Assembly: GCA_023384135.1 (NCBI GenBank)
Contig: JAHDXS010000001.1
Location: 965,878 to 1,029,877 of the forward strand
Direction: 5' to 3'
Source: Alphaproteobacteria bacterium
GTDB lineage: Bacteria; Pseudomonadota; Alphaproteobacteria; Micavibrionales; Micavibrionaceae
Length of the DNA stretch: 64,000 nt
The translations under genes were made by a program, and so were the position numbers. A model generated the notes under the pieces. The model was not told the DNA's origin and ran no database searches. It was given only the letters and a program-made list of their open reading frames with translations. Positions 1 to 64,000 of the stretch are shown one piece after another. Each line of letters starts with the position of its first letter. Position 1 is the first letter of the stretch.

Positions 1-12
1 TAGCCGGAAATT

Positions 13-327
13 TTAGGATTTTGAGAACAACTTCAAGAAACTCGGCCCGGTCTTGCAAGGAATAATCTCAACCTCACCCCAAACCTTGTTCGTGATATAG
101 GGCTCATTCTTGAGGTAGGCATCCAGCGCCGCGCGCGACTCCATCTCGAACACCATGACCGACCCGCACATCGCGCCGTCGTCATTCAAAAGCGCCGCGC
201 CATAGATCTGTTCCCCCCGCTCCAGAGCGGAATCGCACAGCGCGATATGCGCCTCCCGCACCTCCATGCGGCGGGCGAGCGCCCCCTCGTCCTTCGCATC
301 GCGCGCGATCACCACGAATTGCGGCAT
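13..327 (-). CDS. YciI-like protein (dimeric alpha/beta barrel). Inferred start is the ATG at 327-325, not the upstream ORF Met.
   Basis: C-terminal ~100 aa (MPQFVVIARDAKDEGALARRMEVREAHIA...LLNDDGAMCGSVMVFEMESRAALDAYLKNEPY) match the YciI family. The N-terminal 74 aa of the ORF are R/G-rich antisense junk over the fabI 3' end. The ATG overlaps the fabI stop as ATGA. Confidence 0.7.
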   Translation of the reverse strand: MPQFVVIARDAKDEGALARRMEVREAHIALCDSALERGEQIYGAALLNDDGAMCGSVMVFEMESRAALDAYLKNEPYITNKVWGEVEIIPCKTGPSFLKLFSKS

Positions 328-1175
328 CAGGCCGCGTCCTGAGAAGATTTGGGCGAAATGCCCGCAAGAAGCTCGGCGGTCTGCGCGGCGGAATCCACCG
401 CCACCATCCCGACAGTATGATAGCCCGCATCGACATGAAGAATTTCGCCCGTCACGCCGCTGCCCAGATCGGAAAGCAGGAACAGCCCCGCCCGCCCGAC
501 ATCCTGAATGGTGACGTTGCGCCGCAGGGGGGAATTGAGTTCGTTCCATTTCAGGATATACCGAAAATCGCCGATCCCGCTAGCAGCCAGCGTCTTGATC
601 GGGCCGGCGGAAATCGCATTGACGCGGATATTGTCCTTGCCCACGTCGGCCGCCAGATAGCGCACGGAGGCCTCCAGCGCGGCCTTCGCCACGCCCATCA
701 CGTTGTAATGCGGCATCACGCGCTCCGCCCCGTAATAGGTCAGGGTCAGAAGACTTCCGCCCTTTTCTTTCATCAGCGGATAGGCGCGTTGCGCCACGGC
801 GGTGAAGGAATAGACGGAAATATCCATGGTGCGCAGGAAGTTGGCGCGGCTGGTATTGAGGTAAAGCCCATCCAACTCGTTTTTGTCGGAAAACGCGATG
901 GCGTGAACCACGAAATCGAGCGAACCCCATTCCTTTTCCAGAACGGTAAACACGGAGTCCACGCTCGCTTCGTCGGTCACGTCGCAGGGCAGGACAATTT
1001 TCGATCCGGCTTTCTCGGCCAAGGGGCGCACACGTTTCTCAAGCGCCTCCCCCTGATAAGTGAACGCCAGTTCGGCGCCGCTATTCACGGCTTCCTCGGC
1101 AATGCCCCACGCGATCGAACGGTCGTTCGCCACGCCCATAATCAAACCACGTTTGCCTTTCAGAAATTCACTCAT
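327..1175 (-). CDS. fabI: enoyl-[acyl-carrier-protein] reductase (NADH) FabI
   Basis: 282 aa. GLIMGVANDRSIAWGIA NAD-binding N-terminus, Y..K catalytic region (MGVAKAALEASVRYLA), ISAGPIKTLAASGI. Confidence 0.9.
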   Translation of the reverse strand: MSEFLKGKRGLIMGVANDRSIAWGIAEEAVNSGAELAFTYQGEALEKRVRPLAEKAGSKIVLPCDVTDEASVDSVFTVLEKEWGSLDFVVHAIAFSDKNELDGLYLNTSRANFLRTMDISVYSFTAVAQRAYPLMKEKGGSLLTLTYYGAERVMPHYNVMGVAKAALEASVRYLAADVGKDNIRVNAISAGPIKTLAASGIGDFRYILKWNELNSPLRRNVTIQDVGRAGLFLLSDLGSGVTGEILHVDAGYHTVGMVAVDSAAQTAELLAGISPKSSQDAA

Positions 1176-1363
1176 CTCTCACGTCACAAATTTTAATGTC
1201 AGCCCCCTGTATCCTACACATTTCAGGTGTTGCGTCTAGAGGCCAGAGCCACGTTTTTGCATAAGCGGCCCGCGCGGGACCCCCTCATTTTATCCTGCAG
1301 GATTTTTTGCTAGAATGCGGACTTGATTGCTAAATCCCCGAAAGCGCGGCTATAGTCTTTGGC

Positions 1364-2929
1364 ATGACGGTTGATCGTAAAACGGCACTTCATATCTGCA
1401 AGGTGATAGCGCGCCAGATCGAGAACGGCTACCCCGATCTGCACTTGAATTTCATTGTGCACGAGGAACATAAGCGTCAAAAGGCGGTCGTGCGCGAAAC
1501 CGAAAACATACAGGAACACCCCGCCGGCCAGACCCTGCTCGACTACATCCTCGCCAGCAAGGACAAGGAGATTACCGGAAACCGCTCCAAATTTGTCGGC
1601 CTCGCCCAGCACAACAACCCCGGAATCCTTGGCTTCTTCCGCTCCACCGCCACGATGGGGATTTTCTTCGTTAACTGCGACCGCTTCAATACGCAAGAAG
1701 ACCTCAAAAACCATGCACTTCACATGGTCTGGCATGCGCTGGCGGTCTATGACGATTTCAACGCCGCCCAGAAGATGATGCACCAGAAGGCGGGAACGCT
1801 TCCGGCTCCCAGACGCAAGAAACCGGACGGGCAAAGCCAAAAAAACAAAGCACCCGCCGCCGGAACGCAAGAACAATCCCCCGAATCCCGGCTGGAGATT
1901 CAAGACGGCGTGATTGTCACGAAACTGGAAACACAGGACCTATACCACCGCAACCTTCTGGCCGATATTTTCTCGGCAACGTTCCAGGCCATCCACGGCA
2001 CAGAAAACGCCATCCGCAATCTGGCCAAGCAGCGGATGCTCGACACGCTAACCCCGCAGATCGGCTTCATTTCAGAGCGCTACCCCTACCCCGTCAGCAT
2101 GGAAACGCTCGAACTTCTCTTTTCCGAAAGCATCAGCGCCTCGGGCAAAAAAGAAAAGGGGGTCGCCCTCGCCGTTCGAATTACCCGCGAAATCGGCATG
2201 ACCTACAAAATCAACGCGATAAAGCAGTGGCGCGCCTTCTGTGTTCCGGCACAGGAAATGGCGTGGTGTGGTTTCGACCCCGAAACCATCCTCGGCGCTG
2301 CGATTTACACAAACGAAAACACCTATGTCCGCTCCATCGCCGACATGGTGTCCGAACATCTTGAAATCAAACCGAAAATATTTTCAAACCTGAACGATTA
2401 CAACCCTTTTGCCGATCAGGAAATGAACAAGCGGCTGCATGAAAAAATGGCGATGGAAAGCTTCAAGACCGCGATGGAAAAAATACGGACGCCCGAAGAT
2501 CACCGGATGCTCCTGAACGAAGCCTTCGCCCAGTGCCAGAAACTCAGAGCCGGCAACCCGGTCGGCTGGTCGGCACATGCCCTTCTCAACTTGATCGACG
2601 AAGTGATCCTGCTTGATGCGAAGACGCTGGCGCAGCAAAAGGCGCGCCTGCTAAACCTCTATGAACAGCAGCTCCAGCGCGTAAGCTGGGAAAATCTCCG
2701 CACGTTCGCGCGCTTTATCTTCCGCCAGCGCCGCGACGGCCATGAAATTACCCCTGCCATGATCGCCTCGATTCCCGGAAAGACCGAGGATCTGGTCATC
2801 ATCAAGGAAACCTTCGCCAAACTCGATGAAATGTCCGCACTCGCCGAAGCTGCGAGCGAACAGCACGGTAACAAAACCGGCACGCAGGGCAGCTTCGCAC
2901 GCTTCATCAGCCCCAACGCGCTGAAGTAA
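1364..2929 (+). CDS. hypothetical protein (521 aa, no recognisable domain)
   Basis: Long uninterrupted ORF with balanced composition in native GC. No motif recognised. Confidence 0.6.
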   Translation: MTVDRKTALHICKVIARQIENGYPDLHLNFIVHEEHKRQKAVVRETENIQEHPAGQTLLDYILASKDKEITGNRSKFVGLAQHNNPGILGFFRSTATMGIFFVNCDRFNTQEDLKNHALHMVWHALAVYDDFNAAQKMMHQKAGTLPAPRRKKPDGQSQKNKAPAAGTQEQSPESRLEIQDGVIVTKLETQDLYHRNLLADIFSATFQAIHGTENAIRNLAKQRMLDTLTPQIGFISERYPYPVSMETLELLFSESISASGKKEKGVALAVRITREIGMTYKINAIKQWRAFCVPAQEMAWCGFDPETILGAAIYTNENTYVRSIADMVSEHLEIKPKIFSNLNDYNPFADQEMNKRLHEKMAMESFKTAMEKIRTPEDHRMLLNEAFAQCQKLRAGNPVGWSAHALLNLIDEVILLDAKTLAQQKARLLNLYEQQLQRVSWENLRTFARFIFRQRRDGHEITPAMIASIPGKTEDLVIIKETFAKLDEMSALAEAASEQHGNKTGTQGSFARFISPNALK

Positions 2930-3189
2930 TTAAACCTTCCTATAAAAACGTTCACCCGTTCTCTAGTCATTCTTATGATTGCCCGACTGCTCGGTGGCTG
3001 AGCGCGTCTTGTCGTCCGTCGAAAGCGGCTGATCCAGCACATGCGACAGGACGATGTACAAAAACCAAATCAGCAAGCCGGTCCGGGCCGTCAGCAGCAC
3101 AACGCGAAGGACCAGATTGATGCGAAATTCTCTTCCCACGGCTTGCAACATCCCCTCAAAGACGCCGGTTTCAACCCCCAAAACAAAGA

Positions 3190-3215
3190 AGGCCGCGCTT
3201 AGAAACGCGGCCCCC
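3190..3215 (-). terminator. rho-independent terminator downstream of the 17 kDa antigen gene
   Basis: GCCGCG-cttagaaa-CGCGGC hairpin preceded on the + strand by an A-rich tract, which is a U-tract on the - strand. Confidence 0.5.
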
Positions 3216-3237
3216 CTCGATAATCTTCAAACCGGGA

Positions 3238-3714
3238 TTACTGGACGATCTGCCAGCTTCCGTCCGGCTGGCGACAAGCCACGCCATAGGCCGATTCTTC
3301 GCGTCCGCCGACATAGATCGTCTGCTGGAACTCGCGGCAGTAACGACCGCTCTGGCTGTAACCGTCTTTTGTGGCGACAACCTGCCCGTAATTTCCGGTC
3401 TCTGGGTTGCTCCAGCTGATCGGCTCGCCGATCGGAGCGTTCTGCGCCTGATAGTTGGCCTGAGAGGCGTACTGCTGGTCAGCGCGGTCAAGCGACTTGC
3501 CGATCTCACTGCCCACTAAAGCGCCAAGCAAGGCGCCCGCGCCGGTCGCCCAAAGCTGCCCGGACCCGTCGCCGATCTTGGAACCGAGAAGTCCCCCGAC
3601 CACAGCGCCGCCGCCGGTCCCGATCAACTGTTTCGTGCCGGTGTTGTTCATCGTCTCACAACCCGTGAGGGCAAGAGAGGAGACCACCATGGCCACAAGT
3701 GCTATTTTCTTCAT
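3238..3714 (-). CDS. 17 kDa surface antigen family / glycine-zipper lipoprotein
   Basis: Start reassigned to MKKIALVAMVVSSLALTGC (lipobox LTGC) with upstream AAGGA. Gly-zipper segment GGGAVVGGLLGSKIGDGSGQLWATGAGALLGALVGSEIG typical of the Rick_17kDa_Anti family. Confidence 0.8.
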   Translation of the reverse strand: MKKIALVAMVVSSLALTGCETMNNTGTKQLIGTGGGAVVGGLLGSKIGDGSGQLWATGAGALLGALVGSEIGKSLDRADQQYASQANYQAQNAPIGEPISWSNPETGNYGQVVATKDGYSQSGRYCREFQQTIYVGGREESAYGVACRQPDGSWQIVQ

Positions 3715-3854
3715 CCAATGAGTCCTTTGCTTCTGGAATAAACTCTGCATTTCTATACTATAGCCGCTCACAACGCAGCGTGACAATGCTACGTGTATAA
3801 AGGAAAAACCCTCCGCAGGGAAAAATTTTTCTAAAAAACCAAAGAGCAAAGAAT

Positions 3855-4457
3855 ATGGAAAAGGAAACGATCGAACTTCCGGAAGCCCCCCTCCCGCTCT
3901 TCCATAAGTGGTTTGCAGAGGCCCAAACCGGGGAGCCGAACGACCCGGACGCCATGGCTCTAGCCACCGCCACCCCGGACGGACGGCCGATCGTGCGTAT
4001 GGTCCTTCTTAAACAGGCCGATGAACGCGGCTTTAAGTTCCATAGCAACGAACAAAGCTTCAAGGGCCGCCATCTGGCCGCCAACCCGCACGCTGCGCTG
4101 TGCTTTCACTGGAAATCCCTGCGCAGGCAGATTTGCGTGCAGGGAAAGGTCGAAATCGCGCCGGAGGCGGAGGCCGACGAATACTTCGCAACCCGCCCGT
4201 ATGAACGCCAGATCGGCGCATGGGCCTCCGACCAATCGCGCCCGCTGGAAAACCGACAAATTCTGGAAAAAAAGATCGATACCCTAAAAGGCCAGTACCC
4301 CGAGGGCAAAGTGCCGCGCCCGCCCCAATGGGTGGGCTACATCCTCAAACCCGAGCGGATCGAATTCTGGTGGAGCCACCGTGACCGTCTGCATGACCGA
4401 TTCGAATACAAAAAGGGCGCAGATGGCCTGTGGACCATCCAACGCCTTTACCCTTGA
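3855..4457 (+). CDS. pdxH: pyridoxamine 5'-phosphate oxidase PdxH
   Basis: 200 aa. RMVLLK, FHSN, ERIEFW...DRLHDRF motifs of PNPOx. Confidence 0.88.
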   Translation: MEKETIELPEAPLPLFHKWFAEAQTGEPNDPDAMALATATPDGRPIVRMVLLKQADERGFKFHSNEQSFKGRHLAANPHAALCFHWKSLRRQICVQGKVEIAPEAEADEYFATRPYERQIGAWASDQSRPLENRQILEKKIDTLKGQYPEGKVPRPPQWVGYILKPERIEFWWSHRDRLHDRFEYKKGADGLWTIQRLYP

Positions 4458-4489
4458 TTCCCCAGAAAAACAGCGCCATAAATGGCCCC

Positions 4490-6466
4490 ATGAGCAAAAA
4501 CATGAACAGCGCGAAACAAACCGAAACACCCCAACCCGGCGAACAGAGTTTTACCGCAGACGTTGCCCGGCTTCTGGATATCGTCGCCAACGCGCTTTAT
4601 ACGAACCACGATGTCTTCCTGCGCGAACTGATCTCTAACGCCGCGGACGCCTGCGACCGCTTACGGTACGACTCGATTCAGAACCCCAGCCTCATTAAAG
4701 ACAACCCGGATTTCCGCATTCATGTCTTCAAGGACACCAAAGACCGTACCCTCAGTGTGATCGATAACGGCATCGGCATGAGCGCGCAGGAAATGGCCGA
4801 TAACCTTGGCACAATAGCTAAATCAGGCACCGCCGCCCTTATGAAACAGATGAAGGAGCAAGGCGCAAGCGCTGATCTCAAGCTGATCGGCCAGTTCGGC
4901 GTGGGCTTTTACGCGGGCTTCATGGTCGCGCATAAAATCCGCGTCGTCAGCAAAAAGGCAGGAGAACCAAGCGCCTTCACGTGGGAATCCGACGGCCGCA
5001 CGGGCTACACGGTCCGCGAAGCCACCAGCGATGAGACCGCCACCCTCGACGGCGCACGTGGCACCGCCATACACCTTGATCTTAAAAACGAGGCCTGTGA
5101 TTTCCTTCTGGACGAAAAAATCAAGATGACCGTCCACATGTACTCCGACCACATCAGCGTTCCGATTTATATGGGAACACCCCATGACACGAAGCACGAT
5201 CAGTCGGAAAAGCTGAACACCGCGTCTGCGCTCTGGATGCGCCCGAAAAACGAAATAACGGCAGAGCAATACACCGAATTCTACCGCCACCTTACGGGCG
5301 GCTTCGATGAACCGAGCATGACCGCGCATTGGCGCGCTGAAGGCAAGATCGAATTCACCGGCCTGCTCTTCATCCCGACCCTGCGCCCGTGGGATCTGTT
5401 CGACCCCTCCCGCCGCCATTTCGTTAAGCTCTACGTCCGCCGGGTCTTTATTTCCGAGGATGTAAACACGTTGATGTACCCCTGGCTGCGCTTCGTTCGC
5501 GGGATAATCGACAGCGAGGACCTGCCCCTCAACATCAGCCGCGAAAGCCTGCAATTCAATCCTGTAGTCAGCAAGATCAGAAGCGCGGTCGCAAAACGCG
5601 TCCTGACCGACCTCGACAAGCTCTCGCAAATCGACCCGCCGACCTTCGCGTCCATCTGGGGCCAGTTCGGCGCCGTGCTGAAGGAAGGGCTTTACGACGC
5701 GCCCGAACACCGCATGGAGCTTCTGAAGGTCTGCCGCTTTTTCAGCAGCCACGATAACGGCGAACGGCTGACCAGCCTTGAGGATTATATCGCCCGCATA
5801 AAAGAAGGGCAGGAGCAGATTTTCTATATTACCGGGGAGTCCCTGAACGCCCTGCGAAACAGCCCCCAGCTTGAGGGCTTCCGCGACCGCGGCCTAGAAG
5901 TCATCTTCCTCACCGACACAATCGATGATTTCTGGCTGCAAAAAGTTTTAGATTTCAACGGCAAGCCCTTTAAATCTATAACAAAAGGCCATGTAGACCT
6001 CGACGTTTACGATTTCAAAACGAAACAGAACGATCAAAAAGACACAACCGAACAACCAGACAAAAAGAATGAACAAGACGCCGCGAATATCGGCGGCCTG
6101 ATTGTCCGGCTGGCCAATATCCTGCGCGACCGGGTGCAGAACGTGCGTCGGTCGCAGCGCCTCTCCGGCTCACCCGTTTGCCTCGTCGCCGCAGACAACA
6201 GCGTAGACATGCACATGGAGCGCGTCCTGAAAATCCACCAAAAATACGAGGCCAGCACCAAACCCGTCTTGGAAATCAACCCCAACCACCCGCTCATCAA
6301 GCTTCTGGCGCAACAGGCGCAGGCTGGCGCGGATATTGCCGAAGCCGCAGACCTTCTCCTCGATCAGGCCTTCATCATTCAGGGCGAACCGCTGGCCGAT
6401 CCATCGGCCTTCGCCCGCCGGATGTCGGAGATCATGCTCCGCGCACTCGAGGGAAGCAAAAGCTAA
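4490..6466 (+). CDS. htpG: molecular chaperone HtpG (Hsp90). Start trimmed to MSKNM.
   Basis: FLRELISNAADACDRLRY, IGQFGVGFYAGFMVA, C-terminal dimerisation region. The ORF Met at 4430 overlaps pdxH and precedes the conserved N-terminus by too much. Confidence 0.9.
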   Translation: MSKNMNSAKQTETPQPGEQSFTADVARLLDIVANALYTNHDVFLRELISNAADACDRLRYDSIQNPSLIKDNPDFRIHVFKDTKDRTLSVIDNGIGMSAQEMADNLGTIAKSGTAALMKQMKEQGASADLKLIGQFGVGFYAGFMVAHKIRVVSKKAGEPSAFTWESDGRTGYTVREATSDETATLDGARGTAIHLDLKNEACDFLLDEKIKMTVHMYSDHISVPIYMGTPHDTKHDQSEKLNTASALWMRPKNEITAEQYTEFYRHLTGGFDEPSMTAHWRAEGKIEFTGLLFIPTLRPWDLFDPSRRHFVKLYVRRVFISEDVNTLMYPWLRFVRGIIDSEDLPLNISRESLQFNPVVSKIRSAVAKRVLTDLDKLSQIDPPTFASIWGQFGAVLKEGLYDAPEHRMELLKVCRFFSSHDNGERLTSLEDYIARIKEGQEQIFYITGESLNALRNSPQLEGFRDRGLEVIFLTDTIDDFWLQKVLDFNGKPFKSITKGHVDLDVYDFKTKQNDQKDTTEQPDKKNEQDAANIGGLIVRLANILRDRVQNVRRSQRLSGSPVCLVAADNSVDMHMERVLKIHQKYEASTKPVLEINPNHPLIKLLAQQAQAGADIAEAADLLLDQAFIIQGEPLADPSAFARRMSEIMLRALEGSKS

Positions 6467-6508
6467 GGCCCTTGGCATTAAAAAAAGTGAAAAAAGAAGA
6501 GACAGGAT

Positions 6509-7564
6509 TTAAGGGTTGCAGGTTCCCGCCGCGGCCACACTGCCGCCTTGCTGATACCAGCATCCGGGAGCCGGACAGACCGCGTCCGTGTAGGTTCCGA
6601 CGCCCGGTCGGTTGACGATCAGGCCGGTTCTGACAGGCACAAGAGCGCCGCAGGCCGCAGGATCAAGAAGATTCCAGAATGAAAGCGAACTGTCCGCCCC
6701 TCCCGCCGCGCCGGGCGCAGGGTTAGCCGCCGGAAAAGCCGTAGCCCATTCAGTCGGCACTCCACCGCCCCACGGCCACCCCGGAGGTATGGGCAAGGAA
6801 GGAAAGCCGTGAATGATGAAGTTACAGGCAACATCGGCAAAATCGGTATCCAGATCGGTACATTCGACCGGCAATTGGCGGTAATCGTTGTCGGCAGCCT
6901 CGGTCGCCCGATACTGGTCAAAAATGAAAAACGCATCATGCGAACGCGTCTGGAAATTGTAACATTTGGCAGCATCCCAAACCTGCCGCATCCGGTTACA
7001 GGTATAGTTCGAATCGCTGATACTGTCACTCAACGCGCCGCTCAGACCCGAACGACCGCCGAGCATGGTGTGGTCGAAATTCGCATCGATGTAATGATCC
7101 CGGCCGCAAATCGCAGCCTCCGGCCCGCCCGCATCCGCAATAGACAAAACGGATACCCCGTCCTCAAGAGAGTCCAGAATAAGAATTTCAAGGACGCTGT
7201 TCATGTCCAGACCATCGGTCAGGGCGGGGTCCAGCAACCCCGGAATCTGGCGTATCAAAACGTAAAGATCATAAAAAATACCGCCCGTGCCGTCAGGGTC
7301 TTCCGGCCCGCCATTTTCGGAATAACGGGCAAGGTGGTCCATATAATTGTCAAAGCAGATGTAGGACAGAACGCTGTCCGGCTTGGCGATCAGGTTCTGA
7401 TTCTGGGTAATTTCCCGGTTGGCCTCCTCCCAGGCGCGGGCGCGCAGCACGTCCCAGAAGTTAACATCGCAGGTCGGCGGAACGGCGGCAGCCCCGGCAT
7501 ACGCCGCGGTGGAAGACACCATGAGCAAACAGGCAACCGCAAAAGCCCTGAAAACTGAGAACAA
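6509..7564 (-). CDS. secreted Cys-rich hypothetical protein
   Basis: Signal peptide MFSVFRAFAVACLLMVSSTAAYAGA. About 14 Cys. Pro/Gly-rich C-terminus. Confidence 0.6.
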   Translation of the reverse strand: MFSVFRAFAVACLLMVSSTAAYAGAAAVPPTCDVNFWDVLRARAWEEANREITQNQNLIAKPDSVLSYICFDNYMDHLARYSENGGPEDPDGTGGIFYDLYVLIRQIPGLLDPALTDGLDMNSVLEILILDSLEDGVSVLSIADAGGPEAAICGRDHYIDANFDHTMLGGRSGLSGALSDSISDSNYTCNRMRQVWDAAKCYNFQTRSHDAFFIFDQYRATEAADNDYRQLPVECTDLDTDFADVACNFIIHGFPSLPIPPGWPWGGGVPTEWATAFPAANPAPGAAGGADSSLSFWNLLDPAACGALVPVRTGLIVNRPGVGTYTDAVCPAPGCWYQQGGSVAAAGTCNP

Positions 7565-7679
7565 AATCCTTAGCCCCGATAAAGTGACACGTGCAACAAG
7601 CTACTTTAGCATACAGAAAAAGCCTCTGCCTAGTTTCCTGTGTATTTTTTAACACTTGGAACCAGTCCGCCGCTCTCCC

Positions 7680-8111
7680 TCAAAACATCCCCTGATAATG
7701 GCGCCCGGCCATCTCCGCGACTTCTTCGTCCGAAAACCCGTATTGACGCCCGATTTCCTCGATCATAACCTGCCGGATCAGCTTGGTCAGATCGTCGCCC
7801 GTATCACACCACATATCCAAGACAGATCGACGGTAAATAACCAGCATATCAGCGGTTTCAGAGCTCTTTTTTTCAACGCCCGGCGAAATTTCCTTGCCGT
7901 TGCGATAAATCGCCAAAAGATCGTAAGGATCGTCAAGATCAAGCTCAATCTCTGTGGCTTCATCGACAAAATCCTCTACGATAACTTGCAAATCCTTGCA
8001 AAATCCCACCAACTCCTCTGGAATATCGTCAAAAATGGAGTTCGCCAGCGCCTGAAGATCATCAACACTGGGCGCAACCGTATAGTTCATTATGATCTGC
8101 CGCGTATCCAT
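7680..8111 (-). CDS. Zincin_1/DUF1025-like small protein with degenerate metal-binding motif
   Basis: Architecture (IPEEL...DDPYDLLAIY...MLVIYRRSVLD...) resembles the small 'possible zinc metallopeptidase' family. The HEIGHHFGLSDEE position reads EEIGRQYGFSDEE. Confidence 0.45.
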   Translation of the reverse strand: MDTRQIIMNYTVAPSVDDLQALANSIFDDIPEELVGFCKDLQVIVEDFVDEATEIELDLDDPYDLLAIYRNGKEISPGVEKKSSETADMLVIYRRSVLDMWCDTGDDLTKLIRQVMIEEIGRQYGFSDEEVAEMAGRHYQGMF

Positions 8112-8323
8112 GCGGGTCTGCCTCTGTATTTGGCCACGGATGCCTGATTCTCGTTTGCTAACCCTCAGATTCTACGATTCTTTATGATAACCGACAACGG
8201 CGTATGGAAAATAATACCCAACTTTTGATGTAAAACCCGTTGAAAACATGAACAATTTAGGTTTTTTCATCGAAAGTTAAGAAAAAATGCTGTATATTGA
8301 AACATGTTGAAAGGAGTTCGACA

Positions 8324-8500
8324 GTGAATATCCCTGCCACCATCGCCGCCGAAACCGCCCTCGCCCGTCAAAACGTGGCGCTTTCCGTCATCAAGCAAAA
8401 TGCCGAACAGGCCCAGCAAGTCGCCAAAATCCTTGAGGAATCCGCAACCACGGTTGCGGCGCTCTCTGGCCGTGGCGCGCGCCTTGATGTAAAAGCTTAA
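8324..8500 (+). CDS. YjfB-family putative motility protein (start reassigned to GTG with AAAGGAG RBS)
   Basis: NIPATIAAETALARQNVALSVIKQNAEQAQQVAKILEE resembles YjfB_motility. AAAGGAG sits 7 nt upstream of GTG at 8324. Confidence 0.6.
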   Translation: MNIPATIAAETALARQNVALSVIKQNAEQAQQVAKILEESATTVAALSGRGARLDVKA

Positions 8501-8680
8501 GCTAAAAAATCGGCAAGTAAAAACCCGCCTTTGTGATCTGTATTTGCTGCGCCGCACGCTAAAATATTTGCATTGACATAAAAATCGGCCAAATGATACT
8601 TTTTTACCCATATCGGATACAGGGTTCGATAAGCACGGAAACGTGGATAATTTATAACTTAAAGAAAACAGGGGTGTGTT

Positions 8681-9163
8681 ATGTCTGAAGTCGTCTCTCA
8701 GGAATCCGGCGCAGAAGCCGAAGCCAAAAAGGATCCGCGTCTTGATCCCGGCTATTTTATCGTTCAAATCGAAACCCACGACCCGAGGCTTGCGGCGCTC
8801 TTTACGAATAAATCCGCCAAGGTTCCCACTTTTGGCATTCATGACGTGACGCCCGCGCGCGAATTCAACGCGCTCAACGACCTTAAGCGCAGCGCGAGCA
8901 ACATCGACACGGTCCTAAGAGAAGACGGAACCCTCCAGGTCACTTTGGCCGTGGACGAATACACGGCGGAAGACGCCCTCACCTTCTCGGTTATGACCCA
9001 CGGCAGCAAAGACGAGCAGCGCCCGCTGCTCGACAAGGTCGTCTATCGCGGCAGCAATCAGGACTTCCAGCGCGTATCCGAACATAATGGCCGGCGCTCC
9101 GCAGTCGAACATCTCGGTCAGGACGTCCCCTACCTGATCGACCTCGACCACGACCCGTCGTAA
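8681..9163 (+). CDS. hypothetical protein (160 aa)
   Basis: ORF with AGGGG RBS. A sigma70-like TTGACA...TGATACTTT promoter lies ~90 bp upstream. Confidence 0.5.
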   Translation: MSEVVSQESGAEAEAKKDPRLDPGYFIVQIETHDPRLAALFTNKSAKVPTFGIHDVTPAREFNALNDLKRSASNIDTVLREDGTLQVTLAVDEYTAEDALTFSVMTHGSKDEQRPLLDKVVYRGSNQDFQRVSEHNGRRSAVEHLGQDVPYLIDLDHDPS

Positions 9164-9181
9164 GGGTTGAAAAAATTCACC

Positions 9182-9208
9182 AAAAAAGGCGCTCACAGCG
9201 CCTTTTTT
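9182..9208. terminator. bidirectional rho-independent terminator between convergent genes
   Basis: AAAAAA-GGCGCT-caca-GCGCC-TTTTTT. Confidence 0.65.
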
Positions 9209-9231
9209 ATTGTCCGCAAAAAACGAAGGCT

Positions 9232-10455
9232 TTAAGCCACGGCCCGCAGGGCGTGATGGCTGTTCCACATATGCTCCAGCGTTCCGGCCATAAACCGCAC
9301 ATCTTCGATGGAATGCGCCGCCGTGGCGGTGAGGCGCAGCCGCTCCGTCCCCTTCGGCACGGTCGGGAAATTAATCGGCTGGGCGTAGATATTGTAATCG
9401 CGCAGCAGCATGTCGCTCACCTCGCGGCAGCAATTCGGCTCCCCGACAATCAGCGGGACGATATGGCTTTCCCCGCGCAGGAACGGCAAATCCGCCCGCG
9501 TCAGTAAATCCTTGAACAGTTCAACGTTGCGACGCATCCGCATCCGCTCGACATCCGAAACCTTGAGATGCTCGACAGCAGCCCTCGCGGCAGCCAGAAC
9601 AGCGGGCGGCAGGCTGGTCGTGAAAATGAAGCTGGACGCATAGGAGCGCACGGCGTCCACCACCGGGGCGCTGCCCGTTATAAACCCGCCCATCGCGCCG
9701 TAAGCCTTGCCGAACGTCCCCTCGATCACGTCGATCCGGTCCATAAGGCCCATCTGCTCGGCGACGCCGCCGCCACGCGGCCCGTAAAGCCCGACACCGT
9801 GAACCTCGTCCAGATATGTCATGGCGTTGTATTTCTCGGCCAGATCACAGATCTCCTTGATCGGCGCGATATCGCCCTCCATCGAATAGACGGACTCAAA
9901 CGCAATCAGCTTGGGCCGCTTCGGATCGACCGATTTCAGCAGCTCTTCAAGATGCTCGACATCGTTATGCCTGAAAATTTTCTTCTCGGCCTTGCTCTCC
10001 TTCATCCCGTGGATCATGGAGGCGTGGTTGAGTTCGTCGGAAAAGATTACGCAGTCGGGCAGCAACCGGGCCAGCGTCCCCAGCGCGCCCTGATTGGCGA
10101 CATAGCCGGAGGAAAACACCAGCGCGGCCTGTTTGTTGTGCAGATCGGCCAGCGAGGCTTCAAGCTCGACGTGATAGCGCGTGGTACCGGAAATATTACG
10201 CGTCCCCCCCGCCCCGGCGCCGCAGGCGTCCAGAGCTTCGTGCGCGGCCTTCAGGACAACGGGATGCTGCCCCATGCCCAGATAATCGTTGCTGCACCAG
10301 ATGGTGATCTCGCGGACCGAACCGTCCGGCGCGTGGTATTTGGCTCTCGGAAACCGCCCGGCAATCCGCTCCATCGTGGCGAAAACTCGGTAGCGCCCCT
10401 CTTGCTTGACTTTATCGACGCATTGCTGGAATTCGCGGTCGTAATCAATCGTCAT
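9232..10455 (-). CDS. hemA: 5-aminolevulinate synthase (alpha-proteobacterial ALAS)
   Basis: 407 aa. [16 protein letters not shown]-lysine region [12 protein letters not shown], typical ALAS length. Confidence 0.9.
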
Positions 10456-10787
10456 TCTGACTGTCCTTGCTTTTGCCTGTCTTAGTCCCGATGGAAGCGA
10501 AGATCAAGGCTTTCCTGCATATTTTGCTGATAAACAGCTTAACATGCGCCCTGTGCGCCCTCTATGCCGAATAAAGGATTATCACCATCCTATCCTTGAC
10601 CTTTGTCATGTCAGTCAGAAAATCAAGCGTTTCCGGGCCGCAGCGATCAACAGGACAAAGCTGGTCCTGAATGCCGGCGTAGGCCCGCCCAGCCGAATCA
10701 AAGAGCCGAATCAAAGAAGGGCCGGACGAATCCGGCCCTTCCGGTGGTAAGGCCGCCGGCCGTGTGGGGAGGCCGGCGGACGCAAAA

Positions 10788-12233
10788 CTAGTCCTTGCCC
10801 CACATATCGTCGTACCAAGGCTTGGGGCCGGGTCCCGGAACGGGAATCGGCTCGGGCTCCGGTCTGGGCATCGGTCCGGGCTCAGGCCTCTGCCCGTTAT
10901 ATTTCATCTTCCGGCGAATATCGTTGATATCCCAGCCCGTCAGCGAAGCCAGCGTCTTCGCCTCCTGCTCGAAACGGGGCGGAAGGCTCCGCAGATACTC
11001 CTGCCCCGCCGCACAGTTCACTGAACCGGTCCACGGATGCTGCAAAACGTAGCGTCCCTGGAAATTTTCGCGGTCGCCCGTTTCCTTCAGAACAATATCC
11101 TCTGGAAAACGCTCCGCATCGTAGCGAACGTGCATCCGCGTGATATAAACGTTTGGCGCCTGCTGCGGCGGCATGACCCCCCGGTTCTGCCAGTTTGAGG
11201 TAACCGGCATGTTCAGCCACCACGCCCCGAGGGTCAAAAGATCGTCGTTGGGGATCGGGTCGGCGGCGCACGGATCGCACCAGCCCATATCCCATGCATA
11301 TTCGAGGAACACGGCCTTCATGTTTTCCTTCTGCACCGCCTGATCGAACATCGCCTTGTAGAATTCCCCGAACTCCTGACCGTCGCGGATAAAGGTGGGC
11401 AAATTCATGTCGGTCGGAATTTTAACCGTGCGGTAATTCGCGGCCTCCACCCGCCCATGGCGGGTCAGGGTGAACAACAGCAAATCCTGAGGCCCGTCAG
11501 CGTTCAGCGTACCCAGACGGATCGGCAGCATGAATTTTGGCGACTCAAACGCGATCTGCAGCGGGCGCAGATAGGTATAACCCGTCCCCTTCTGCTCTTC
11601 CAGATTCACCTTAGCCAGAAAGAATTTGAGGTTCTGCTTGATATAACTGCCCAGAATCCGGTCCGCCCCGCGCGGCAATTTATAACCTTCCTGATTCAGA
11701 TAGGTCAGAAGCCCCGAGCTTTCCTTGGCGGAAAGGATGACGATATCGTACTCGCCCACCGTATATTCCGCCTCGATCGTCACGCCCAGCGTCCTTGCGG
11801 ATTGCTTGGCCTCGGAAGCGGGCGCGCCGCCCGCCTTATCCATCGCGCTCATCGCCATCATTTCGCGCATAACGGGCTGGCACGGGTCGGAATCGTAATA
11901 CTCAACAAGGCGCGGCGCAGTATAGGCGTCCACATGGTCCACAAGCCGCGAGTCCGCGACGTTGATCTGGTTTTCCCGCAACACTTCGGGCACCGGAACC
12001 ACGATGGCGAATTCGTTCAGATCGCCCTGATAGTCGTTGGCCATCGTGATGACGGTGCGGTTCTCGGCATGCGAAAGCACGACCTTGGACGCCTTGTTGA
12101 ACAGGCTCGAATCCGCCTTGGAGACATAAAACCCGCAAAACGCCTGCGCCGGACCGGATGAAAACCCGGCCCCGAGAACCGACAGCGCCATAAAGGCCCG
12201 TCCGAAAATTTTCAGGGTGTTGAATTGACGCAT
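10788..12233 (-). CDS. DUF2330-like secreted protein with Pro-rich C-terminus
   Basis: Signal peptide, FCGFYVSKADSSLFNKASKVVL near the N-terminus, C-terminal PEPGPMPRPEPEPIPVPGPGPKP. Confidence 0.55.
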   Translation of the reverse strand: MRQFNTLKIFGRAFMALSVLGAGFSSGPAQAFCGFYVSKADSSLFNKASKVVLSHAENRTVITMANDYQGDLNEFAIVVPVPEVLRENQINVADSRLVDHVDAYTAPRLVEYYDSDPCQPVMREMMAMSAMDKAGGAPASEAKQSARTLGVTIEAEYTVGEYDIVILSAKESSGLLTYLNQEGYKLPRGADRILGSYIKQNLKFFLAKVNLEEQKGTGYTYLRPLQIAFESPKFMLPIRLGTLNADGPQDLLLFTLTRHGRVEAANYRTVKIPTDMNLPTFIRDGQEFGEFYKAMFDQAVQKENMKAVFLEYAWDMGWCDPCAADPIPNDDLLTLGAWWLNMPVTSNWQNRGVMPPQQAPNVYITRMHVRYDAERFPEDIVLKETGDRENFQGRYVLQHPWTGSVNCAAGQEYLRSLPPRFEQEAKTLASLTGWDINDIRRKMKYNGQRPEPGPMPRPEPEPIPVPGPGPKPWYDDMWGKD

Positions 12234-13084
12234 GGCAGTGTCTCCTTGTGCTTGAATTTTTGAATACGGTCACCCCAGTTATATCCTTGCGCGGGCAGCA
12301 GGATGTCGATCAGCGGCGTGAAGGCGCTGACCAGCGCCAGCGAAATCAGCAGACCGTCGGTGCGGAACATCTTGAACTGGATATAATAGGCGACCAAAGC
12401 CACCAGCAGCCCGAAAATCACCCGCCCGATAAAGCGGTTGGGAATGGTCTTGGGGTCGGAAATCATAAAGAAACAAAAGATCAGCAGCGCCCCGCTCTGC
12501 AACTGGTGGAGGGGAATCTCCAGCGGATCGCCCAGCCACAGCGCCCGCCCGAACAGAACGCCCGCCCACATGACAAGGAACATCGGCCCCATGTCGCGCC
12601 GGGGAATCTGGTACAAAACCAGCAATCCGCAACAACTGAGCAAAAACACCAGCCACGCCGCCTGCCCCCACTGCCCCGGCGAAACCCAGACGTCGTGCGG
12701 CGCAAGGAACAGCAGAACGACGATTCCGATATTGGTCGGGTTGAACACATGCTTGCCCCGGAACCGGATCACGAACTTGCTGCCCACCGTAAGCAAGGCC
12801 GCCAGCGGATAGAACAGCACCGAGGACGCCTTGAGCAGGATGCACAGCGACAGGCCGCTAATCAGAGCGCTGCGCAGATCGAGCCGCACACGCCATAAAC
12901 CGGAAAACACGAATTGAAACAGCAAACACCCGCCCACCGCCAGAAGCACGATCAGCCCGGTCGGCCCGAAATCGGCCCAGAAAACCTGCAACGCGACAAG
13001 GCACGAAAGCGTTGAAATCTGGAAATGCCGTGGGTCGCTGATAAATGTCTTAAAAATAGAGGACGCACTCATTAGAAGCCTCAT
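12212..13084 (-). CDS. NqrB/RnfD-family-like polytopic membrane protein
   Basis: About 8 TM helices. HVFNPTN and FFMISDPKT motifs resemble NQR2_RnfD_RnfE. Overlaps the downstream DUF2330 gene by 22 nt. Confidence 0.5.
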   Translation of the reverse strand: MRLLMSASSIFKTFISDPRHFQISTLSCLVALQVFWADFGPTGLIVLLAVGGCLLFQFVFSGLWRVRLDLRSALISGLSLCILLKASSVLFYPLAALLTVGSKFVIRFRGKHVFNPTNIGIVVLLFLAPHDVWVSPGQWGQAAWLVFLLSCCGLLVLYQIPRRDMGPMFLVMWAGVLFGRALWLGDPLEIPLHQLQSGALLIFCFFMISDPKTIPNRFIGRVIFGLLVALVAYYIQFKMFRTDGLLISLALVSAFTPLIDILLPAQGYNWGDRIQKFKHKETLPCVNSTP

Positions 13085-13164
13085 AAAAATCTGCGTTCGA
13101 AATATGGGACGCCGCGAACAATCAAAACCTTGGAAAAAAATTTAAAAATTCAGCCGTAAAAAAA

Positions 13165-13788
13165 TCAGTCGTCGGAACCGGCGCCACCGCGCCGCCCCTT
13201 GAGCGTGTTCACCGCCGCCTCGGCGCGGCCCAGCGCCTTATCCAGCGCCGCCATGGTTTTCGGCAGATCCGGGCTTTCATCCTCGGCCCACACACTGAGA
13301 ACCTTGAGATAGATCCCACTCAGCCCGGCCACCTTTGCCGCGCCGCTTAAACCCGCCGTGTCCGCCCCGGCGGCTTCGAGCATCCAACTCATCGAACGGC
13401 AGATATGCGGCATGCAGATCACAGCCTGCTTCGGATCAAGCCGGAAGCTTCGCAAAACCGACTTCACCCCCTCGCGGTAGGCGTTCAGCGCCTCGAAACG
13501 GTCCATCAGCAGATCGAACAACCGCTCGCGCATACTGCTCCCGTCCTCGGAATCGACGGAAACACCCGCAAGAACCTTGCGGTCCATGATCCGCCCCAAC
13601 GCCGCGATGATGTCCCCCCGGTCCTCGAAATGCGTCCGTATGTCCTCCAGAGAAACCCCGGAACGGGCCGAAATTTCGCGCAAAGTGACCTCTTCCCAAG
13701 GCTTCTCGGCGGCCAGTTCAAGCGCAGTTTCGACTACGACGAGGCGGATATCCGGCGTTCCGGCACTTTTTTTACGGGTTTTTGCGGC
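13165..13788 (-). CDS. TetR/AcrR-family transcriptional regulator (GTG start; the long upstream ORF is antisense artefact)
   Basis: HTH LREISARSGVSLEDIRTHF. The rest of the 532 aa ORF lies antisense to the adenosine kinase gene. Confidence 0.7.
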   Translation of the reverse strand, partial: AAKTRKKSAGTPDIRLVVVETALELAAEKPWEEVTLREISARSGVSLEDIRTHFEDRGDIIAALGRIMDRKVLAGVSVDSEDGSSMRERLFDLLMDRFEALNAYREGVKSVLRSFRLDPKQAVICMPHICRSMSWMLEAAGADTAGLSGAAKVAGLSGIYLKVLSVWAEDESPDLPKTMAALDKALGRAEAAVNTLKGRRGGAGSDD

Positions 13789-13878
13789 CACGGAATTGCC
13801 CTTTCCTGTGCTTTTCCTGTAGAGAGATAGGAAGATAAAACAATATTTTTCGAAAACGCACAAGGAACGGAAAAAACG

Positions 13879-14874
13879 ATGTCTGAAGCAACTCTCGATC
13901 TGGTCGCCGTCGGCAACGCTCTGGTGGATGTTCTCTCCCGGGTGGACGACGCCTTTCTCGACGATCAATGCGCCAAATACGGCATGCAGCGCGACGCCAT
14001 GACCCTGATCGACGAAAAACGCGCGGTCGAGCTTTACCTCCAGATGCCCGAGAAAATCGAAACCTCCGGCGGCTCGGCAGCCAACACGATGGCGGGCTTC
14101 GCCTCCTTCGGCGGCAAGGGCGCCTTCATCGGCAAGGTCGCCGACGACGCGTTGGGCAAGACGTTTAAAACAGATATGAAAAAAATCGGCGTTCACCACA
14201 CCACCCAGCCCCTGATCGCCGGGCCGCCCACGGGCCGCTGCATGATCCTCGTCTCCCCCGACGGGCACCGCACGATGAACACCTTTCTGGGCGCCAGCGT
14301 TGAACTTAGCCCCACGGATATCGACCGAAACCTCATTACAAGCGCCAAGATCACCTACCTTGAGGGCTACCTGTTCGACCGTGAACTGGCCAAAAAGGCC
14401 TTCATAACCGCCGCTGAATACGCTCACGAGGCTGGGCACCGCGTGGCGCTTACCCTCTCCGACCCCTTCTGTGTCGATCGCCACCGCCACGACTTCCTGA
14501 CCCTCGTGCAAAACCATGTGGACATCCTCTTCGCGAACGAGGAGGAGATCAAATCCCTCTACCTTCAGGACAACTTCGAGGACGCCAAAAGCGCCGTCGG
14601 CGACCATTGCGAGATCGCCGTCCTGACCCGCAGCGAAAAGGGCGCGGTCATCGTGTCCAAAGGCAAGGAATTCGCGATCCCCGCCGCCCCGGTCAAACAG
14701 GTCGTGGACACCACGGGCGCAGGCGACCAGTTCGCCGCCGGCTTCCTTTTCGGCTTCACGCACGGCCGCTCACTTGAGGAAAGCGCCAAGCTCGGCGCAC
14801 TAGCCGCCGCGGAAGTGATCAGCCACATCGGTCCCCGCCCGCAAATCAGCCTGCGGAGCCTGATGGCCGCATGA
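13879..14874 (+). CDS. adenosine kinase / PfkB-family carbohydrate kinase
   Basis: AVGNALVDV, TSGGSAANT, DTTGAGDQFAAGFL (PfkB signature 2). Confidence 0.85.
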   Translation: MSEATLDLVAVGNALVDVLSRVDDAFLDDQCAKYGMQRDAMTLIDEKRAVELYLQMPEKIETSGGSAANTMAGFASFGGKGAFIGKVADDALGKTFKTDMKKIGVHHTTQPLIAGPPTGRCMILVSPDGHRTMNTFLGASVELSPTDIDRNLITSAKITYLEGYLFDRELAKKAFITAAEYAHEAGHRVALTLSDPFCVDRHRHDFLTLVQNHVDILFANEEEIKSLYLQDNFEDAKSAVGDHCEIAVLTRSEKGAVIVSKGKEFAIPAAPVKQVVDTTGAGDQFAAGFLFGFTHGRSLEESAKLGALAAAEVISHIGPRPQISLRSLMAA

Positions 14875-15656
14875 GCATGACCGCCGGAAAGCCCGAACCC
14901 GATGACGAGCCGGAAAAAACCCCGGCCCATGAGGCCTACCGCTCCGATATCCCGGCGGAGGCAAAGGAAAACGTCGTCTCCTTCTACACCGAAGACGAAA
15001 ACGCACGTCAGCAGGGCGGCAATATCCATTACGAACGCCGTGAATATATTCTGGACGGGGAGCTGGTGGGATACCGCCAGTTCGACCATGACGGCCGACT
15101 GATCATCGAAACCCCGATGAAGGACATGCGCAAGCACGGCACGGAATATACATGGTACTGGTACGCCCCCGACCGCCTCAGCCTTTCCGAACCTTACCAA
15201 AACGGCAAGGTCCACGGCACAGCAAAGCAATGGACCGTAGACGGCGACCTCATGGGCAGCTATACGCTCGAAGACGGCACGGGCCGAGATATATGGCGCA
15301 AGCAGGACGAGGAGGACGGCGTGGTTTATGTGGCCGAAATCCACTCTCTTTCACAGGGAAAACTCCACGGCTTTCAATGGTGGCTCAACAAGGATCAAAA
15401 GACGATTATCGGCGAACGCAGCTGGAAAGATGGATTTCTGCATGGAATCGAACGCCACTGGACCGAGGACGGCCATCTGGCCGAGGGTTACCCAAAATTC
15501 TACATAGACGACCGCGAAGTGCCCAAAAACCTCTATATGCAGGAACAGCGCACCGACCCCGACCTGCCACCCTACGATCCCCGCGAAGATGCTAACTTGC
15601 GAGACTTTCCCGAAGGGCTGTTACAGGACAAGCAACAGGACATATCTCAATCTTAA
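14871..15656 (+). CDS. MORN-variant repeat protein (YwqK-like)
   Basis: Repeated GK/DGxxHGxxxxWxxDGxL units. ATGA overlap with the kinase stop. Confidence 0.6.
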   Translation: MSMTAGKPEPDDEPEKTPAHEAYRSDIPAEAKENVVSFYTEDENARQQGGNIHYERREYILDGELVGYRQFDHDGRLIIETPMKDMRKHGTEYTWYWYAPDRLSLSEPYQNGKVHGTAKQWTVDGDLMGSYTLEDGTGRDIWRKQDEEDGVVYVAEIHSLSQGKLHGFQWWLNKDQKTIIGERSWKDGFLHGIERHWTEDGHLAEGYPKFYIDDREVPKNLYMQEQRTDPDLPPYDPREDANLRDFPEGLLQDKQQDISQS

Positions 15657-16129
15657 CGACCGAGCGCCTCAAGCGCCCTGTCCCGGATGGCGTGCGCCTG
15701 ATCCCACTCGGGGTTCAGTTCGATCGCGCGTGTGGCATGCTCTAGGGCACTTTCGACATTCACATTCATTTCCGCCGCGGCCATCATGGTCAGTGTGCCA
15801 AAATCTTCTTCAAGCTCAAGCGACCGCGCAAACTGCTTTATGGCCGACTCAAACCGGCCATTCTGAAAATAAAGATAACCCAATAATTTCCGCACGACCG
15901 CCTGCTTGGGATTAAGCCTTATGCTCTCAAGAAATAAGCGCTCCGACTCTTCAAATCTCTCAGGACTGGCATAAATAAAACTGGCCTTTGTGGCCCAGAG
16001 ATACCAGTGCTCGCGATTTTCCATGATCGCGCGATCAATCATCTTCAAAGCCAGCGTAAGATTACCCTCTTGCTTGGCCTTGAGCGCAAGCTCAAGAAGC
16101 TCGACCGGCTTGGTATTATCATCAGCCAT
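15653..16129 (-). CDS. tetratricopeptide repeat protein
   Basis: About 3-4 TPR units (ALKMIDRAI..., AVVRKLLGYLYFQNGRFESAIKQF..., LEHATRAIELNP). Confidence 0.65.
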   Translation of the reverse strand: MADDNTKPVELLELALKAKQEGNLTLALKMIDRAIMENREHWYLWATKASFIYASPERFEESERLFLESIRLNPKQAVVRKLLGYLYFQNGRFESAIKQFARSLELEEDFGTLTMMAAAEMNVNVESALEHATRAIELNPEWDQAHAIRDRALEALGR

Positions 16130-16216
16130 GTAGTAAAAATCCTTTCAGAAAGCAAAAAAAGACACCCTTGCGCCCCCCGCAAAGGCAATGATCGATCACA
16201 TCAATGACCGCAAAAA

Positions 16217-17590
16217 CTAAGCCACGCCATAAGAAGAAACGCTGGGCGAGGATCTCTGGAACTGACGTTCAAGGTTTACACCCGACTCCTGCTCCAGCGC
16301 AATACGTTGAAGCGCGAGATCGTTGTCGGCATGGCTGGCAAAAAACGCTGAGGCGCTAACGCCGCCAATTTTAATTGACGCCTGATCGCCATCGGCCAAA
16401 GCCACCACGGCGGCTCCGCCGCGAATAGAGCTGACATCCATATCCGCATGGGCGCTGGGCATAGAAACGGAAGCGCTGGCGACCTGAACCGGGGCGACCT
16501 GAACAGGAGCGGCCTCCTCGGGCGCAACCTCGGCGCTCGCCGTTTGCACGGGCGCGGCATCCGGTCCCGCCGCGCGAAGCACGGGGGAAGACTCCTCAAG
16601 GGCGCCGTGACGATCATTCCCTTCGAAGCGGCGTTGCTGCTCAAGCTCGCGCTCCACCCGGCGATCGGTGATCTGGCGCTGCACTGCGCCGGAGAACGCC
16701 TCGATGGATTCTTTCACATGCGGGTTGGCATGGCCATCGAACGCGCCGTTGCCGATAAGGCGTTTAAGATGGCCGTTGAATTCCTCGGGCCGGTCATCAA
16801 GCATCCGCCCCGCATCGGCGGCGGAAATGCCCTGATCGGCGGCAACTTTGTTGATCATCTCCGCCCGGAACGTGCGCGAGGCGTCGATATGCGCCTGCGT
16901 CGCGGGTCCGGGCCTGTCGATCAAAATGGCCGTAGCATGTTCGGGATCGCCCGCAGCGCCAAGCGCCCGGAAATCGATCATGGCCTGCGCCATATCGTTC
17001 AGCCCGTTATTGCGCGCCCAGTTGATTGCGGCGCGGTCGGCCTCGACCTCGCGCCCCAGCACAGCCACCTCTATCTGACTGGCGGTCATCCCCGCCGTGT
17101 TCAACGGCGGCTGGTTACAGTGAACCCCCTCATGGATACCGATAATGCGGTCCCAATGATCGTCCCACCCGGGAATCTCCCTGATCCGGCTCAGATCCTG
17201 GGCTGACAGCAAGGGCATAAGCTCGTTCTTGTGATTCAGACGACTTCCGGGTTCGTTAACGATGCAAATGGGCGCGGGGGCAGCCGTTGATCCTGTCGGC
17301 GGCACGATTTCGCCGCGCACGGCAAACGGCCCAAGACTGAGGGATTGAGCAACCGCGGATCTCATATCCGAATCCGACATGCCCCTCGTCATTCCGGGCA
17401 GCTGCTCTTCGAGCATCTCGCGCATCTTCCTGGCATCATCCGCATGAACCGTACCGGTTCTGTCAAAATGCCCACGGTCGAATTTATCAGGATCGATGAA
17501 CACAACCGGAACGCCCGAAGTCTCGCGGACGCCCTCTTTATAGTCGTCTACGAACAGACTTCTGAGATCGGACCAAAACCCTCTAGCCAT
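16217..17590 (-). CDS. hypothetical protein with HExxH motif and Ala/Pro/Val-rich linker
   Basis: 457 aa. IIGIHEGVHCNQ. Repetitive APVQTASAEVAPEEAAPVQVAPVQVASASV. Confidence 0.55.
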   Translation of the reverse strand: MARGFWSDLRSLFVDDYKEGVRETSGVPVVFIDPDKFDRGHFDRTGTVHADDARKMREMLEEQLPGMTRGMSDSDMRSAVAQSLSLGPFAVRGEIVPPTGSTAAPAPICIVNEPGSRLNHKNELMPLLSAQDLSRIREIPGWDDHWDRIIGIHEGVHCNQPPLNTAGMTASQIEVAVLGREVEADRAAINWARNNGLNDMAQAMIDFRALGAAGDPEHATAILIDRPGPATQAHIDASRTFRAEMINKVAADQGISAADAGRMLDDRPEEFNGHLKRLIGNGAFDGHANPHVKESIEAFSGAVQRQITDRRVERELEQQRRFEGNDRHGALEESSPVLRAAGPDAAPVQTASAEVAPEEAAPVQVAPVQVASASVSMPSAHADMDVSSIRGGAAVVALADGDQASIKIGGVSASAFFASHADNDLALQRIALEQESGVNLERQFQRSSPSVSSYGVA

Positions 17591-17617
17591 GACGCTCCGC
17601 CTCGCCCCGCACGCTGA

Positions 17618-18058
17618 TTATAATTCCGGACCGGCCGGAGGAGGTTCCGGATCGTCCTTCTTGATTTTGACTTCCGGCACGATCACCTGCGCGGGGATTC
17701 GAAGCCCCCCCGCCGCACCCGGCTCACGCGAAATCACGGTCCTGTCCGTGCCGGCCTGCGGCTCGACCTTCAGGGCCTCACTCGCATCTTTCGGTTTATC
17801 GTTAGGTTTCTTGCCCCTGGCATCGTCGGGCTTGACGGTGGGCGTCACCGTTTGCGCGGGAATAGCTAGACCGCCCTCGGCTCCCGGCGTACGCTCAATC
17901 GTGACGGAACGCCCGTCTTGTTGCTGGGTCACTGTAAGGGGCTGCCCGCCCTGCCCGTCCGCGCGGGTCTCGCCCTGCTGATCAGTCGCCGCACACCCCC
18001 CAAGGGCGATTAACGACGCCAACGCGGCGGCACTCATAAAATTTGTCTTTTTGCTCAT
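17618..18058 (-). CDS. lipoprotein with two ~30 aa internal repeats
   Basis: Lipobox LIALGGC. Repeats RTPGAEGGLAIPAQTVTPTVKPDD and REPGAAGGLRIPAQVIVPEVKIKKDD. Confidence 0.65.
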   Translation of the reverse strand: MSKKTNFMSAAALASLIALGGCAATDQQGETRADGQGGQPLTVTQQQDGRSVTIERTPGAEGGLAIPAQTVTPTVKPDDARGKKPNDKPKDASEALKVEPQAGTDRTVISREPGAAGGLRIPAQVIVPEVKIKKDDPEPPPAGPEL

Positions 18059-18570
18059 GGCAAAACCCGTCTGTATTTTATGCCCCTATTATAGGCCGAT
18101 AAGCATGGTTTAAGCAAAAAAATAAAGAGGCGATTCCCGGCCAGAAATACAAAAACCGCGATCCGCAAAGCACAAAAAAAGAGACCCCGGCGTAGAACAC
18201 TGGGGCCTTTGAGGTTGGGGTGATAAGCTAACGAAACTACCAGATAATTTCGTTAGCAGCGGGTTGACTTTATCTACCGTATCCGGATCCTCTTTGTCCA
18301 TTGTTATTTTTATGGACCCGAACTGTAATTCTTTGTTTTTTGCGCATAGACGCGACTTGCACATACAGGGCAACAGATGCAGCCAAGATAGCAGTCGCGA
18401 TGAACATTTAAAACCCTTTCGACTCGGCCCCTTTAGCAGGAGCGCTTGTTCTTGTCTTTACTAAACACAGTGTAACAGCATCGCTTCCAACCTGTCAAAA
18501 TTTTAAATTATTTTTAGAAAACATTTTTGGCTTGACACAAAGCCTCAAAAACAACGGCAGAATCAGCCTC

Positions 18571-19416
18571 TTACGACCCGCAAGCCGCATAGAACGCCAC
18601 CGCCGCCGCGTTGGAAACATTAAGGCTTTGGATCGGTCCGGGCGCCGGAAGACGGGCCAGAACGTCGCAATTTTCCCGAATCAGGCGGCGAATCCCTTCC
18701 CCTTCCGACCCCAGAACCAGAACGATTCTCGCGGAATCGCCCGTATGGGGGGCCAAAGCCTCGCCCACCGTGCGCTCCCCGCGCTCGTCCAGCCCGATGA
18801 CGAAGAACCCGGCCTCCTTAAGCTCGTCCAGCGCACGGGTAAGGTTCGTGGCGTCCACAAGCGGCACATGCTCCGCCGCGCCGCTGGCCGTCTTGGCCGC
18901 CACGCCGTCCAACTCCGCCCCGTGCTTTTTCTGCTGAATCACGCCGTGCAGCCCGAAAACGCAGGCGCTGCGCAAAATCGCGCCCAGATTATGCGGGTCC
19001 GTCACCTGGTCCAGCATGGCCAGAACCGTCCGCCCCCGCCCCTGCGCGGCGATGATGAGGTCCGTAAGGTCCCGCTCGGGCAGAGGCTGGGCGCAAAGCG
19101 CCACGCCCTGATGCACCGCCCCGGGGGACAGCAGCCTCTCCAGGCGGGCCTTGTCGATGATCTCCGGCCCCGGGCGACGCAGACCAAGGCTCCGCCCCTC
19201 CTGCACCGTCTCCTCGAAGCCCTTCACGGCCTGTTCGGTCAGGTAAAGCGCCTCGATCACCCGCTCGGGGTTCAGCCACGCCGCCCGCGCGGCGTGAAAA
19301 CCGTAAAGCGTAGGCCGCTTATAGGCCTTCTGCGGCCCCGGCTCGTGCGCCTGATCGGGCTTGCGGGCGGGTTTGTGCGGGCCCTTTTTATGGCCCTTAT
19401 GCAGGCGGTGTTTCAT
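18571..19416 (-). CDS. rlmB: 23S rRNA (guanosine-2'-O)-methyltransferase RlmB (SpoU/TrmH family)
   Basis: SPOUT motifs LDQVTDPHNLGAILRSA, VLVLGSEGEGIR, SLNVSNAAAVAFY. Start chosen at MKHRLHKG; the basic N-terminal tail is uncertain. Confidence 0.8.
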   Translation of the reverse strand: MKHRLHKGHKKGPHKPARKPDQAHEPGPQKAYKRPTLYGFHAARAAWLNPERVIEALYLTEQAVKGFEETVQEGRSLGLRRPGPEIIDKARLERLLSPGAVHQGVALCAQPLPERDLTDLIIAAQGRGRTVLAMLDQVTDPHNLGAILRSACVFGLHGVIQQKKHGAELDGVAAKTASGAAEHVPLVDATNLTRALDELKEAGFFVIGLDERGERTVGEALAPHTGDSARIVLVLGSEGEGIRRLIRENCDVLARLPAPGPIQSLNVSNAAAVAFYAACGS

Positions 19417-19537
19417 GCGCTTGACCCCAATTCTTTTTGCCTTGAGACATTTGCACACTTGACATCAAATGCAAAATCTCTTTTCTTCAGGGACGCTAAT
19501 TTTACGGGCGGGCTCTGGCCCCGGTCGTTTCAAGAGT

Positions 19538-19623
19538 GGAAGGGTGGCCGAGTGGCTAAAGGCAGCAGACTGTAAATCTGCCCTCTCCGGAGTACGTAGG
19601 TTCGAATCCTACCCCTTCCACCA
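19538..19623 (+). tRNA. tRNA-Tyr (anticodon GTA), type II with long variable arm, CCA encoded
   Basis: GGAAGGG acceptor stem pairs with CCCTTCC. Anticodon loop cuGUAaa. GGTTCGAATCC T-arm. Confidence 0.9.
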
Positions 19624-19695
19624 TTTTGAAAACCTGATATTCTCCCAAAACAACTCACGATTAGTACTCATGATCAACCTAAGTTTGGTTAAATT

Positions 19696-20955
19696 ATGCA
19701 TTTCAAAAGTATAAAAATTGCAGAGTGGCAACAATTTCAAAACGTAGATATTAGCTTCGAGAATCAAGTCACTATTCTCACAGGCGCTAATGGAAGTGGA
19801 AAAACGTCTATTCTGAATATTTTAGCAAGACACTCCGGGTGGGAGCATCCTTCTTTCTCTACGCCTAAAAAAGAGGAGAAAACAGGTCTGATAAGCTATC
19901 CAACTAGATTTTTTGATGGAGAAGACAAAAGCGATACCCTTAACATAGGAGAACTAATATATAGCAACGAACAAGTTACAGAACTTCGGATTAATGAAAG
20001 TAATAGCGCTCAGTATCACTTGCGGATATACCCTGAAGCGCAGCGGGTACGCTGTTTATATATTCCCTCTCACCGCTCTGTGCCTCGACACGAACGAGTT
20101 ACAGATATTTCAACGTCTAAAAAAACCAAAGAACGGGCTTTCCAAGAAGTAAACTCTAGCATCAAAGACCGATATTTTGCATCAAACCGCAATCCATCAA
20201 GCACATTTTACATGAAAGCTGCTCTTATAGGGTGGGCCACACAAGGTTACGGAGTTCGCGCACCTGACGGAACTGTCATTATGCCGGATGATAGAGAGCA
20301 GGCTAGCTATTTTGAAGGCTTCCCTGCGGCTCTCAAAAAAATTCTACCAAGATCTTTGGGATTTGAAAAAATAGAAATTAGAAATTTTGAGGTCGTTTTT
20401 ATCTGCAACGAAGGTAAAGATGAATTTTTGCTGGAAACTGTATCAGGCGGTATCGCCTCCTTAATTGATATGGCATGGCAAATTTACATGTATCAGACTG
20501 AAGATAAGGAGCATTTTACTGTAATTATTGATGAAGTAGAAAACCATCTGCACCCCACTATGCAACGCCAGATTCTAGCAGATTTAACCAAAGCATTTCC
20601 AAATGTCCGGTTTATAGTATCGACGCATAGCCCGCTGATAGTGGGGTCGGTACGAGACGCACAAGTTTACGTTTTAAAATATAACGGCAGAAATAAAGTG
20701 GTCAGTTTGAGGCTTGATTTTCAAAACAAAGCTAAAACAGCAGCAGAAGTGCTTGATGAAGTGCTCGGCGTATCAGTGACTATGCCTATTTGGGCCGAAA
20801 ATAAATTAAACGATATTGTTAGCAACTACTCCCAGAAACAAATGACCCAAGATGATTTCAACGCCATGCGAAGAGAATTGAGTGATATTGGTCTGCAAAG
20901 ACTGGTGCCAACCGCGATTACAAAAGTTTTGGAGGAAAAGAATGATCAGGATTGA
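19696..20955 (+). CDS. ptuA: ABC/AAA15-type ATPase, Septu PtuA-like
   Basis: Walker A TILTGANGSGKTS, Walker B IIDEVENHLH, H-loop VSTHSP. AT-rich codon usage. Located immediately 3' of tRNA-Tyr. Confidence 0.7.
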   Translation: MHFKSIKIAEWQQFQNVDISFENQVTILTGANGSGKTSILNILARHSGWEHPSFSTPKKEEKTGLISYPTRFFDGEDKSDTLNIGELIYSNEQVTELRINESNSAQYHLRIYPEAQRVRCLYIPSHRSVPRHERVTDISTSKKTKERAFQEVNSSIKDRYFASNRNPSSTFYMKAALIGWATQGYGVRAPDGTVIMPDDREQASYFEGFPAALKKILPRSLGFEKIEIRNFEVVFICNEGKDEFLLETVSGGIASLIDMAWQIYMYQTEDKEHFTVIIDEVENHLHPTMQRQILADLTKAFPNVRFIVSTHSPLIVGSVRDAQVYVLKYNGRNKVVSLRLDFQNKAKTAAEVLDEVLGVSVTMPIWAENKLNDIVSNYSQKQMTQDDFNAMRRELSDIGLQRLVPTAITKVLEEKNDQD

Positions 20956-21517
20956 GCGGCCTGCATGTCCAAACCCCACAGCTCTAACTACGAACTATAA
21001 GCATCCGCAGAATAAAGAGGCTTTGAAAAAGGCTTCTTATAACAAATGCATGTATTGCGAGAGCCATGTGTCGCAGATAGCTTTTGGCGATGTCGAGCAT
21101 ATAAAACCAAAGGATAAATTTCCGGCACTTGAATTTTCTTGGGAAAACCACGGCTACGCTTGTTCAAAGTGCAATAACGAAAAAAGAAACAAATTTTTCG
21201 ATCAGACACCATTTATTGATCCTTATTCAGAAAATCCCAGAGAGCACATATATGCATTCGGAGCAATGTTGCGACCTAAGCAAGGCAGCGAGCGCGGAGA
21301 AATCACAATTAACGAGATCGGGTTGAACCGAGCCGATCTTCTCGAAAAGCGAGATAAACGCATTAATGAATTAGAAACAGCCATAAAGGCATGCTACCGC
21401 ACTCAAAATGAACACTTGCGTGAATGTGCTATGTCAGCTTTGATAACTGAAATCACGGAAGATAAGGAATATTCAATGGTTGTGCAGGCTTTATACGAGG
21501 CTCACGAAACAGAATAA
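20942..21517 (+). CDS. ptuB: HNH endonuclease, Septu PtuB-like (start MIRIERP overlaps ptuA end by 14 nt)
   Basis: CMYCES...VEHIKP...ENHGYACSKCNNEK gives the zinc-finger HNH CxxC...H...H...CxxC. Confidence 0.7.
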   Translation: MIRIERPACPNPTALTTNYKHPQNKEALKKASYNKCMYCESHVSQIAFGDVEHIKPKDKFPALEFSWENHGYACSKCNNEKRNKFFDQTPFIDPYSENPREHIYAFGAMLRPKQGSERGEITINEIGLNRADLLEKRDKRINELETAIKACYRTQNEHLRECAMSALITEITEDKEYSMVVQALYEAHETE

Positions 21518-21545
21518 AAAAACGCAGGCTCTCTCAAGCCTGCGC
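21518..21545. terminator. rho-independent terminator (bidirectional) between convergent ptuB and the helicase gene
   Basis: AAAAAAA-CGCAGGC-tctctcaa-GCCTGCG. Confidence 0.6.
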
Positions 21546-21574
21546 TCTGAATTCTTTATATCGCGTTCGGGCGA

Positions 21575-22795
21575 TTATGCGGCCATTCTCTGCTGGCCGC
21601 CCTGCGGGCCCTTATTGCGGAAACGGCGTTTGTTGGGTCTGCGCTTCTTGTTGAAAGGCTGGTCGCCCTTCTTCCCGTCCGCGCTGCCCTTGCCATCGCC
21701 GCCTTTGGCCGCGCCGGGGTTCAGCAGACGCTCGATCGCGCGCCACTTCTGGCCGTCCTGCGGCGAGATGAAGCACACGGCCGAACCTTCGGCCCCCGCG
21801 CGCGCCGTACGGCCCATGCGGTGAATGTAGTCTTCCGCCACCTGCGGCAGGTCATAGTTGATGACATGCTCGATATGCGGAACGTCAAGGCCGCGCGCGG
21901 CGATGTCGGTCGCCACGAGAACCCGGAAACTCTTCCTGCGGAAATTCTGCATCACCTGCGTACGCTTGCTTTGGCGCAAATCGCCGTGCAGGGCTTCGGA
22001 CTCAAACCCGTCGCGGCGCAGATTTTTGGCAATCCGGTCAGCGCCGTGCTTGGTCTTCGAAAACACGATGACCGAACCGGTGCGCTCATGAAGCTGGGAA
22101 ACCAGCTCGCCGTATTTCTGCTCCTGATCGATACGAACGATCTGTTGCTTGATGTTGATCGCCACGACATTCGTTGCGCCGACCGACACCCGCTCGGGGT
22201 TCGTGAGATATTTGCTCGAAAGCTGGATAATGCCCTGCGGCAGCGTCGCCGAGAACATCAAGGTTTGCCGTTTAGCAGGCAGGTACTTGAGGATCTTGTC
22301 GAGCTGCACGCCAAAGCCCATATCGAGCATCCGGTCAGTCTCGTCCAGAACCAAAAACGCCGTATCATGCAGGTTCAGCGAACCGCGACCCAAATGATCG
22401 TTGATCCGGCCCGGCGTACCCACGATGATGCGGGGCTTTGCGCGAAGTTGGCTCATCTGCTTACCCATCGACTCTCCGCCGATGATAAAGGCGGTCTTGA
22501 TCGGGCTTTGATGCCCCAGCAATTGGTGGATAACGTCAAGCACCTGCTTGGCGAGTTCGCGCGTCGGTGTCAAAACCATCGCCGAACCGCGCGGAGAACG
22601 CAGCAGCGCCTCAACCAGCGGAATGGCAAACGCAGCCGTCTTACCCGTCCCCGTTTGTGCGGAGCCGAGAATATCCCGGCCTTGCATGGCCAAGGGTATC
22701 GCCTGTTGTTGAACAGGCGTGGGCACAGTATAGCCCATCTTCTTAAGGGATCTATTCAGATCTTGTGAGAGGCCGAAGCCTTCAAAATTATTCAT
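21575..22795 (-). CDS. DEAD-box ATP-dependent RNA helicase (RhlE/CsdA-like)
   Basis: Q-motif PTPVQ, AQTGTGKT, DEAD-equivalent VLDETD, SAT, HRIGRTARAG, basic RG-rich tail. Confidence 0.88.
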   Translation of the reverse strand: MNNFEGFGLSQDLNRSLKKMGYTVPTPVQQQAIPLAMQGRDILGSAQTGTGKTAAFAIPLVEALLRSPRGSAMVLTPTRELAKQVLDVIHQLLGHQSPIKTAFIIGGESMGKQMSQLRAKPRIIVGTPGRINDHLGRGSLNLHDTAFLVLDETDRMLDMGFGVQLDKILKYLPAKRQTLMFSATLPQGIIQLSSKYLTNPERVSVGATNVVAINIKQQIVRIDQEQKYGELVSQLHERTGSVIVFSKTKHGADRIAKNLRRDGFESEALHGDLRQSKRTQVMQNFRRKSFRVLVATDIAARGLDVPHIEHVINYDLPQVAEDYIHRMGRTARAGAEGSAVCFISPQDGQKWRAIERLLNPGAAKGGDGKGSADGKKGDQPFNKKRRPNKRRFRNKGPQGGQQRMAA

Positions 22796-22812
22796 AACTT
22801 GTCTTTCTTGTA

Positions 22813-23385
22813 TTATTTCGTTGTTTTTGTTTTATCCTGCGCGTCCACAGCATAATCGCCACTGAACATGCGTAGGATTTGGCGGCTCTTTTCTGTCTCC
22901 GAAGCCCTAACCTGCGCCGTTTCGCTAAGATCCGAAACGCGCTTGTCATGAGTGTCGGAAAGGGCTTGGTCGGCCACCCTTCTTGCATCTGTCGTTATTT
23001 TCTGGCGGATGAGGGCGAATTCAATCGCATCCACCAGCCTTGCAAACTGGCCGCGGATAATCGTATCCGCAGCCCCTTGCTCCATCACAAAAGTGGAGAG
23101 ACCGTGCTGGTCTTCCGCATTGGTCAGGACAATAATCGGAATTTCAAAAACCATGCCTTCAAGGCTTTTAAAAACCTCTTTCGAGGAAGGCAGGTCGTCT
23201 GTATCCGGCTTCAGGATAACAAGATCGGCCTTATGTATGACCGATCTTGCTTCCTTAACATCGACGCAATGACAAATGGTCCACGGAACGCGCATATCGC
23301 TCTCAAGCCACGTCTGGATTTCGGCAATTTCTGAAACGTCATTGTCGATAATCACGATGTGAATCTTGAGTTGTTCCGCTCCCAT
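22813..23385 (-). CDS. receiver-domain-like protein (atypical)
   Basis: IHIVIIDNDVSE...ADLVILKPDTDDLP...IPIIVLTNAED resembles a CheY-like fold. The phospho-acceptor position is ambiguous and may be Lys. Confidence 0.5.
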   Translation of the reverse strand: MGAEQLKIHIVIIDNDVSEIAEIQTWLESDMRVPWTICHCVDVKEARSVIHKADLVILKPDTDDLPSSKEVFKSLEGMVFEIPIIVLTNAEDQHGLSTFVMEQGAADTIIRGQFARLVDAIEFALIRQKITTDARRVADQALSDTHDKRVSDLSETAQVRASETEKSRQILRMFSGDYAVDAQDKTKTTK

Positions 23386-23397
23386 CAGTCCCGCAAT

Positions 23398-23619
23398 CTA
23401 TGCAGCATCCCGCAGGTTTGCTGCGCTGCTCTTGCGGCTTTTCGGGTCGTTCTGAATGTCGAAGCTGACCTTCTGACCTTCGTTAAGGGTGCGCATACCG
23501 GCTTTTACAACCGCGCTCTTGTGAACGAACACATCGGGTCCGCCGTTGTCGGGCTGGATGAAACCAAAGCCTTTTTGCTCGTTAAACCATTTTACAGTTC
23601 CAGTGGTGGTCGTCGTCAT
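23398..23619 (-). CDS. cspA: cold-shock protein CspA family
   Basis: [27 protein letters not shown] (RNP1/RNP2). Confidence 0.92.
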
Positions 23620-24203
23620 ATTTTTTCCTAACGTTCAAATATGTATTGTGCGCCCTGCAACAACGCAGGAGCGCTTTCTTAAGCCTGATAGAAGGCACCA
23701 ACCTATAATGTTTTGAACTTTTCGGAAAATGAAGGTGAGGTTTTAACGTTCACGTATCGTTGCTAAGCACTGATACTTTATTTTCTTGTAAGCTCGTTTC
23801 TCATAGTAAGCGTTCGTCAAACTGTGCGGGATTAATGACAGGTTCCGCCACCCTTGTCAAATTTTTGTTTGCCGAATTCCTGATTTTTCGCGGTTTTCAG
23901 CCGATCGCACACTCAAAAAAGGTGAAATCCGCCTCAGGAAATCGCTCAAAAACCTTAAAAATCAACCAAAAATGTTTGACGCGGAAAGGCGTATTACGCT
24001 AACAAATCTATGGCTTCTTGATCGAAGCTGCGGAATTTGAAGGATCAGCTTGCACCGCATAAACAAAGCTAAAGCGCCACGGTACGGCTCAATCCGCCTG
24101 TGGTATCCGAATTTTGGAAACCCGGCGGGAAAATCTCAGATTTCCCTCCGAATTGTGAAAACAGCAAGGCTCAGGCGCTAAAACCGCCTATGGAGAGGAT
24201 ATC

Positions 24204-24920
24204 GTGGCTCATTTGATCAAAACCCATTCCCGGAACGTATTCGGCCCAGACCACATCTATGTCACCCGCCACGGCCAATCGCAGGGCCAGCTCGATATCG
24301 ACCAGTACCGCATCTGCGGCGATGATAACATTCCGCTGACCGATCTGGGGCACGTGCAGGCCGTCCACGCGGGCGAGCTTTTGAGATCCTTCAATATCCA
24401 TGTTGCGGCCCTATATCACAGCACCTCGCTGCGTGCGCTCCAGACCGGTGAAGGCATCCTGCTCGCCCTGCCCTACACGCCGGATGTCGTGCCCGACAGG
24501 CGCATCGACAAGCAAAAATTCGGTCAGTTCGACGGCCTGTTCAGCGACGCCGAGAGACAGCACGCCTGCCCCGAAGCATATGAGCGCTATCAGGAAGATC
24601 TTAAGCTCAACGGTCCTCTGGTCGCCCGCCCGCCGGGCGGAGAGAGTATTCTGGACGTCATCGACCGCGTCGGCCGCTTCCTGCGGGAGGCGGGCCAGGA
24701 CGGCCAGCCTCGCATCGCCGTGACGCACGGCCTGGGCGTCCTCTCGATCGAGGCGATCCTCATGGGCCGTTCCGACGACTGGCTGCTCGCGCATCAGGAC
24801 ACGGCGGGCAACACCGAGCTTGTTCATTTCTACAAGGGCGACGGGGGCCGCTACCACAAGGAAATCCTTGACGACGCCCCCGCGCCGACGCTCGAACTGG
24901 CCGCGAACGGCATCGGCTGA
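24204..24920 (+). CDS. histidine phosphatase family protein (phosphoglycerate-mutase-like), GTG start
   Basis: VTRHGQS catalytic RHG motif. GGAGAGGA RBS upstream of the GTG. Confidence 0.7.
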   Translation: MAHLIKTHSRNVFGPDHIYVTRHGQSQGQLDIDQYRICGDDNIPLTDLGHVQAVHAGELLRSFNIHVAALYHSTSLRALQTGEGILLALPYTPDVVPDRRIDKQKFGQFDGLFSDAERQHACPEAYERYQEDLKLNGPLVARPPGGESILDVIDRVGRFLREAGQDGQPRIAVTHGLGVLSIEAILMGRSDDWLLAHQDTAGNTELVHFYKGDGGRYHKEILDDAPAPTLELAANGIG

Positions 24921-24942
24921 AACACGGTCGATAAAATAATAA

Positions 24943-24970
24943 GCCCGCGGCGACGATGTGCGCCGCAGGC
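24943..24970 (-). terminator. terminator hairpin downstream of ppa
   Basis: GCCCGCGGCG-acgatgtg-CGCCGCAGGC with a T-tract on the - strand. Confidence 0.5.
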
Positions 24971-24985
24971 CCGAATAGATAAAAC

Positions 24986-25522
24986 TTAAGCCTTTTCAGC
25001 CTTCGCCCGCGCAATCGCCTCAAGGATCATGGCCTTGGCCTTCTCCGGCCCGGCCCACTGGATGTTTTTCACCCACTTGCCCTTTTCGAGATCTTTGTAA
25101 TGCTCGAAGAAATGCGCGATCTGCTCCGTCAAAATCTCCGGCAAATCTTCGTAAGATTGCACCTTGGAATAAAACGGGTGCAGCTTGTCCACCGGCACGG
25201 CCAGAATCTTCTCGTCCAGCCCCTTCTCATCTTCCATCAGCAGCACGCCGATGGGGCGCGAGCGGATCACCGCGCCGGGAATGACCGGGGACTGCCCCAC
25301 CACCATCACGTCGCACGGGTCGCCATCTTCCGAAAGCGTGTGCGGGATGAACCCGTAATTTCCCGGATAGATCATGGACGTGTGCAGGAAGCGGTCGACG
25401 AACATCGCGCCCGACTCCTTGTTCATCTCGTATTTGACCGGATGCCCGCCCTGCGGGATCTCGATAAGAACGTAAATATCGTCCGGCGGGTTCACCCCGA
25501 TGCTGATTTTAGAGATATCCAT
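24986..25522 (-). CDS. ppa: inorganic pyrophosphatase
   Basis: 178 aa. [18 protein letters not shown], family I PPase signature. Confidence 0.92.
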
Positions 25523-25665
25523 GTAAATGTTCCTTTCCGTAGTGCATGCAGCAAATTAACAGAGACGGTTTGTTAGACATTCTGTTGTCCTTGTAAACAT
25601 AAAAAGCTTTCTTACCTCAAATCAGTCATTTGCTGATGTGGGGCCTTGAAGCCATAATTGCGTCG

Positions 25666-27336
25666 TCAATCTTTTTTATTCAGATCAAAACAGGCTGATG
25701 GAGGAGAACTAGGGCCGATCGGTCTGTCTTGAGCAGATACATGTTGGGAGGGATCAAGGTATTGAGAATAATCACTTTCCAGCCCCAGGCGCATAAACGC
25801 TGCGTAATGCGCATCTCGAAGCGCTTCTCTCTGGGCAACCTTGTATCGCTTCACCCTCTTGAGCGCCCTTATTAAAAGTACTCTCGCACGCTTACCTTCT
25901 GTGATTCCCGGCCCTGCCCGACAAATCGCATAGTAAAGCGCCGTAGGTGTTTTCCAAGGTTCGATCCGTCCAAGACTTTTCTCTAGCATATCGAGTAATG
26001 TCTCATAGGCGGGCTCTCCAAGATCGCCAAACCTGACGAGCATATGAAAATCTTCGCGCATCATTTTCTCATACCCATAATACCTATTCTCAAAATCAGA
26101 ACCTTCTTGGGCAAAATAGTCCACAAGCTTACCAGACAAACCCTTATAATCTTGATCAGAAAGCCCGACGATAAAGGGGGTTAAAGCCCTTCTGAGTTTC
26201 CTGTTCTTTGCCTCACAAGTTAAGGAGTATTCTCTCGTTGCGCGAATATAAGCATCGAGAATTTTTTCCTTGTTCGATGACACATAATTTCGGTCAGCCA
26301 ACACCATGGGAAAGACCTTATCGGGAATCTGTGCATTACAAGGATTGGCTATGATCCTCTCAAACCGTCTTCTGGGATCGTTATAATCATCAACGATCCG
26401 TCTAATTTCAACTTTAGCGGCCTTACGGTTCAAAACCGCCTTTTTATCCTGAGGGATTAACCCCAAGGTTTCCGCGAGCTTGTCGACATGCCCGTACCCT
26501 ATAGGCTTGGGCGCATACCTATGAAACGCAGCATGACATTTCCACTCAGCGGACGAAGATATAAGCGAACAGCCTAAAATAGGGACAGGAAACCATGGAT
26601 ACATAATTGCGTAACCTGCGGAAATTTCCGTCACCCGCCCATCGGGAGTAGTAACAATTATAGGTCTTTCGTCAATCAGACGGACATCTGCGGGCTTTCT
26701 GCGTGTTTTATCCTGCTCAATAAGAACAATTTCCTTTTCAAGAGGCTCTGAATGAAGAGGTATGCCATAAATACATTTATCCTCAATGGGTTTATACCCG
26801 CCCTTTCCATCACTGATATTGATCCGCATGAAAAAAGTGCCTTTACTATAACCATAATCGCGCATAGCCTCGCATTGCTCACGATCTCCAAGGCGAACAA
26901 GAGTTTCTCTTGGAATTGTCTTCTGATAATCTTCCATCCCGCTGTGCGAAGGATGCGAAGATAAAACCTCCTCCAGACCATACTTGACAAGAAAACTCTC
27001 GGCGAAAACCTTAGGCACACTCAAAATCTGCTTGTCGGGATCAAACTGAATAGCGACCCGGGGGATATCATAATCAGCCTGATAAATTTTAAAATTGTGT
27101 GTAGCTACAAAAAGAAAATACCCTCCGAAATAGAGCACCGGAAACACAAGGGTCCATCGAGGCGATATTTTCCACCAAACCGCCTCTGCGATCATGAATA
27201 AAAATCCGGCATTGATCGTAATAATCGACCAAAACATAGCCAGAAAAAGCATCATAAAAATGCCAGTCAGCGGAAAAACCTGAAGCGCAAACACAAGCGC
27301 CGTAACAACAAAACAAAATATAGACGGTTTGAACAT
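25666..27336 (-). CDS. AT-rich hypothetical membrane-anchored protein (3 N-terminal TM helices plus ~450 aa soluble domain)
   Basis: Start reassigned to the ATG (MFKPSIF) with AGAGGG RBS. Strongly AT-skewed codon usage compared with neighbours. Adjacent to tRNA-Asn. Confidence 0.6.
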   Translation of the reverse strand: MFKPSIFCFVVTALVFALQVFPLTGIFMMLFLAMFWSIITINAGFLFMIAEAVWWKISPRWTLVFPVLYFGGYFLFVATHNFKIYQADYDIPRVAIQFDPDKQILSVPKVFAESFLVKYGLEEVLSSHPSHSGMEDYQKTIPRETLVRLGDREQCEAMRDYGYSKGTFFMRINISDGKGGYKPIEDKCIYGIPLHSEPLEKEIVLIEQDKTRRKPADVRLIDERPIIVTTPDGRVTEISAGYAIMYPWFPVPILGCSLISSSAEWKCHAAFHRYAPKPIGYGHVDKLAETLGLIPQDKKAVLNRKAAKVEIRRIVDDYNDPRRRFERIIANPCNAQIPDKVFPMVLADRNYVSSNKEKILDAYIRATREYSLTCEAKNRKLRRALTPFIVGLSDQDYKGLSGKLVDYFAQEGSDFENRYYGYEKMMREDFHMLVRFGDLGEPAYETLLDMLEKSLGRIEPWKTPTALYYAICRAGPGITEGKRARVLLIRALKRVKRYKVAQREALRDAHYAAFMRLGLESDYSQYLDPSQHVSAQDRPIGPSSPPSACFDLNKKD

Positions 27337-27443
27337 GATGAGCCCTCTCTGCACAAATTAACAAATATGTTTGCAGACAACAAAGGGCAAAGCGCACCCT
27401 AAGACTAAGCGTGAGCAATTAAAAAAGGCTGAAAAAGGGAAAA

Positions 27444-27519
<76 letters not shown>

Positions 27520-27651
27520 CAGATCAGGGTGCTTTTATGCCCCCGCGCCCGCGCCTTGTCAAGCATTGCAAACGCCCGCAACCCCAAAAAAACAGGGCAA
27601 AACCCCCGAAACCGGCAAGGAAAAGCGCCACATAGCGGCGCGATCACCCCC

Positions 27652-28350
27652 TCACCAGCGGCAAACCCGCCCGATCCGCATATACTCCTCGGGCGTATCC
27701 ACCCGGCTCTGCTGAGAATTGATCTGCCGCTCCGTCTCCTTGATCGTGCGGTTCATCGCCGCCCCGAGATAATCGTTCAGAACGCGCTTCTTGACTTCGG
27801 AATCCGAGAAATCGTAAGGGCCCCAGCCCTGCTGCCGCGCAAACTCCGCAAGCCCCTCCTTCGCCGCCGCCTCGAATTTGGGAATGTTTTTCTGCACAAC
27901 GTCGCGGTTGATCGTGACATGCCGCATCTCATGATCCATCAGCGTCTTGAACTGGCATCGGCTGCGCGTGCTGCTTTTTCCCAGAAAGATCGTCTGGTTG
28001 AGCGCCAGCTTGACCTCAACCTTCTGCGGTACAAGGCACATCTGCCCGGAAAAGCTCTTGAGCTTCTCGACGAACTGCAACCCGAACTGCACCTGCATGG
28101 CGAACTCGGTCACCCCCAGCGCCTGCATGTACCCGCCTGCCCGCAAATTTTCATGAGCGTTACGGAATTTTTGGGTGATCTGGGCATAAGACAGTTCGGT
28201 ATTGAGGTCCGGATCGGGCATCGAAACCTGCACAAAGACCGGAACGTCCTGCGCTGCCGCATCGCAATCCATGACGCTCATAGCCTGATAACGGTATAGA
28301 TAAACCACCGCCAGCACGAACAGAACGAAATTGAGGATCCTGTTAAACAT
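27652..28350 (-). CDS. DUF922-like predicted secreted Zn-dependent protease
   Basis: N-terminal signal-anchor. HExxH within LMDHEMRHV. Confidence 0.55.
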   Translation of the reverse strand: MFNRILNFVLFVLAVVYLYRYQAMSVMDCDAAAQDVPVFVQVSMPDPDLNTELSYAQITQKFRNAHENLRAGGYMQALGVTEFAMQVQFGLQFVEKLKSFSGQMCLVPQKVEVKLALNQTIFLGKSSTRSRCQFKTLMDHEMRHVTINRDVVQKNIPKFEAAAKEGLAEFARQQGWGPYDFSDSEVKKRVLNDYLGAAMNRTIKETERQINSQQSRVDTPEEYMRIGRVCRW

Positions 28351-28612
28351 CCCTTCTCCGGAAACGAAACCGCAAGCTTGCGTTATAAATTCGCACGGCC
28401 CGGGCTCCGGGAAAAGCGATTAATGCCAAATGCATCAGAAACATAAATATTTTTCATAAAAATTCAAAAGAAAGCCGTCCATGTCAGAAACTAGAGTTAT
28501 AACCAACTGTTTTAAAACAGATTATTCTGGTATTATAGATAAAATTTTACGGTTTTTTTATGCAATCCTTAGTTATCCTTAAGGTTTACTATATTAATAT
28601 ATCAGGAGGAGA

Positions 28613-28654
28613 ATGCGCCTCTTCGGAAGTGCTAAAAAAACGATATTACGCTAA
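28613..28654 (+). CDS. candidate 13-codon leader/small ORF (MRLFGSAKKTILR) upstream of the adhesin gene
   Basis: Perfect SD AGGAGGAG 5 nt upstream of the ATG. Lies in the AT-rich upstream region of the 820 aa gene. Confidence 0.25.
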   Translation: MRLFGSAKKTILR

Positions 28655-28717
28655 TTTTTTAAACGATTAAGCCAAGAACAAACCTTACGCGCTGACAAGG
28701 ATATCAAGGGGCAACAC

Positions 28718-31180
28718 ATGGCCTACAAGGTAATCGACGATTTCTCCGGCTCGCCCGAACAGCAAGGCCTTCAGCCCTTGAGGTTGCAGATCAACGGACC
28801 CTCCCTCGACCTGCCCGACGCCTCCTTCGTGCGCGACGCCGATCTCTCCCGCGACGGCCAGAATCTTGTGATCGAAGGCCCGCACGGCACGATCGTCGTT
28901 GAATCCTACTTCGCGCAGGCCGAGCCGCCGATACTGACCGCCCCGGACGGCAGCGCCCTCACCCCCGCCCTTGTGGAATCCTTCCTGAAGAACACCGCGC
29001 AATACGCCGAAACCTCCACGGCCAGCGTCACGGATGTCAGCCCCGTGGGCGCGGTGAAGGAAATCAGCGGCGAGGCCACCGTCACCCGCGCGAACGGCAA
29101 GGTCGAGACGCTCGGCGTCGGCAGCCCGATCTATCAGGGTGACATCATCGAGACCAGCGAAGACGGCGCGGTCAACATCATCTTCATCGACGAAAGCACC
29201 TTCGCCGTCTCCAACGACGCGCGCATGGCCATTGACCAGTATGTTTTCGACCCCGCGACCAGCGGCGGCAAAACCAACTTCTCCGTCCTCAAGGGCGTGT
29301 TCGTCTTCACCTCCGGCCTGATCGGGCGCGAAGACCCCGACGATGTGGAAATTCAGACGCCTGCGGGCTCCATCGGGATTCGCGGAACCATCATCGCGGG
29401 CAATGTGGACACCGGCGAGATCACGGTGATCGAGGGCGCGATCGTCCTGACCGACAACAACGGCAATACCGTCACCCTCTCAAACGAATTCGAAACCGCC
29501 ATCTTCCAGACCGAAGAGGGCAAGATCGAACTGGTCGGCCAGCTCTCCGCAAAGGACGTCGCCGATCGTTACGCCACCATCGCCAACGTCACCACAGGCC
29601 TCTTCTCCACCATCCAGGAAAACGCCACCGACAAGAACGGCGAGCAGAAACAAGACGAGAAGACCGACAAGGAATCCTTCCTCGACGACATGGACCTGTT
29701 CAGCGACGATATCGTTCCGGCGACGACAGGAAGCCAGTCGCTCGCCGTCCAACTAGTCGAGCAAAGCTTCGAAGAACGCTCCGTCTCCTCCGGCACGCAG
29801 GGCTTCCTGCCCCCGGTATCGGCGGACCTCGCTCCCGTGACGCCGCCCATCGCGGTTCTGGTCGAAAGACTGGCCTTTGCGGAAAATGACAACTCCGGCG
29901 TGGCCGTGGCCCGCCTGACCGCGCAATTCGTGAACTTCGCCAACATCAATCTCGTAGGCCTCTCCAACAACTTCTTCGACATTGTACGCGAAAGCGACAC
30001 GACCTTCCTCGTCTACCTGCGAAGCGGCGTGTCGATGGATTACGAGAACCCATTCAACTTGCTGTACGCGGCCTCCGACCTTCAAGGCAACGTTATCGCC
30101 GACGCTACGAACCTGAGCGTCACGAACGTCAACGAGGGCGTGATCCTGACCAACGCCGAGCCAAACACGGTCGGAGCCAGCAACTACTTCGCCGCCTCCA
30201 ACAGCAACCTCTGGTCCTATGATTTCAGCAACGCCTTTAGCGACCAGGAAGGCGAGATTGCCTCCTATACGGTTCTGAACCCGCCGATCAGCATCGGCAT
30301 CGCCGACTTCGATTTCGACAACGCCACCGGCGTGATGGATATTCTCTTCAACGGCCTCGTGGACGGCAGCAACCACACCTTCACCGTGGAGGCCCGCGAT
30401 TCCTCCAACGCGATCATCGGCACCGTCACCATTAACTTCGATACCATTACACAAGACAATTTCAGCGGGATCATGGTCTCCGACAACGAGGTGTTCAGTT
30501 CGTCCGGCAACGTCGCCGATACGGTTCTCATCTCCTCGAACGGCAACACGGCCTTTACGGATGCCGGAGCCGACAGCATCTCGATCGCAGGAAACAACAA
30601 CCGCGTCATGGCCGGCGATGGTAACGACACGGTGACCCTGACCTCGGGCACGGTGAACTTCATCCACGGCGGCGCGGGCGCCGACAGCCTCATCCTCGGC
30701 CTGATGCACGACATCAAGGCCTACGGCGGCGAGGGCAGCGACGTATTCCGCCTCACGACCTCGGCGGCGGTGAACGACCTGCAAACCTATACCACCGGGC
30801 TTCTGATCGATGGCGGCAACGACAGCCTGTCCGCTTCCAACGCCGGAGACGTTCTGCGCCTTGATGCGGCGGCAGGCGACATCGACTTTGCCCTGATCGA
30901 CAACGCGATCATCAAGAACATCGAGACCCTCCACACCGACAACGGCGCCGCGACCGTGATCGACCTCGATTACCAGAGCGTTCTGGGCATGACCGACATG
31001 GATCGCACGCTCTATATCAACATGGACGGCAACGACTCCCTGCACTTCAACAACACGTCGGGCAACACCTTCTATCGCACCGGAACCGCGACCAACAGCG
31101 GCGAGACCTATGACGTCTACACCGACGGGGTCATCACCCTCATGGTCGATACGGAAAACGCCACCGTCACCGGCCTGTAA
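28718..31180 (+). CDS. large secreted repeat protein, RTX-like C-terminal Gly/Asp repeats (probable T1SS substrate/adhesin)
   Basis: 820 aa, no Cys, acidic. C-terminal repeats of the type GGAGADSLILG, GGEGSDVFRL, GDGNDTVTL. Confidence 0.7.
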   Translation: MAYKVIDDFSGSPEQQGLQPLRLQINGPSLDLPDASFVRDADLSRDGQNLVIEGPHGTIVVESYFAQAEPPILTAPDGSALTPALVESFLKNTAQYAETSTASVTDVSPVGAVKEISGEATVTRANGKVETLGVGSPIYQGDIIETSEDGAVNIIFIDESTFAVSNDARMAIDQYVFDPATSGGKTNFSVLKGVFVFTSGLIGREDPDDVEIQTPAGSIGIRGTIIAGNVDTGEITVIEGAIVLTDNNGNTVTLSNEFETAIFQTEEGKIELVGQLSAKDVADRYATIANVTTGLFSTIQENATDKNGEQKQDEKTDKESFLDDMDLFSDDIVPATTGSQSLAVQLVEQSFEERSVSSGTQGFLPPVSADLAPVTPPIAVLVERLAFAENDNSGVAVARLTAQFVNFANINLVGLSNNFFDIVRESDTTFLVYLRSGVSMDYENPFNLLYAASDLQGNVIADATNLSVTNVNEGVILTNAEPNTVGASNYFAASNSNLWSYDFSNAFSDQEGEIASYTVLNPPISIGIADFDFDNATGVMDILFNGLVDGSNHTFTVEARDSSNAIIGTVTINFDTITQDNFSGIMVSDNEVFSSSGNVADTVLISSNGNTAFTDAGADSISIAGNNNRVMAGDGNDTVTLTSGTVNFIHGGAGADSLILGLMHDIKAYGGEGSDVFRLTTSAAVNDLQTYTTGLLIDGGNDSLSASNAGDVLRLDAAAGDIDFALIDNAIIKNIETLHTDNGAATVIDLDYQSVLGMTDMDRTLYINMDGNDSLHFNNTSGNTFYRTGTATNSGETYDVYTDGVITLMVDTENATVTGL

Positions 31181-31300
31181 TCATAGCCCCTGCCCAATCC
31201 CCTGAAACGCCCGGCATCCGGGCGCTAACCCCTTATTCCCCTTGACAACATGAGGTTTTGCCCAGCAAAGTTCTCACCTTGTCATATTATAAGGAAAAGG

Positions 31301-32701
31301 ATGTTCGGGATGGATCTGCCTGAATTTGATATGCCCATGATCTGGAGCGCCTTGGGCGGCGTTCTCGCGCTGATCGTCGTACTGGCCTTCCTGCTCCGGC
31401 GCGTCGTGCCGACCAACGAGGTGCATATCGTCCAGTCCCGCAAATCCACAAAATCTTATGGAAAAGATACCGACAACGGCAACACCTATTACGAATGGCC
31501 GTCATGGCTCCCCCTGCTCGGGATCACCAAAATCGTCATGCCCGTATCGGTCTTCGACATCCAACTCGTGGCCTATGAGGCTTATGACGTAGGCCGCGTG
31601 CCGTTCGTCGTCGATATCGTGGCGTTCTTCCGCATCGCCGACAGCAACCTCGCCGCGCAAAGGGTCGCCAGCTTCACGGAACTGGAAAACCAGCTCCGCG
31701 CGATTGTTCAGGGCGCGGTACGGACGATTCTGGCCTCGCACGATATCGATAAAATTATGCTCGAACGCAGCGTCTACGGCGAGCAATTCACAGAGGCCGT
31801 AAACGACCAGCTCAAAAGCTGGGGCGTTGTTCCCGTCAAGAATATCGAATTGATGGATATCCGCGACGCCTCGGAAAACCGCGTGATTCACAACATCATG
31901 GAGAAAAAGAAATCCCTGATCGAGATGCAGAGCCGCACTGAGGTGGCCGACAACATCAAGAACGCCGAAGTCGCGGAGATCGAGGCCCGCCGCGCCCGCG
32001 ACATCAAGGATCAAGAGGCCCAGCAGGCCGTGGGCGAGCGCACCGCCGAAAAGCATAAGGTCGTAGGCATCGCCAACGAAAAGGCCTCGCAGGACATCAA
32101 GGATCAGCAGCGCGTGACCAAGGAAAAGGAAATGGCGGTCGTTCAGGTCAACGACGTTAAGCGTGCCGAAATCACCCGCGACATGAACGTGGTGAAGGCC
32201 GACGAGGATAAAAAATCCATGATCCTGCGCGCCGAAGGCCAACTGGAGGCTAAAAGGCGCGAAGCCGAGGGGATTACGATTGAGGGCGGCGCCCGCGCCG
32301 ACGCCGAAAAGGCCATGCAGCTCGCCCCCGTTCAGGCCCAGATCGAACTCGCCAAGGAAATCGGCAGCAATCAGGGCTATCAAAGCTACCTGATCTCCAT
32401 CCGCCAGATCGAGGCGACGCAGGCCGTCGGCATCGAACAGGCGCAGGCTCTTAAATCCGCCGACCTCAAGGTCATCGCGAACGCGGGCGACCCCGTAAGC
32501 GGCGTGAATAAAATGATGGACGTGTTTTCATCCAGAGGCGGCACCGAACTGGCCGCGATGGTCGAGGCCTTCGCCCAGTCCGAGCAGGGACAGGCAATCC
32601 TGAATAAATTCGGCGTAACCGCACCCGCCCCGGCGACCAAGGCAAAGGCCGAAAAGCCGCCCGCGCCGCCTACGAAGCCCACGAAGGGGTTTGATGGTTA
32701 G
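31301..32701 (+). CDS. SPFH/flotillin-family protein (YqiK-like); start at MFGMD with AGGAAAAGG RBS
   Basis: N-terminal TM, SPFH core, long Ala/Glu/Lys/Gln coiled-coil tail. Confidence 0.7.
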   Translation: MFGMDLPEFDMPMIWSALGGVLALIVVLAFLLRRVVPTNEVHIVQSRKSTKSYGKDTDNGNTYYEWPSWLPLLGITKIVMPVSVFDIQLVAYEAYDVGRVPFVVDIVAFFRIADSNLAAQRVASFTELENQLRAIVQGAVRTILASHDIDKIMLERSVYGEQFTEAVNDQLKSWGVVPVKNIELMDIRDASENRVIHNIMEKKKSLIEMQSRTEVADNIKNAEVAEIEARRARDIKDQEAQQAVGERTAEKHKVVGIANEKASQDIKDQQRVTKEKEMAVVQVNDVKRAEITRDMNVVKADEDKKSMILRAEGQLEAKRREAEGITIEGGARADAEKAMQLAPVQAQIELAKEIGSNQGYQSYLISIRQIEATQAVGIEQAQALKSADLKVIANAGDPVSGVNKMMDVFSSRGGTELAAMVEAFAQSEQGQAILNKFGVTAPAPATKAKAEKPPAPPTKPTKGFDG

Positions 32702-32828
32702 GGTCAAAAGCTATTGTTATTTAATTGCTTGAAGTGTCGGAATGTGACGCGGTCGGCGGCGCGGATCTGAGGGGTGGCATATTGTAAGAACACGCTTTCT
32801 TATCCGATACCCAGCATAAGTTTAGGTT

Positions 32829-33524
32829 CTATTCCTTGTTTTGGTTCTCCCACACATATTGCCTCCATGGCCATTTTTTTCTTCCGCCTTTGGAGAACAG
32901 GGCTATCTCTACATTTTCTCCAGAAACGCGCAGCTTTTCAGCAAGTTGGTCTATGAATTCACAAAAATTTTTATAATTATCGACCGTATTACTTTTATTA
33001 ACATACCCATACGTTAGGTGAACAATCTCCTCTCCTTTGAGAAGATTTACTGACTTAGAAGTCCACTGATCCATGATGTAACCCTTATGAGTCGGGTCGC
33101 AAAAAAAGATCAGCTTTGTGAAATAAGCAGCACCCATCCCTAAATTTTGTGGCTTTTTCCAAATGCTGTCAAAGCGCTCATAAGCTTCGTAATGTGAAAT
33201 AGAACCCATACGCATATCACGAATAATGGGTTCTATTTCATTGAATCGATTAAAGAGCGTTATGCCATGTTTCCTGTTTTGCCCACCCCAAGCCATTACT
33301 GCCGCAACGCATTCAATATGAGAGGTGCCGCTATCCTTACGACACAGATTTTTTAATTTAGTACGTGTCTGCTTCTCATTTGGAAAATTGGCTTTAAAGT
33401 GTTGTTGTTCTAACCCGGAAGCTACATATTCCCACCATTCTTTGACATTAAAACCGATCGGTTTTTCTTCTGAAATTGCGCCTGCTAAATATTGAGAAAA
33501 TTTATCGTAGTGTAGATTAGACAT
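32829..33524 (-). CDS. AT-rich hypothetical protein (231 aa)
   Basis: About 40% GC against a ~60% background. LGMGAAYFTKLIFFCDPTHKGYIMDQW loosely resembles an HhH hairpin with downstream Asp. Confidence 0.5.
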   Translation of the reverse strand: MSNLHYDKFSQYLAGAISEEKPIGFNVKEWWEYVASGLEQQHFKANFPNEKQTRTKLKNLCRKDSGTSHIECVAAVMAWGGQNRKHGITLFNRFNEIEPIIRDMRMGSISHYEAYERFDSIWKKPQNLGMGAAYFTKLIFFCDPTHKGYIMDQWTSKSVNLLKGEEIVHLTYGYVNKSNTVDNYKNFCEFIDQLAEKLRVSGENVEIALFSKGGRKKWPWRQYVWENQNKE

Positions 33525-33620
33525 ACCAACAAAAGACCTCGCGCTATTTAAACCATTAAACTGTTATGGTATGTAAAAAAAAGCAGATGCAAGCCTGAAA
33601 CCGCTACAACCTCTGCCCCC

Positions 33621-34181
33621 CTAAAACCCCATCGCGTAAAAATAATAGACATAAAACGCCGCCCAGCAAACCCCGTTGATCCGCAACAGCGTGCGGGTGG
33701 AAAACCGCCCGCGCAGAACCCGGCCGATCGTGTAAACCATCCCAGTCACAAGGATAAACCGCAACGCACGTACACCCGCGCTGATCCCCGCGAAATCGAG
33801 CGGCGGCACACCCAGATGCCCCGCCCACACCGCATAAATCTTGTAGGGAACGCCCGAAACCCCGCCATTCATCATGGAAAGCCACACCGGCCCCGCCTGC
33901 ATCGCCCCGCCGACCGTCTCGATCAAACCCGGCCCGATCGCCGGAATGGCGTCCAGAAACACCTGCGCCTGCGCAAAACCGTAAGCGCCGAACACGTACA
34001 TCAGAAGCCCGCCCGCAACCGCCCCCGCCGTGGCCAGCGCGATATGAACGGCAATCCCCTTGCGCCTCTTGAGCACAAGAAAACTCAGCCACACATCCGG
34101 CACGAAAAAAAAGAACGTCGCCTCGGCAAAACCCCAGAGGAAACTGACCAGACGCGCACCCGGAAAACGAAAATGCATCAC
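33621..34181 (-). CDS. small polytopic membrane protein (YqaA/DedA-like)
   Basis: About 5 predicted TM helices. Directly downstream of glpK on the same strand. Confidence 0.5.
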   Translation of the reverse strand: MMHFRFPGARLVSFLWGFAEATFFFFVPDVWLSFLVLKRRKGIAVHIALATAGAVAGGLLMYVFGAYGFAQAQVFLDAIPAIGPGLIETVGGAMQAGPVWLSMMNGGVSGVPYKIYAVWAGHLGVPPLDFAGISAGVRALRFILVTGMVYTIGRVLRGRFSTRTLLRINGVCWAAFYVYYFYAMGF

Positions 34182-34340
34182 GCCAGCCTCACCGAAACCC
34201 TAAAGGACTATCGCAAAAATCCCGATCTGGAATATGAAAATGAATCATTCCAGCGTTTTAACCATACGTTCAAATAACCAAACTACGAACAATGAAATTT
34301 TGAGTCGGAGATTCAAAAACGCAAACTGAATCATCGCTCC

Positions 34341-35828
34341 CTACACGCCGACCAGGCTCCGCGCGACCGCCCACTGCCACCCCTCGTAAAGACGCTGCGC
34401 CTCCTGCGCACTCATTCGGGGTTCATGGATATGCGCCGCCACGCGCCGCGCGGCCGTCTCTTCGAGATTTTTAAACACCCCGGCGCCGACACCGGCCAGA
34501 CACGCCGCCCCCCACGCCGTGCATTCGCGCACCTTGGGCACGTCGAGTGGCTTTTGCATAAGATCGGCGATCATTTGCCGCACCAGCGCATTCCCGACCA
34601 GCCCGCCATCGGCCCGGATGACCGGCGCAGCAAAGCCGCAATCCGCCTCCATCGCGCTCAGAAGATCGCGCGTCTGATACCCCTGCGCCTCCAGCGCCGC
34701 TCTCGCGATATGCGCCTTCCGTGTGTCGCGGGCGAGGCCGGAGATCACGCCCCGCGCCCCAGGCTGCCAGTGCGGTGCCCCCAGCCCGGTGAAGGCGGGC
34801 ACGAAATAGACCCCGCCCGCATCGGGAACCGACGCCGCCAGCGCCTCGCTCTCCGCCGCATTCTGGAAAAAGCCAAGATTGTCGCGCAGAAACTGCACCG
34901 CCGTCCCCGCGTTAAAAATCGAGCCTTCGAGAGCATAAGTCGTCACACCCCCGACCTGATACGCCACAGTCGTCAGCATCCGGTTGGTCGATAAACGCGC
35001 CTCTGCCCCGGTATTCATCAGCACGAAACACCCCGTGCCATAGGTCGCCTTGACCATTCCGGGGGATAAACACCCCTGCCCGATCAGGGCCGCTTGCTGA
35101 TCACCCGCTACGCCATATATTGGACATTCTTGGCCAAGTGTACGCGCCTCTATTTGGCCAAAATCAGAAATATTGTCCAATATAGTCGGCATTATTAAAG
35201 GGGGAACGCCAAACATGTCCAATAAGTCGTTGTCCCATTTTTTATCCTGTATGTTATACAGCATGGTGCGTGAGGCATTGGTGGCATCGGTGGCATGTAC
35301 GCGCCCACCCGTCAAATGCCAGAGAAGGAAGGAATCCACAGTGCCGAAGGCGATCTCCCCCGCCGCCGCCCGCTCAGAAACCCCTTCAACATGATCGAAT
35401 ATCCATTTGATTTTAGTGGCTGAAAAATACGGATCGAGCAGCAAGCCCGTCTTGCGGGCGATCGCCCCCTCCACGCCCGTTTGCCGTAACGCGGCACACA
35501 GATCGGCCGTTCGGCGGTCCTGCCAAACGATGGCGTTATAGACCGGCTCGCCCGTCTTACGGTCCCAGAGGATTGTCGTTTCGCGCTGATTGGTAATTCC
35601 GGCGGCGGCGATCCGCGACGCCTCACCCTTGAGATCCTGAACCACGCCGCGAAGGGTCCAAAGCGTGTCTTTAAGAATGTCGTGCGGGTCCTGCTCCACC
35701 CAGCCATCCTGCGGCGTGATGAGGGCAAGCTCCTTCTGACGCAACGCGACCACCTCGCCCTGCTCGTCAAAGACGATCGCGCGCGAACTGCTAGTGCCCT
35801 GATCAATAGAAAGAAGATACGCAGACAT
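34341..35828 (-). CDS. glpK: glycerol kinase
   Basis: 495 aa. IDQGTSSSRA, FGTVDSFLLWHLTGG, GGVYFVPAFTGLGAPHW. Confidence 0.95.
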   Translation of the reverse strand: MSAYLLSIDQGTSSSRAIVFDEQGEVVALRQKELALITPQDGWVEQDPHDILKDTLWTLRGVVQDLKGEASRIAAAGITNQRETTILWDRKTGEPVYNAIVWQDRRTADLCAALRQTGVEGAIARKTGLLLDPYFSATKIKWIFDHVEGVSERAAAGEIAFGTVDSFLLWHLTGGRVHATDATNASRTMLYNIQDKKWDNDLLDMFGVPPLIMPTILDNISDFGQIEARTLGQECPIYGVAGDQQAALIGQGCLSPGMVKATYGTGCFVLMNTGAEARLSTNRMLTTVAYQVGGVTTYALEGSIFNAGTAVQFLRDNLGFFQNAAESEALAASVPDAGGVYFVPAFTGLGAPHWQPGARGVISGLARDTRKAHIARAALEAQGYQTRDLLSAMEADCGFAAPVIRADGGLVGNALVRQMIADLMQKPLDVPKVRECTAWGAACLAGVGAGVFKNLEETAARRVAAHIHEPRMSAQEAQRLYEGWQWAVARSLVGV

Positions 35829-36064
35829 GCCCTTGTAAACTCAGAAACAAAACGCAAAAAGATAAGTTTTAACTTTAAACAAAGCCACTAAGTCACTGAT
35901 ATGAATCCGGCAATGAATCCAAAAAGCGTTTTGCAAACTTTGCAAAAACCGGATCAAAACCTGAAACCAATCAAAAAATTAAAAAGATGAGCCGGACGAC
36001 TCGAAGAATGAACGGGCGAACGCCCTCGGACAAAATCGCTCAAACGAACAATCAAGCCGTATGA

Positions 36065-37576
36065 TTATGCTACTATGGAGGAAAGCGTGCTGGCAATATT
36101 CTCGGCGGTCTCATCCGTGACTTGTAAACCGAGTTTTGAGCGTCGCCACAAAACATCATCCTCGGTCTGCGCCCATTCGTGCGTGACAAGATACCGCAAT
36201 TCCGCCTCATAGACGTGCTGCCCGCAATAAATCCCGAGACCGGAAAGCGAATCTACCCCGTCCAGAACCATGTCCATACGCGCCCCATAAGCCTGTGCAT
36301 AACGCTTGAGCAACACCTCCGGCAACCAGGGATAACGGGCCTTCTGCCTACTGATGAACGCGCCGAGATCGCCACCATCGAACTCCCCGCCCGTCAGCGG
36401 CTGATCCGCCGTCCACGGGTCGGCCACCACCTTGATCAGATCGACGGCCAGATCGACAACCCGCTCGGCCTGCGCCCGGTAAGTCGTGAGCTTGCCGCCA
36501 AACACGGAAATAAGAGGCTTTGACAGGCGCTTATGGTGATATATTCGACAATCTCTTGAAATCGCCGAGACGCTCTTTTTATCCTGATCGACCAACGCCC
36601 GTACACCGCTGAAGGTAAAAATCGCATCCTCAGGCAAAACGGGGGCCTTGAATGTCTTGTTGTAAGCCGCGCAGAGATAGGCCATCTCATCCTCGCTGGC
36701 CATCGCATCCTTAGGGTCGCCCGCAAAATCGACCTCCGTCGTACCCACCAGCGTAAAATCTCTTTCATAGGGAATGACAAACACCACGCGCCCGTCCGGC
36801 TGCGGCAGGATATAACTCTCCTCGCCCTTGTGCTGCCGGGGCAAAATAATATGGCTCCCCTGCACCAGCCGAACCTTTGGCAAATCCGGGTCGTTCTCGT
36901 CCAGCCCCGTCCCTTCAAGGAAACGCCGCGCCCACGGCCCGGTTGCGTTAATAACGGCAGAGGCATGGATGCTGTAATTGTTCTGGGAATTCCGGTCATG
37001 CAGGGAAACAACCCAATTTCCGCTTTCGGCCTTGAGGCCCGTGCAGATCGTGCGGGTACGAATATCCGCCCCGTTTTCCGCCGCGTCCACGGCATTGAGA
37101 ATAACAAGCCGCGTATCGTCACCCCACCCGTCGGAATAGACGAACCCCCGCTTATATTCCGGCCGCAAGGGCAAACCGAACGCCTCCCCCGCCAAATTCT
37201 GCACCGAACGGAACCGAGGAAGCCGCGTTTTCCCGGCAAACCAGCTATATAGCTTCAGCCCAAGCTTGACCTTCCAGGCCGGATGCCCCGACCCGCCCAT
37301 CGGCAGCACAAAATCCATCCCCCGAACCAGATGCGGCGCAGTCCGCAACAAAGTCTCCCGCTCGCGCAAACTCTCGCGCACCAGCCGGAAATTCATATGC
37401 TCGAGATAGCGCAAACCGCCGTGAATCAGCTTCGTGCTCGCTGAAGATGTACCGCTCGCAAGATCGTCCCCCTCAACCAGAATGACAGACAAGCCCCGCC
37501 CGGCGGCGTCGCGGGCTATCCCCGCGCCGTTGATTCCCCCCCCGACGACACATAAATCGTAATGCGAAACACTCAT
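36065..37576 (-). CDS. glpD: FAD-dependent glycerol-3-phosphate dehydrogenase
   Basis: YDLCVVGGGINGAGIARDAAGRGLSV FAD fold. Length 503 aa. Confidence 0.92.
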   Translation of the reverse strand: MSVSHYDLCVVGGGINGAGIARDAAGRGLSVILVEGDDLASGTSSASTKLIHGGLRYLEHMNFRLVRESLRERETLLRTAPHLVRGMDFVLPMGGSGHPAWKVKLGLKLYSWFAGKTRLPRFRSVQNLAGEAFGLPLRPEYKRGFVYSDGWGDDTRLVILNAVDAAENGADIRTRTICTGLKAESGNWVVSLHDRNSQNNYSIHASAVINATGPWARRFLEGTGLDENDPDLPKVRLVQGSHIILPRQHKGEESYILPQPDGRVVFVIPYERDFTLVGTTEVDFAGDPKDAMASEDEMAYLCAAYNKTFKAPVLPEDAIFTFSGVRALVDQDKKSVSAISRDCRIYHHKRLSKPLISVFGGKLTTYRAQAERVVDLAVDLIKVVADPWTADQPLTGGEFDGGDLGAFISRQKARYPWLPEVLLKRYAQAYGARMDMVLDGVDSLSGLGIYCGQHVYEAELRYLVTHEWAQTEDDVLWRRSKLGLQVTDETAENIASTLSSIVA

Positions 37577-37817
37577 GGCCCGTTAAGACTACATGATCGC
37601 ACCGCGCGTGAAAAGCGGACCCGGTGAATAAAAAGCCGTGGAAAAATCATGGCTTTTTATGATCCGCAAATGCGCCTGAAACGCACATCCGCAACCGCAG
37701 CAAAAAAATCACAAGAACCCGCGTAAATTGAAAAAATTTGAAAAACTGTACAACTCGATTCATTTTTATTGTATTGTCATATCAGTTCTCTTGAGCGTTT
37801 CTCCACAATATATCCAC

Positions 37818-39920
37818 ATGCTTTTCAACAATGCGTGCAATAAGCTGGGCGTGCTCCTGCTCGCCGCAAGCGCATGGATCGTGAGTGCAACGCCAGCTCA
37901 CGCGGACAACACGCGCCCCAGCCCCTTCCTGACCGGATCGCTGGGCTTGAACACCATCCCCAGCGCCCGCATGGATGAACCGGGAACGGTCCGCGCCGGC
38001 GTCTCGACGCTCGATCCTTATATCCACAGCTTCGCGGGAATCCAGATCGCCGCGCCGCTTTATATCAACTTGCGCCAGACGGCGGAAATATCAAACCTGC
38101 GCGACTCCGCCGACCGCCTTTATCCGGGGATGGATATCAAACTCCGCCTTGCCCGCGAAGGCCCGCGCACCCCGGAAGTCTCGGTCGGCATCCAGTCCGC
38201 TCTGGGCCACAAACGCATGGCGGGCGAATATCTGGCGCTGTCCAAGCGGCTCGGCGATTTCGACCTGACCGCCGGGCTCGGCTGGGGCCGCTTCGCGAGC
38301 GCCGCCCACCTCAAAAACCCGCTGCGCGTTCTGGGCAGCCATTTTTCGGACTCCCGCCCTCTCGATGGCGAGGGCGCGAACGAACCCTCGCAATGGTTCA
38401 CGGGCAAAAAGATCGGCCTGTTCGCCGGAGTGGAATATTTCACGCCGATCGAAGGGCTCTCCCTCAAATTTGATTACGGCGCCGACGAATACACCGCCGA
38501 ACATGCGGCCTTCGGCTATGACCGCCCCGCCCCGTGGTCCGCCGGATTGTCTTATTCCCCCGCCGATTGGATCAGCGCGGGCATAGCGATGCAGGGCACG
38601 GACAAAATCATGGGCCGCATTAGCCTTCAAGCCAACCCAACGGGCTGGCCGCTGCGCGAAAAATCCTATGATCCGCCGAAAACTTACTACGCTCTGCACG
38701 GCCCGGAACCCGAACTGGAGCGCATCGACCGAAGACCGGAGCATGATCTCCTTCTGGATCGCATAAAAATCGACAACGGCATCGCGCAAGCCGACCTCCA
38801 TCTCGCGCAAACCGGCAGCGCGCCTCAGCAAATTGGCCGCGCGGCCCGCGCCGTTACCCCGCATACGGGCACAGACATACAAGCTTTGGAGTTTCGCTTG
38901 ATCTCCCTAGGCTTACGCGGCCCATCGGTGCGTTTTATAAAATCGGATTTAGAGCACGCAATTTCTCTTGAAAAACAAGGCAGTCCGCAAGAAATCTGGA
39001 CAAACACTGAAATTTCAGGCACTCAACACAAAAATAAAAACGATGCGAAGCGGATATTAAAAAAATTACCTTATCTACACCTATGGATAACACAAGACAA
39101 CCAGATCAGCCTCGCGGAGGAAGAGACCGGAATCCTGTTCCGCTCCTCGCTGATCGCGGAAGCCCGCGCACCTGAGCTTTTGGGCCTGATGACCCTTGGC
39201 GGCGCGTTCCGTTTGAACCTCGGGGACAACCTTCACCGCCTTGACGACGCCCGCGCCCTGCTGCCCGTTCGCGGGGATGTGGGCCGTTTTGCCGATCGTT
39301 CAATCGGGCTCGACCGCCTGTATGCGGCAACAACCCACAGCCTGTCCCCGGAAATACACACAAGCCTCACCGCCGGATATCTTGAGGAAATGTTTGCCGG
39401 AGCAGGCGGCGAAATCATCTATCGCCCCTTCCGCTCCCGTTTCGCGCTGGGCGCAGAATTATGGCAGGCGATGAAACGCGACCCGCAAACATCTCTGAAT
39501 CTCGGCCTCACGGGCGATATGGCGCTCACCGGGCATCTCAACGCTTGGTACGACTGGCCGGGCGAAAACGTCACGGCCTACGTAAAGGCAGGGCGTTACC
39601 TCGCCGGAGATCTCGGCGTCACGGCGGGACTGGAAAAATCCTTCGCGAACGGCGCAAAGCTGGAGGGATTCGTAACGCTGACCGATAACGCGGACGTGGA
39701 CCTCTTCGGCGGCGAAACCCATGCCTTCCATGGCGTCAGCCTCTCCCTCCCGCTTGGCGGCGCACCTTACGTGCCGGACGGCAGCACCTTTAAATTCCGC
39801 GCCGAACCTTTCGGGCGTAATACAGGACAAAGCATCGACAAACCCATAAGCCTCTATGCTTTGACCGAGCCGTTCACGTTCGACCATATGGCACAAAATT
39901 GGGCGGATATTGTTGAATAA
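37818..39920 (+). CDS. YjbH-family outer-membrane exopolysaccharide protein
   Basis: Blocks conserved with E. coli YjbH: GLNTIPSARM, TAGLGWGRF...LKNPL, GLFAGVEYFTP, GYLEEMFAGAGGEIIYRP. Start chosen at MLFNNA before the signal peptide; the ORF Met at 37728 is also possible. Confidence 0.8.
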   Translation: MLFNNACNKLGVLLLAASAWIVSATPAHADNTRPSPFLTGSLGLNTIPSARMDEPGTVRAGVSTLDPYIHSFAGIQIAAPLYINLRQTAEISNLRDSADRLYPGMDIKLRLAREGPRTPEVSVGIQSALGHKRMAGEYLALSKRLGDFDLTAGLGWGRFASAAHLKNPLRVLGSHFSDSRPLDGEGANEPSQWFTGKKIGLFAGVEYFTPIEGLSLKFDYGADEYTAEHAAFGYDRPAPWSAGLSYSPADWISAGIAMQGTDKIMGRISLQANPTGWPLREKSYDPPKTYYALHGPEPELERIDRRPEHDLLLDRIKIDNGIAQADLHLAQTGSAPQQIGRAARAVTPHTGTDIQALEFRLISLGLRGPSVRFIKSDLEHAISLEKQGSPQEIWTNTEISGTQHKNKNDAKRILKKLPYLHLWITQDNQISLAEEETGILFRSSLIAEARAPELLGLMTLGGAFRLNLGDNLHRLDDARALLPVRGDVGRFADRSIGLDRLYAATTHSLSPEIHTSLTAGYLEEMFAGAGGEIIYRPFRSRFALGAELWQAMKRDPQTSLNLGLTGDMALTGHLNAWYDWPGENVTAYVKAGRYLAGDLGVTAGLEKSFANGAKLEGFVTLTDNADVDLFGGETHAFHGVSLSLPLGGAPYVPDGSTFKFRAEPFGRNTGQSIDKPISLYALTEPFTFDHMAQNWADIVE

Positions 39921-39923
39921 GGT

Positions 39924-40928
39924 TCAGGGCGTAAAGTCTTCCGGCGTAAAATCCACGGCCCGCCCTGCAGGCTGATAGGGCTGCACGAACACCCGGTCAT
40001 GATACCGCTCGGGAATCTGCTCCGCCAGCTCGGGCGAAACGGTCAAAATCCCCTCCTGCACGAAACGCTCCCGGTTCATACGCAAAATCTCAGGATCTTC
40101 GGGATAGACATAATTCGCCATTACCCCGTGCGCCAATTCCAGATCCAGTCGGCTGTCCTGATTGGTCGGGCGGATCGCCGCAAGCAGCGCACCCATCCCC
40201 GCCATATGGAAGGACTGCACCGGGTCGTTGCTGCGGAAAATACCGCCATTCGCCCCCTGCACGGGCATGAGGTAATCGAACGCGTGATCTTTAAGCTCCT
40301 GCCCCTCGATCTTCAGGCTCACAATCCCCTGCTCGGCCAACCAGCTGGCAAACCCCTTATTCCCCGCGCGCAAAGGCGAAAGCGTGGACAAAACGGCATC
40401 TGGAGCATGCGAATAGACATAAGAGTGAACATTCCCGATCAAGGTTTCCCCCGCCTTAGGGAAGTTGGAGGAAATCGTATAGGGCACGATCACCTTGGGG
40501 GAATCGGAAAGCGGAATGACGGGCGATTTCAAAATCGGCTTGATCCGGTCAGGCAGTTGCGGCTGATCATTCCAGTACGTGTAGACCACCGCCGTGGGGA
40601 ACCACTTCCCGCCCTCATCCTGCACCGCCATCGCCATCGCCAGCTTGTTAGTGCCGGGATCGCCCAGACGAGCCACGAGTTGCTCGGTCCTTTTGGGCGC
40701 ATGAACGGCATCGAACAGCCGCTCATGGATACCCCCGAACTGGCTGTCCTGCGTCACAACAACGAACTGCTGCTCCGGAGTGATCCGCTTGATCGCCGCC
40801 TTGAGAGCGTCCTGCCCCTCCTCGTCCAGCCGCTGCTTGTGCGGCGAAAGCCGCTCATAGATCGCCACGGCCTCGGAAAGGCTGAGAGCATTAAAATCGT
40901 CAGGAGGTTCAGGATTAAACATCGTCAA
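39924..40928 (-). CDS. hypothetical protein (334 aa)
   Basis: Native-GC ORF, no motif recognised. Confidence 0.5.
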   Translation of the reverse strand: MTMFNPEPPDDFNALSLSEAVAIYERLSPHKQRLDEEGQDALKAAIKRITPEQQFVVVTQDSQFGGIHERLFDAVHAPKRTEQLVARLGDPGTNKLAMAMAVQDEGGKWFPTAVVYTYWNDQPQLPDRIKPILKSPVIPLSDSPKVIVPYTISSNFPKAGETLIGNVHSYVYSHAPDAVLSTLSPLRAGNKGFASWLAEQGIVSLKIEGQELKDHAFDYLMPVQGANGGIFRSNDPVQSFHMAGMGALLAAIRPTNQDSRLDLELAHGVMANYVYPEDPEILRMNRERFVQEGILTVSPELAEQIPERYHDRVFVQPYQPAGRAVDFTPEDFTP

Positions 40929-41043
40929 AGCCCGCTCAAAAATATTTTATTTCCTGTAATAAACAACATAGCAAATCACCCGTCAATATTTCGATAATTT
41001 GCTGCGCTGCAAAGCAATTATTGAAATGGTACAGTCCTGAGCA

Positions 41044-41072
41044 TAAAAAAACCGCCCGAAGGCGGTTTTTTC
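41044..41072. terminator. bidirectional rho-independent terminator
   Basis: AAAAAAA-ACCGCC-cgaa-GGCGGT-TTTTT. Confidence 0.75.
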
Positions 41073-41283
41073 AGTTCGCATTTTTTAGTGTTTGGTTTGG
41101 AGGTGCCCCTTTTGGGTTCTCTTGTGTCCCGTCACGCCCCCGGTCAATTCTAAAATCTTCAGTACAAGGTATTGGGTTACATCTTGTTCATCGGTTAGGA
41201 CAGAATTTTAAGGTTGCCCCTGCTCAATTCCATAATCCTATAATTCCATGATAGATAAAATTTTATGTAAATTGCAAACTTAT

Positions 41284-42306
41284 TTATTTTTTGAGCATTT
41301 TCAATAACTTGGAAAAGTCTTCTGGCGGCTCGGCCTCGAATTCCATCTCATCTTGGGTGCGCGGATGGATAAAACGAAGCGCGGCGGCATGCAGCGCCTG
41401 CCTCGGAAAGGCGCAGATTTCCTCGATAACTTCCGGCTCGTAGCCGCCTTTCTTGAGCTTGGCGGCCAGCGCCGTCCTCTGCGGCCCATAAAGCGGATCG
41501 CCGACCAGCGGGTGTCCCAGAACCTGCATATGGACGCGGATTTGGTGCGTCCGCCCGGTCTCCAGATCGCATTGCACGAGGGCGCAGGCCTCCCCGAAGC
41601 GTTCAGCCACCAGATAATGCGTCCGCGCATCCCGCAGCCCCGTCCCGCTCGTTCCCATCCGAAGGCGGCTGTTGCGGTCGCGCCCGATGGCCCGGTCAAC
41701 GACACCCTTGATGGGAAACGGCACACCGAGAACGACCGCGAAATACGTCCGGCTCAGGCTGCGGTCCGAAAGCTGTTCCGCCAGATGCCGATGCGCCTTG
41801 TCGTTTTTGGCGACGATGATCAAACCGCTGGTCTCTTTATCCAGCCTATGCACGATGCCCGGGCGCACGACGCCGCCGATGCCCGACAGGCTGTCCGCGC
41901 AATGATGCAGCAGCGCATTCACAAGCGTCCCGCTCCAGTTCCCCGCGCCGGGGTGCACGACCATCCCCGCTGGCTTGTTAATAACCAAAAGATCGTCGTC
42001 TTCATAAACGACAGCAAGCGGGATGTCCTCCGCCTCCGGCACGCTCTGCACCGGCGCAGGCATGAGAATGCGCACCGCGGCCCCCGCCTCCAGCTTGAGC
42101 GAAGCCGACTCCAGAACCTCGTCATCGACGAAAACCTGCCCTTGCACGATCAGCGCCTGAAGCCGCGTGCGCGAAAGATCGGGGCACAGCGCGGCCAGAG
42201 CCTTATCGGCCCGCTGTCCGGCCTGCTCGTCGGAGATAACAAGGTCGAGGATATCCTCGCCGGACACATCGTCCGCGGCGAGATCTTCGGGGTCGGATTC
42301 ATTCAT
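41284..42306 (-). CDS. rluD: RluA-family 23S rRNA pseudouridine synthase (RluD-like, with S4 domain)
   Basis: VHRLDKETSGLIIVAKN catalytic Asp motif. N-terminal S4-like region. Confidence 0.85.
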   Translation of the reverse strand: MNESDPEDLAADDVSGEDILDLVISDEQAGQRADKALAALCPDLSRTRLQALIVQGQVFVDDEVLESASLKLEAGAAVRILMPAPVQSVPEAEDIPLAVVYEDDDLLVINKPAGMVVHPGAGNWSGTLVNALLHHCADSLSGIGGVVRPGIVHRLDKETSGLIIVAKNDKAHRHLAEQLSDRSLSRTYFAVVLGVPFPIKGVVDRAIGRDRNSRLRMGTSGTGLRDARTHYLVAERFGEACALVQCDLETGRTHQIRVHMQVLGHPLVGDPLYGPQRTALAAKLKKGGYEPEVIEEICAFPRQALHAAALRFIHPRTQDEMEFEAEPPEDFSKLLKMLKK

Positions 42307-42315
42307 AACGCATAC

Positions 42316-43962
42316 TCAAGGTAAGGCGGTTTCCGGTTTAATACACGGGTCCTTATACTCCTCCGGACCGTTCCCGGCAAACACCCATCCATCCAGCGTC
42401 GTTTTGGGTAAGGCGGCCTCCTCCGCCGGTGCGGGCGCAGCCTCATCTTTCTTTTCGACGGACTCTGCCACTTTTTTATTCAAAAGCGCCAACCCGGACA
42501 GCGAACCGTCCGGCACCGCAGCCTCGGGCAGATTGGGCGCAGGCGCGGCATTCTGCCCGTTCGTCGGCAATGCGCCGACCGTAAGCTCCGCCCCCGGCAA
42601 CCCCGCCTTGCTCAAAACCGCCGCGTCCACGCCGCCGCTCGCAGGCGGATCGTTCATCCCCGCGAACTTCTGATAGATCTCGGCATACGGCGTCTCGGCG
42701 CTCCCGGCGATAAGGAACCGCCCGTCCCCGCTAATCACAAGCTGATAGGCGTTCGCCCCAAAGCCCTTAAAATAGCTTTCGCCCGAGAGCGTCACCCCCC
42801 GCGGGTTCAATAGCAGCGTATGAACATAATCCATCTTGCCGATGATCGTCCCGTCCTCCTCCATCAGCGGCACCTTGGGCGCCTTGGGGTCTCTCTCCCC
42901 CGGCACCCGCGCCTGCATCATCACCGCGATCGGCCCCTGAGGATGCACCGCGATGTCCGCGGCGTAATAATGATAGGCGCCATTAAAAAAGCGCTGCCAC
43001 TTCACCTGCCCGCTCGAAGCATCCAGCAGCATCAGCCAGCTTCCGACATTTCCGCCATCGATCGGCAGAGCGTCTCCGAGCGTAAGAATATAATCGCGCT
43101 GATACCCGGCCGAGCGTTTGATCTTCGCATGGCGACCGCGCGAAAAGGGCTGTTGCCAGACCATCGCCGCATCCGGCCCCAGGCGCATGATCCACCCCGA
43201 CTTGCGCCCCCCTTCGTAATCCACATAGCCAGTGGCGATGATCGCCTCGCCCTTCTCCTCGCCATAAAGCCCGGCGGAAATACCCAAAATCTCTGCGCTC
43301 GCCCCCATCACATAGGCCCGCTTGATGATAAATTTACCCTTTACATCGAAAACACGCACTTCAGGGCTGTAGGTATAAACAGGCTTATCCGGCGTTCCGC
43401 CCTTCGTTTCATGGCTGAGCGCGATCACAATCCGCTTGCCGTCGGGGCTGAGCGCCATATCTCGCCCGATCAGGTCGCGCCCCTTTTCGCGGATCACCTT
43501 TTGATCCTTGAAGCCGCCCTGATCGTCGAAAAACCCGATCCAGACCGTCTTACCCTCGCCCTTTAGATCCCTGTTGGCCATCAGCACGATCCGGTCACCG
43601 GCCTTAACGATTTTCACGACCTCGGTGACTGCGCTGACGTTATGGTACTTTTCCCAAGTCACACGGCCGCGCTTGTCGAACCCGGCCAGCATCACCACCG
43701 GATTCACGCCCGGCAGAGGCGACATTTCACCCGCCGCAAGTGTGACCCCCGCGCCCATATCGACGACGGACTTGAAAACCTCGCGCCGTTGCCCTTCGCT
43801 GAGCACAGCCTCCCAAACGCTGTAAGACCCGAAACCCGGCTCGAACAAGGCAGTGATGGTCTCGTAATTGACATCGCACACGTCCTGAGCCCGCGCAGTC
43901 ATCGGCTGGCAGGCAAGCAAAATACAGGCAAATGAACGCAAGAGGATAAATCTGTTGAGCAT
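42316..43962 (-). CDS. secreted hypothetical protein (possible beta-propeller)
   Basis: Signal peptide MLNRFILLRSFACILLACQPMTARA. C-terminal Ala/Pro-rich tail. Confidence 0.55.
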   Translation of the reverse strand: MLNRFILLRSFACILLACQPMTARAQDVCDVNYETITALFEPGFGSYSVWEAVLSEGQRREVFKSVVDMGAGVTLAAGEMSPLPGVNPVVMLAGFDKRGRVTWEKYHNVSAVTEVVKIVKAGDRIVLMANRDLKGEGKTVWIGFFDDQGGFKDQKVIREKGRDLIGRDMALSPDGKRIVIALSHETKGGTPDKPVYTYSPEVRVFDVKGKFIIKRAYVMGASAEILGISAGLYGEEKGEAIIATGYVDYEGGRKSGWIMRLGPDAAMVWQQPFSRGRHAKIKRSAGYQRDYILTLGDALPIDGGNVGSWLMLLDASSGQVKWQRFFNGAYHYYAADIAVHPQGPIAVMMQARVPGERDPKAPKVPLMEEDGTIIGKMDYVHTLLLNPRGVTLSGESYFKGFGANAYQLVISGDGRFLIAGSAETPYAEIYQKFAGMNDPPASGGVDAAVLSKAGLPGAELTVGALPTNGQNAAPAPNLPEAAVPDGSLSGLALLNKKVAESVEKKDEAAPAPAEEAALPKTTLDGWVFAGNGPEEYKDPCIKPETALP

Positions 43963-44022
43963 TCGGACCGGCGCGTCTAGAATCGCATAGCTCAAGTCTA
44001 GAACCCGGCATGTAAAAAGTCT

Positions 44023-45051
44023 ATGAAAGTTCTGATTGTTTCAGACGCCTGGCACCCCCAGATCAACGGTGTGGTCCGCACATATGAATATCTCTCGCGC
44101 GAGTTGGAAAAACTGGGCATAGATGTTCAGGTGATCGGGCCTGCGCACTTTCCGGCGACCCTGCCGATGATCTTCTATCCCGAAATACGACTGGCCGTGC
44201 GCCCCTACCGCCGCCTTAAGCGCCTGATCGATGAATACGCGCCCGACAAAATCCACATCGCCACCGAGGGGCCGCTCGGCTGGGCCGCCCGCAAATACTG
44301 CCTGCGCCATGATCGGGCCTTCACAACCTCATATCACACCCAGTTTCCCGACTACATCGCACGGCGCTTTGCATGGCTGATTCCCCCGCTTTACAAGGCG
44401 GCGCATCAGGGCGCGATACGCCTGGTCCGGAATTTCCACAACGCGTCCAGCGCCGTAATGGTCTCGACCCCCAGCGTCGAAAACCAACTCCGCGCATGGG
44501 GCTTCACCGCACCGATGAAACGTCTGTCGCGCGGCGTGGATACCAGCCTCTTTAACCCCGGCCCCAAAACGCTCTTTGAAAATCTCAAGCGCCCGGTGGC
44601 GCTTTATGTTGGTCGGATCGCCATCGAAAAGAACCTTGAGGATTTTCTGGAGATGCCCTGGCCCGGTTCCAAGGTCATCGTAGGCGACGGCCCGGTGAGG
44701 GCGCGGCTAAGCAAAAAATATAAGGACACGCTTTTCGCAGGCACGAAACAGGGCCGCGAACTCGCCGCCCACTTCCGCTCCGCCGACGTGTTCGTTTTTC
44801 CCTCGAAAACAGATACGTTTGGCATCGTATTGATTGAATCCATGGCCTGCGGCCTGCCCGTGGCGGGCTATAACGTCACCGGGCCCAAGGACATCATAAC
44901 CGAACCCCATCTGGGCGCACTCGACGACCATTCCCTTGAAAAAGCGGCTCTTTTAGCCCTTTCCCGGAGCGACCCGCAGGGATGCATCGAGCATGTCCGG
45001 CAAAATTACACCTGGGAACAGGCCGCCAGACAGTTCCTCGGCGCCATCTGA
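44023..45051 (+). CDS. glycosyltransferase family 4 (GT1 fold)
   Basis: MKVLIVSDAWHPQINGV. C-terminal E-x7-E-like region FPSKTDTFGIVLIESMACGLP. Confidence 0.8.
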   Translation: MKVLIVSDAWHPQINGVVRTYEYLSRELEKLGIDVQVIGPAHFPATLPMIFYPEIRLAVRPYRRLKRLIDEYAPDKIHIATEGPLGWAARKYCLRHDRAFTTSYHTQFPDYIARRFAWLIPPLYKAAHQGAIRLVRNFHNASSAVMVSTPSVENQLRAWGFTAPMKRLSRGVDTSLFNPGPKTLFENLKRPVALYVGRIAIEKNLEDFLEMPWPGSKVIVGDGPVRARLSKKYKDTLFAGTKQGRELAAHFRSADVFVFPSKTDTFGIVLIESMACGLPVAGYNVTGPKDIITEPHLGALDDHSLEKAALLALSRSDPQGCIEHVRQNYTWEQAARQFLGAI

Positions 45052-45135
45052 CCCCCCCGCCGCCCTTTTTTGTATTTGCACTCACGGGCCCTTCCCCCCT
45101 ACACTCCAAGACTACAGGGGGATAAACAGCGCGGA

Positions 45136-45498
45136 ATGGCCAAGATACTACTCGCCGAAGATGACGAATCCATGCTCAATTTCCTTGAGCTGGCGCTTCG
45201 CCGCGCCGGACACGACGTCATCTCCGCACTCGACGGCCTGGAGGCCCTTGAAATCATGGAGGACGGGGAGGAATTCGACCTGCTCCTCACCGATATCGTA
45301 ATGCCCGGCATCGACGGCATCGAACTGGCGCAAAAAGCCATGGAAATCCAGTCGGATATCAAGGTTATGTTCATCACCGGCTTCGCCGCCATGGCGCTGG
45401 GCCGGACGGGAATGCAGGTCAGCGAAACCAAACTGCTCTCCAAACCCTTCCATCTGGGCGAGCTTGTGGACCGGATCGAGGAAATTCTGGCCGCCTGA
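45136..45498 (+). CDS. cpdR: single-domain response regulator CpdR
   Basis: MAKILLAEDD...LLLTDIVMPGIDGIELAQKA...IKVMFITGFAA...LSKPFHLGELV closely matches alpha-proteobacterial CpdR. Confidence 0.88.
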   Translation: MAKILLAEDDESMLNFLELALRRAGHDVISALDGLEALEIMEDGEEFDLLLTDIVMPGIDGIELAQKAMEIQSDIKVMFITGFAAMALGRTGMQVSETKLLSKPFHLGELVDRIEEILAA

Positions 45499-45602
45499 CC
45501 CCCGGTTTTCCTCAAAAAATCCCGATTTATGCCCGAGCGCCGCTTATAAACGCTTGATCTTTTCGGCGTTTTTGATTACCTGATACATCTTATCGCACAG
45601 AG

Positions 45603-45677
45603 TGGGCGGTTAGCTCAGCGGTAGAGCACTTGCTCGACACGCAAGGGGTCACAAGTTCAATCCTTGTACCGCCCACC
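45603..45677 (+). tRNA. tRNA-Val (anticodon GAC)
   Basis: GGGCGGTTAGCTCAGCGGTAGAGCACTTGCTCGACACGCAAGGGGTCACAAGTTCAATCCTTGTACCGCCCACCA. Confidence 0.9.
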
Positions 45678-45695
45678 ATTTCGATCCTGAGAACC

Positions 45696-46589
45696 TCAGA
45701 ACAACTCCATCAGCATACACCGTGCCGACCCGCCGCCGTATTTCTCCAAAGTCGGAATGGAACTGGAGACGATCCCCTTAAAATGCTTGCCGATCGTCTC
45801 AAGCTGCGCAGGCTCCAGCGCCGCCCGCGCCGACTCCGAAAGCGTGAGCAACCGCTCGCCGCCCGCGCCAACGACCTCCAGCGCATTGCCGCAATTCAAG
45901 CGCAGCTGCTCCATCGAAATTTCCATGACCTCGTGCGTTGCATTCAGCCGCGCCCGGACCGTCTCCCGGTATTCCGGCAGGATGCACTCGGCACAGAGCG
46001 CCGCCATACTGGTCCCGACATACATAAGATAGTCCGTATGATAGACGGGAATGCCCGCATGGCTCTCCGTCTCGAAAACGATCACCTCGTAATCCATGAA
46101 CGCCGCCCATTTTTTCACAAGCTCCGGGTTTGTGCGCTTGGACAGCGCCGCGTAGGCGATCCTGTTCACATGGTCGGAAACGATGCTCGCCGTGCTCTCC
46201 AGAAACTTCCCGGCATGCTCGTACCCGCTCCAGTCCGTCACATCGGGGTATGATTTCTTCAGCATCTCGATAATGTCGGGCCGCCGCTCCTTCTGGCGGT
46301 TCTCGGAAAGCATCGGGTAAAGCACCATACGCCCGTCATCGTAAACCGACGCCCAGTTGGGAAACACCATGTCCGGCGAACCCCGGTGCCCCTGCACGGT
46401 CGTCACCATCACCCCCGCCTGCACCAGCGCGTCGCGGTAGTCGCGGAACTCGCGGATCGCCGCCGCCGAAATCTCGGCGCGTGAACGGTCGTCCCGCTCC
46501 GCCTGATAGGCGTTCGTCTCCAGCGTCTGCGGGTTGGTGTAAAACTCGGTAGGCTCGATCATCAGAAGATGATTTGTCGATTGTCTCAT
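45696..46589 (-). CDS. amidinotransferase/arginine-deiminase-superfamily protein (COG4874-like)
   Basis: LMIEPTEFYTNPQT N-terminus. C-terminal catalytic Cys context GGGSARCM. Confidence 0.7.
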   Translation of the reverse strand: MRQSTNHLLMIEPTEFYTNPQTLETNAYQAERDDRSRAEISAAAIREFRDYRDALVQAGVMVTTVQGHRGSPDMVFPNWASVYDDGRMVLYPMLSENRQKERRPDIIEMLKKSYPDVTDWSGYEHAGKFLESTASIVSDHVNRIAYAALSKRTNPELVKKWAAFMDYEVIVFETESHAGIPVYHTDYLMYVGTSMAALCAECILPEYRETVRARLNATHEVMEISMEQLRLNCGNALEVVGAGGERLLTLSESARAALEPAQLETIGKHFKGIVSSSIPTLEKYGGGSARCMLMELF

Positions 46590-46718
46590 GGCGCTCGATT
46601 ATAACTATTGGAAACACTGCTTACAGAAAACAGCATAGGGGAAAACTGGTTAAAACTATGCCAAAAGACAGGCGCTGTGAAAAGCCTGCACAGGAGTTAT
46701 GAAAAAACACAGAAAGAA

Positions 46719-47030
46719 TTAAGCGCTTATAACCGTTTTGCGGTCCTTAAGGCTATCCTCAAGCATCTCGATCGCCCGAGCGGTCATCGGCGCCTCAAAC
46801 CCTGCGCGACGTATACCCTCAAGCCTCTGGCGCAAGTAAGAAGCACCCACGCAATAGCAATTTGTACGCTGGGTCAGGGGTTTCTCGTCATTGATAAAGA
46901 ATACAGCGCGAAGCCCCATCGGATCTTCAAGCGCATCACAAGGCTCAAGCGCGACCCCGTGGACGTCCTTCTCCCAATTACCCTGCTCATCTGTATTTCT
47001 CGAAGGGACAGAAATATGCGGATTAAACAT
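46719..47030 (-). CDS. AT-rich small hypothetical protein (103 aa)
   Basis: GAGG RBS upstream of MFNPHISV. The opposite-strand ORF is K/R/L-rich and looks antisense. Confidence 0.4.
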   Translation of the reverse strand: MFNPHISVPSRNTDEQGNWEKDVHGVALEPCDALEDPMGLRAVFFINDEKPLTQRTNCYCVGASYLRQRLEGIRRAGFEAPMTARAIEMLEDSLKDRKTVISA

Positions 47031-47240
47031 ACCAACCTCGCAAATAAAACGATAAAAAATGAATTTCAAGACTATACATAAAGTCTGAACAGATTCGCCT
47101 AGAGGGTCAAGGAAATTCAGAGAAAATCTGTTTTAAATCATATGGTTATTGAATAAAATACTTAATAAATTTACTTTCGTAAAAAAATTATGCACAGCTG
47201 TGCGTAAATTGTACAAAAATACAAGGCGCGGAAAACGACA

Positions 47241-48053
47241 ATGCTCTCCTACCAGCACATCTACCATGCGGGCTGCCTGCCCGACCTTCATAAGCACGCG
47301 GCGCTGGCCGCGCTGCTCGAATTGATGGCGGGGAAGGAAAAGCCCTTGTCCTTCATTGAAACGCACGCGGGCCGGGGCTATTACGACCTGAACGCGCCCG
47401 AGGCTCAGAAAACCGGCGAAGCGGCGCAGGGGATCCACCGGATGCTCAAGGAAAACTGGTTCCCGCCGTCCCACCCCTTCATGCGCGTACTCGAACAAAC
47501 GCATAAGACGCACGGCAAAAACACCTACCCCGGCTCCGCCGCGATCGCGCAGTTTTTCTGCCGCCCCGACGATAAAATCCACCTGATGGAACTCCACCCC
47601 GGCGAGGTCATCCACCTGCGCCAGCAGATTATGGGAACAAACATCAGGATCACGCGCGAGGACGGCTATAAGGCCGTGCTGGCCCTCGCCCCCCCGCACC
47701 CGCGCCGGGGGGTTGTCTTTATCGACCCCAGCTATGAGATCAAAACCGAATACGCCGACCTGCCCGGCATCGTGGAAAAGCTGATGCGGCAATGGCCCGT
47801 GGCGGTGCTGATGCTCTGGTATCCCCTGCTCCCCGCCCGCCCGCATGAAGCGATGGTCAAGGCGCTGACGGCCCTCAACATTCCCAAATCCGGCACGTTC
47901 GAGGTGGAATTCGGCCCGCCCCCAGAAACCGGCGCGGGCTGGAAAGCCCTCTACGGCAGCGGCCTCTTCGTCGCCAACGCCCCCTATGGGTTTGAGACGG
48001 CGCTCGGCGCGATCGCGGCGGCGTTGAAAGATAAGTCACTGAAAAAGGAATAA
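47241..48053 (+). CDS. rlmJ: 23S rRNA (adenine2030-N6)-methyltransferase RlmJ
   Basis: MLSYQHIYHAGCLPDLHKH, ETHAGRGYYDL, VFIDPSYE. Confidence 0.88.
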   Translation: MLSYQHIYHAGCLPDLHKHAALAALLELMAGKEKPLSFIETHAGRGYYDLNAPEAQKTGEAAQGIHRMLKENWFPPSHPFMRVLEQTHKTHGKNTYPGSAAIAQFFCRPDDKIHLMELHPGEVIHLRQQIMGTNIRITREDGYKAVLALAPPHPRRGVVFIDPSYEIKTEYADLPGIVEKLMRQWPVAVLMLWYPLLPARPHEAMVKALTALNIPKSGTFEVEFGPPPETGAGWKALYGSGLFVANAPYGFETALGAIAAALKDKSLKKE

Positions 48054-48182
48054 ATTCCACGCGACTCTGCCCCATCACCCCCAATACTCTTTGCTTATTC
48101 CGGGGCGGCCATGATAATCTGGCCCTGAGCGCGAAAGACAGAATCAAAAAACCGCGCCGGGTTATTTTTGGGGTGAAGACGC

Positions 48183-49142
48183 GTGACGATCAGGCAAAGC
48201 TTCAACGATCAAAGCTTTATGAAAATGATCCTGGATTGGCTGAACAAGCTGATGCAGTCAGACGGCGCGCAGGCTGAAGAAACCTCCGAAAACGAAGACG
48301 GCGAAGCCCCGGAAGGCGAGGAAGCCCCCAACGATGACGGCGACACACCCGAGGCGCCCGAGCCCGAAGGCGACACGATGCTCGCTGGAAACAACACGGA
48401 ATGGACCAACGGCCTGATGACCCTGCTGTTCGGCGGCCTCGCCCCGACCGCTGCCGCCACGGCCACGCAAACCAGCCTGCCCGCAACCACCGCGCACCCC
48501 GAAACATCGCCCGATCAAAACGCGTTCCGCTTCCAGAGCGGCGCGTCGCAAACCCCGACCACAGTAACGGGAGCGACCATACAAGCACCCAACACCACCG
48601 CCGTTTTCTGGGGGGATTCCATAGCGCACGGCATGGCGACCAGCCTCCAGCCCGGCACGTTCAATAACGTCGTCAATCTGGGCACCCCCGGCGCGGGCTT
48701 CCTCACCTCCATCAAGCCGCAGGCCGTCACGAACGTGCCCGCCGGCTCCGTCGCCGTGATTTATTTCGGCACAAACGATGTCGCCTCCCTGATGGGCCAA
48801 TCCGATGCGCAGATCGAGGCCTACGCGCGCCGCGTGATCGAGGTCGCGCAGCAGATGAAGGCGCAGGGCGCCGAACCCGTCATTCTCGGCCTCAACGCCC
48901 CCAAGGGCGCCTACACGGGCGGCAGCGCCGCGTGGCGTCAGGAAGGCTTCGTCGATCGCTGGACCGCGACGATGGAGCGCGTGAACGAAGAATACCGCCA
49001 GCAGGCCGAAGCCGCAGGCATAAGATACGCCGCAACGGACGCGCAGATCACCGCCGCGCAGATCAGCACCGACAACCTCCACCTCACGGCGGACGGCAGC
49101 CGCATGATGGCGAATATCGGGGTTCAGGCCTTAAAAAGCTGA
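48183..49142 (+). CDS. SGNH/GDSL-hydrolase-domain protein with acidic N-terminal region
   Basis: FWGDSIAHG (block I) and DNLHLT (block V). Confidence 0.6.
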   Translation: MTIRQSFNDQSFMKMILDWLNKLMQSDGAQAEETSENEDGEAPEGEEAPNDDGDTPEAPEPEGDTMLAGNNTEWTNGLMTLLFGGLAPTAAATATQTSLPATTAHPETSPDQNAFRFQSGASQTPTTVTGATIQAPNTTAVFWGDSIAHGMATSLQPGTFNNVVNLGTPGAGFLTSIKPQAVTNVPAGSVAVIYFGTNDVASLMGQSDAQIEAYARRVIEVAQQMKAQGAEPVILGLNAPKGAYTGGSAAWRQEGFVDRWTATMERVNEEYRQQAEAAGIRYAATDAQITAAQISTDNLHLTADGSRMMANIGVQALKS

Positions 49143-49159
49143 GATTGCATGAGTAAGCG

Positions 49160-50002
49160 ATGCTGATTCACCGCCTTGTCGATCTCTTCAAGCGATACGT
49201 CTCCCCCTCGCCCGATCCGATGCTTCAGATCAGTCACGCCGCGAGCGTCGCGATCGTCGATGTCGGCAAAGCCGCAGGCGATTTCTGCACCACCAACAAA
49301 ACCAAGATCAGCGGCGCCCTCTCGGCGGTCAGCAGCGTCGCGCTGGGCTACGAAGGTGTGCGCTCAGGAAACCCGGCCCTGATCATCGCGGCAGGCGCGG
49401 CTCTGAGCGCCGACGCCATCCTGATGCGCTACGGCGATCCGATCCGGGGCCGGGACGAACACAATCCGCAGGATAAAGAATTCGAATGGAAAGACGCGAC
49501 GAACATCAAGGACTACCCCCACGAAACCTCGACCATCGGCTACACGCTCCAAAGCGCCGTTATGACCGCCGCCGACTTCACGAGCGGAAATATCAACAGC
49601 TCGATGGGTTATCTCGCAGCGGGCGCCTCCGACCTGATGGGCAGCGCAATCACCTTCTTCGTCCGCGAAAAGGAAAACCCGACCGAAAAATTCAAAAATG
49701 CCGTGCTGAACCTCCCCGGCATCAAACAGATCGCCAACCTCGCCGAAACCCGCACGAACCTTGCCGCCGGAATGATTTCCGTCTCCGGCCTCGCCTACCT
49801 CACCCTCTCTGACCTCGCCAAAAACAACTGGAGCGTCGAGACCAGCGCCCCCATCCTGACCTTCAGCTTCGCAACGCTCGGCTCGGAAGTCTTCTACTGG
49901 TTTGCGGAAAAACGCGGCCACGTGCGCGAGGAGTTGGAGGAAAAGGGCATAATCGACGAGGACATCAGCCTCGATGCCCCCGACATAGCACCGGATCTTT
50001 AA
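49160..50002 (+). CDS. hypothetical protein (280 aa)
   Basis: ORF only. Confidence 0.45.
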   Translation: MLIHRLVDLFKRYVSPSPDPMLQISHAASVAIVDVGKAAGDFCTTNKTKISGALSAVSSVALGYEGVRSGNPALIIAAGAALSADAILMRYGDPIRGRDEHNPQDKEFEWKDATNIKDYPHETSTIGYTLQSAVMTAADFTSGNINSSMGYLAAGASDLMGSAITFFVREKENPTEKFKNAVLNLPGIKQIANLAETRTNLAAGMISVSGLAYLTLSDLAKNNWSVETSAPILTFSFATLGSEVFYWFAEKRGHVREELEEKGIIDEDISLDAPDIAPDL

Positions 50003-50865
50003 GAGTCTGTCTTGCGTTCGGACCGCCGCCACTTCAGCAATCTTCGCCACGTCCCCACATCGCTCCAATCCACATCCATTTCACGCGCGTAACACGAAGA
50101 CGCCTTTTCCATCACGGCGTAATCGACTGAAATAGATTCAATTTCTGAATAACGCACCCGATTCAGCTGAAAAATATTATTTTTTTCATCGCGCGACTCG
50201 TATGCGCGCAGACACGATTGATAAAGATCGGGCGAAACCCGCTCCAGCTCCTTCAGAAAAATCCCGGGCCGCGTCAGGAACATCCCCGTATTCCACAGGC
50301 AATTCCCCCCATCCATAAGCGCCAGCGCCCGGGCCGCATCCGGCTTTTCAACAAATGCGAGCACAGGGCGGCACGCTCCCGGCGCAGTCGGATCGGTGAC
50401 GATATAGCCGTAAGACGTTTCCGGCTCCGTCGGCTTCACGCCCAGCAGCACCATATGCTCGATCGTATAGGCCATGGATTCGATCACCGCCTTCTCGAAC
50501 GCCCGCACGTTTTTCAAAACATGATCGCTCGGCAGCACCAGCATCAAAAGCCCCTGCCCCTTGAGATGAAACGCCGCCATGGCGATGGCCGCCGCCGTGT
50601 TCCGGTGTGCGGGCTCCGCAATGATCGTGCGCGGCTCAGTCTTGATATGCGTGAGATCGCGCTCGGCGAGTGCCCGGTATTCCTCGTGACAGACAATCAC
50701 AGGCGGCGCGAAGCACCGCGCACGCAAAACGGTGCGCTGGAAAAACGACAACCCCGTACGCAGGGAAAGAAAGGGCTTGGGCCGCTGGGCGTTTGTAAGC
50801 GGCCACAGCCGCCGCCCCCGCCCGCCCGCAAGAATGACGGGCACGATCTCAGGCCGCGAGGTCAT
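49999..50865 (-). CDS. mannose-1-phosphate guanylyltransferase (nucleotidyltransferase domain only)
   Basis: VPVILAGGRGRRLWPLT. Overlaps fcl. Confidence 0.8.
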   Translation of the reverse strand: MTSRPEIVPVILAGGRGRRLWPLTNAQRPKPFLSLRTGLSFFQRTVLRARCFAPPVIVCHEEYRALAERDLTHIKTEPRTIIAEPAHRNTAAAIAMAAFHLKGQGLLMLVLPSDHVLKNVRAFEKAVIESMAYTIEHMVLLGVKPTEPETSYGYIVTDPTAPGACRPVLAFVEKPDAARALALMDGGNCLWNTGMFLTRPGIFLKELERVSPDLYQSCLRAYESRDEKNNIFQLNRVRYSEIESISVDYAVMEKASSCYAREMDVDWSDVGTWRRLLKWRRSERKTDS

Positions 50866-51817
50866 GCGCCCCCCGCGCGAGATAATCCGCGTACGCCCGC
50901 TTCAACCCGTCATCAAGCGAAGTCGCGGGCCGCCACCCCGCCGAAAAAATCCGTGAACTGTCCATGACTTTACGGAGTACACCTTCCGGCTTGGTCGTGT
51001 CAAATTCAACCCACCCCTTGCATCCGACGCAATCGGCTATCTTTTCGGCCAATTCTGAAATAGGCGTTTCAACCCCGCTCCCTACATTCACCGGCCCCGC
51101 GCCGGAATAATGCTTGAGCAGGAACACCAGCGCATCGGCCAGATCGTCCACGTAAAGAAATTCCCGCAGCGCCTGCCCGCTCCCCCACACGCGCAGAGGC
51201 GCTCCCGCGAACTTCGCCGCATGCGCCTTAAGGATCAGCGCCGGAATAACATGCGAGCGCGTGGCATCATAACGGTCGCCCGGCCCATAGAGATTGCACG
51301 GCATGGCGGAGATAAAATCGCAGCCATATTGGGCGCGGTAATAGGCCGCCATCTTCACCCCGGCGATTTTCGCCAAAGCATACGCCTCGTTCGTCGGCTC
51401 CAGCGCTCCACCGAGCAGGGAATCTTCCGCCATCGGCTGCGCCGCGTCCTGGGGATAGATGCACGAGGAACCGAGATACAGCAACCGACCCACACCCGCC
51501 TGATAGGCCGCATGAATGACGTTCACGGTGATCATCATGTTGTCATAAAAAAAATCCGCCGGATGCAGGGCATTATCCAGAATACCCCCGACCCGAGCCG
51601 CGCAGAGAACGACAACCTCCGGCCTGTTCCGCGCCATCCACGCACCAACCGCCACCTGATCGCGCAGATCCAGCGCCTCCCTTGGCGCGGAAATAAGTTG
51701 CACGTTTTCGGATTGCAGCCTTCGCACCAGCGCCGAGCCGACCATCCCGGTCTCGCCCGCCACAAAGACGCGCTTGCCCGCCAGCGTGAAGGGAACGCTC
51801 AGCCAGTCATTTTCCAT
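50849..51817 (-). CDS. fcl: GDP-L-fucose synthase
   Basis: VFVAGETGMVGSAL, YxxxK (YALAKIAG), characteristic length. Confidence 0.88.
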   Translation of the reverse strand: MENDWLSVPFTLAGKRVFVAGETGMVGSALVRRLQSENVQLISAPREALDLRDQVAVGAWMARNRPEVVVLCAARVGGILDNALHPADFFYDNMMITVNVIHAAYQAGVGRLLYLGSSCIYPQDAAQPMAEDSLLGGALEPTNEAYALAKIAGVKMAAYYRAQYGCDFISAMPCNLYGPGDRYDATRSHVIPALILKAHAAKFAGAPLRVWGSGQALREFLYVDDLADALVFLLKHYSGAGPVNVGSGVETPISELAEKIADCVGCKGWVEFDTTKPEGVLRKVMDSSRIFSAGWRPATSLDDGLKRAYADYLARGAHDLAA

Positions 51818-52881
51818 ACGGAATCTCCCCCGGCCTCCCGCCAGAGCAGCGCCCGGTCGGCATTGACCATATCGGCCACCAGATCGTCGAAATAATATTT
51901 GGGCAGCCAGTTCAGCGCATCCTGCGCCTTCCGCGCATTGCCGAGCAGATGGTTGACCTCCTTCGGCCGGAACAGCGCCGGGTCGATGGAAACAAGCAAC
52001 CGCCCGGTGCGCTTGTCGCGCCCCGTCTCCTCAACGCCCTGCCCGCTCCAGACGACGGTCGTGCCGATCTGCGCGAAGGCCCGCTCCACGAATTCCCGCA
52101 CCGAATGGGCCTGCCCGGTTGCCAAAACGTAATCGTCCGCCTTCTCCTGCCGCAGCATCAGCCACATCCCCTCCACGTAATCCCGCGCATGGCCCCAGTC
52201 GCGCATCGATTCAAGATTACCGAGCGTCAAAACCTCGCGCGATCCGCCCTCGATGGCCGCCACCGCCTTGGTGATCTTGCGGGTGACGAAATCCTCGCCC
52301 CGCGCCGGGCTTTCATGGTTGAAGAGAATGCCGTTGGAGGCATGGATTCCATAAGCGTCGCGGTACGTCTTCACCAGCCAGTACGCCGCCAGCTTCGCCA
52401 CACCGTAAGGGCTGCACGGCTGGAACGGCGTATTCTCATCCTGCGGCGCGGGCGCGCTGCCGAACATTTCCGATGACGACGCCTGATACATCCGCACCGA
52501 TTTTTCCATATCCAGAATCCGGATCGCCTCAAGGATCGCGAGCGTCCCCTTGGTGTTGATCTCCATCGTCACCGCCGGGGTCTTGAAACTCACCGCCACA
52601 TGCGAAAGCGCGGCCAGGTTATAGATTTCGTCGGGCTTGATCGCCTTGATCAGCGCGGTCACGGCCTGCGCGTCGGTCACATCGCCCTGATGCAGCGTCA
52701 GCGCGGCATCGGTCAGGCCCAGCGCCTCAAGCCGCTTCAACCCATCGGCGGGGTCCATATAACTGTCCCACCGGACAAGCCCGTGAACTTTATAACCTTT
52801 GCGGATCAGGAACTCAGCAAGATATCCCCCATCCTGCCCGGCGATGCCGGTGATGAGGGCCGTTTTTTTCGCGCCGAACAT
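51799..52881 (-). CDS. gmd: GDP-mannose 4,6-dehydratase; start at MFGAKK
   Basis: ALITGIAGQDGGYLAEFLIRKGYKVHG, YGVAKLAAYW. Confidence 0.9.
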   Translation of the reverse strand: MFGAKKTALITGIAGQDGGYLAEFLIRKGYKVHGLVRWDSYMDPADGLKRLEALGLTDAALTLHQGDVTDAQAVTALIKAIKPDEIYNLAALSHVAVSFKTPAVTMEINTKGTLAILEAIRILDMEKSVRMYQASSSEMFGSAPAPQDENTPFQPCSPYGVAKLAAYWLVKTYRDAYGIHASNGILFNHESPARGEDFVTRKITKAVAAIEGGSREVLTLGNLESMRDWGHARDYVEGMWLMLRQEKADDYVLATGQAHSVREFVERAFAQIGTTVVWSGQGVEETGRDKRTGRLLVSIDPALFRPKEVNHLLGNARKAQDALNWLPKYYFDDLVADMVNADRALLWREAGGDSVWKMTG

Positions 52882-52999
52882 GAGCGTCTCTCCCCACGGA
52901 TGCATGCTGCGAAAACACATTGCATGATCTGTGCCAGAAAAACAAACGAAACAAAATGATTAGAGAAAAAACTTAAAGCGATAAGTCAGAAATAAAAAC

Positions 53000-53506
53000 C
53001 TAACCCCTGACCTTCTGAAGAATCATATAACCAACTCCATAGGCATTAGATCCAAGGAATACAACGGCAAAAATAGCAAAAAGAATTTGCACCCTCGCGT
53101 AAAGCATCCAAACGCCACAAAGAAAACCAATTACTAAAAATAACTCAATAAAAACAAGCGTTCGCAGACTGTATATTTTAGCTCCACGTTCGTAAGCCTC
53201 AGCCTTGTTTAATTTTTCATAGGATTTTTCCATGTCATTTGTTGCGTATTTTACCCAACAAAAATACCAGAGCCAAAGAATCGGCAAAAAAGCCAGACTA
53301 AACTGCAATCCAAAGACAGGCGGAAACACGAAGGCAAGAAGTATTGAAGTGAAATAAGTTCTTCGTAAAAAGCGCTCTAAGCGTTCTTTTTTTGCAAATG
53401 TTGGCAAGATATAACCAGTCGAAGTAATACCCCAAGGATAAAAGATAATTTTTCCTTCAAAGTCGTTTTTAAAATGTGAGCTAGCAAGATTACTTATAAA
53501 ACCCAT
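53000..53506 (-). CDS. small membrane protein, paralog A (AT-rich copy)
   Basis: MGFISNLASSHFKNDFEGKIIFYPWGI...GYMILQKVRG. Three TM helices. Confidence 0.5.
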   Translation of the reverse strand: MGFISNLASSHFKNDFEGKIIFYPWGITSTGYILPTFAKKERLERFLRRTYFTSILLAFVFPPVFGLQFSLAFLPILWLWYFCWVKYATNDMEKSYEKLNKAEAYERGAKIYSLRTLVFIELFLVIGFLCGVWMLYARVQILFAIFAVVFLGSNAYGVGYMILQKVRG

Positions 53507-53517
53507 ACCAAAAAACC

Positions 53518-54024
53518 CTAACCCCGAACCTTCTGCAAAATCATATACCCGATCGCCAACGCCGCCGCGCCGAACAACAGGATACAGAGAACGGGCATAA
53601 ATAGCGGCTCCCCCTCCACGATCATCCAAACCCCGATCGCGACGAACGCGATCGCGCACACCTCAAGAATAATCAGGGTCGGCAGATTATGCGCCTTGGC
53701 CGAGCTTTGATAGGATTCCGCCACTGTGATGGCCTCGAACGAGCGCTCCAGCCCCCGGGTCGTGCGATAGACCCACAGCGTAAACAACACGATATAAACC
53801 GGAACCAAAATGAAATTGAGCCACGCCCCCACCGCGATCTGGATGATGATAATCGCGGGCAGCATGATCATATAGTTGAGCTTGAGCGCCCCGCGCAGCT
53901 TCTCCTCCTCCGCCACCGTGCGCAGGATATACCCCTTGCCCATGATCCCCCACGGGTAAAAAACGCTGTTCCCCGCCGCATCCTTCTTGAATGAACCGCT
54001 GACCAGCCCGTCGAAATACCCCAT
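53518..54024 (-). CDS. small membrane protein, paralog B (GC-rich copy)
   Basis: MGYFDGLVSGSFKKDAAGNSVFYPWGI...GYMILQKVRG. Confidence 0.55.
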   Translation of the reverse strand: MGYFDGLVSGSFKKDAAGNSVFYPWGIMGKGYILRTVAEEEKLRGALKLNYMIMLPAIIIIQIAVGAWLNFILVPVYIVLFTLWVYRTTRGLERSFEAITVAESYQSSAKAHNLPTLIILEVCAIAFVAIGVWMIVEGEPLFMPVLCILLFGAAALAIGYMILQKVRG

Positions 54025-54051
54025 AATCCTATCCCTTAGATATTTGAACCG

Positions 54052-54540
54052 TTAAAAATCCAACATTTTAAACTTTTCTAATACATTCCCCAGTGTCTTA
54101 AGACCCGGACTTTCAATATCCCGCTCAAGACATCCATCAAGCATGGCCTGCGAAACACGGACTAATTCTGAATAAAAAGCACTAACGTCTGCATGTTGAA
54201 CACCGCCAACCCTTGCCTCCCTCACAGGCTTGTGACACTCCAGAACACACTCAAACTCAAGAGTTTTAGAATCTAACTGCTTGAAATACACCAAGCGACG
54301 AACCTCGTCATCAAAACACATAAAATCCATTATTCCGGCCTGAACTTCTCCCTTAATAAGTTGGGAGAAATTGAGCATCCAAAACCCCAAGGGCATCACG
54401 GGATAATCCACCCAAGCCCTTTCTGGAAACTGATACTCCCCCCAATCTAAATAAAGCGGCGCCGTGATCGTACCGCTCCCCCCTCCGGGCTCGCTTTGAT
54501 GAAGCTTGCCGGGATCAAGATAAATTTGGAAAAATCCCAA
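54052..54540 (-). CDS. AT-rich hypothetical protein (162 aa)
   Basis: ORF tightly packed between the desaturase and the paralog genes. Confidence 0.45.
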   Translation of the reverse strand: MGFFQIYLDPGKLHQSEPGGGSGTITAPLYLDWGEYQFPERAWVDYPVMPLGFWMLNFSQLIKGEVQAGIMDFMCFDDEVRRLVYFKQLDSKTLEFECVLECHKPVREARVGGVQHADVSAFYSELVRVSQAMLDGCLERDIESPGLKTLGNVLEKFKMLDF

Positions 54541-54543
54541 AGC

Positions 54544-55515
54544 TTAGCCCGCCTTCCTTTTCCCTATTCCCGTCGCTTTCGCCCTGAATTCCTTGCGCTT
54601 CTCTTTGCTCAGGAACGGCCAGAGCAGCTGATGCGTGAATTTCGCGGGCATGAACTCGCCGATCCCGATATCGGCGGGCGGGCGGCGGTCCTGCGGGTTG
54701 ATATAGGTGCCAAACAGCATGTCCCAGATCACGACGTTCTCACCGTAATTCTTGTTGCCCTCCCGGATGTCGCGGCTATGGTGCCAGCGGTGCAGCCCCG
54801 GCGTATTAAAGACATAGGAAATCCAGCCGAACCGCATCTCGACGTTACAATGCGTCAGCATCCCGATAAACGCCGTAACGGCGGAAAGCCATTGCAGCAC
54901 CTCCATCGGCGCACCCAAAAGCGCCAGCGGGATCATCCCCATCAGCACGCGGTAAAGACTGTCCATGAAATGAAAGCGCCCGGTATTGACGAACCACAGC
55001 CGCGTCACGCTGTGATGCACGGCGTGAAACCGCCAGAGAACGGGAATCTCGTGCGCCGTGCGGTGCGACCAGTAACACATGAACTCCGCGATCACGACCG
55101 CAAATGCCACCTGAAAAAACATCGGCCAGCCGCGCGGCCACAGCTCCGCCCCGAAAATTCCATAACCGTCCGCCGTCGCGGGCCTGAAAATCTCGGTCAG
55201 CCCGATGACCCCGGCGAACAGGAACAACGTATGCACCGTCCCCTTGGTCGTCAGCGTATGCGCGATATCGGCGAAGGTCTGCCCGTCCGGCTCCTGCCAT
55301 TCACGCTCATGCGGCATAAATCGCTCAAGGAAAAAAAGACTGAGTATCAAAAGGATATAAGAGAATATGAAAGCGGTCATCGGCGCACCGAACGCAAACC
55401 CGATCCCCGTCAGGGTCATGCACAGCGCAAACAGCCCCGGCCACGCAACCCAAGAGAGATAATATTTCAGCGCAGACTCGTCGTTCTGCGGCAATATCTG
55501 TGTTGAATTGTCCAT
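54544..55515 (-). CDS. sterol desaturase / fatty-acid hydroxylase superfamily protein
   Basis: His boxes HRTAH, HAVHH, HRWHH with 4 TM helices. Confidence 0.8.
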   Translation of the reverse strand: MDNSTQILPQNDESALKYYLSWVAWPGLFALCMTLTGIGFAFGAPMTAFIFSYILLILSLFFLERFMPHEREWQEPDGQTFADIAHTLTTKGTVHTLFLFAGVIGLTEIFRPATADGYGIFGAELWPRGWPMFFQVAFAVVIAEFMCYWSHRTAHEIPVLWRFHAVHHSVTRLWFVNTGRFHFMDSLYRVLMGMIPLALLGAPMEVLQWLSAVTAFIGMLTHCNVEMRFGWISYVFNTPGLHRWHHSRDIREGNKNYGENVVIWDMLFGTYINPQDRRPPADIGIGEFMPAKFTHQLLWPFLSKEKRKEFRAKATGIGKRKAG

Positions 55516-55737
55516 CTTTACGCCCTCACCGAAGGTTTAAATCGCCTCTTTTATAACACGCCAAAAGCAACCCTGCATGCATCGGATAATCCGCAAGCGC
55601 CGCACCTGTGGAATAAACCGGTCAAAGTTTTTTATAACTCAAAATACGATACGAACCGATATTTTATAAAAAAATTTAATTTATTTGTTTTGTTCAAGCA
55701 TGTTAGGAAAAAAATATTCTCTGAAAACCCGTTTGCA

Positions 55738-56241
55738 TCATTCAACAGGGGCGGCGGGCGGACTTATCCCCTGCCCCGGCGCTGGCGCCCCCAATTCAGC
55801 CGGCGGTGCCGGCAAGGGTGACCCGTCCAGCTTCTGCGTGTGCGGATCGACGCCCAGAATTTGCGCGAACACGATCTTGAGCTGCTGCATGACCGTCAGC
55901 TTTTCCATTAGATAATCTCCGCTGCCGCACTCCATTTTCTTCTCAGTCAGCCGCGCGGTCATCGCCTCGAACGATTTGGCGCGGACATTTTCAAGCCCCG
56001 CCTTGCGCTCCGCGCTTTCCGCCTCGCCATAGCGCGTGATAACCCCCGCACCCAGCCCGTCCTCACCCTTGCAGAAAACATTATAGGCATCGACCTGCGC
56101 CGCCAGCCGCACCGTCTCCTTGAGCGGATCGGCCACCGGAGCCGCTTCCGGCACGGGCGCAGGTGCAGCCGCGAACGCCTCCGCCCCGCAAAACGCGAAC
56201 AGACAAAAAGAAAAAATCTGAATTGTTCTCAGAAAAACCAT
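55738..56241 (-). CDS. secreted hypothetical protein
   Basis: Signal peptide. Ala/Pro-rich ends. Confidence 0.45.
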   Translation of the reverse strand: MVFLRTIQIFSFCLFAFCGAEAFAAAPAPVPEAAPVADPLKETVRLAAQVDAYNVFCKGEDGLGAGVITRYGEAESAERKAGLENVRAKSFEAMTARLTEKKMECGSGDYLMEKLTVMQQLKIVFAQILGVDPHTQKLDGSPLPAPPAELGAPAPGQGISPPAAPVE

Positions 56242-56391
56242 GCGAAAACCCCTTGCCAGCCCAAGAATACAGCCAAAATCCGCCCCTGAAAACGAAAAAG
56301 CGCCAGAAAAATCCGGACGAAGAGCGTTTAGATTGAACTATGAACGAGGAGTGAAGTGAACAAACCGTGCATAAGCGACGAGTGAAGCGGG

Positions 56392-57435
56392 TCAATCTAA
56401 ACGATCAAAGCCCGAAGCCCGCGCGGCCCTGCGCAAGCGGTCGTTGATGGCAATGCCCAGCCCCGTCTTGGGAATATTCATAACGGCAATCGCCTTATGT
56501 TCGGGCCGGTCCAGCGCCCGCATCATGGAGAATAAATTCGCCGCCGCCTCGTGCAGATCGCCCGCCTCGCTGAGATTGCGCAGGGAATCCTCCGGCAGAT
56601 CCTTCGCCGCCCCGCCGCCGCGTATGCCCATGAATTTGATCGGCCCGAACGCCAGCAGCGCCTCGCCGGGCAAAAGGTCGATCGCGTTGATCCGCACAGG
56701 AACAGCGGGCGCGTAATGCTTTAAGGTCTGCCCCGGCGATTTCGGCGCGTCATGGTCGCCGTGGTCATAAACCACCGCGCGGCCCAGAACTTCGGAAAGC
56801 TCCTCCGCCGTCACCGCGCCGGGCCGCAGGATCACAGGCGCATCTCCGGAAAGGTCAAGCACCGTGGATTCCAACCCCACCGCGCACGCCCCGGCGGCCA
56901 GAACAAGCTCAACCTCATCCCCGAACGCCTCCGCCACATGCTGGGGCGTCGTCGCGCTGAGCGAGCCGGATTTATTGGCGCTCGGCGCGGCCAGCGGCAC
57001 CCCAGCGGCTTTAATGACGGCCAGCGCCGCCTCGTGCTTGGGCACCCGCACCGCCAGCGTGGAAAGCCCTGCCCCCGCCAGATCGCTGACCGGACAACCC
57101 GCCTTGCGCGGCAGAATAAGGGTCAACGGCCCCGGCCAGAACGCCTCCGCAGCCGCCCGTGCGTCCGCGTTCATCTCCACAAGCTCCGCCGCCTGATCGA
57201 AGTTATGGCAATGAATGATAAGCGGATTGAACTGTGGCCGCCCCTTCGCGGCGAAAATCTTGGCGACTGCACCACCGTCCAGAGCGTTGGCAGCCAGCCC
57301 ATAGACCGTCTCGGTCGGCAGACCCACAAGCCCGCCGTCCTTCAGTATCCGCACGGCCTCCTCAATCCCGGCCATGTTGGGAACCATGATCCTGCTCATG
57401 CCCCGAACAAAGCCACTAACGACCGGAAAAATCAA
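56392..57435 (-). CDS. L-threonylcarbamoyladenylate synthase (Sua5/YwlC type with C-terminal domain)
   Basis: GGLVGLPTETVYGLAANA, KGRPQFNPLIIH. Start may lie at an internal Met. Confidence 0.8.
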   Translation of the reverse strand: MIFPVVSGFVRGMSRIMVPNMAGIEEAVRILKDGGLVGLPTETVYGLAANALDGGAVAKIFAAKGRPQFNPLIIHCHNFDQAAELVEMNADARAAAEAFWPGPLTLILPRKAGCPVSDLAGAGLSTLAVRVPKHEAALAVIKAAGVPLAAPSANKSGSLSATTPQHVAEAFGDEVELVLAAGACAVGLESTVLDLSGDAPVILRPGAVTAEELSEVLGRAVVYDHGDHDAPKSPGQTLKHYAPAVPVRINAIDLLPGEALLAFGPIKFMGIRGGGAAKDLPEDSLRNLSEAGDLHEAAANLFSMMRALDRPEHKAIAVMNIPKTGLGIAINDRLRRAARASGFDRLD

Positions 57436-57460
57436 GATTTATCGGTAAGGCCAGTGCCAA

Positions 57461-58549
57461 TCACTTCGTCGGCCTATACAAAACCCCGCCCGTCAGGGGC
57501 TTGCCCACCCCCGTCGTGCCGGGCTCGGTCAGCGGCAAGCCCAGCAGCGACCTTACGGCCAGATACGCAAACCCCTGCGCTTCGATCGCATCACCGTCCC
57601 AGCCCAGCGCCTCCACAGGCGCGAGCGGAGCGCCCAGAGCCGCGCCCAGCCTTTGCATCATATAAGCATTGCGCCGCCCGCCGCCCGTCACGTAAACCGC
57701 CCCGGGCGCCGACGGACACAAGGAAAACCCCGTCTGAATCGACCGCACCGTAAACGCCAGCAACGTCGCCGCCCCGTCCGCGTCATCCATGTCGCTGACA
57801 TCCGCATGGCGCCACGCATCGCGGTCCAGCGACTTGGGCGGTTTGAGGGTGAAATACGAATGCGCCAGCCAGCGCGCAATCCGCGCATCATCCGCCCGCC
57901 CCGCCGCCGCAAGCCGCCCGCCCTCGTCATAGGGCCGCCCGGTACGTTCAAAAGTGAAATCATCCATCAGCGCATTCCCCGGCCCGCAATCGAACGCCAG
58001 AATCTCAGCCTTCCCGATCCATGTGATGTTAGAGACACCGCCAATATTTAAAACGGCCATCGGCTTGGCCAAATCATGCGCAAGCGCCCGGTGATAAAGG
58101 GGAAGAAGCGGCGCACCCTGCCCGCCCGCCTGCACGTCCGCCACACGCATCTGCCCAACAACCGGAATTCCGCACGCATCGGCCAGCGCCTGCGCGTCCC
58201 CGATCTGCCACGTAAACCGCGCAGCGGGATCGTGAAAAATCGTTTGCCCGTGGAACCCGGCGACATCAACATCCTGTTTTTGTATCTTATATTTGGTCAA
58301 AAAATCAGCCAAAAAGGAAATATGCCGCTCCGTCACGATCCGCTCCGCCGCCTGCGTCTCCGGCCCCTTCTCCCGCCGACCCAAAGCCGCGCGGATCACC
58401 GCCCGGTCCGCCGCATCATAGGCATAGCCCTCGGACACCAGCGGGCGCACAATCCCCTCCCCATCGGTCTCGATCAGGGCGATATCTGCGCCGTCGAATG
58501 AAGTTCCTGACATAAGTCCAATTGCGCGATGGATTTTTTTCTGTATCAT
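57461..58549 (-). CDS. anmK: anhydro-N-acetylmuramic acid kinase
   Basis: [16 protein letters not shown]. Length 362 aa. Divergent from tyrS as in many Proteobacteria. Confidence 0.88.
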
Positions 58550-58603
58550 GTGGGGCGGTTATCCGTTTTGAGGCGGCGCATGGCATTTTGCGCCAATCGT
58601 ATT

Positions 58604-59860
58604 ATGAGCACATACAAGTCAGATTTTTTAAACACTTTATCCGAACGCGGCTTCATTCACCAGTGCAGTGATTTCGAAGGGCTGGACCTGAAGCTCTGCA
58701 CCGGATCGCAAACCGCCTATATCGGCTTCGACGCAACCGCGGACAGTCTGCATGCGGGCTCACTCGTCCAGATCATGATGCTCTACTGGTTCCAGAAAAC
58801 CGGTCACAAGCCCATCACCCTCATGGGCGGCGGCACCACAAAGATCGGCGACCCCTCCGGCAAGGATGAAGGCCGCAAGATGCTCAACGATCTCACGATC
58901 ACCTCGAACATCAAGGGCATTACCTGGATTCTCTCCGTCTTCCTGAAATACGGTTACGGGCGCAATGACGCCAAGCTGCTCAACAACGCCGACTGGCTGA
59001 GCAATATCAACTACATTGATTTCCTGCGCGAATATGGGCCGCATTTTACCATAAACCGGATGATGACGTTCGACTCCGTCAAAAATCGGCTTGAGCGCGA
59101 ACAACCGCTCACCTTCCTCGAATTCAACTACATGATCCTGCAGGCCTATGATTTTCTGGAACTCTACCGCCGTTACGGCGTGATCCTCCAGATGGGCGGC
59201 TCCGATCAGTGGGGCAACATCATCAACGGCGTCGAACTGGCCCGCCGCAAGGATGGCGCGCAGATTTACGGCCTCACCACACCTCTTCTGACGACCGCCT
59301 CCGGCGGCAAGATGGGCAAGACGGCCGAAGGCACGGTCTGGCTCGATGAAAACAAGCTGTCCGCCTACGACTATTACCAGTTCTGGCGCAATACCGAGGA
59401 CGCCGACGTGGGTCGCTTCCTGAAGCTCTTCACAACGCTGCCGATGGATGAAATCCGCAGGCTGGAAGCCTTGCAAGGCGCTGAGATCAACGAGGCCAAG
59501 AAAATCCTGGCCTTCGAGGTCACCCGCATGTGCCGGGGCGAGCACGCCGCCATTCAGGCGCAGACCACCGCCGTGGAAGTTTTTGAAAAAGGCTCCGTCG
59601 GCGGTGACCTGCCGACCGTTGAAATCGAGATCGACCGCCTCAAGCGCGGCGCCAATGTCGTCGATCTCCTCGTCGAAACGGGCCTCAGCGCGTCCAAGGG
59701 CGAAGCCCGCCGTCTTATTCAGGGCGGCGGCGCAAGGGTAAACGACGTGCCCGTCGGCGGCGTCGAACAGACGGTCGGAATTTCTGATCTCTCAAGGGAC
59801 GGCGCGATCAAGATTTCCTCGGGAAAAAAGCACCACGCGCTGGTCAAAATTCCGAAATAA
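58604..59860 (+). CDS. tyrS: tyrosine--tRNA ligase
   Basis: HIGH-class I ([16 protein letters not shown]), KMGKT, C-terminal S4 domain. Start at [10 protein letters not shown]. Confidence 0.92.
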
Positions 59861-59925
59861 GTGCCGATAACTCCGCAGATATAAATTTGATTTGCCTCAA
59901 AGCAGGTTTTGGCGTTGTGTAGACC

Positions 59926-60927
59926 ATGTCGAACGCCCTTCTCTACACTTTGACCGTTCTGATCTGGGGATCGACATGGTTCGCCGTGTCCTTCCAGCTC
60001 GGCGTGGTTCATCAGCTTCTGTCCATCAGTTACCGCTTCGCGCTGGCGTCCCTGGCGCTCTTCGCGTTTATCGCCCTGACAGGCCGCCTGAAACAGGCCG
60101 TCTTCACAAGGCGCGAGCATGGCTGGATCGCGCTGCAGGGGCTGTTTCTATTCTGCCTGAACTATTTGCTGTTTTATTGGGGCACGGGCTTCCTCACGAC
60201 CGGACTCGTTGCGGTCGTCTTTTCCTCCATGAGTCTGCTCAACAGCTTCAATCAGGCGATCATCTTCAAAATCCCCCTAAACCCGAAAGTGCTGGCCGGG
60301 AGCTTCATCGGCCTCATCGGCATAACCCTCGTCTTCTGGCCGGAGATCGAAACCCTGAGTCTCGGCGATACAAAAGTTATGGGAATAATAATTTGCCTCG
60401 CCGCGTCTTACAGCGCTTCGCTGGGGAATATGGTCTCGCTCAGGAACACGCGCAACAACATCCCGGTGATCGAATCCAACAGCTACGGCATGGCCTATGG
60501 CGCACTTTATTCCTTCATTCTGGCGATGCTTTGCGGCGCAACGCTCGACTTTGAATTCACGGCACCCTACATCCTCTCGCTCCTGCATCTCGCTGTTCTG
60601 GGGTCGGCGCTGGCCTTCGCCTGCTTCCTGACGCTCATCCAAAGGATCGGCGCGGACAAGGCGGCCTATTCGACGATTCTGATCCCGATCGTCGCGCTAG
60701 CCATTTCCACAGTTTTCGAGAATTATGTCTGGACGCCCAGCGCATTTGCGGGAATAGCCTTGATCGTCAGCGGAAATGTGATCGCGCTGGCCAACCGCGA
60801 AAACCTGCTGCAATGGCGTCCGCGCCGTGCCGCCGCGCTTATTCGAACAAAATCCGCCGCAGAAGCCCCGGTGCCAGAACCGACAGCGGATTCGCCGAAA
60901 TCACCGGATCGGCCATCTTGCCCTTGA
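59926..60927 (+). CDS. DMT-superfamily (EamA-like) transporter
   Basis: 10 TM helices, two EamA repeats. Confidence 0.75.
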   Translation: MSNALLYTLTVLIWGSTWFAVSFQLGVVHQLLSISYRFALASLALFAFIALTGRLKQAVFTRREHGWIALQGLFLFCLNYLLFYWGTGFLTTGLVAVVFSSMSLLNSFNQAIIFKIPLNPKVLAGSFIGLIGITLVFWPEIETLSLGDTKVMGIIICLAASYSASLGNMVSLRNTRNNIPVIESNSYGMAYGALYSFILAMLCGATLDFEFTAPYILSLLHLAVLGSALAFACFLTLIQRIGADKAAYSTILIPIVALAISTVFENYVWTPSAFAGIALIVSGNVIALANRENLLQWRPRRAAALIRTKSAAEAPVPEPTADSPKSPDRPSCP

Positions 60928-63900
60928 TGCTATAGGTCGCGGCGAACAGGCTACCCGATCCGCCCGTAATGATATCGCCCACAAGCGGAATGTTACCGAT
61001 CACTTTATTGATGCCCGAGAGCGGTATAAGCGTCCCCGAAACATCCAGCGTCTGCCGGGCATTGTCGAATTCCCCATCGAATGTTAATCCCAGCGTATTA
61101 CCGGACGTGCGCCCGTCCTTAAGCACCAGCAGCGCGCCCTCCCGGCGGTAGACCCAGTTGAACTTCGCCTCCAGCCGTGTAAACGCCAACCCGTCATTCT
61201 GCAAAACCTCCATCAGCCCCGAAAGCGAGAGAATGCTGAACAGCTTGGTCAAGCTCGGCGCGTCGTCGGCCGTAAAGTCGCGGATCTCCACAGTCCCGCT
61301 GAAATTCCGATCGTAAACGCCCTTCACCGGCTCGCCTGAAACGGTCATCGTGCCGCCCTTCATGCCGTTATAGACGTTGAACGCCTTGAGCGTGGCGCCG
61401 GCATCCGTCGCCTCAAGGAAGAATTTCTTCTTCCCCTCCCTGTCAGGCTTGAAGCGCAGATAGATATCGCCCTTGCCCACCTTGGCATCCATCTCGAACT
61501 GGTTGAAACGCCCCTCCGCGTCGATATCGATATAAAGCTTGCCGTCACTTACCGTCTGCTTGTCGGACGTCCGCAGGGTCTTGGCCGTAACCGACACGAC
61601 GGAGGGCGGATCGGTATACCCCTCCGCCTTCGGCGGCTCGGCATCCATGAAGGGCCTCATATCGAGAAAGTCCCCGTCGAACAGGATTTTAACCTGCCCT
61701 TTCTCGTCCATGGTGAAATCGAGCTTGGCGTTGGTCTCATCGAGCTGGAAGCGCTTGGTCTTCCCACCGCTCAGATACGTCTCCGCCCCCTTACCCTTGA
61801 ACGTCAGCTGCGACTCCTCCAGCGTAAAACGCTCCGTCTTAGCCGTAAGCCCGGTAATCTCTGTGATCTGCTCGTCTTTGAAGTGCGCCTTGAAGCTTGC
61901 GCTGCCCTCTTCACCGACTGGCTTTTCATAGTCGAACGGATCAATAAAGAAACGCGCCCCTTTGGCATCCGCATTCACATCCGCCACCGCCTTGCCATCG
62001 CTGTGCGTGGTATAAGTGATATCCAGAGGAACCGAACCTTCCAAAAACGTATCCAGCACGATTCCCAGCTCTTGGCGCAAATTCGGATCGGCGGCGATCT
62101 TGGCCGTCACCTTGGACTTGTAAGGCCTGCCCTTGCTGACCAGAAATTCTTCCCAGTTGAGGTCTATATCCCGGCTGTGCAGTTGCCCCTTCCCCTTGAG
62201 CGCGACCTTTTTGTCTTCCAGCGTCAGCGCGAACGGCCCGCCCGAAAGATCAAGCGTCCGCAAAACATCCGGAATGACAATATCCTTAAGCGTGCCGTTG
62301 GCCCGGATATCCATCTCATCAATCAAGACCGGCTTGCTGGTGTCGAAGATCATGCGTACATCGAGATCAGCCTCACCCTTGACCTGTTTCAGGTCGATTT
62401 TCTTGTTCTTCTGAAGGTTGATCGGATCTTCAGAAAGATAGGCAAAAGCGTCGCTCAAGCCGCCCTTCAGCTTCACGGAAATATCCGCCGACCCCTTACC
62501 CTCGGCGACAACCTCGCCCAGAACGATCTCGCCGCCCAGAATATCAAGGGCGCCCAGCTTTCCGGACTCCACCTTGATGCCCAGAATATCGGTCTTCAGG
62601 TCGAACTGTCCCGTCCCCTTGGAATTGGTGACCGGAAACAGCGGCGCACGGTAATCCACGCTTAGATTTTCAAACGCATACCCGGCCTGAACGTTATCAA
62701 CATCGAAAGCCCAGCCCGGTGCTGGCTCTTCTTCGCCTTCGACAAAGCCGCTCGGCGCGGGAGTCTGCATGTTATCCTGAACCGGGAGCGCTTCAGACGG
62801 AGCCTGTCCGGGCGCTGAAGGCTGGGCAGCGTCAGACGGCGGCACAGCGCTCTGCTTGGTCGCGCGGATCTCCGCCGTCGCCCAGACATCGCGGAACGTC
62901 CCTTTGGACATGCGGTGCAAAATCCACTGCTCGCTGTTATCCCCGCGCAAAAATTCGGGCCACAGCGGATCAAGCTGGGCGTGTTCGACATGATCGACCC
63001 GGATGCTGAGCGGCCCTGTGATCGACTGGAACTGATGATTGACCAGATCGGCCTGCGCCCGGATCGTGACATCATTCAACGTGACATAAGTATCGCGCAG
63101 TTCGAACTTGCCCGTGGAGTTGACATAAACTGCCCCCAGGCTCAATCCCTTGTAGGGAAGCGGCTTGCGCGTCACCTCGGGGTGATAGAGTGTCCCAGCC
63201 TCCGAGTAAGCCTTCAGGATCACATGCTTGGGCTGGAAATCCTGGCCGAAAGACGTGTGCAAAACCGCGTTCACGACAAGATCCTGATCCCTCAGGACAT
63301 CCAGCGATGGCAACTTCCCGGCCAGAACCATAGCGTCCAGATTGAGGATATCAACCAGAACATCGAAATCCTCTTGGGCCCGGTCGTAATTAAGAAGCAT
63401 GCCAAACCTCGAAGGCTTGCCGCGCACATCGGGAAGGTCGATCGTCATATCGGCCTTCAGCCCCTCCTTGGTACGCCGCAGAGCCGCGTCGAAATCCGGC
63501 AGGAACCACGAAAGCCCGATGATATGGTCCTCGACCATCAGCCGCGCACCCTCGATCTTCAGAAGCCGCAGGCGCGAGAGCGGATGCCCCGTCCGCACAT
63601 TCTTGTCGGGCTGCGAGAGCGCTTCGAGTATCCGGGCGATTTCCTCTTTCTGCCCCGCAGGCTCAGAGCCCGCCTCCCCGCCGCCGCCGAAACCGACATC
63701 CACCTTGCCGTCCGCATGGCGGGTGATACGCAGCTGCGGCTGCCGGACGATAATCGACTTCGGCATGACCCGCCCCGCCGCGAGCCCGGTTTTAGACAGC
63801 GTCAGGGAAACTTCGTTAACAGACAAAAGCGTGGCGTTGTCCTTGTTAAGGATTTTTCCGCCCTTAAGAACCAGATGGATCGCGTCCTTGAAATCCGGCC

Positions 63901-64000
63901 AATAGAGAAACACCTGCTCCATCGTGGCGTGGTTCCCGGTATCCTGGTCGTAAAGCGTACTCTCGATATACGCCTTGGCAAACCCGATCTCCAGCGGAGC
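60839..64000 (-). CDS. AsmA-family / YhdP-like large envelope protein; 5' end beyond the window
   Basis: C-terminus ...ISANPLSVLAPGLLRRILFE matches the YhdP/AsmA2 tail. The reading frame stays open past the listed Met to position 64000. Confidence 0.75.
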   Translation of the reverse strand, partial: APLEIGFAKAYIESTLYDQDTGNHATMEQVFLYWPDFKDAIHLVLKGGKILNKDNATLLSVNEVSLTLSKTGLAAGRVMPKSIIVRQPQLRITRHADGKVDVGFGGGGEAGSEPAGQKEEIARILEALSQPDKNVRTGHPLSRLRLLKIEGARLMVEDHIIGLSWFLPDFDAALRRTKEGLKADMTIDLPDVRGKPSRFGMLLNYDRAQEDFDVLVDILNLDAMVLAGKLPSLDVLRDQDLVVNAVLHTSFGQDFQPKHVILKAYSEAGTLYHPEVTRKPLPYKGLSLGAVYVNSTGKFELRDTYVTLNDVTIRAQADLVNHQFQSITGPLSIRVDHVEHAQLDPLWPEFLRGDNSEQWILHRMSKGTFRDVWATAEIRATKQSAVPPSDAAQPSAPGQAPSEALPVQDNMQTPAPSGFVEGEEEPAPGWAFDVDNVQAGYAFENLSVDYRAPLFPVTNSKGTGQFDLKTDILGIKVESGKLGALDILGGEIVLGEVVAEGKGSADISVKLKGGLSDAFAYLSEDPINLQKNKKIDLKQVKGEADLDVRMIFDTSKPVLIDEMDIRANGTLKDIVIPDVLRTLDLSGGPFALTLEDKKVALKGKGQLHSRDIDLNWEEFLVSKGRPYKSKVTAKIAADPNLRQELGIVLDTFLEGSVPLDITYTTHSDGKAVADVNADAKGARFFIDPFDYEKPVGEEGSASFKAHFKDEQITEITGLTAKTERFTLEESQLTFKGKGAETYLSGGKTKRFQLDETNAKLDFTMDEKGQVKILFDGDFLDMRPFMDAEPPKAEGYTDPPSVVSVTAKTLRTSDKQTVSDGKLYIDIDAEGRFNQFEMDAKVGKGDIYLRFKPDREGKKKFFLEATDAGATLKAFNVYNGMKGGTMTVSGEPVKGVYDRNFSGTVEIRDFTADDAPSLTKLFSILSLSGLMEVLQNDGLAFTRLEAKFNWVYRREGALLVLKDGRTSGNTLGLTFDGEFDNARQTLDVSGTLIPLSGINKVIGNIPLVGDIITGGSGSLFAATYSIKGKMADPVISANPLSVLAPGLLRRILFE

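Follow-up and report, generated by a model that had tools for sequence, protein, structure and literature searches.

A two-gene cassette behind tRNA-Tyr in a Micavibrio-related alphaproteobacterium is very probably a standalone Septu system

The 64-kb stretch of DNA that was analysed (the window) contains a variable slot with a tRNA-Tyr gene as its left anchor, occupied here by two genes that we designate ptuA and ptuB (Table 1). The cassette is flanked by rlmB and tRNA-Tyr on one side and by a convergent DEAD-box helicase gene on the other; the tRNA stands outside the defence system proper. An earlier reading, made from the sequence alone, had described an AT-rich segment of about 1.9 kb, 72 nt from tRNA-Tyr, in which two overlapping genes end at a terminator shared with the helicase gene. 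This layout was borne out: the tRNA was recognised by ARAGORN and Rfam, the segment has a GC content of 40.8% against 56% for the window, and two ORFs encoding 419 and 191 residues on the same strand overlap by 14 nt. The 72 nt separate tRNA-Tyr from the start of ptuA, whereas the foreign DNA itself begins 4 nt after the tRNA, at position 19628, and not at the ATG. The ptuB stop and the helicase stop (21575) enclose the hairpin, which has a ΔG of -16.3 kcal/mol (z -3.0); a terminator scan gave it a stem of 13 pairs with a T-run after it on the minus (helicase) strand. Elsewhere in the 64-kb window, tRNA-Asn is followed by a second cassette of this kind.

Table 1. Features of the tRNA-Tyr slot and its cassette, in window coordinates.
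Feature	Coordinates	Strand	Remarks
tRNA-Tyr (GTA)	19538..19623	+	class II, long variable arm; ARAGORN and Rfam tRNA (63 bits)
TTTT	19624..19627		left breakpoint; final bases common to the sister-strain allele (blastn of L085 against the window)
AT-rich foreign cassette	19628..21512	+	1885 bp, GC 0.408; 68-nt leader and ptuA-ptuB; breakpoints from L085
ptuA (ORF1)	19696..20955	+	419 aa, ABC/SMC-type ATPase
ptuB RBS GGAGG	20931..20935	+	6 nt 5' of the ATG, within the end of ptuA; read from the sequence
ptuB (ORF2)	20942..21517	+	191-aa HNH nuclease; stop at 21515-21517
Hairpin terminator	21519..21548		anchors the slot on the right; in common with the convergent DEAD-box helicase gene

The product of ORF1 was matched by the PADLOC profile PDLC00290 (PtuA1) with an E-value of 2e-158, residues 1-416 of the protein aligning with positions 1-413 of the 414 in the profile. 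Pfam AAA_21 (71 bits) and AAA_15 (70 bits) both scored above their cut-offs, and a PDB profile search returned PtuA chains first, followed by AriA, GajA and OLD. An AF2 monomer model of the protein (pLDDT 81.7) was used in a Foldseek search, of which the best 50 matches were exclusively PtuA. The ATPase assignment had been based on a Walker A, a Walker B and an H-loop motif; in an alignment of 25 homologues these were invariant (G30-x-N-G-x-G-K36-T37, I278-D279-E280 and T310-H311-S312, respectively), as was an SGG motif at residues 250-252.

The second gene had been described as encoding an HNH nuclease of about 190 residues with a full CxxC/His/CxxC motif. Its 191-aa product was matched essentially over its full length by PADLOC PDLC00337 (PtuB1; E-value 2.6e-65) and by Pfam HNH (30.4 bits, cut-off 21.4), and only PtuB chains were returned by the PDB profile search. 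Residues C36xxC39, E52-H53, N69 and C74xxC77-N78 were invariant in the PtuB alignment. H53 and N69 are 16 residues apart, the same spacing as H75 and N91 of the E. coli Septu EcB88, in which mutation of these residues abolishes immunity (PMC13096335). A start of ptuB at GTG 20882 was considered and rejected: it added only 2.5 bits to the match with the PtuB model and was not preceded by a ribosome-binding site, and homologues align from residue 1 of the product initiated at ATG 20942. Taken together, the PADLOC, Pfam, PDB profile and Foldseek results support the PtuA/PtuB identity proposed in the sequence-only reading, and the profile check that had been suggested with it returned AAA_21/AAA_15, HNH, PtuA1 and PtuB1.

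Composition sets the cassette apart from its surroundings. Among all 1885-bp intervals of the 64 kb (mean GC 0.560, sd 0.039), 19628-21512 has the lowest GC content, and GC at third codon positions is about 0.36-0.42 in the two cassette genes against 0.73-0.80 in rlmB, the helicase gene and a pyrophosphatase gene. The ORF list of the window allele includes no integrase or recombinase, no further copy of the tRNA-Tyr 3' end was found in the window with up to 3 mismatches allowed, and no meaningful direct repeats were detected, in agreement with what had been noted before. Of the usual marks of a tRNA-associated island, atypical composition and presence/absence polymorphism at the tRNA 3' end were thus found, and a recombinase and a distal tRNA repeat were absent. 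The alternatives offered earlier, a minimal or an eroded island, fared differently. "Minimal" describes the cassette well, but "eroded" is less apt, with non-coding DNA limited to 68 nt on the left and 0 on the right, and with remnants of pseudogenes absent.

We looked at the same slot in sister strains and related species, which were found by a search for RlmB homologues; the RlmB of the window differs by about 1% from those of the recorded strains, none being an exact match. In the sister strain L085, flanks about 99% identical to those of the window enclose an unrelated 987-bp segment with an orphan gene, and blastn places the breakpoints between the two alleles at 19627/19628 and 21512/21513. 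Homology thus resumes at 21513, and the hairpin terminator is kept in the sister strain. The L085 allele is direct evidence that the cassette was inserted behind tRNA-Tyr, and the proposed comparison of related flanks therefore supports insertion. The cargo of L085 had no Pfam or PADLOC match, and among 5.8 billion proteins no homologue but itself, so that L085 cannot be claimed as an allele of a defence hotspot. Four further configurations of the slot were found in relatives, which carry at the same tRNA end a serine-recombinase element (CP065008.1), DUF2924 genes or no cargo. The tRNA-Tyr letters are the same across sister strains and species, the exception being one variable-loop base in L154/155. 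A helicase-seeded scan of genome contigs gave 80 loci, all with at most 80% identity, and the rlmB/tRNA-Tyr/helicase junction was kept in none of the 80, so that no empty site can be read from them. The ptuAB pair was absent from L085, from all related species examined and from every one of the 80 helicase loci.

Homologues of the pair number in the hundreds, with 50-81% identity, and are scattered over many unrelated phyla, plasmids and prophage-like contigs. In all 15 full-length homologue loci ptuB lies 3' of ptuA on the same strand, overlapping it or within about 120 nt. The surroundings of homologues are of a defence or mobile character: some lie near an integrase and an MmeI-type restriction-modification gene, some near Fic, Prim-Pol and a fragment of an IS, and others on prophage-like contigs. 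A scan of metagenome contigs with the PtuA alignment gave, among the matches listed, at least one full-length and at least two partial close relatives; a search of GenBank phage records yielded no match. The same ptuA-ptuB pairing, with a PtuA of 40% identity, is annotated on a megaplasmid of B. thuringiensis, which is not necessarily the HD12 system. The earlier suggestion that the system may diverge from described Septu subtypes proved wrong: judged by the end-to-end fit of a dedicated PADLOC subfamily model, and with hundreds of homologues at 53-81% identity, the pair is not divergent from described Septu.

These findings make it very probable that ptuA-ptuB form an anti-phage system of the standalone (type I) Septu kind, in a Micavibrio-related alphaproteobacterial host. 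It has the PtuA ATPase motifs, the PtuB HNH motifs and the ptuA-ptuB operon order of type I Septu, with no reverse transcriptase (RT) and no non-coding RNA. The possibility was weighed that the pair instead supplies the effectors of a type I-A retron, kept in check by RT and msDNA, given that the best PDB sequence and fold matches include many retron I-A PtuA and PtuB chains, that the nearest NCBIfam models are those of retron Ec78 PtuA and PtuB, and that PADLOC also lists ATPase_I-A and HNH_I-A. However, the 1885 bp are filled by two ORFs, the neighbours are tRNA-Tyr/rlmB and the helicase gene, no RT ORF occurs in or beside the cassette, and no Rfam family but tRNA, hence no retron RNA, matches in the window. 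The PADLOC retron models reached 137 bits against 526 for PtuA1, and 54 bits against 218 for PtuB1. The NCBIfam retron-Ec78 equivalogs fell far below their cut-offs (PtuA, 135 against 500 bits; PtuB, 36 against 150 bits); such scores are expected for a different subfamily, yet they indicate distance. Retron PtuA proteins have about 550 residues and bind RT and msDNA through extensions at the N and the C terminus (PMC12819146); the 419-aa PtuA here is without these extensions. Since neither RT nor retron RNA is present, we assign the pair to standalone (type I) Septu and regard a retron origin as extremely improbable and, for this locus, effectively refuted.

Some observations could point to another ABC-ATPase defence family, such as Gabija GajA, PARIS AriA, OLD nucleases or AbiEii-like and type IV restriction systems: some homologues are labelled "OLD family endonuclease" by their sources, the description of Pfam AAA_21 reads "putative AbiEii toxin", AriA and GajA appear in the PDB profile search (E-values 6e-9 to 2e-8), and PtuB matches PADLOC mREase_IV (E-value 2e-13). 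But neither protein has a Toprim domain in Pfam, the partner is an HNH nuclease rather than the helicase GajB or the Toprim protein AriB, 24 of the top 25 PADLOC matches are PtuA models by a wide margin over other families, and AriA and GajA rank below every PtuA chain in the PDB search, with PtuA filling the best 50 Foldseek matches; such a membership is very improbable. Smaller still, close to nil, is the chance that the pair is a vertically inherited housekeeping repair ATPase of the RecF/SbcC/SMC type with an accessory nuclease. Pfam SMC_N, at 44 bits, does exceed its cut-off of 40, and RecF, RecN and Rad50 models give weak N-terminal P-loop matches, but these span only residues 1-41 and lie far under the model cut-offs. 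This reading is refuted by the strain comparison, in which the pair is absent between the 99% identical flanks of the sister strain; its absence from the 80 helicase loci, the low GC3 and the scattered distribution of homologues likewise speak against it. A housekeeping clade, conserved synteny and background GC had been named beforehand as what would overturn the Septu assignment; the pair was instead missing from the sister strain and from all related species examined, and it occupies the interval of lowest GC in the window.

The way in which this standalone Septu might act can be outlined from characterised Septu and retron I-A PtuAB systems, from which, and not from the locus in the window, the following steps are drawn (PMC13096335, PMC12819146, PMC12640716, bioRxiv 10.1101/2022.08.27.505566). 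PtuA, an ABC/SMC-type ATPase, would oligomerise and dock the PtuB HNH nuclease, which would be kept inactive under normal ATP; in E. coli EcSeptu, a PtuA oligomer binds PtuB in a 6:2 ratio and the nuclease is ATP-inhibited (PMC12819146, PMC12640716). A phage cue would then lift the inhibition; according to the cited Septu literature, the cue for B. thuringiensis Septu maps to the phage tail-fibre tip. Once released, PtuB would cut nucleic acid, either tRNA-Tyr in its variable arm or DNA by nicking, and phage replication would be stopped with host growth paid as the cost. The variable arm of tRNA-Tyr is cut by the E. coli Septu EcB88 (PMC13096335) and by retron-Eco7, and nicking of DNA in vitro by E. 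coli Septu is described in the same literature. By analogy, tRNA would have about an even chance of being the substrate in this subfamily and DNA nicking a somewhat smaller one, and we lean slightly towards tRNA cleavage.

Upstream of ptuA the plus strand showed no sigma-70-like promoter, and no terminator lies between tRNA-Tyr and ptuA. Transcripts that start at the tRNA-Tyr promoter probably read through into the pair, or else a promoter that escaped recognition within the 68-nt leader drives its expression, and translation of ptuB would be coupled to that of ptuA through the 14-nt overlap and the GGAGG of its own. Because EcB88 and Eco7 cut tRNA-Tyr and ptuAB lies 72 nt downstream of such a gene, on the same strand and with no intervening terminator, the pair might be co-transcribed with its own substrate. 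If so, nuclease dosage would be coupled to tRNA-Tyr supply, or the tRNA precursor would act in cis as a buffer or an antidote. In a weaker form of the idea, the tRNA 3' end and the terminator beyond the pair could bound a slot in which single operons are exchanged without an integrase of the slot's own; the serine-recombinase elements that sister species carry at this tRNA might mobilise them in trans. We consider it improbable, and strongly so, that the position is non-accidental in either sense. The adjacency of ptuAB and tRNA-Tyr looks coincidental because none of the 17 homologue loci scanned contains a tRNA-Tyr gene. A general rule tying Septu of this subfamily to tRNA-Tyr genes was rejected on the same count.

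Finding a Septu pair is routine, standard defence-system software would flag this one, and knowledge of Septu itself is unchanged by one more system in an uncultured, Micavibrio-related bacterium of a predatory lineage. The locus provides a clean natural case in which strains differ by the swap of a two-gene defence cassette, flush at a tRNA 3' end and with no resident integrase. Its sole wider interest is the juxtaposition with tRNA-Tyr, a reported Septu substrate, which the comparative data suggest to be a coincidence.

In comparison with known elements, the cassette shares with tRNA genomic islands and defence hotspots the site at a tRNA 3' end, low GC, strain-variable presence and differing cargo in relatives. 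It differs from them in that the window allele has no integrase, att repeat or pseudogene debris and consists of one operon in an exact replacement between conserved flanks. Type I-A retrons (Ec78/Eco7 and Ec83/Eco4, also called Septu type II) have homologous PtuA and PtuB proteins, which are the top PDB sequence matches, but the locus here comes without RT, ncRNA and msDNA, and the NCBIfam equivalog cut-offs are not reached.

Phage protection that requires both the ATPase and the nuclease activity is on record only for the Septu systems of B. thuringiensis and E. coli (PMC13096335; bioRxiv 10.1101/2022.08.27.505566). The E. coli systems (EcSeptu 8EE4/8EEA/8SUX, PtuA6:PtuB2; EcB88, PMC13096335) are standalone, like the present one, and belong to the same fold family (Foldseek E-values about 3e-15 to 2e-12); the essential EcB88 residues K43, D316, H75 and N91 correspond to K36, D279, H53 and N69 here. 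Their PtuA is longer (465 against 419 residues), and the E. coli PtuA proteins studied are only 14-18% identical to ours (about 16-17% for the Septu ones) with TM-scores of about 0.5, so that substrate and trigger are not transferable with confidence; what is known of E. coli Septu in terms of substrate, ATP inhibition and 6:2 stoichiometry would apply here by analogy.

Septu type I was reportedly first validated by Doron et al. in 2018 (as cited through bioRxiv 10.1101/2022.08.27.505566), with systems from B. thuringiensis HD12 and B. weihenstephanensis. The present locus, known from its sequence, differs from the Bacillus systems in its Micavibrio-related host, its position flush against a tRNA and its lack of flanking mobility genes. 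It agrees with them (PDLC00290/PDLC00337) in gene order, strand, all catalytic motifs, full-length PADLOC fit and freedom from RT and ncRNA.

A foreign segment at 19628-21512, hereafter the cassette, fills the interval between tRNA-Tyr and the terminator of a convergent DEAD-box helicase gene. No other 1885-bp window of the 64 kb is as low in GC as this one (40.8%; mean of the windows 56.0%, sd 3.9). At third codon positions its genes have a GC of 0.36-0.42, compared with 0.73-0.80 for rlmB and for the helicase and pyrophosphatase genes. The sequence-only reading had placed here an AT-rich segment, 72 nt behind tRNA-Tyr, with two overlapping genes and an end at a terminator shared with the helicase gene, and the coordinates, the overlap and a hairpin at that end all agreed with it. 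The T-run of the hairpin lies on the helicase strand, indicating that it is primarily the helicase terminator. We retained the 191-aa form of ORF2, since the alternative start GTG 20882 gained only 2.5 bits in the family match and had no ribosome-binding site, and since homologous ptuB products align with the ATG-started protein from its first residue. As the same reading had noted, no integrase ORF was found at the locus and no second copy of the tRNA-Tyr 3' end, even when up to 3 mismatches were allowed; direct repeats did not rise above chance.

Features of the tRNA-Tyr locus, of the corresponding sister-strain slot (contig L085) and of the tRNA-Asn region
Feature	Coordinates	Strand	Remarks
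tRNA-Tyr(GTA)	19538-19623	+	ARAGORN and Rfam
ORF1 (ptuA), 419 aa	19696-20955	+	begins 72 nt past tRNA-Tyr
Ribosome-binding site of ORF2, GGAGG	20931-20935	+	upstream of ATG 20942
ORF2 (ptuB), 191 aa	ATG 20942 to stop 21515-21517	+	overlaps ORF1 by 14 nt
Hairpin	21519-21548		dG -16.3 kcal/mol, z -3.0; between ORF2 stop and helicase stop
DEAD-box helicase gene	21575-22795	-	convergent to ORF2
Alternative cargo segment	L085:5011-5997		sister strain GCA_013328895.1; corresponds to window 19628-21512
298-aa ORF of alternative cargo	L085:5062-5955	- in locus	same strand as tRNA
562-aa predicted membrane protein	25666-27354	-	GC 0.449, GC3 0.433
tRNA-Asn	27444-27518	-

The product of ORF1 matched the PADLOC PtuA1 model PDLC00290 almost end to end (residues 1-416 on profile positions 1-413 of 414, E 2e-158), and all but one of the others among its top 25 PADLOC matches were likewise PtuA models. 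In Pfam it scored 71 bits with AAA_21 and 70 bits with AAA_15. Single-sequence and profile searches of the PDB were topped exclusively by PtuA chains, namely those of retron I-A Ec78/Eco7 and Ec83 and of E. coli Septu (8EE4, 8EEA, 8SUX), with AriA, GajA and OLD ranking after them at much weaker E-values. An AlphaFold2 model built on an alignment of 25 homologues (pLDDT 81.7, pTM 0.80) returned PtuA chains as all of its best 50 Foldseek matches in the PDB (E 3e-16 to 2e-12). These had TM-scores of only ~0.5 and 14-18% identity, which places ORF1 far from the solved PtuA proteins. Invariant in the 25-homologue alignment were Walker A (G30-x-N-G-x-G-K36-T37), SGG 250-252, Walker B (I278-D279-E280) and the H-loop (T310-H311-S312), and the ABC/AAA15-type ATPase initially recognised from its Walker and H-loop motifs is upheld. 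The same holds for the ~190-aa HNH nuclease with a CxxC/His/CxxC motif: ORF2 matched the PADLOC PtuB1 model PDLC00337 (E 2.6e-65) and Pfam HNH (30.4 bits, cut-off 21.4), its profile retrieved exclusively PtuB chains from the PDB, and C36xxC39, E52-H53, N69 and C74xxC77-N78 were invariant among homologues.

The Septu (PtuA/PtuB) architecture originally proposed is thus supported by PADLOC, the PDB and Foldseek alike. We considered whether the pair is standalone (type I) or retron-linked (type II). The foreign segment is wholly taken up by the two ORFs, its neighbours being tRNA-Tyr and rlmB to the left and the helicase gene to the right; the Rfam scan of the window found only tRNAs; and the PADLOC retron models ATPase_I-A and HNH_I-A scored far under the standalone models, while matches to the NCBIfam retron-Ec78 PtuA and PtuB models fell short of curated cut-offs. 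On these sequence criteria the locus is a canonical type I Septu system.

A search of 5.8 billion proteins gave 1380 matches, the best at 81% and 75% identity and hundreds of them full length at 53-60%, in hosts that include Patescibacteria, Vibrio, Legionella, Shewanella, Thalassospira, Flavobacteriales and Calditrichia. An exhaustive search of 1.84 billion 50%-identity representatives yielded 272 clusters at E<=1e-30 and 2993 at <=1e-10. Judged by these searches, the window Septu is neither divergent nor rare, and the suggestion that it might diverge from described subtypes is set aside, given these homologues and the end-to-end PtuA1 match. All 15 full-length homologue loci carry ptuA then ptuB on one strand, overlapping or at most ~120 nt apart, in contexts typical of defence or mobile DNA. 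The island that houses the 81% homologue also has a tyrosine integrase and tRNA-Cys, and the gene next to the pair is of the MmeI restriction-modification type; the neighbours of the 65% homologue are a Fic gene, Prim-Pol genes and a fragment of IS1595. Eleven homologues lie on IMG/VR prophage-like contigs, mostly at contig ends, and 13 are plasmid-borne; on B. thuringiensis megaplasmids, which account for some of these, the two genes carry the labels 'AAA family ATPase' and 'HNH endonuclease' and adjoin IS231C. Nucleotide identity between the 81% homologue and the window (77.5%) is confined to the two ORFs, and the operon therefore evidently moves as a bare two-gene unit.

No related species in the GTDB set (mostly Micavibrio or Alphaproteobacteria MAGs, helicase <=80% identical) keeps the window junction. 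An exact helicase protein look-up identified sister strains, among them GCA_013328895.1, that share ~99% identity with the window in the flanks. From tRNA-Tyr to the terminator of the helicase gene they lack ptuAB and have in that slot 987 bp of unrelated sequence at 38% GC. The insertion first read from one genome is thereby confirmed. The left breakpoint falls at 19627/19628, 4 nt past the tRNA CCA end, and the right one at 21512/21513, within an A-run immediately ahead of the hairpin. The 298-aa sister-strain protein had no Pfam or PADLOC match and found only itself among the 5.8 billion proteins; its gene may have an as yet uncharacterised function in defence or addiction. Across relatives found through RlmB, tRNA-Tyr is identical and the sequence diverges 3-4 nt past CCA in every lineage. 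A response-regulator gene ends 19 nt from the tRNA end in a lineage without cargo, and DUF2924 genes occupy this end in another. In a sister species (CP065008.1 and related contigs, L158-L160, ~4300-5900; RlmB identity 71%), tRNA-Tyr is abutted by the gene of a large serine recombinase of 524 aa (Resolvase and Zn_ribbon_recom), whose called ORF extends over the 3' portion of the tRNA. DUF3768 and HipAB genes come next, and the segment resembles an integrative element that uses the tRNA-Tyr end. Such varied cargo past an identical tRNA indicates a recurrent insertion point in the clade, and comparison of these loci marks the tRNA-Tyr 3' end as an insertion hotspot in the window's lineage. In the window the slot holds a minimal cassette that encodes no recombinase. 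Strain-to-strain homologous recombination via the conserved flanks is a plausible route to it, as is a remnant left after delivery by a since-departed element.

The helicase hairpin (window 21523-21544, L085:4981-5002) differs between strains on both arms with the core stem kept, reading CGCAGGCT...AGCCTGCG then CTC in the window and CGCAGGCC...AGCCTGCG then TCC in L085. Flanking ORFs at 16217-18058 (-) and 22813-23385 (-), kept in sister strains, had no Pfam or PADLOC match; they encode 457 aa, 146 aa (Pro/Gly-rich, with a probable lipoprotein signal) and, upstream of the helicase, 190 aa. Between rlmB and the 146-aa gene the sister strain has ~500 extra bp (L085:7467-7966) with a 151-aa ORF lacking a Pfam match, absent at window 18147-18159; window 18000-18600 is likewise AT-rich (44-46% GC). 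The ORF of the 562-aa protein, which had no Pfam or PADLOC match, begins 90 nt past the tRNA-Asn 3' end on the same strand, the arrangement of tRNA-Tyr then ptuAB. It has the appearance of another AT-rich cassette placed immediately behind a tRNA; L085 homology stops at 25540, with an HTH_3 gene there instead.

A Septu system with tRNA-Tyr-cleaving relatives adjoins a tRNA-Tyr gene here: Septu EcB88 cuts the tRNA-Tyr variable arm upon T6 infection (PMC13096335), and retron-Eco7 PtuAB likewise depletes tRNA-Tyr (PMC11555353, PMC12673091). The adjacency might accordingly reflect cis-coupling of ptuAB with tRNA-Tyr, which we regard as very improbable. tRNA-Tyr was absent from the 17 homologue loci scanned, where the only tRNAs were the tRNA-Cys adjoining an integrase and a tRNA-Val ~2 kb off; this, the orphan gene in the sister-strain slot and the other mobile DNA at tRNA-Tyr in the sister species disfavour a functional link. 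It is the slot rather than Septu that best accounts for the adjacency. Expression may come from read-through of the tRNA-Tyr promoter: a crude scan found no terminator-like site between tRNA-Tyr and ptuA and no sigma-70-like site on the + strand.

PADLOC or DefenseFinder would flag such a Septu system automatically; what is added here is the precise position of the insertion's ends, the replacement of cargo between alleles and the evidence pointing to a tRNA-Tyr 3'-end hotspot. By analogy with characterised Septu and retron relatives, PtuA oligomers would keep PtuB inactive at normal ATP, a late phage cue would free the nuclease, and cutting of tRNA-Tyr or DNA would halt phage production and host growth. 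EcSeptu, as summarised in PMC12819146 and PMC12640716, assembles as PtuA6:PtuB2, nicks or cleaves DNA and is ATP-inhibited. For B. thuringiensis HD12 Septu, phage escape mutants map to the C-terminal tip of tail fibres (bioRxiv 10.1101/2022.08.27.505566). EcB88 requires its Walker and HNH motifs, and mutation of H75 and N91 abolishes its immunity (PMC13096335). The window subfamily shares only ~16% identity with the E. coli Septu proteins and 40% with its homologues on Bacillus plasmids; PtuB H53 and N69 have a 16-residue spacing, equal to that of H75 and N91 in EcB88.
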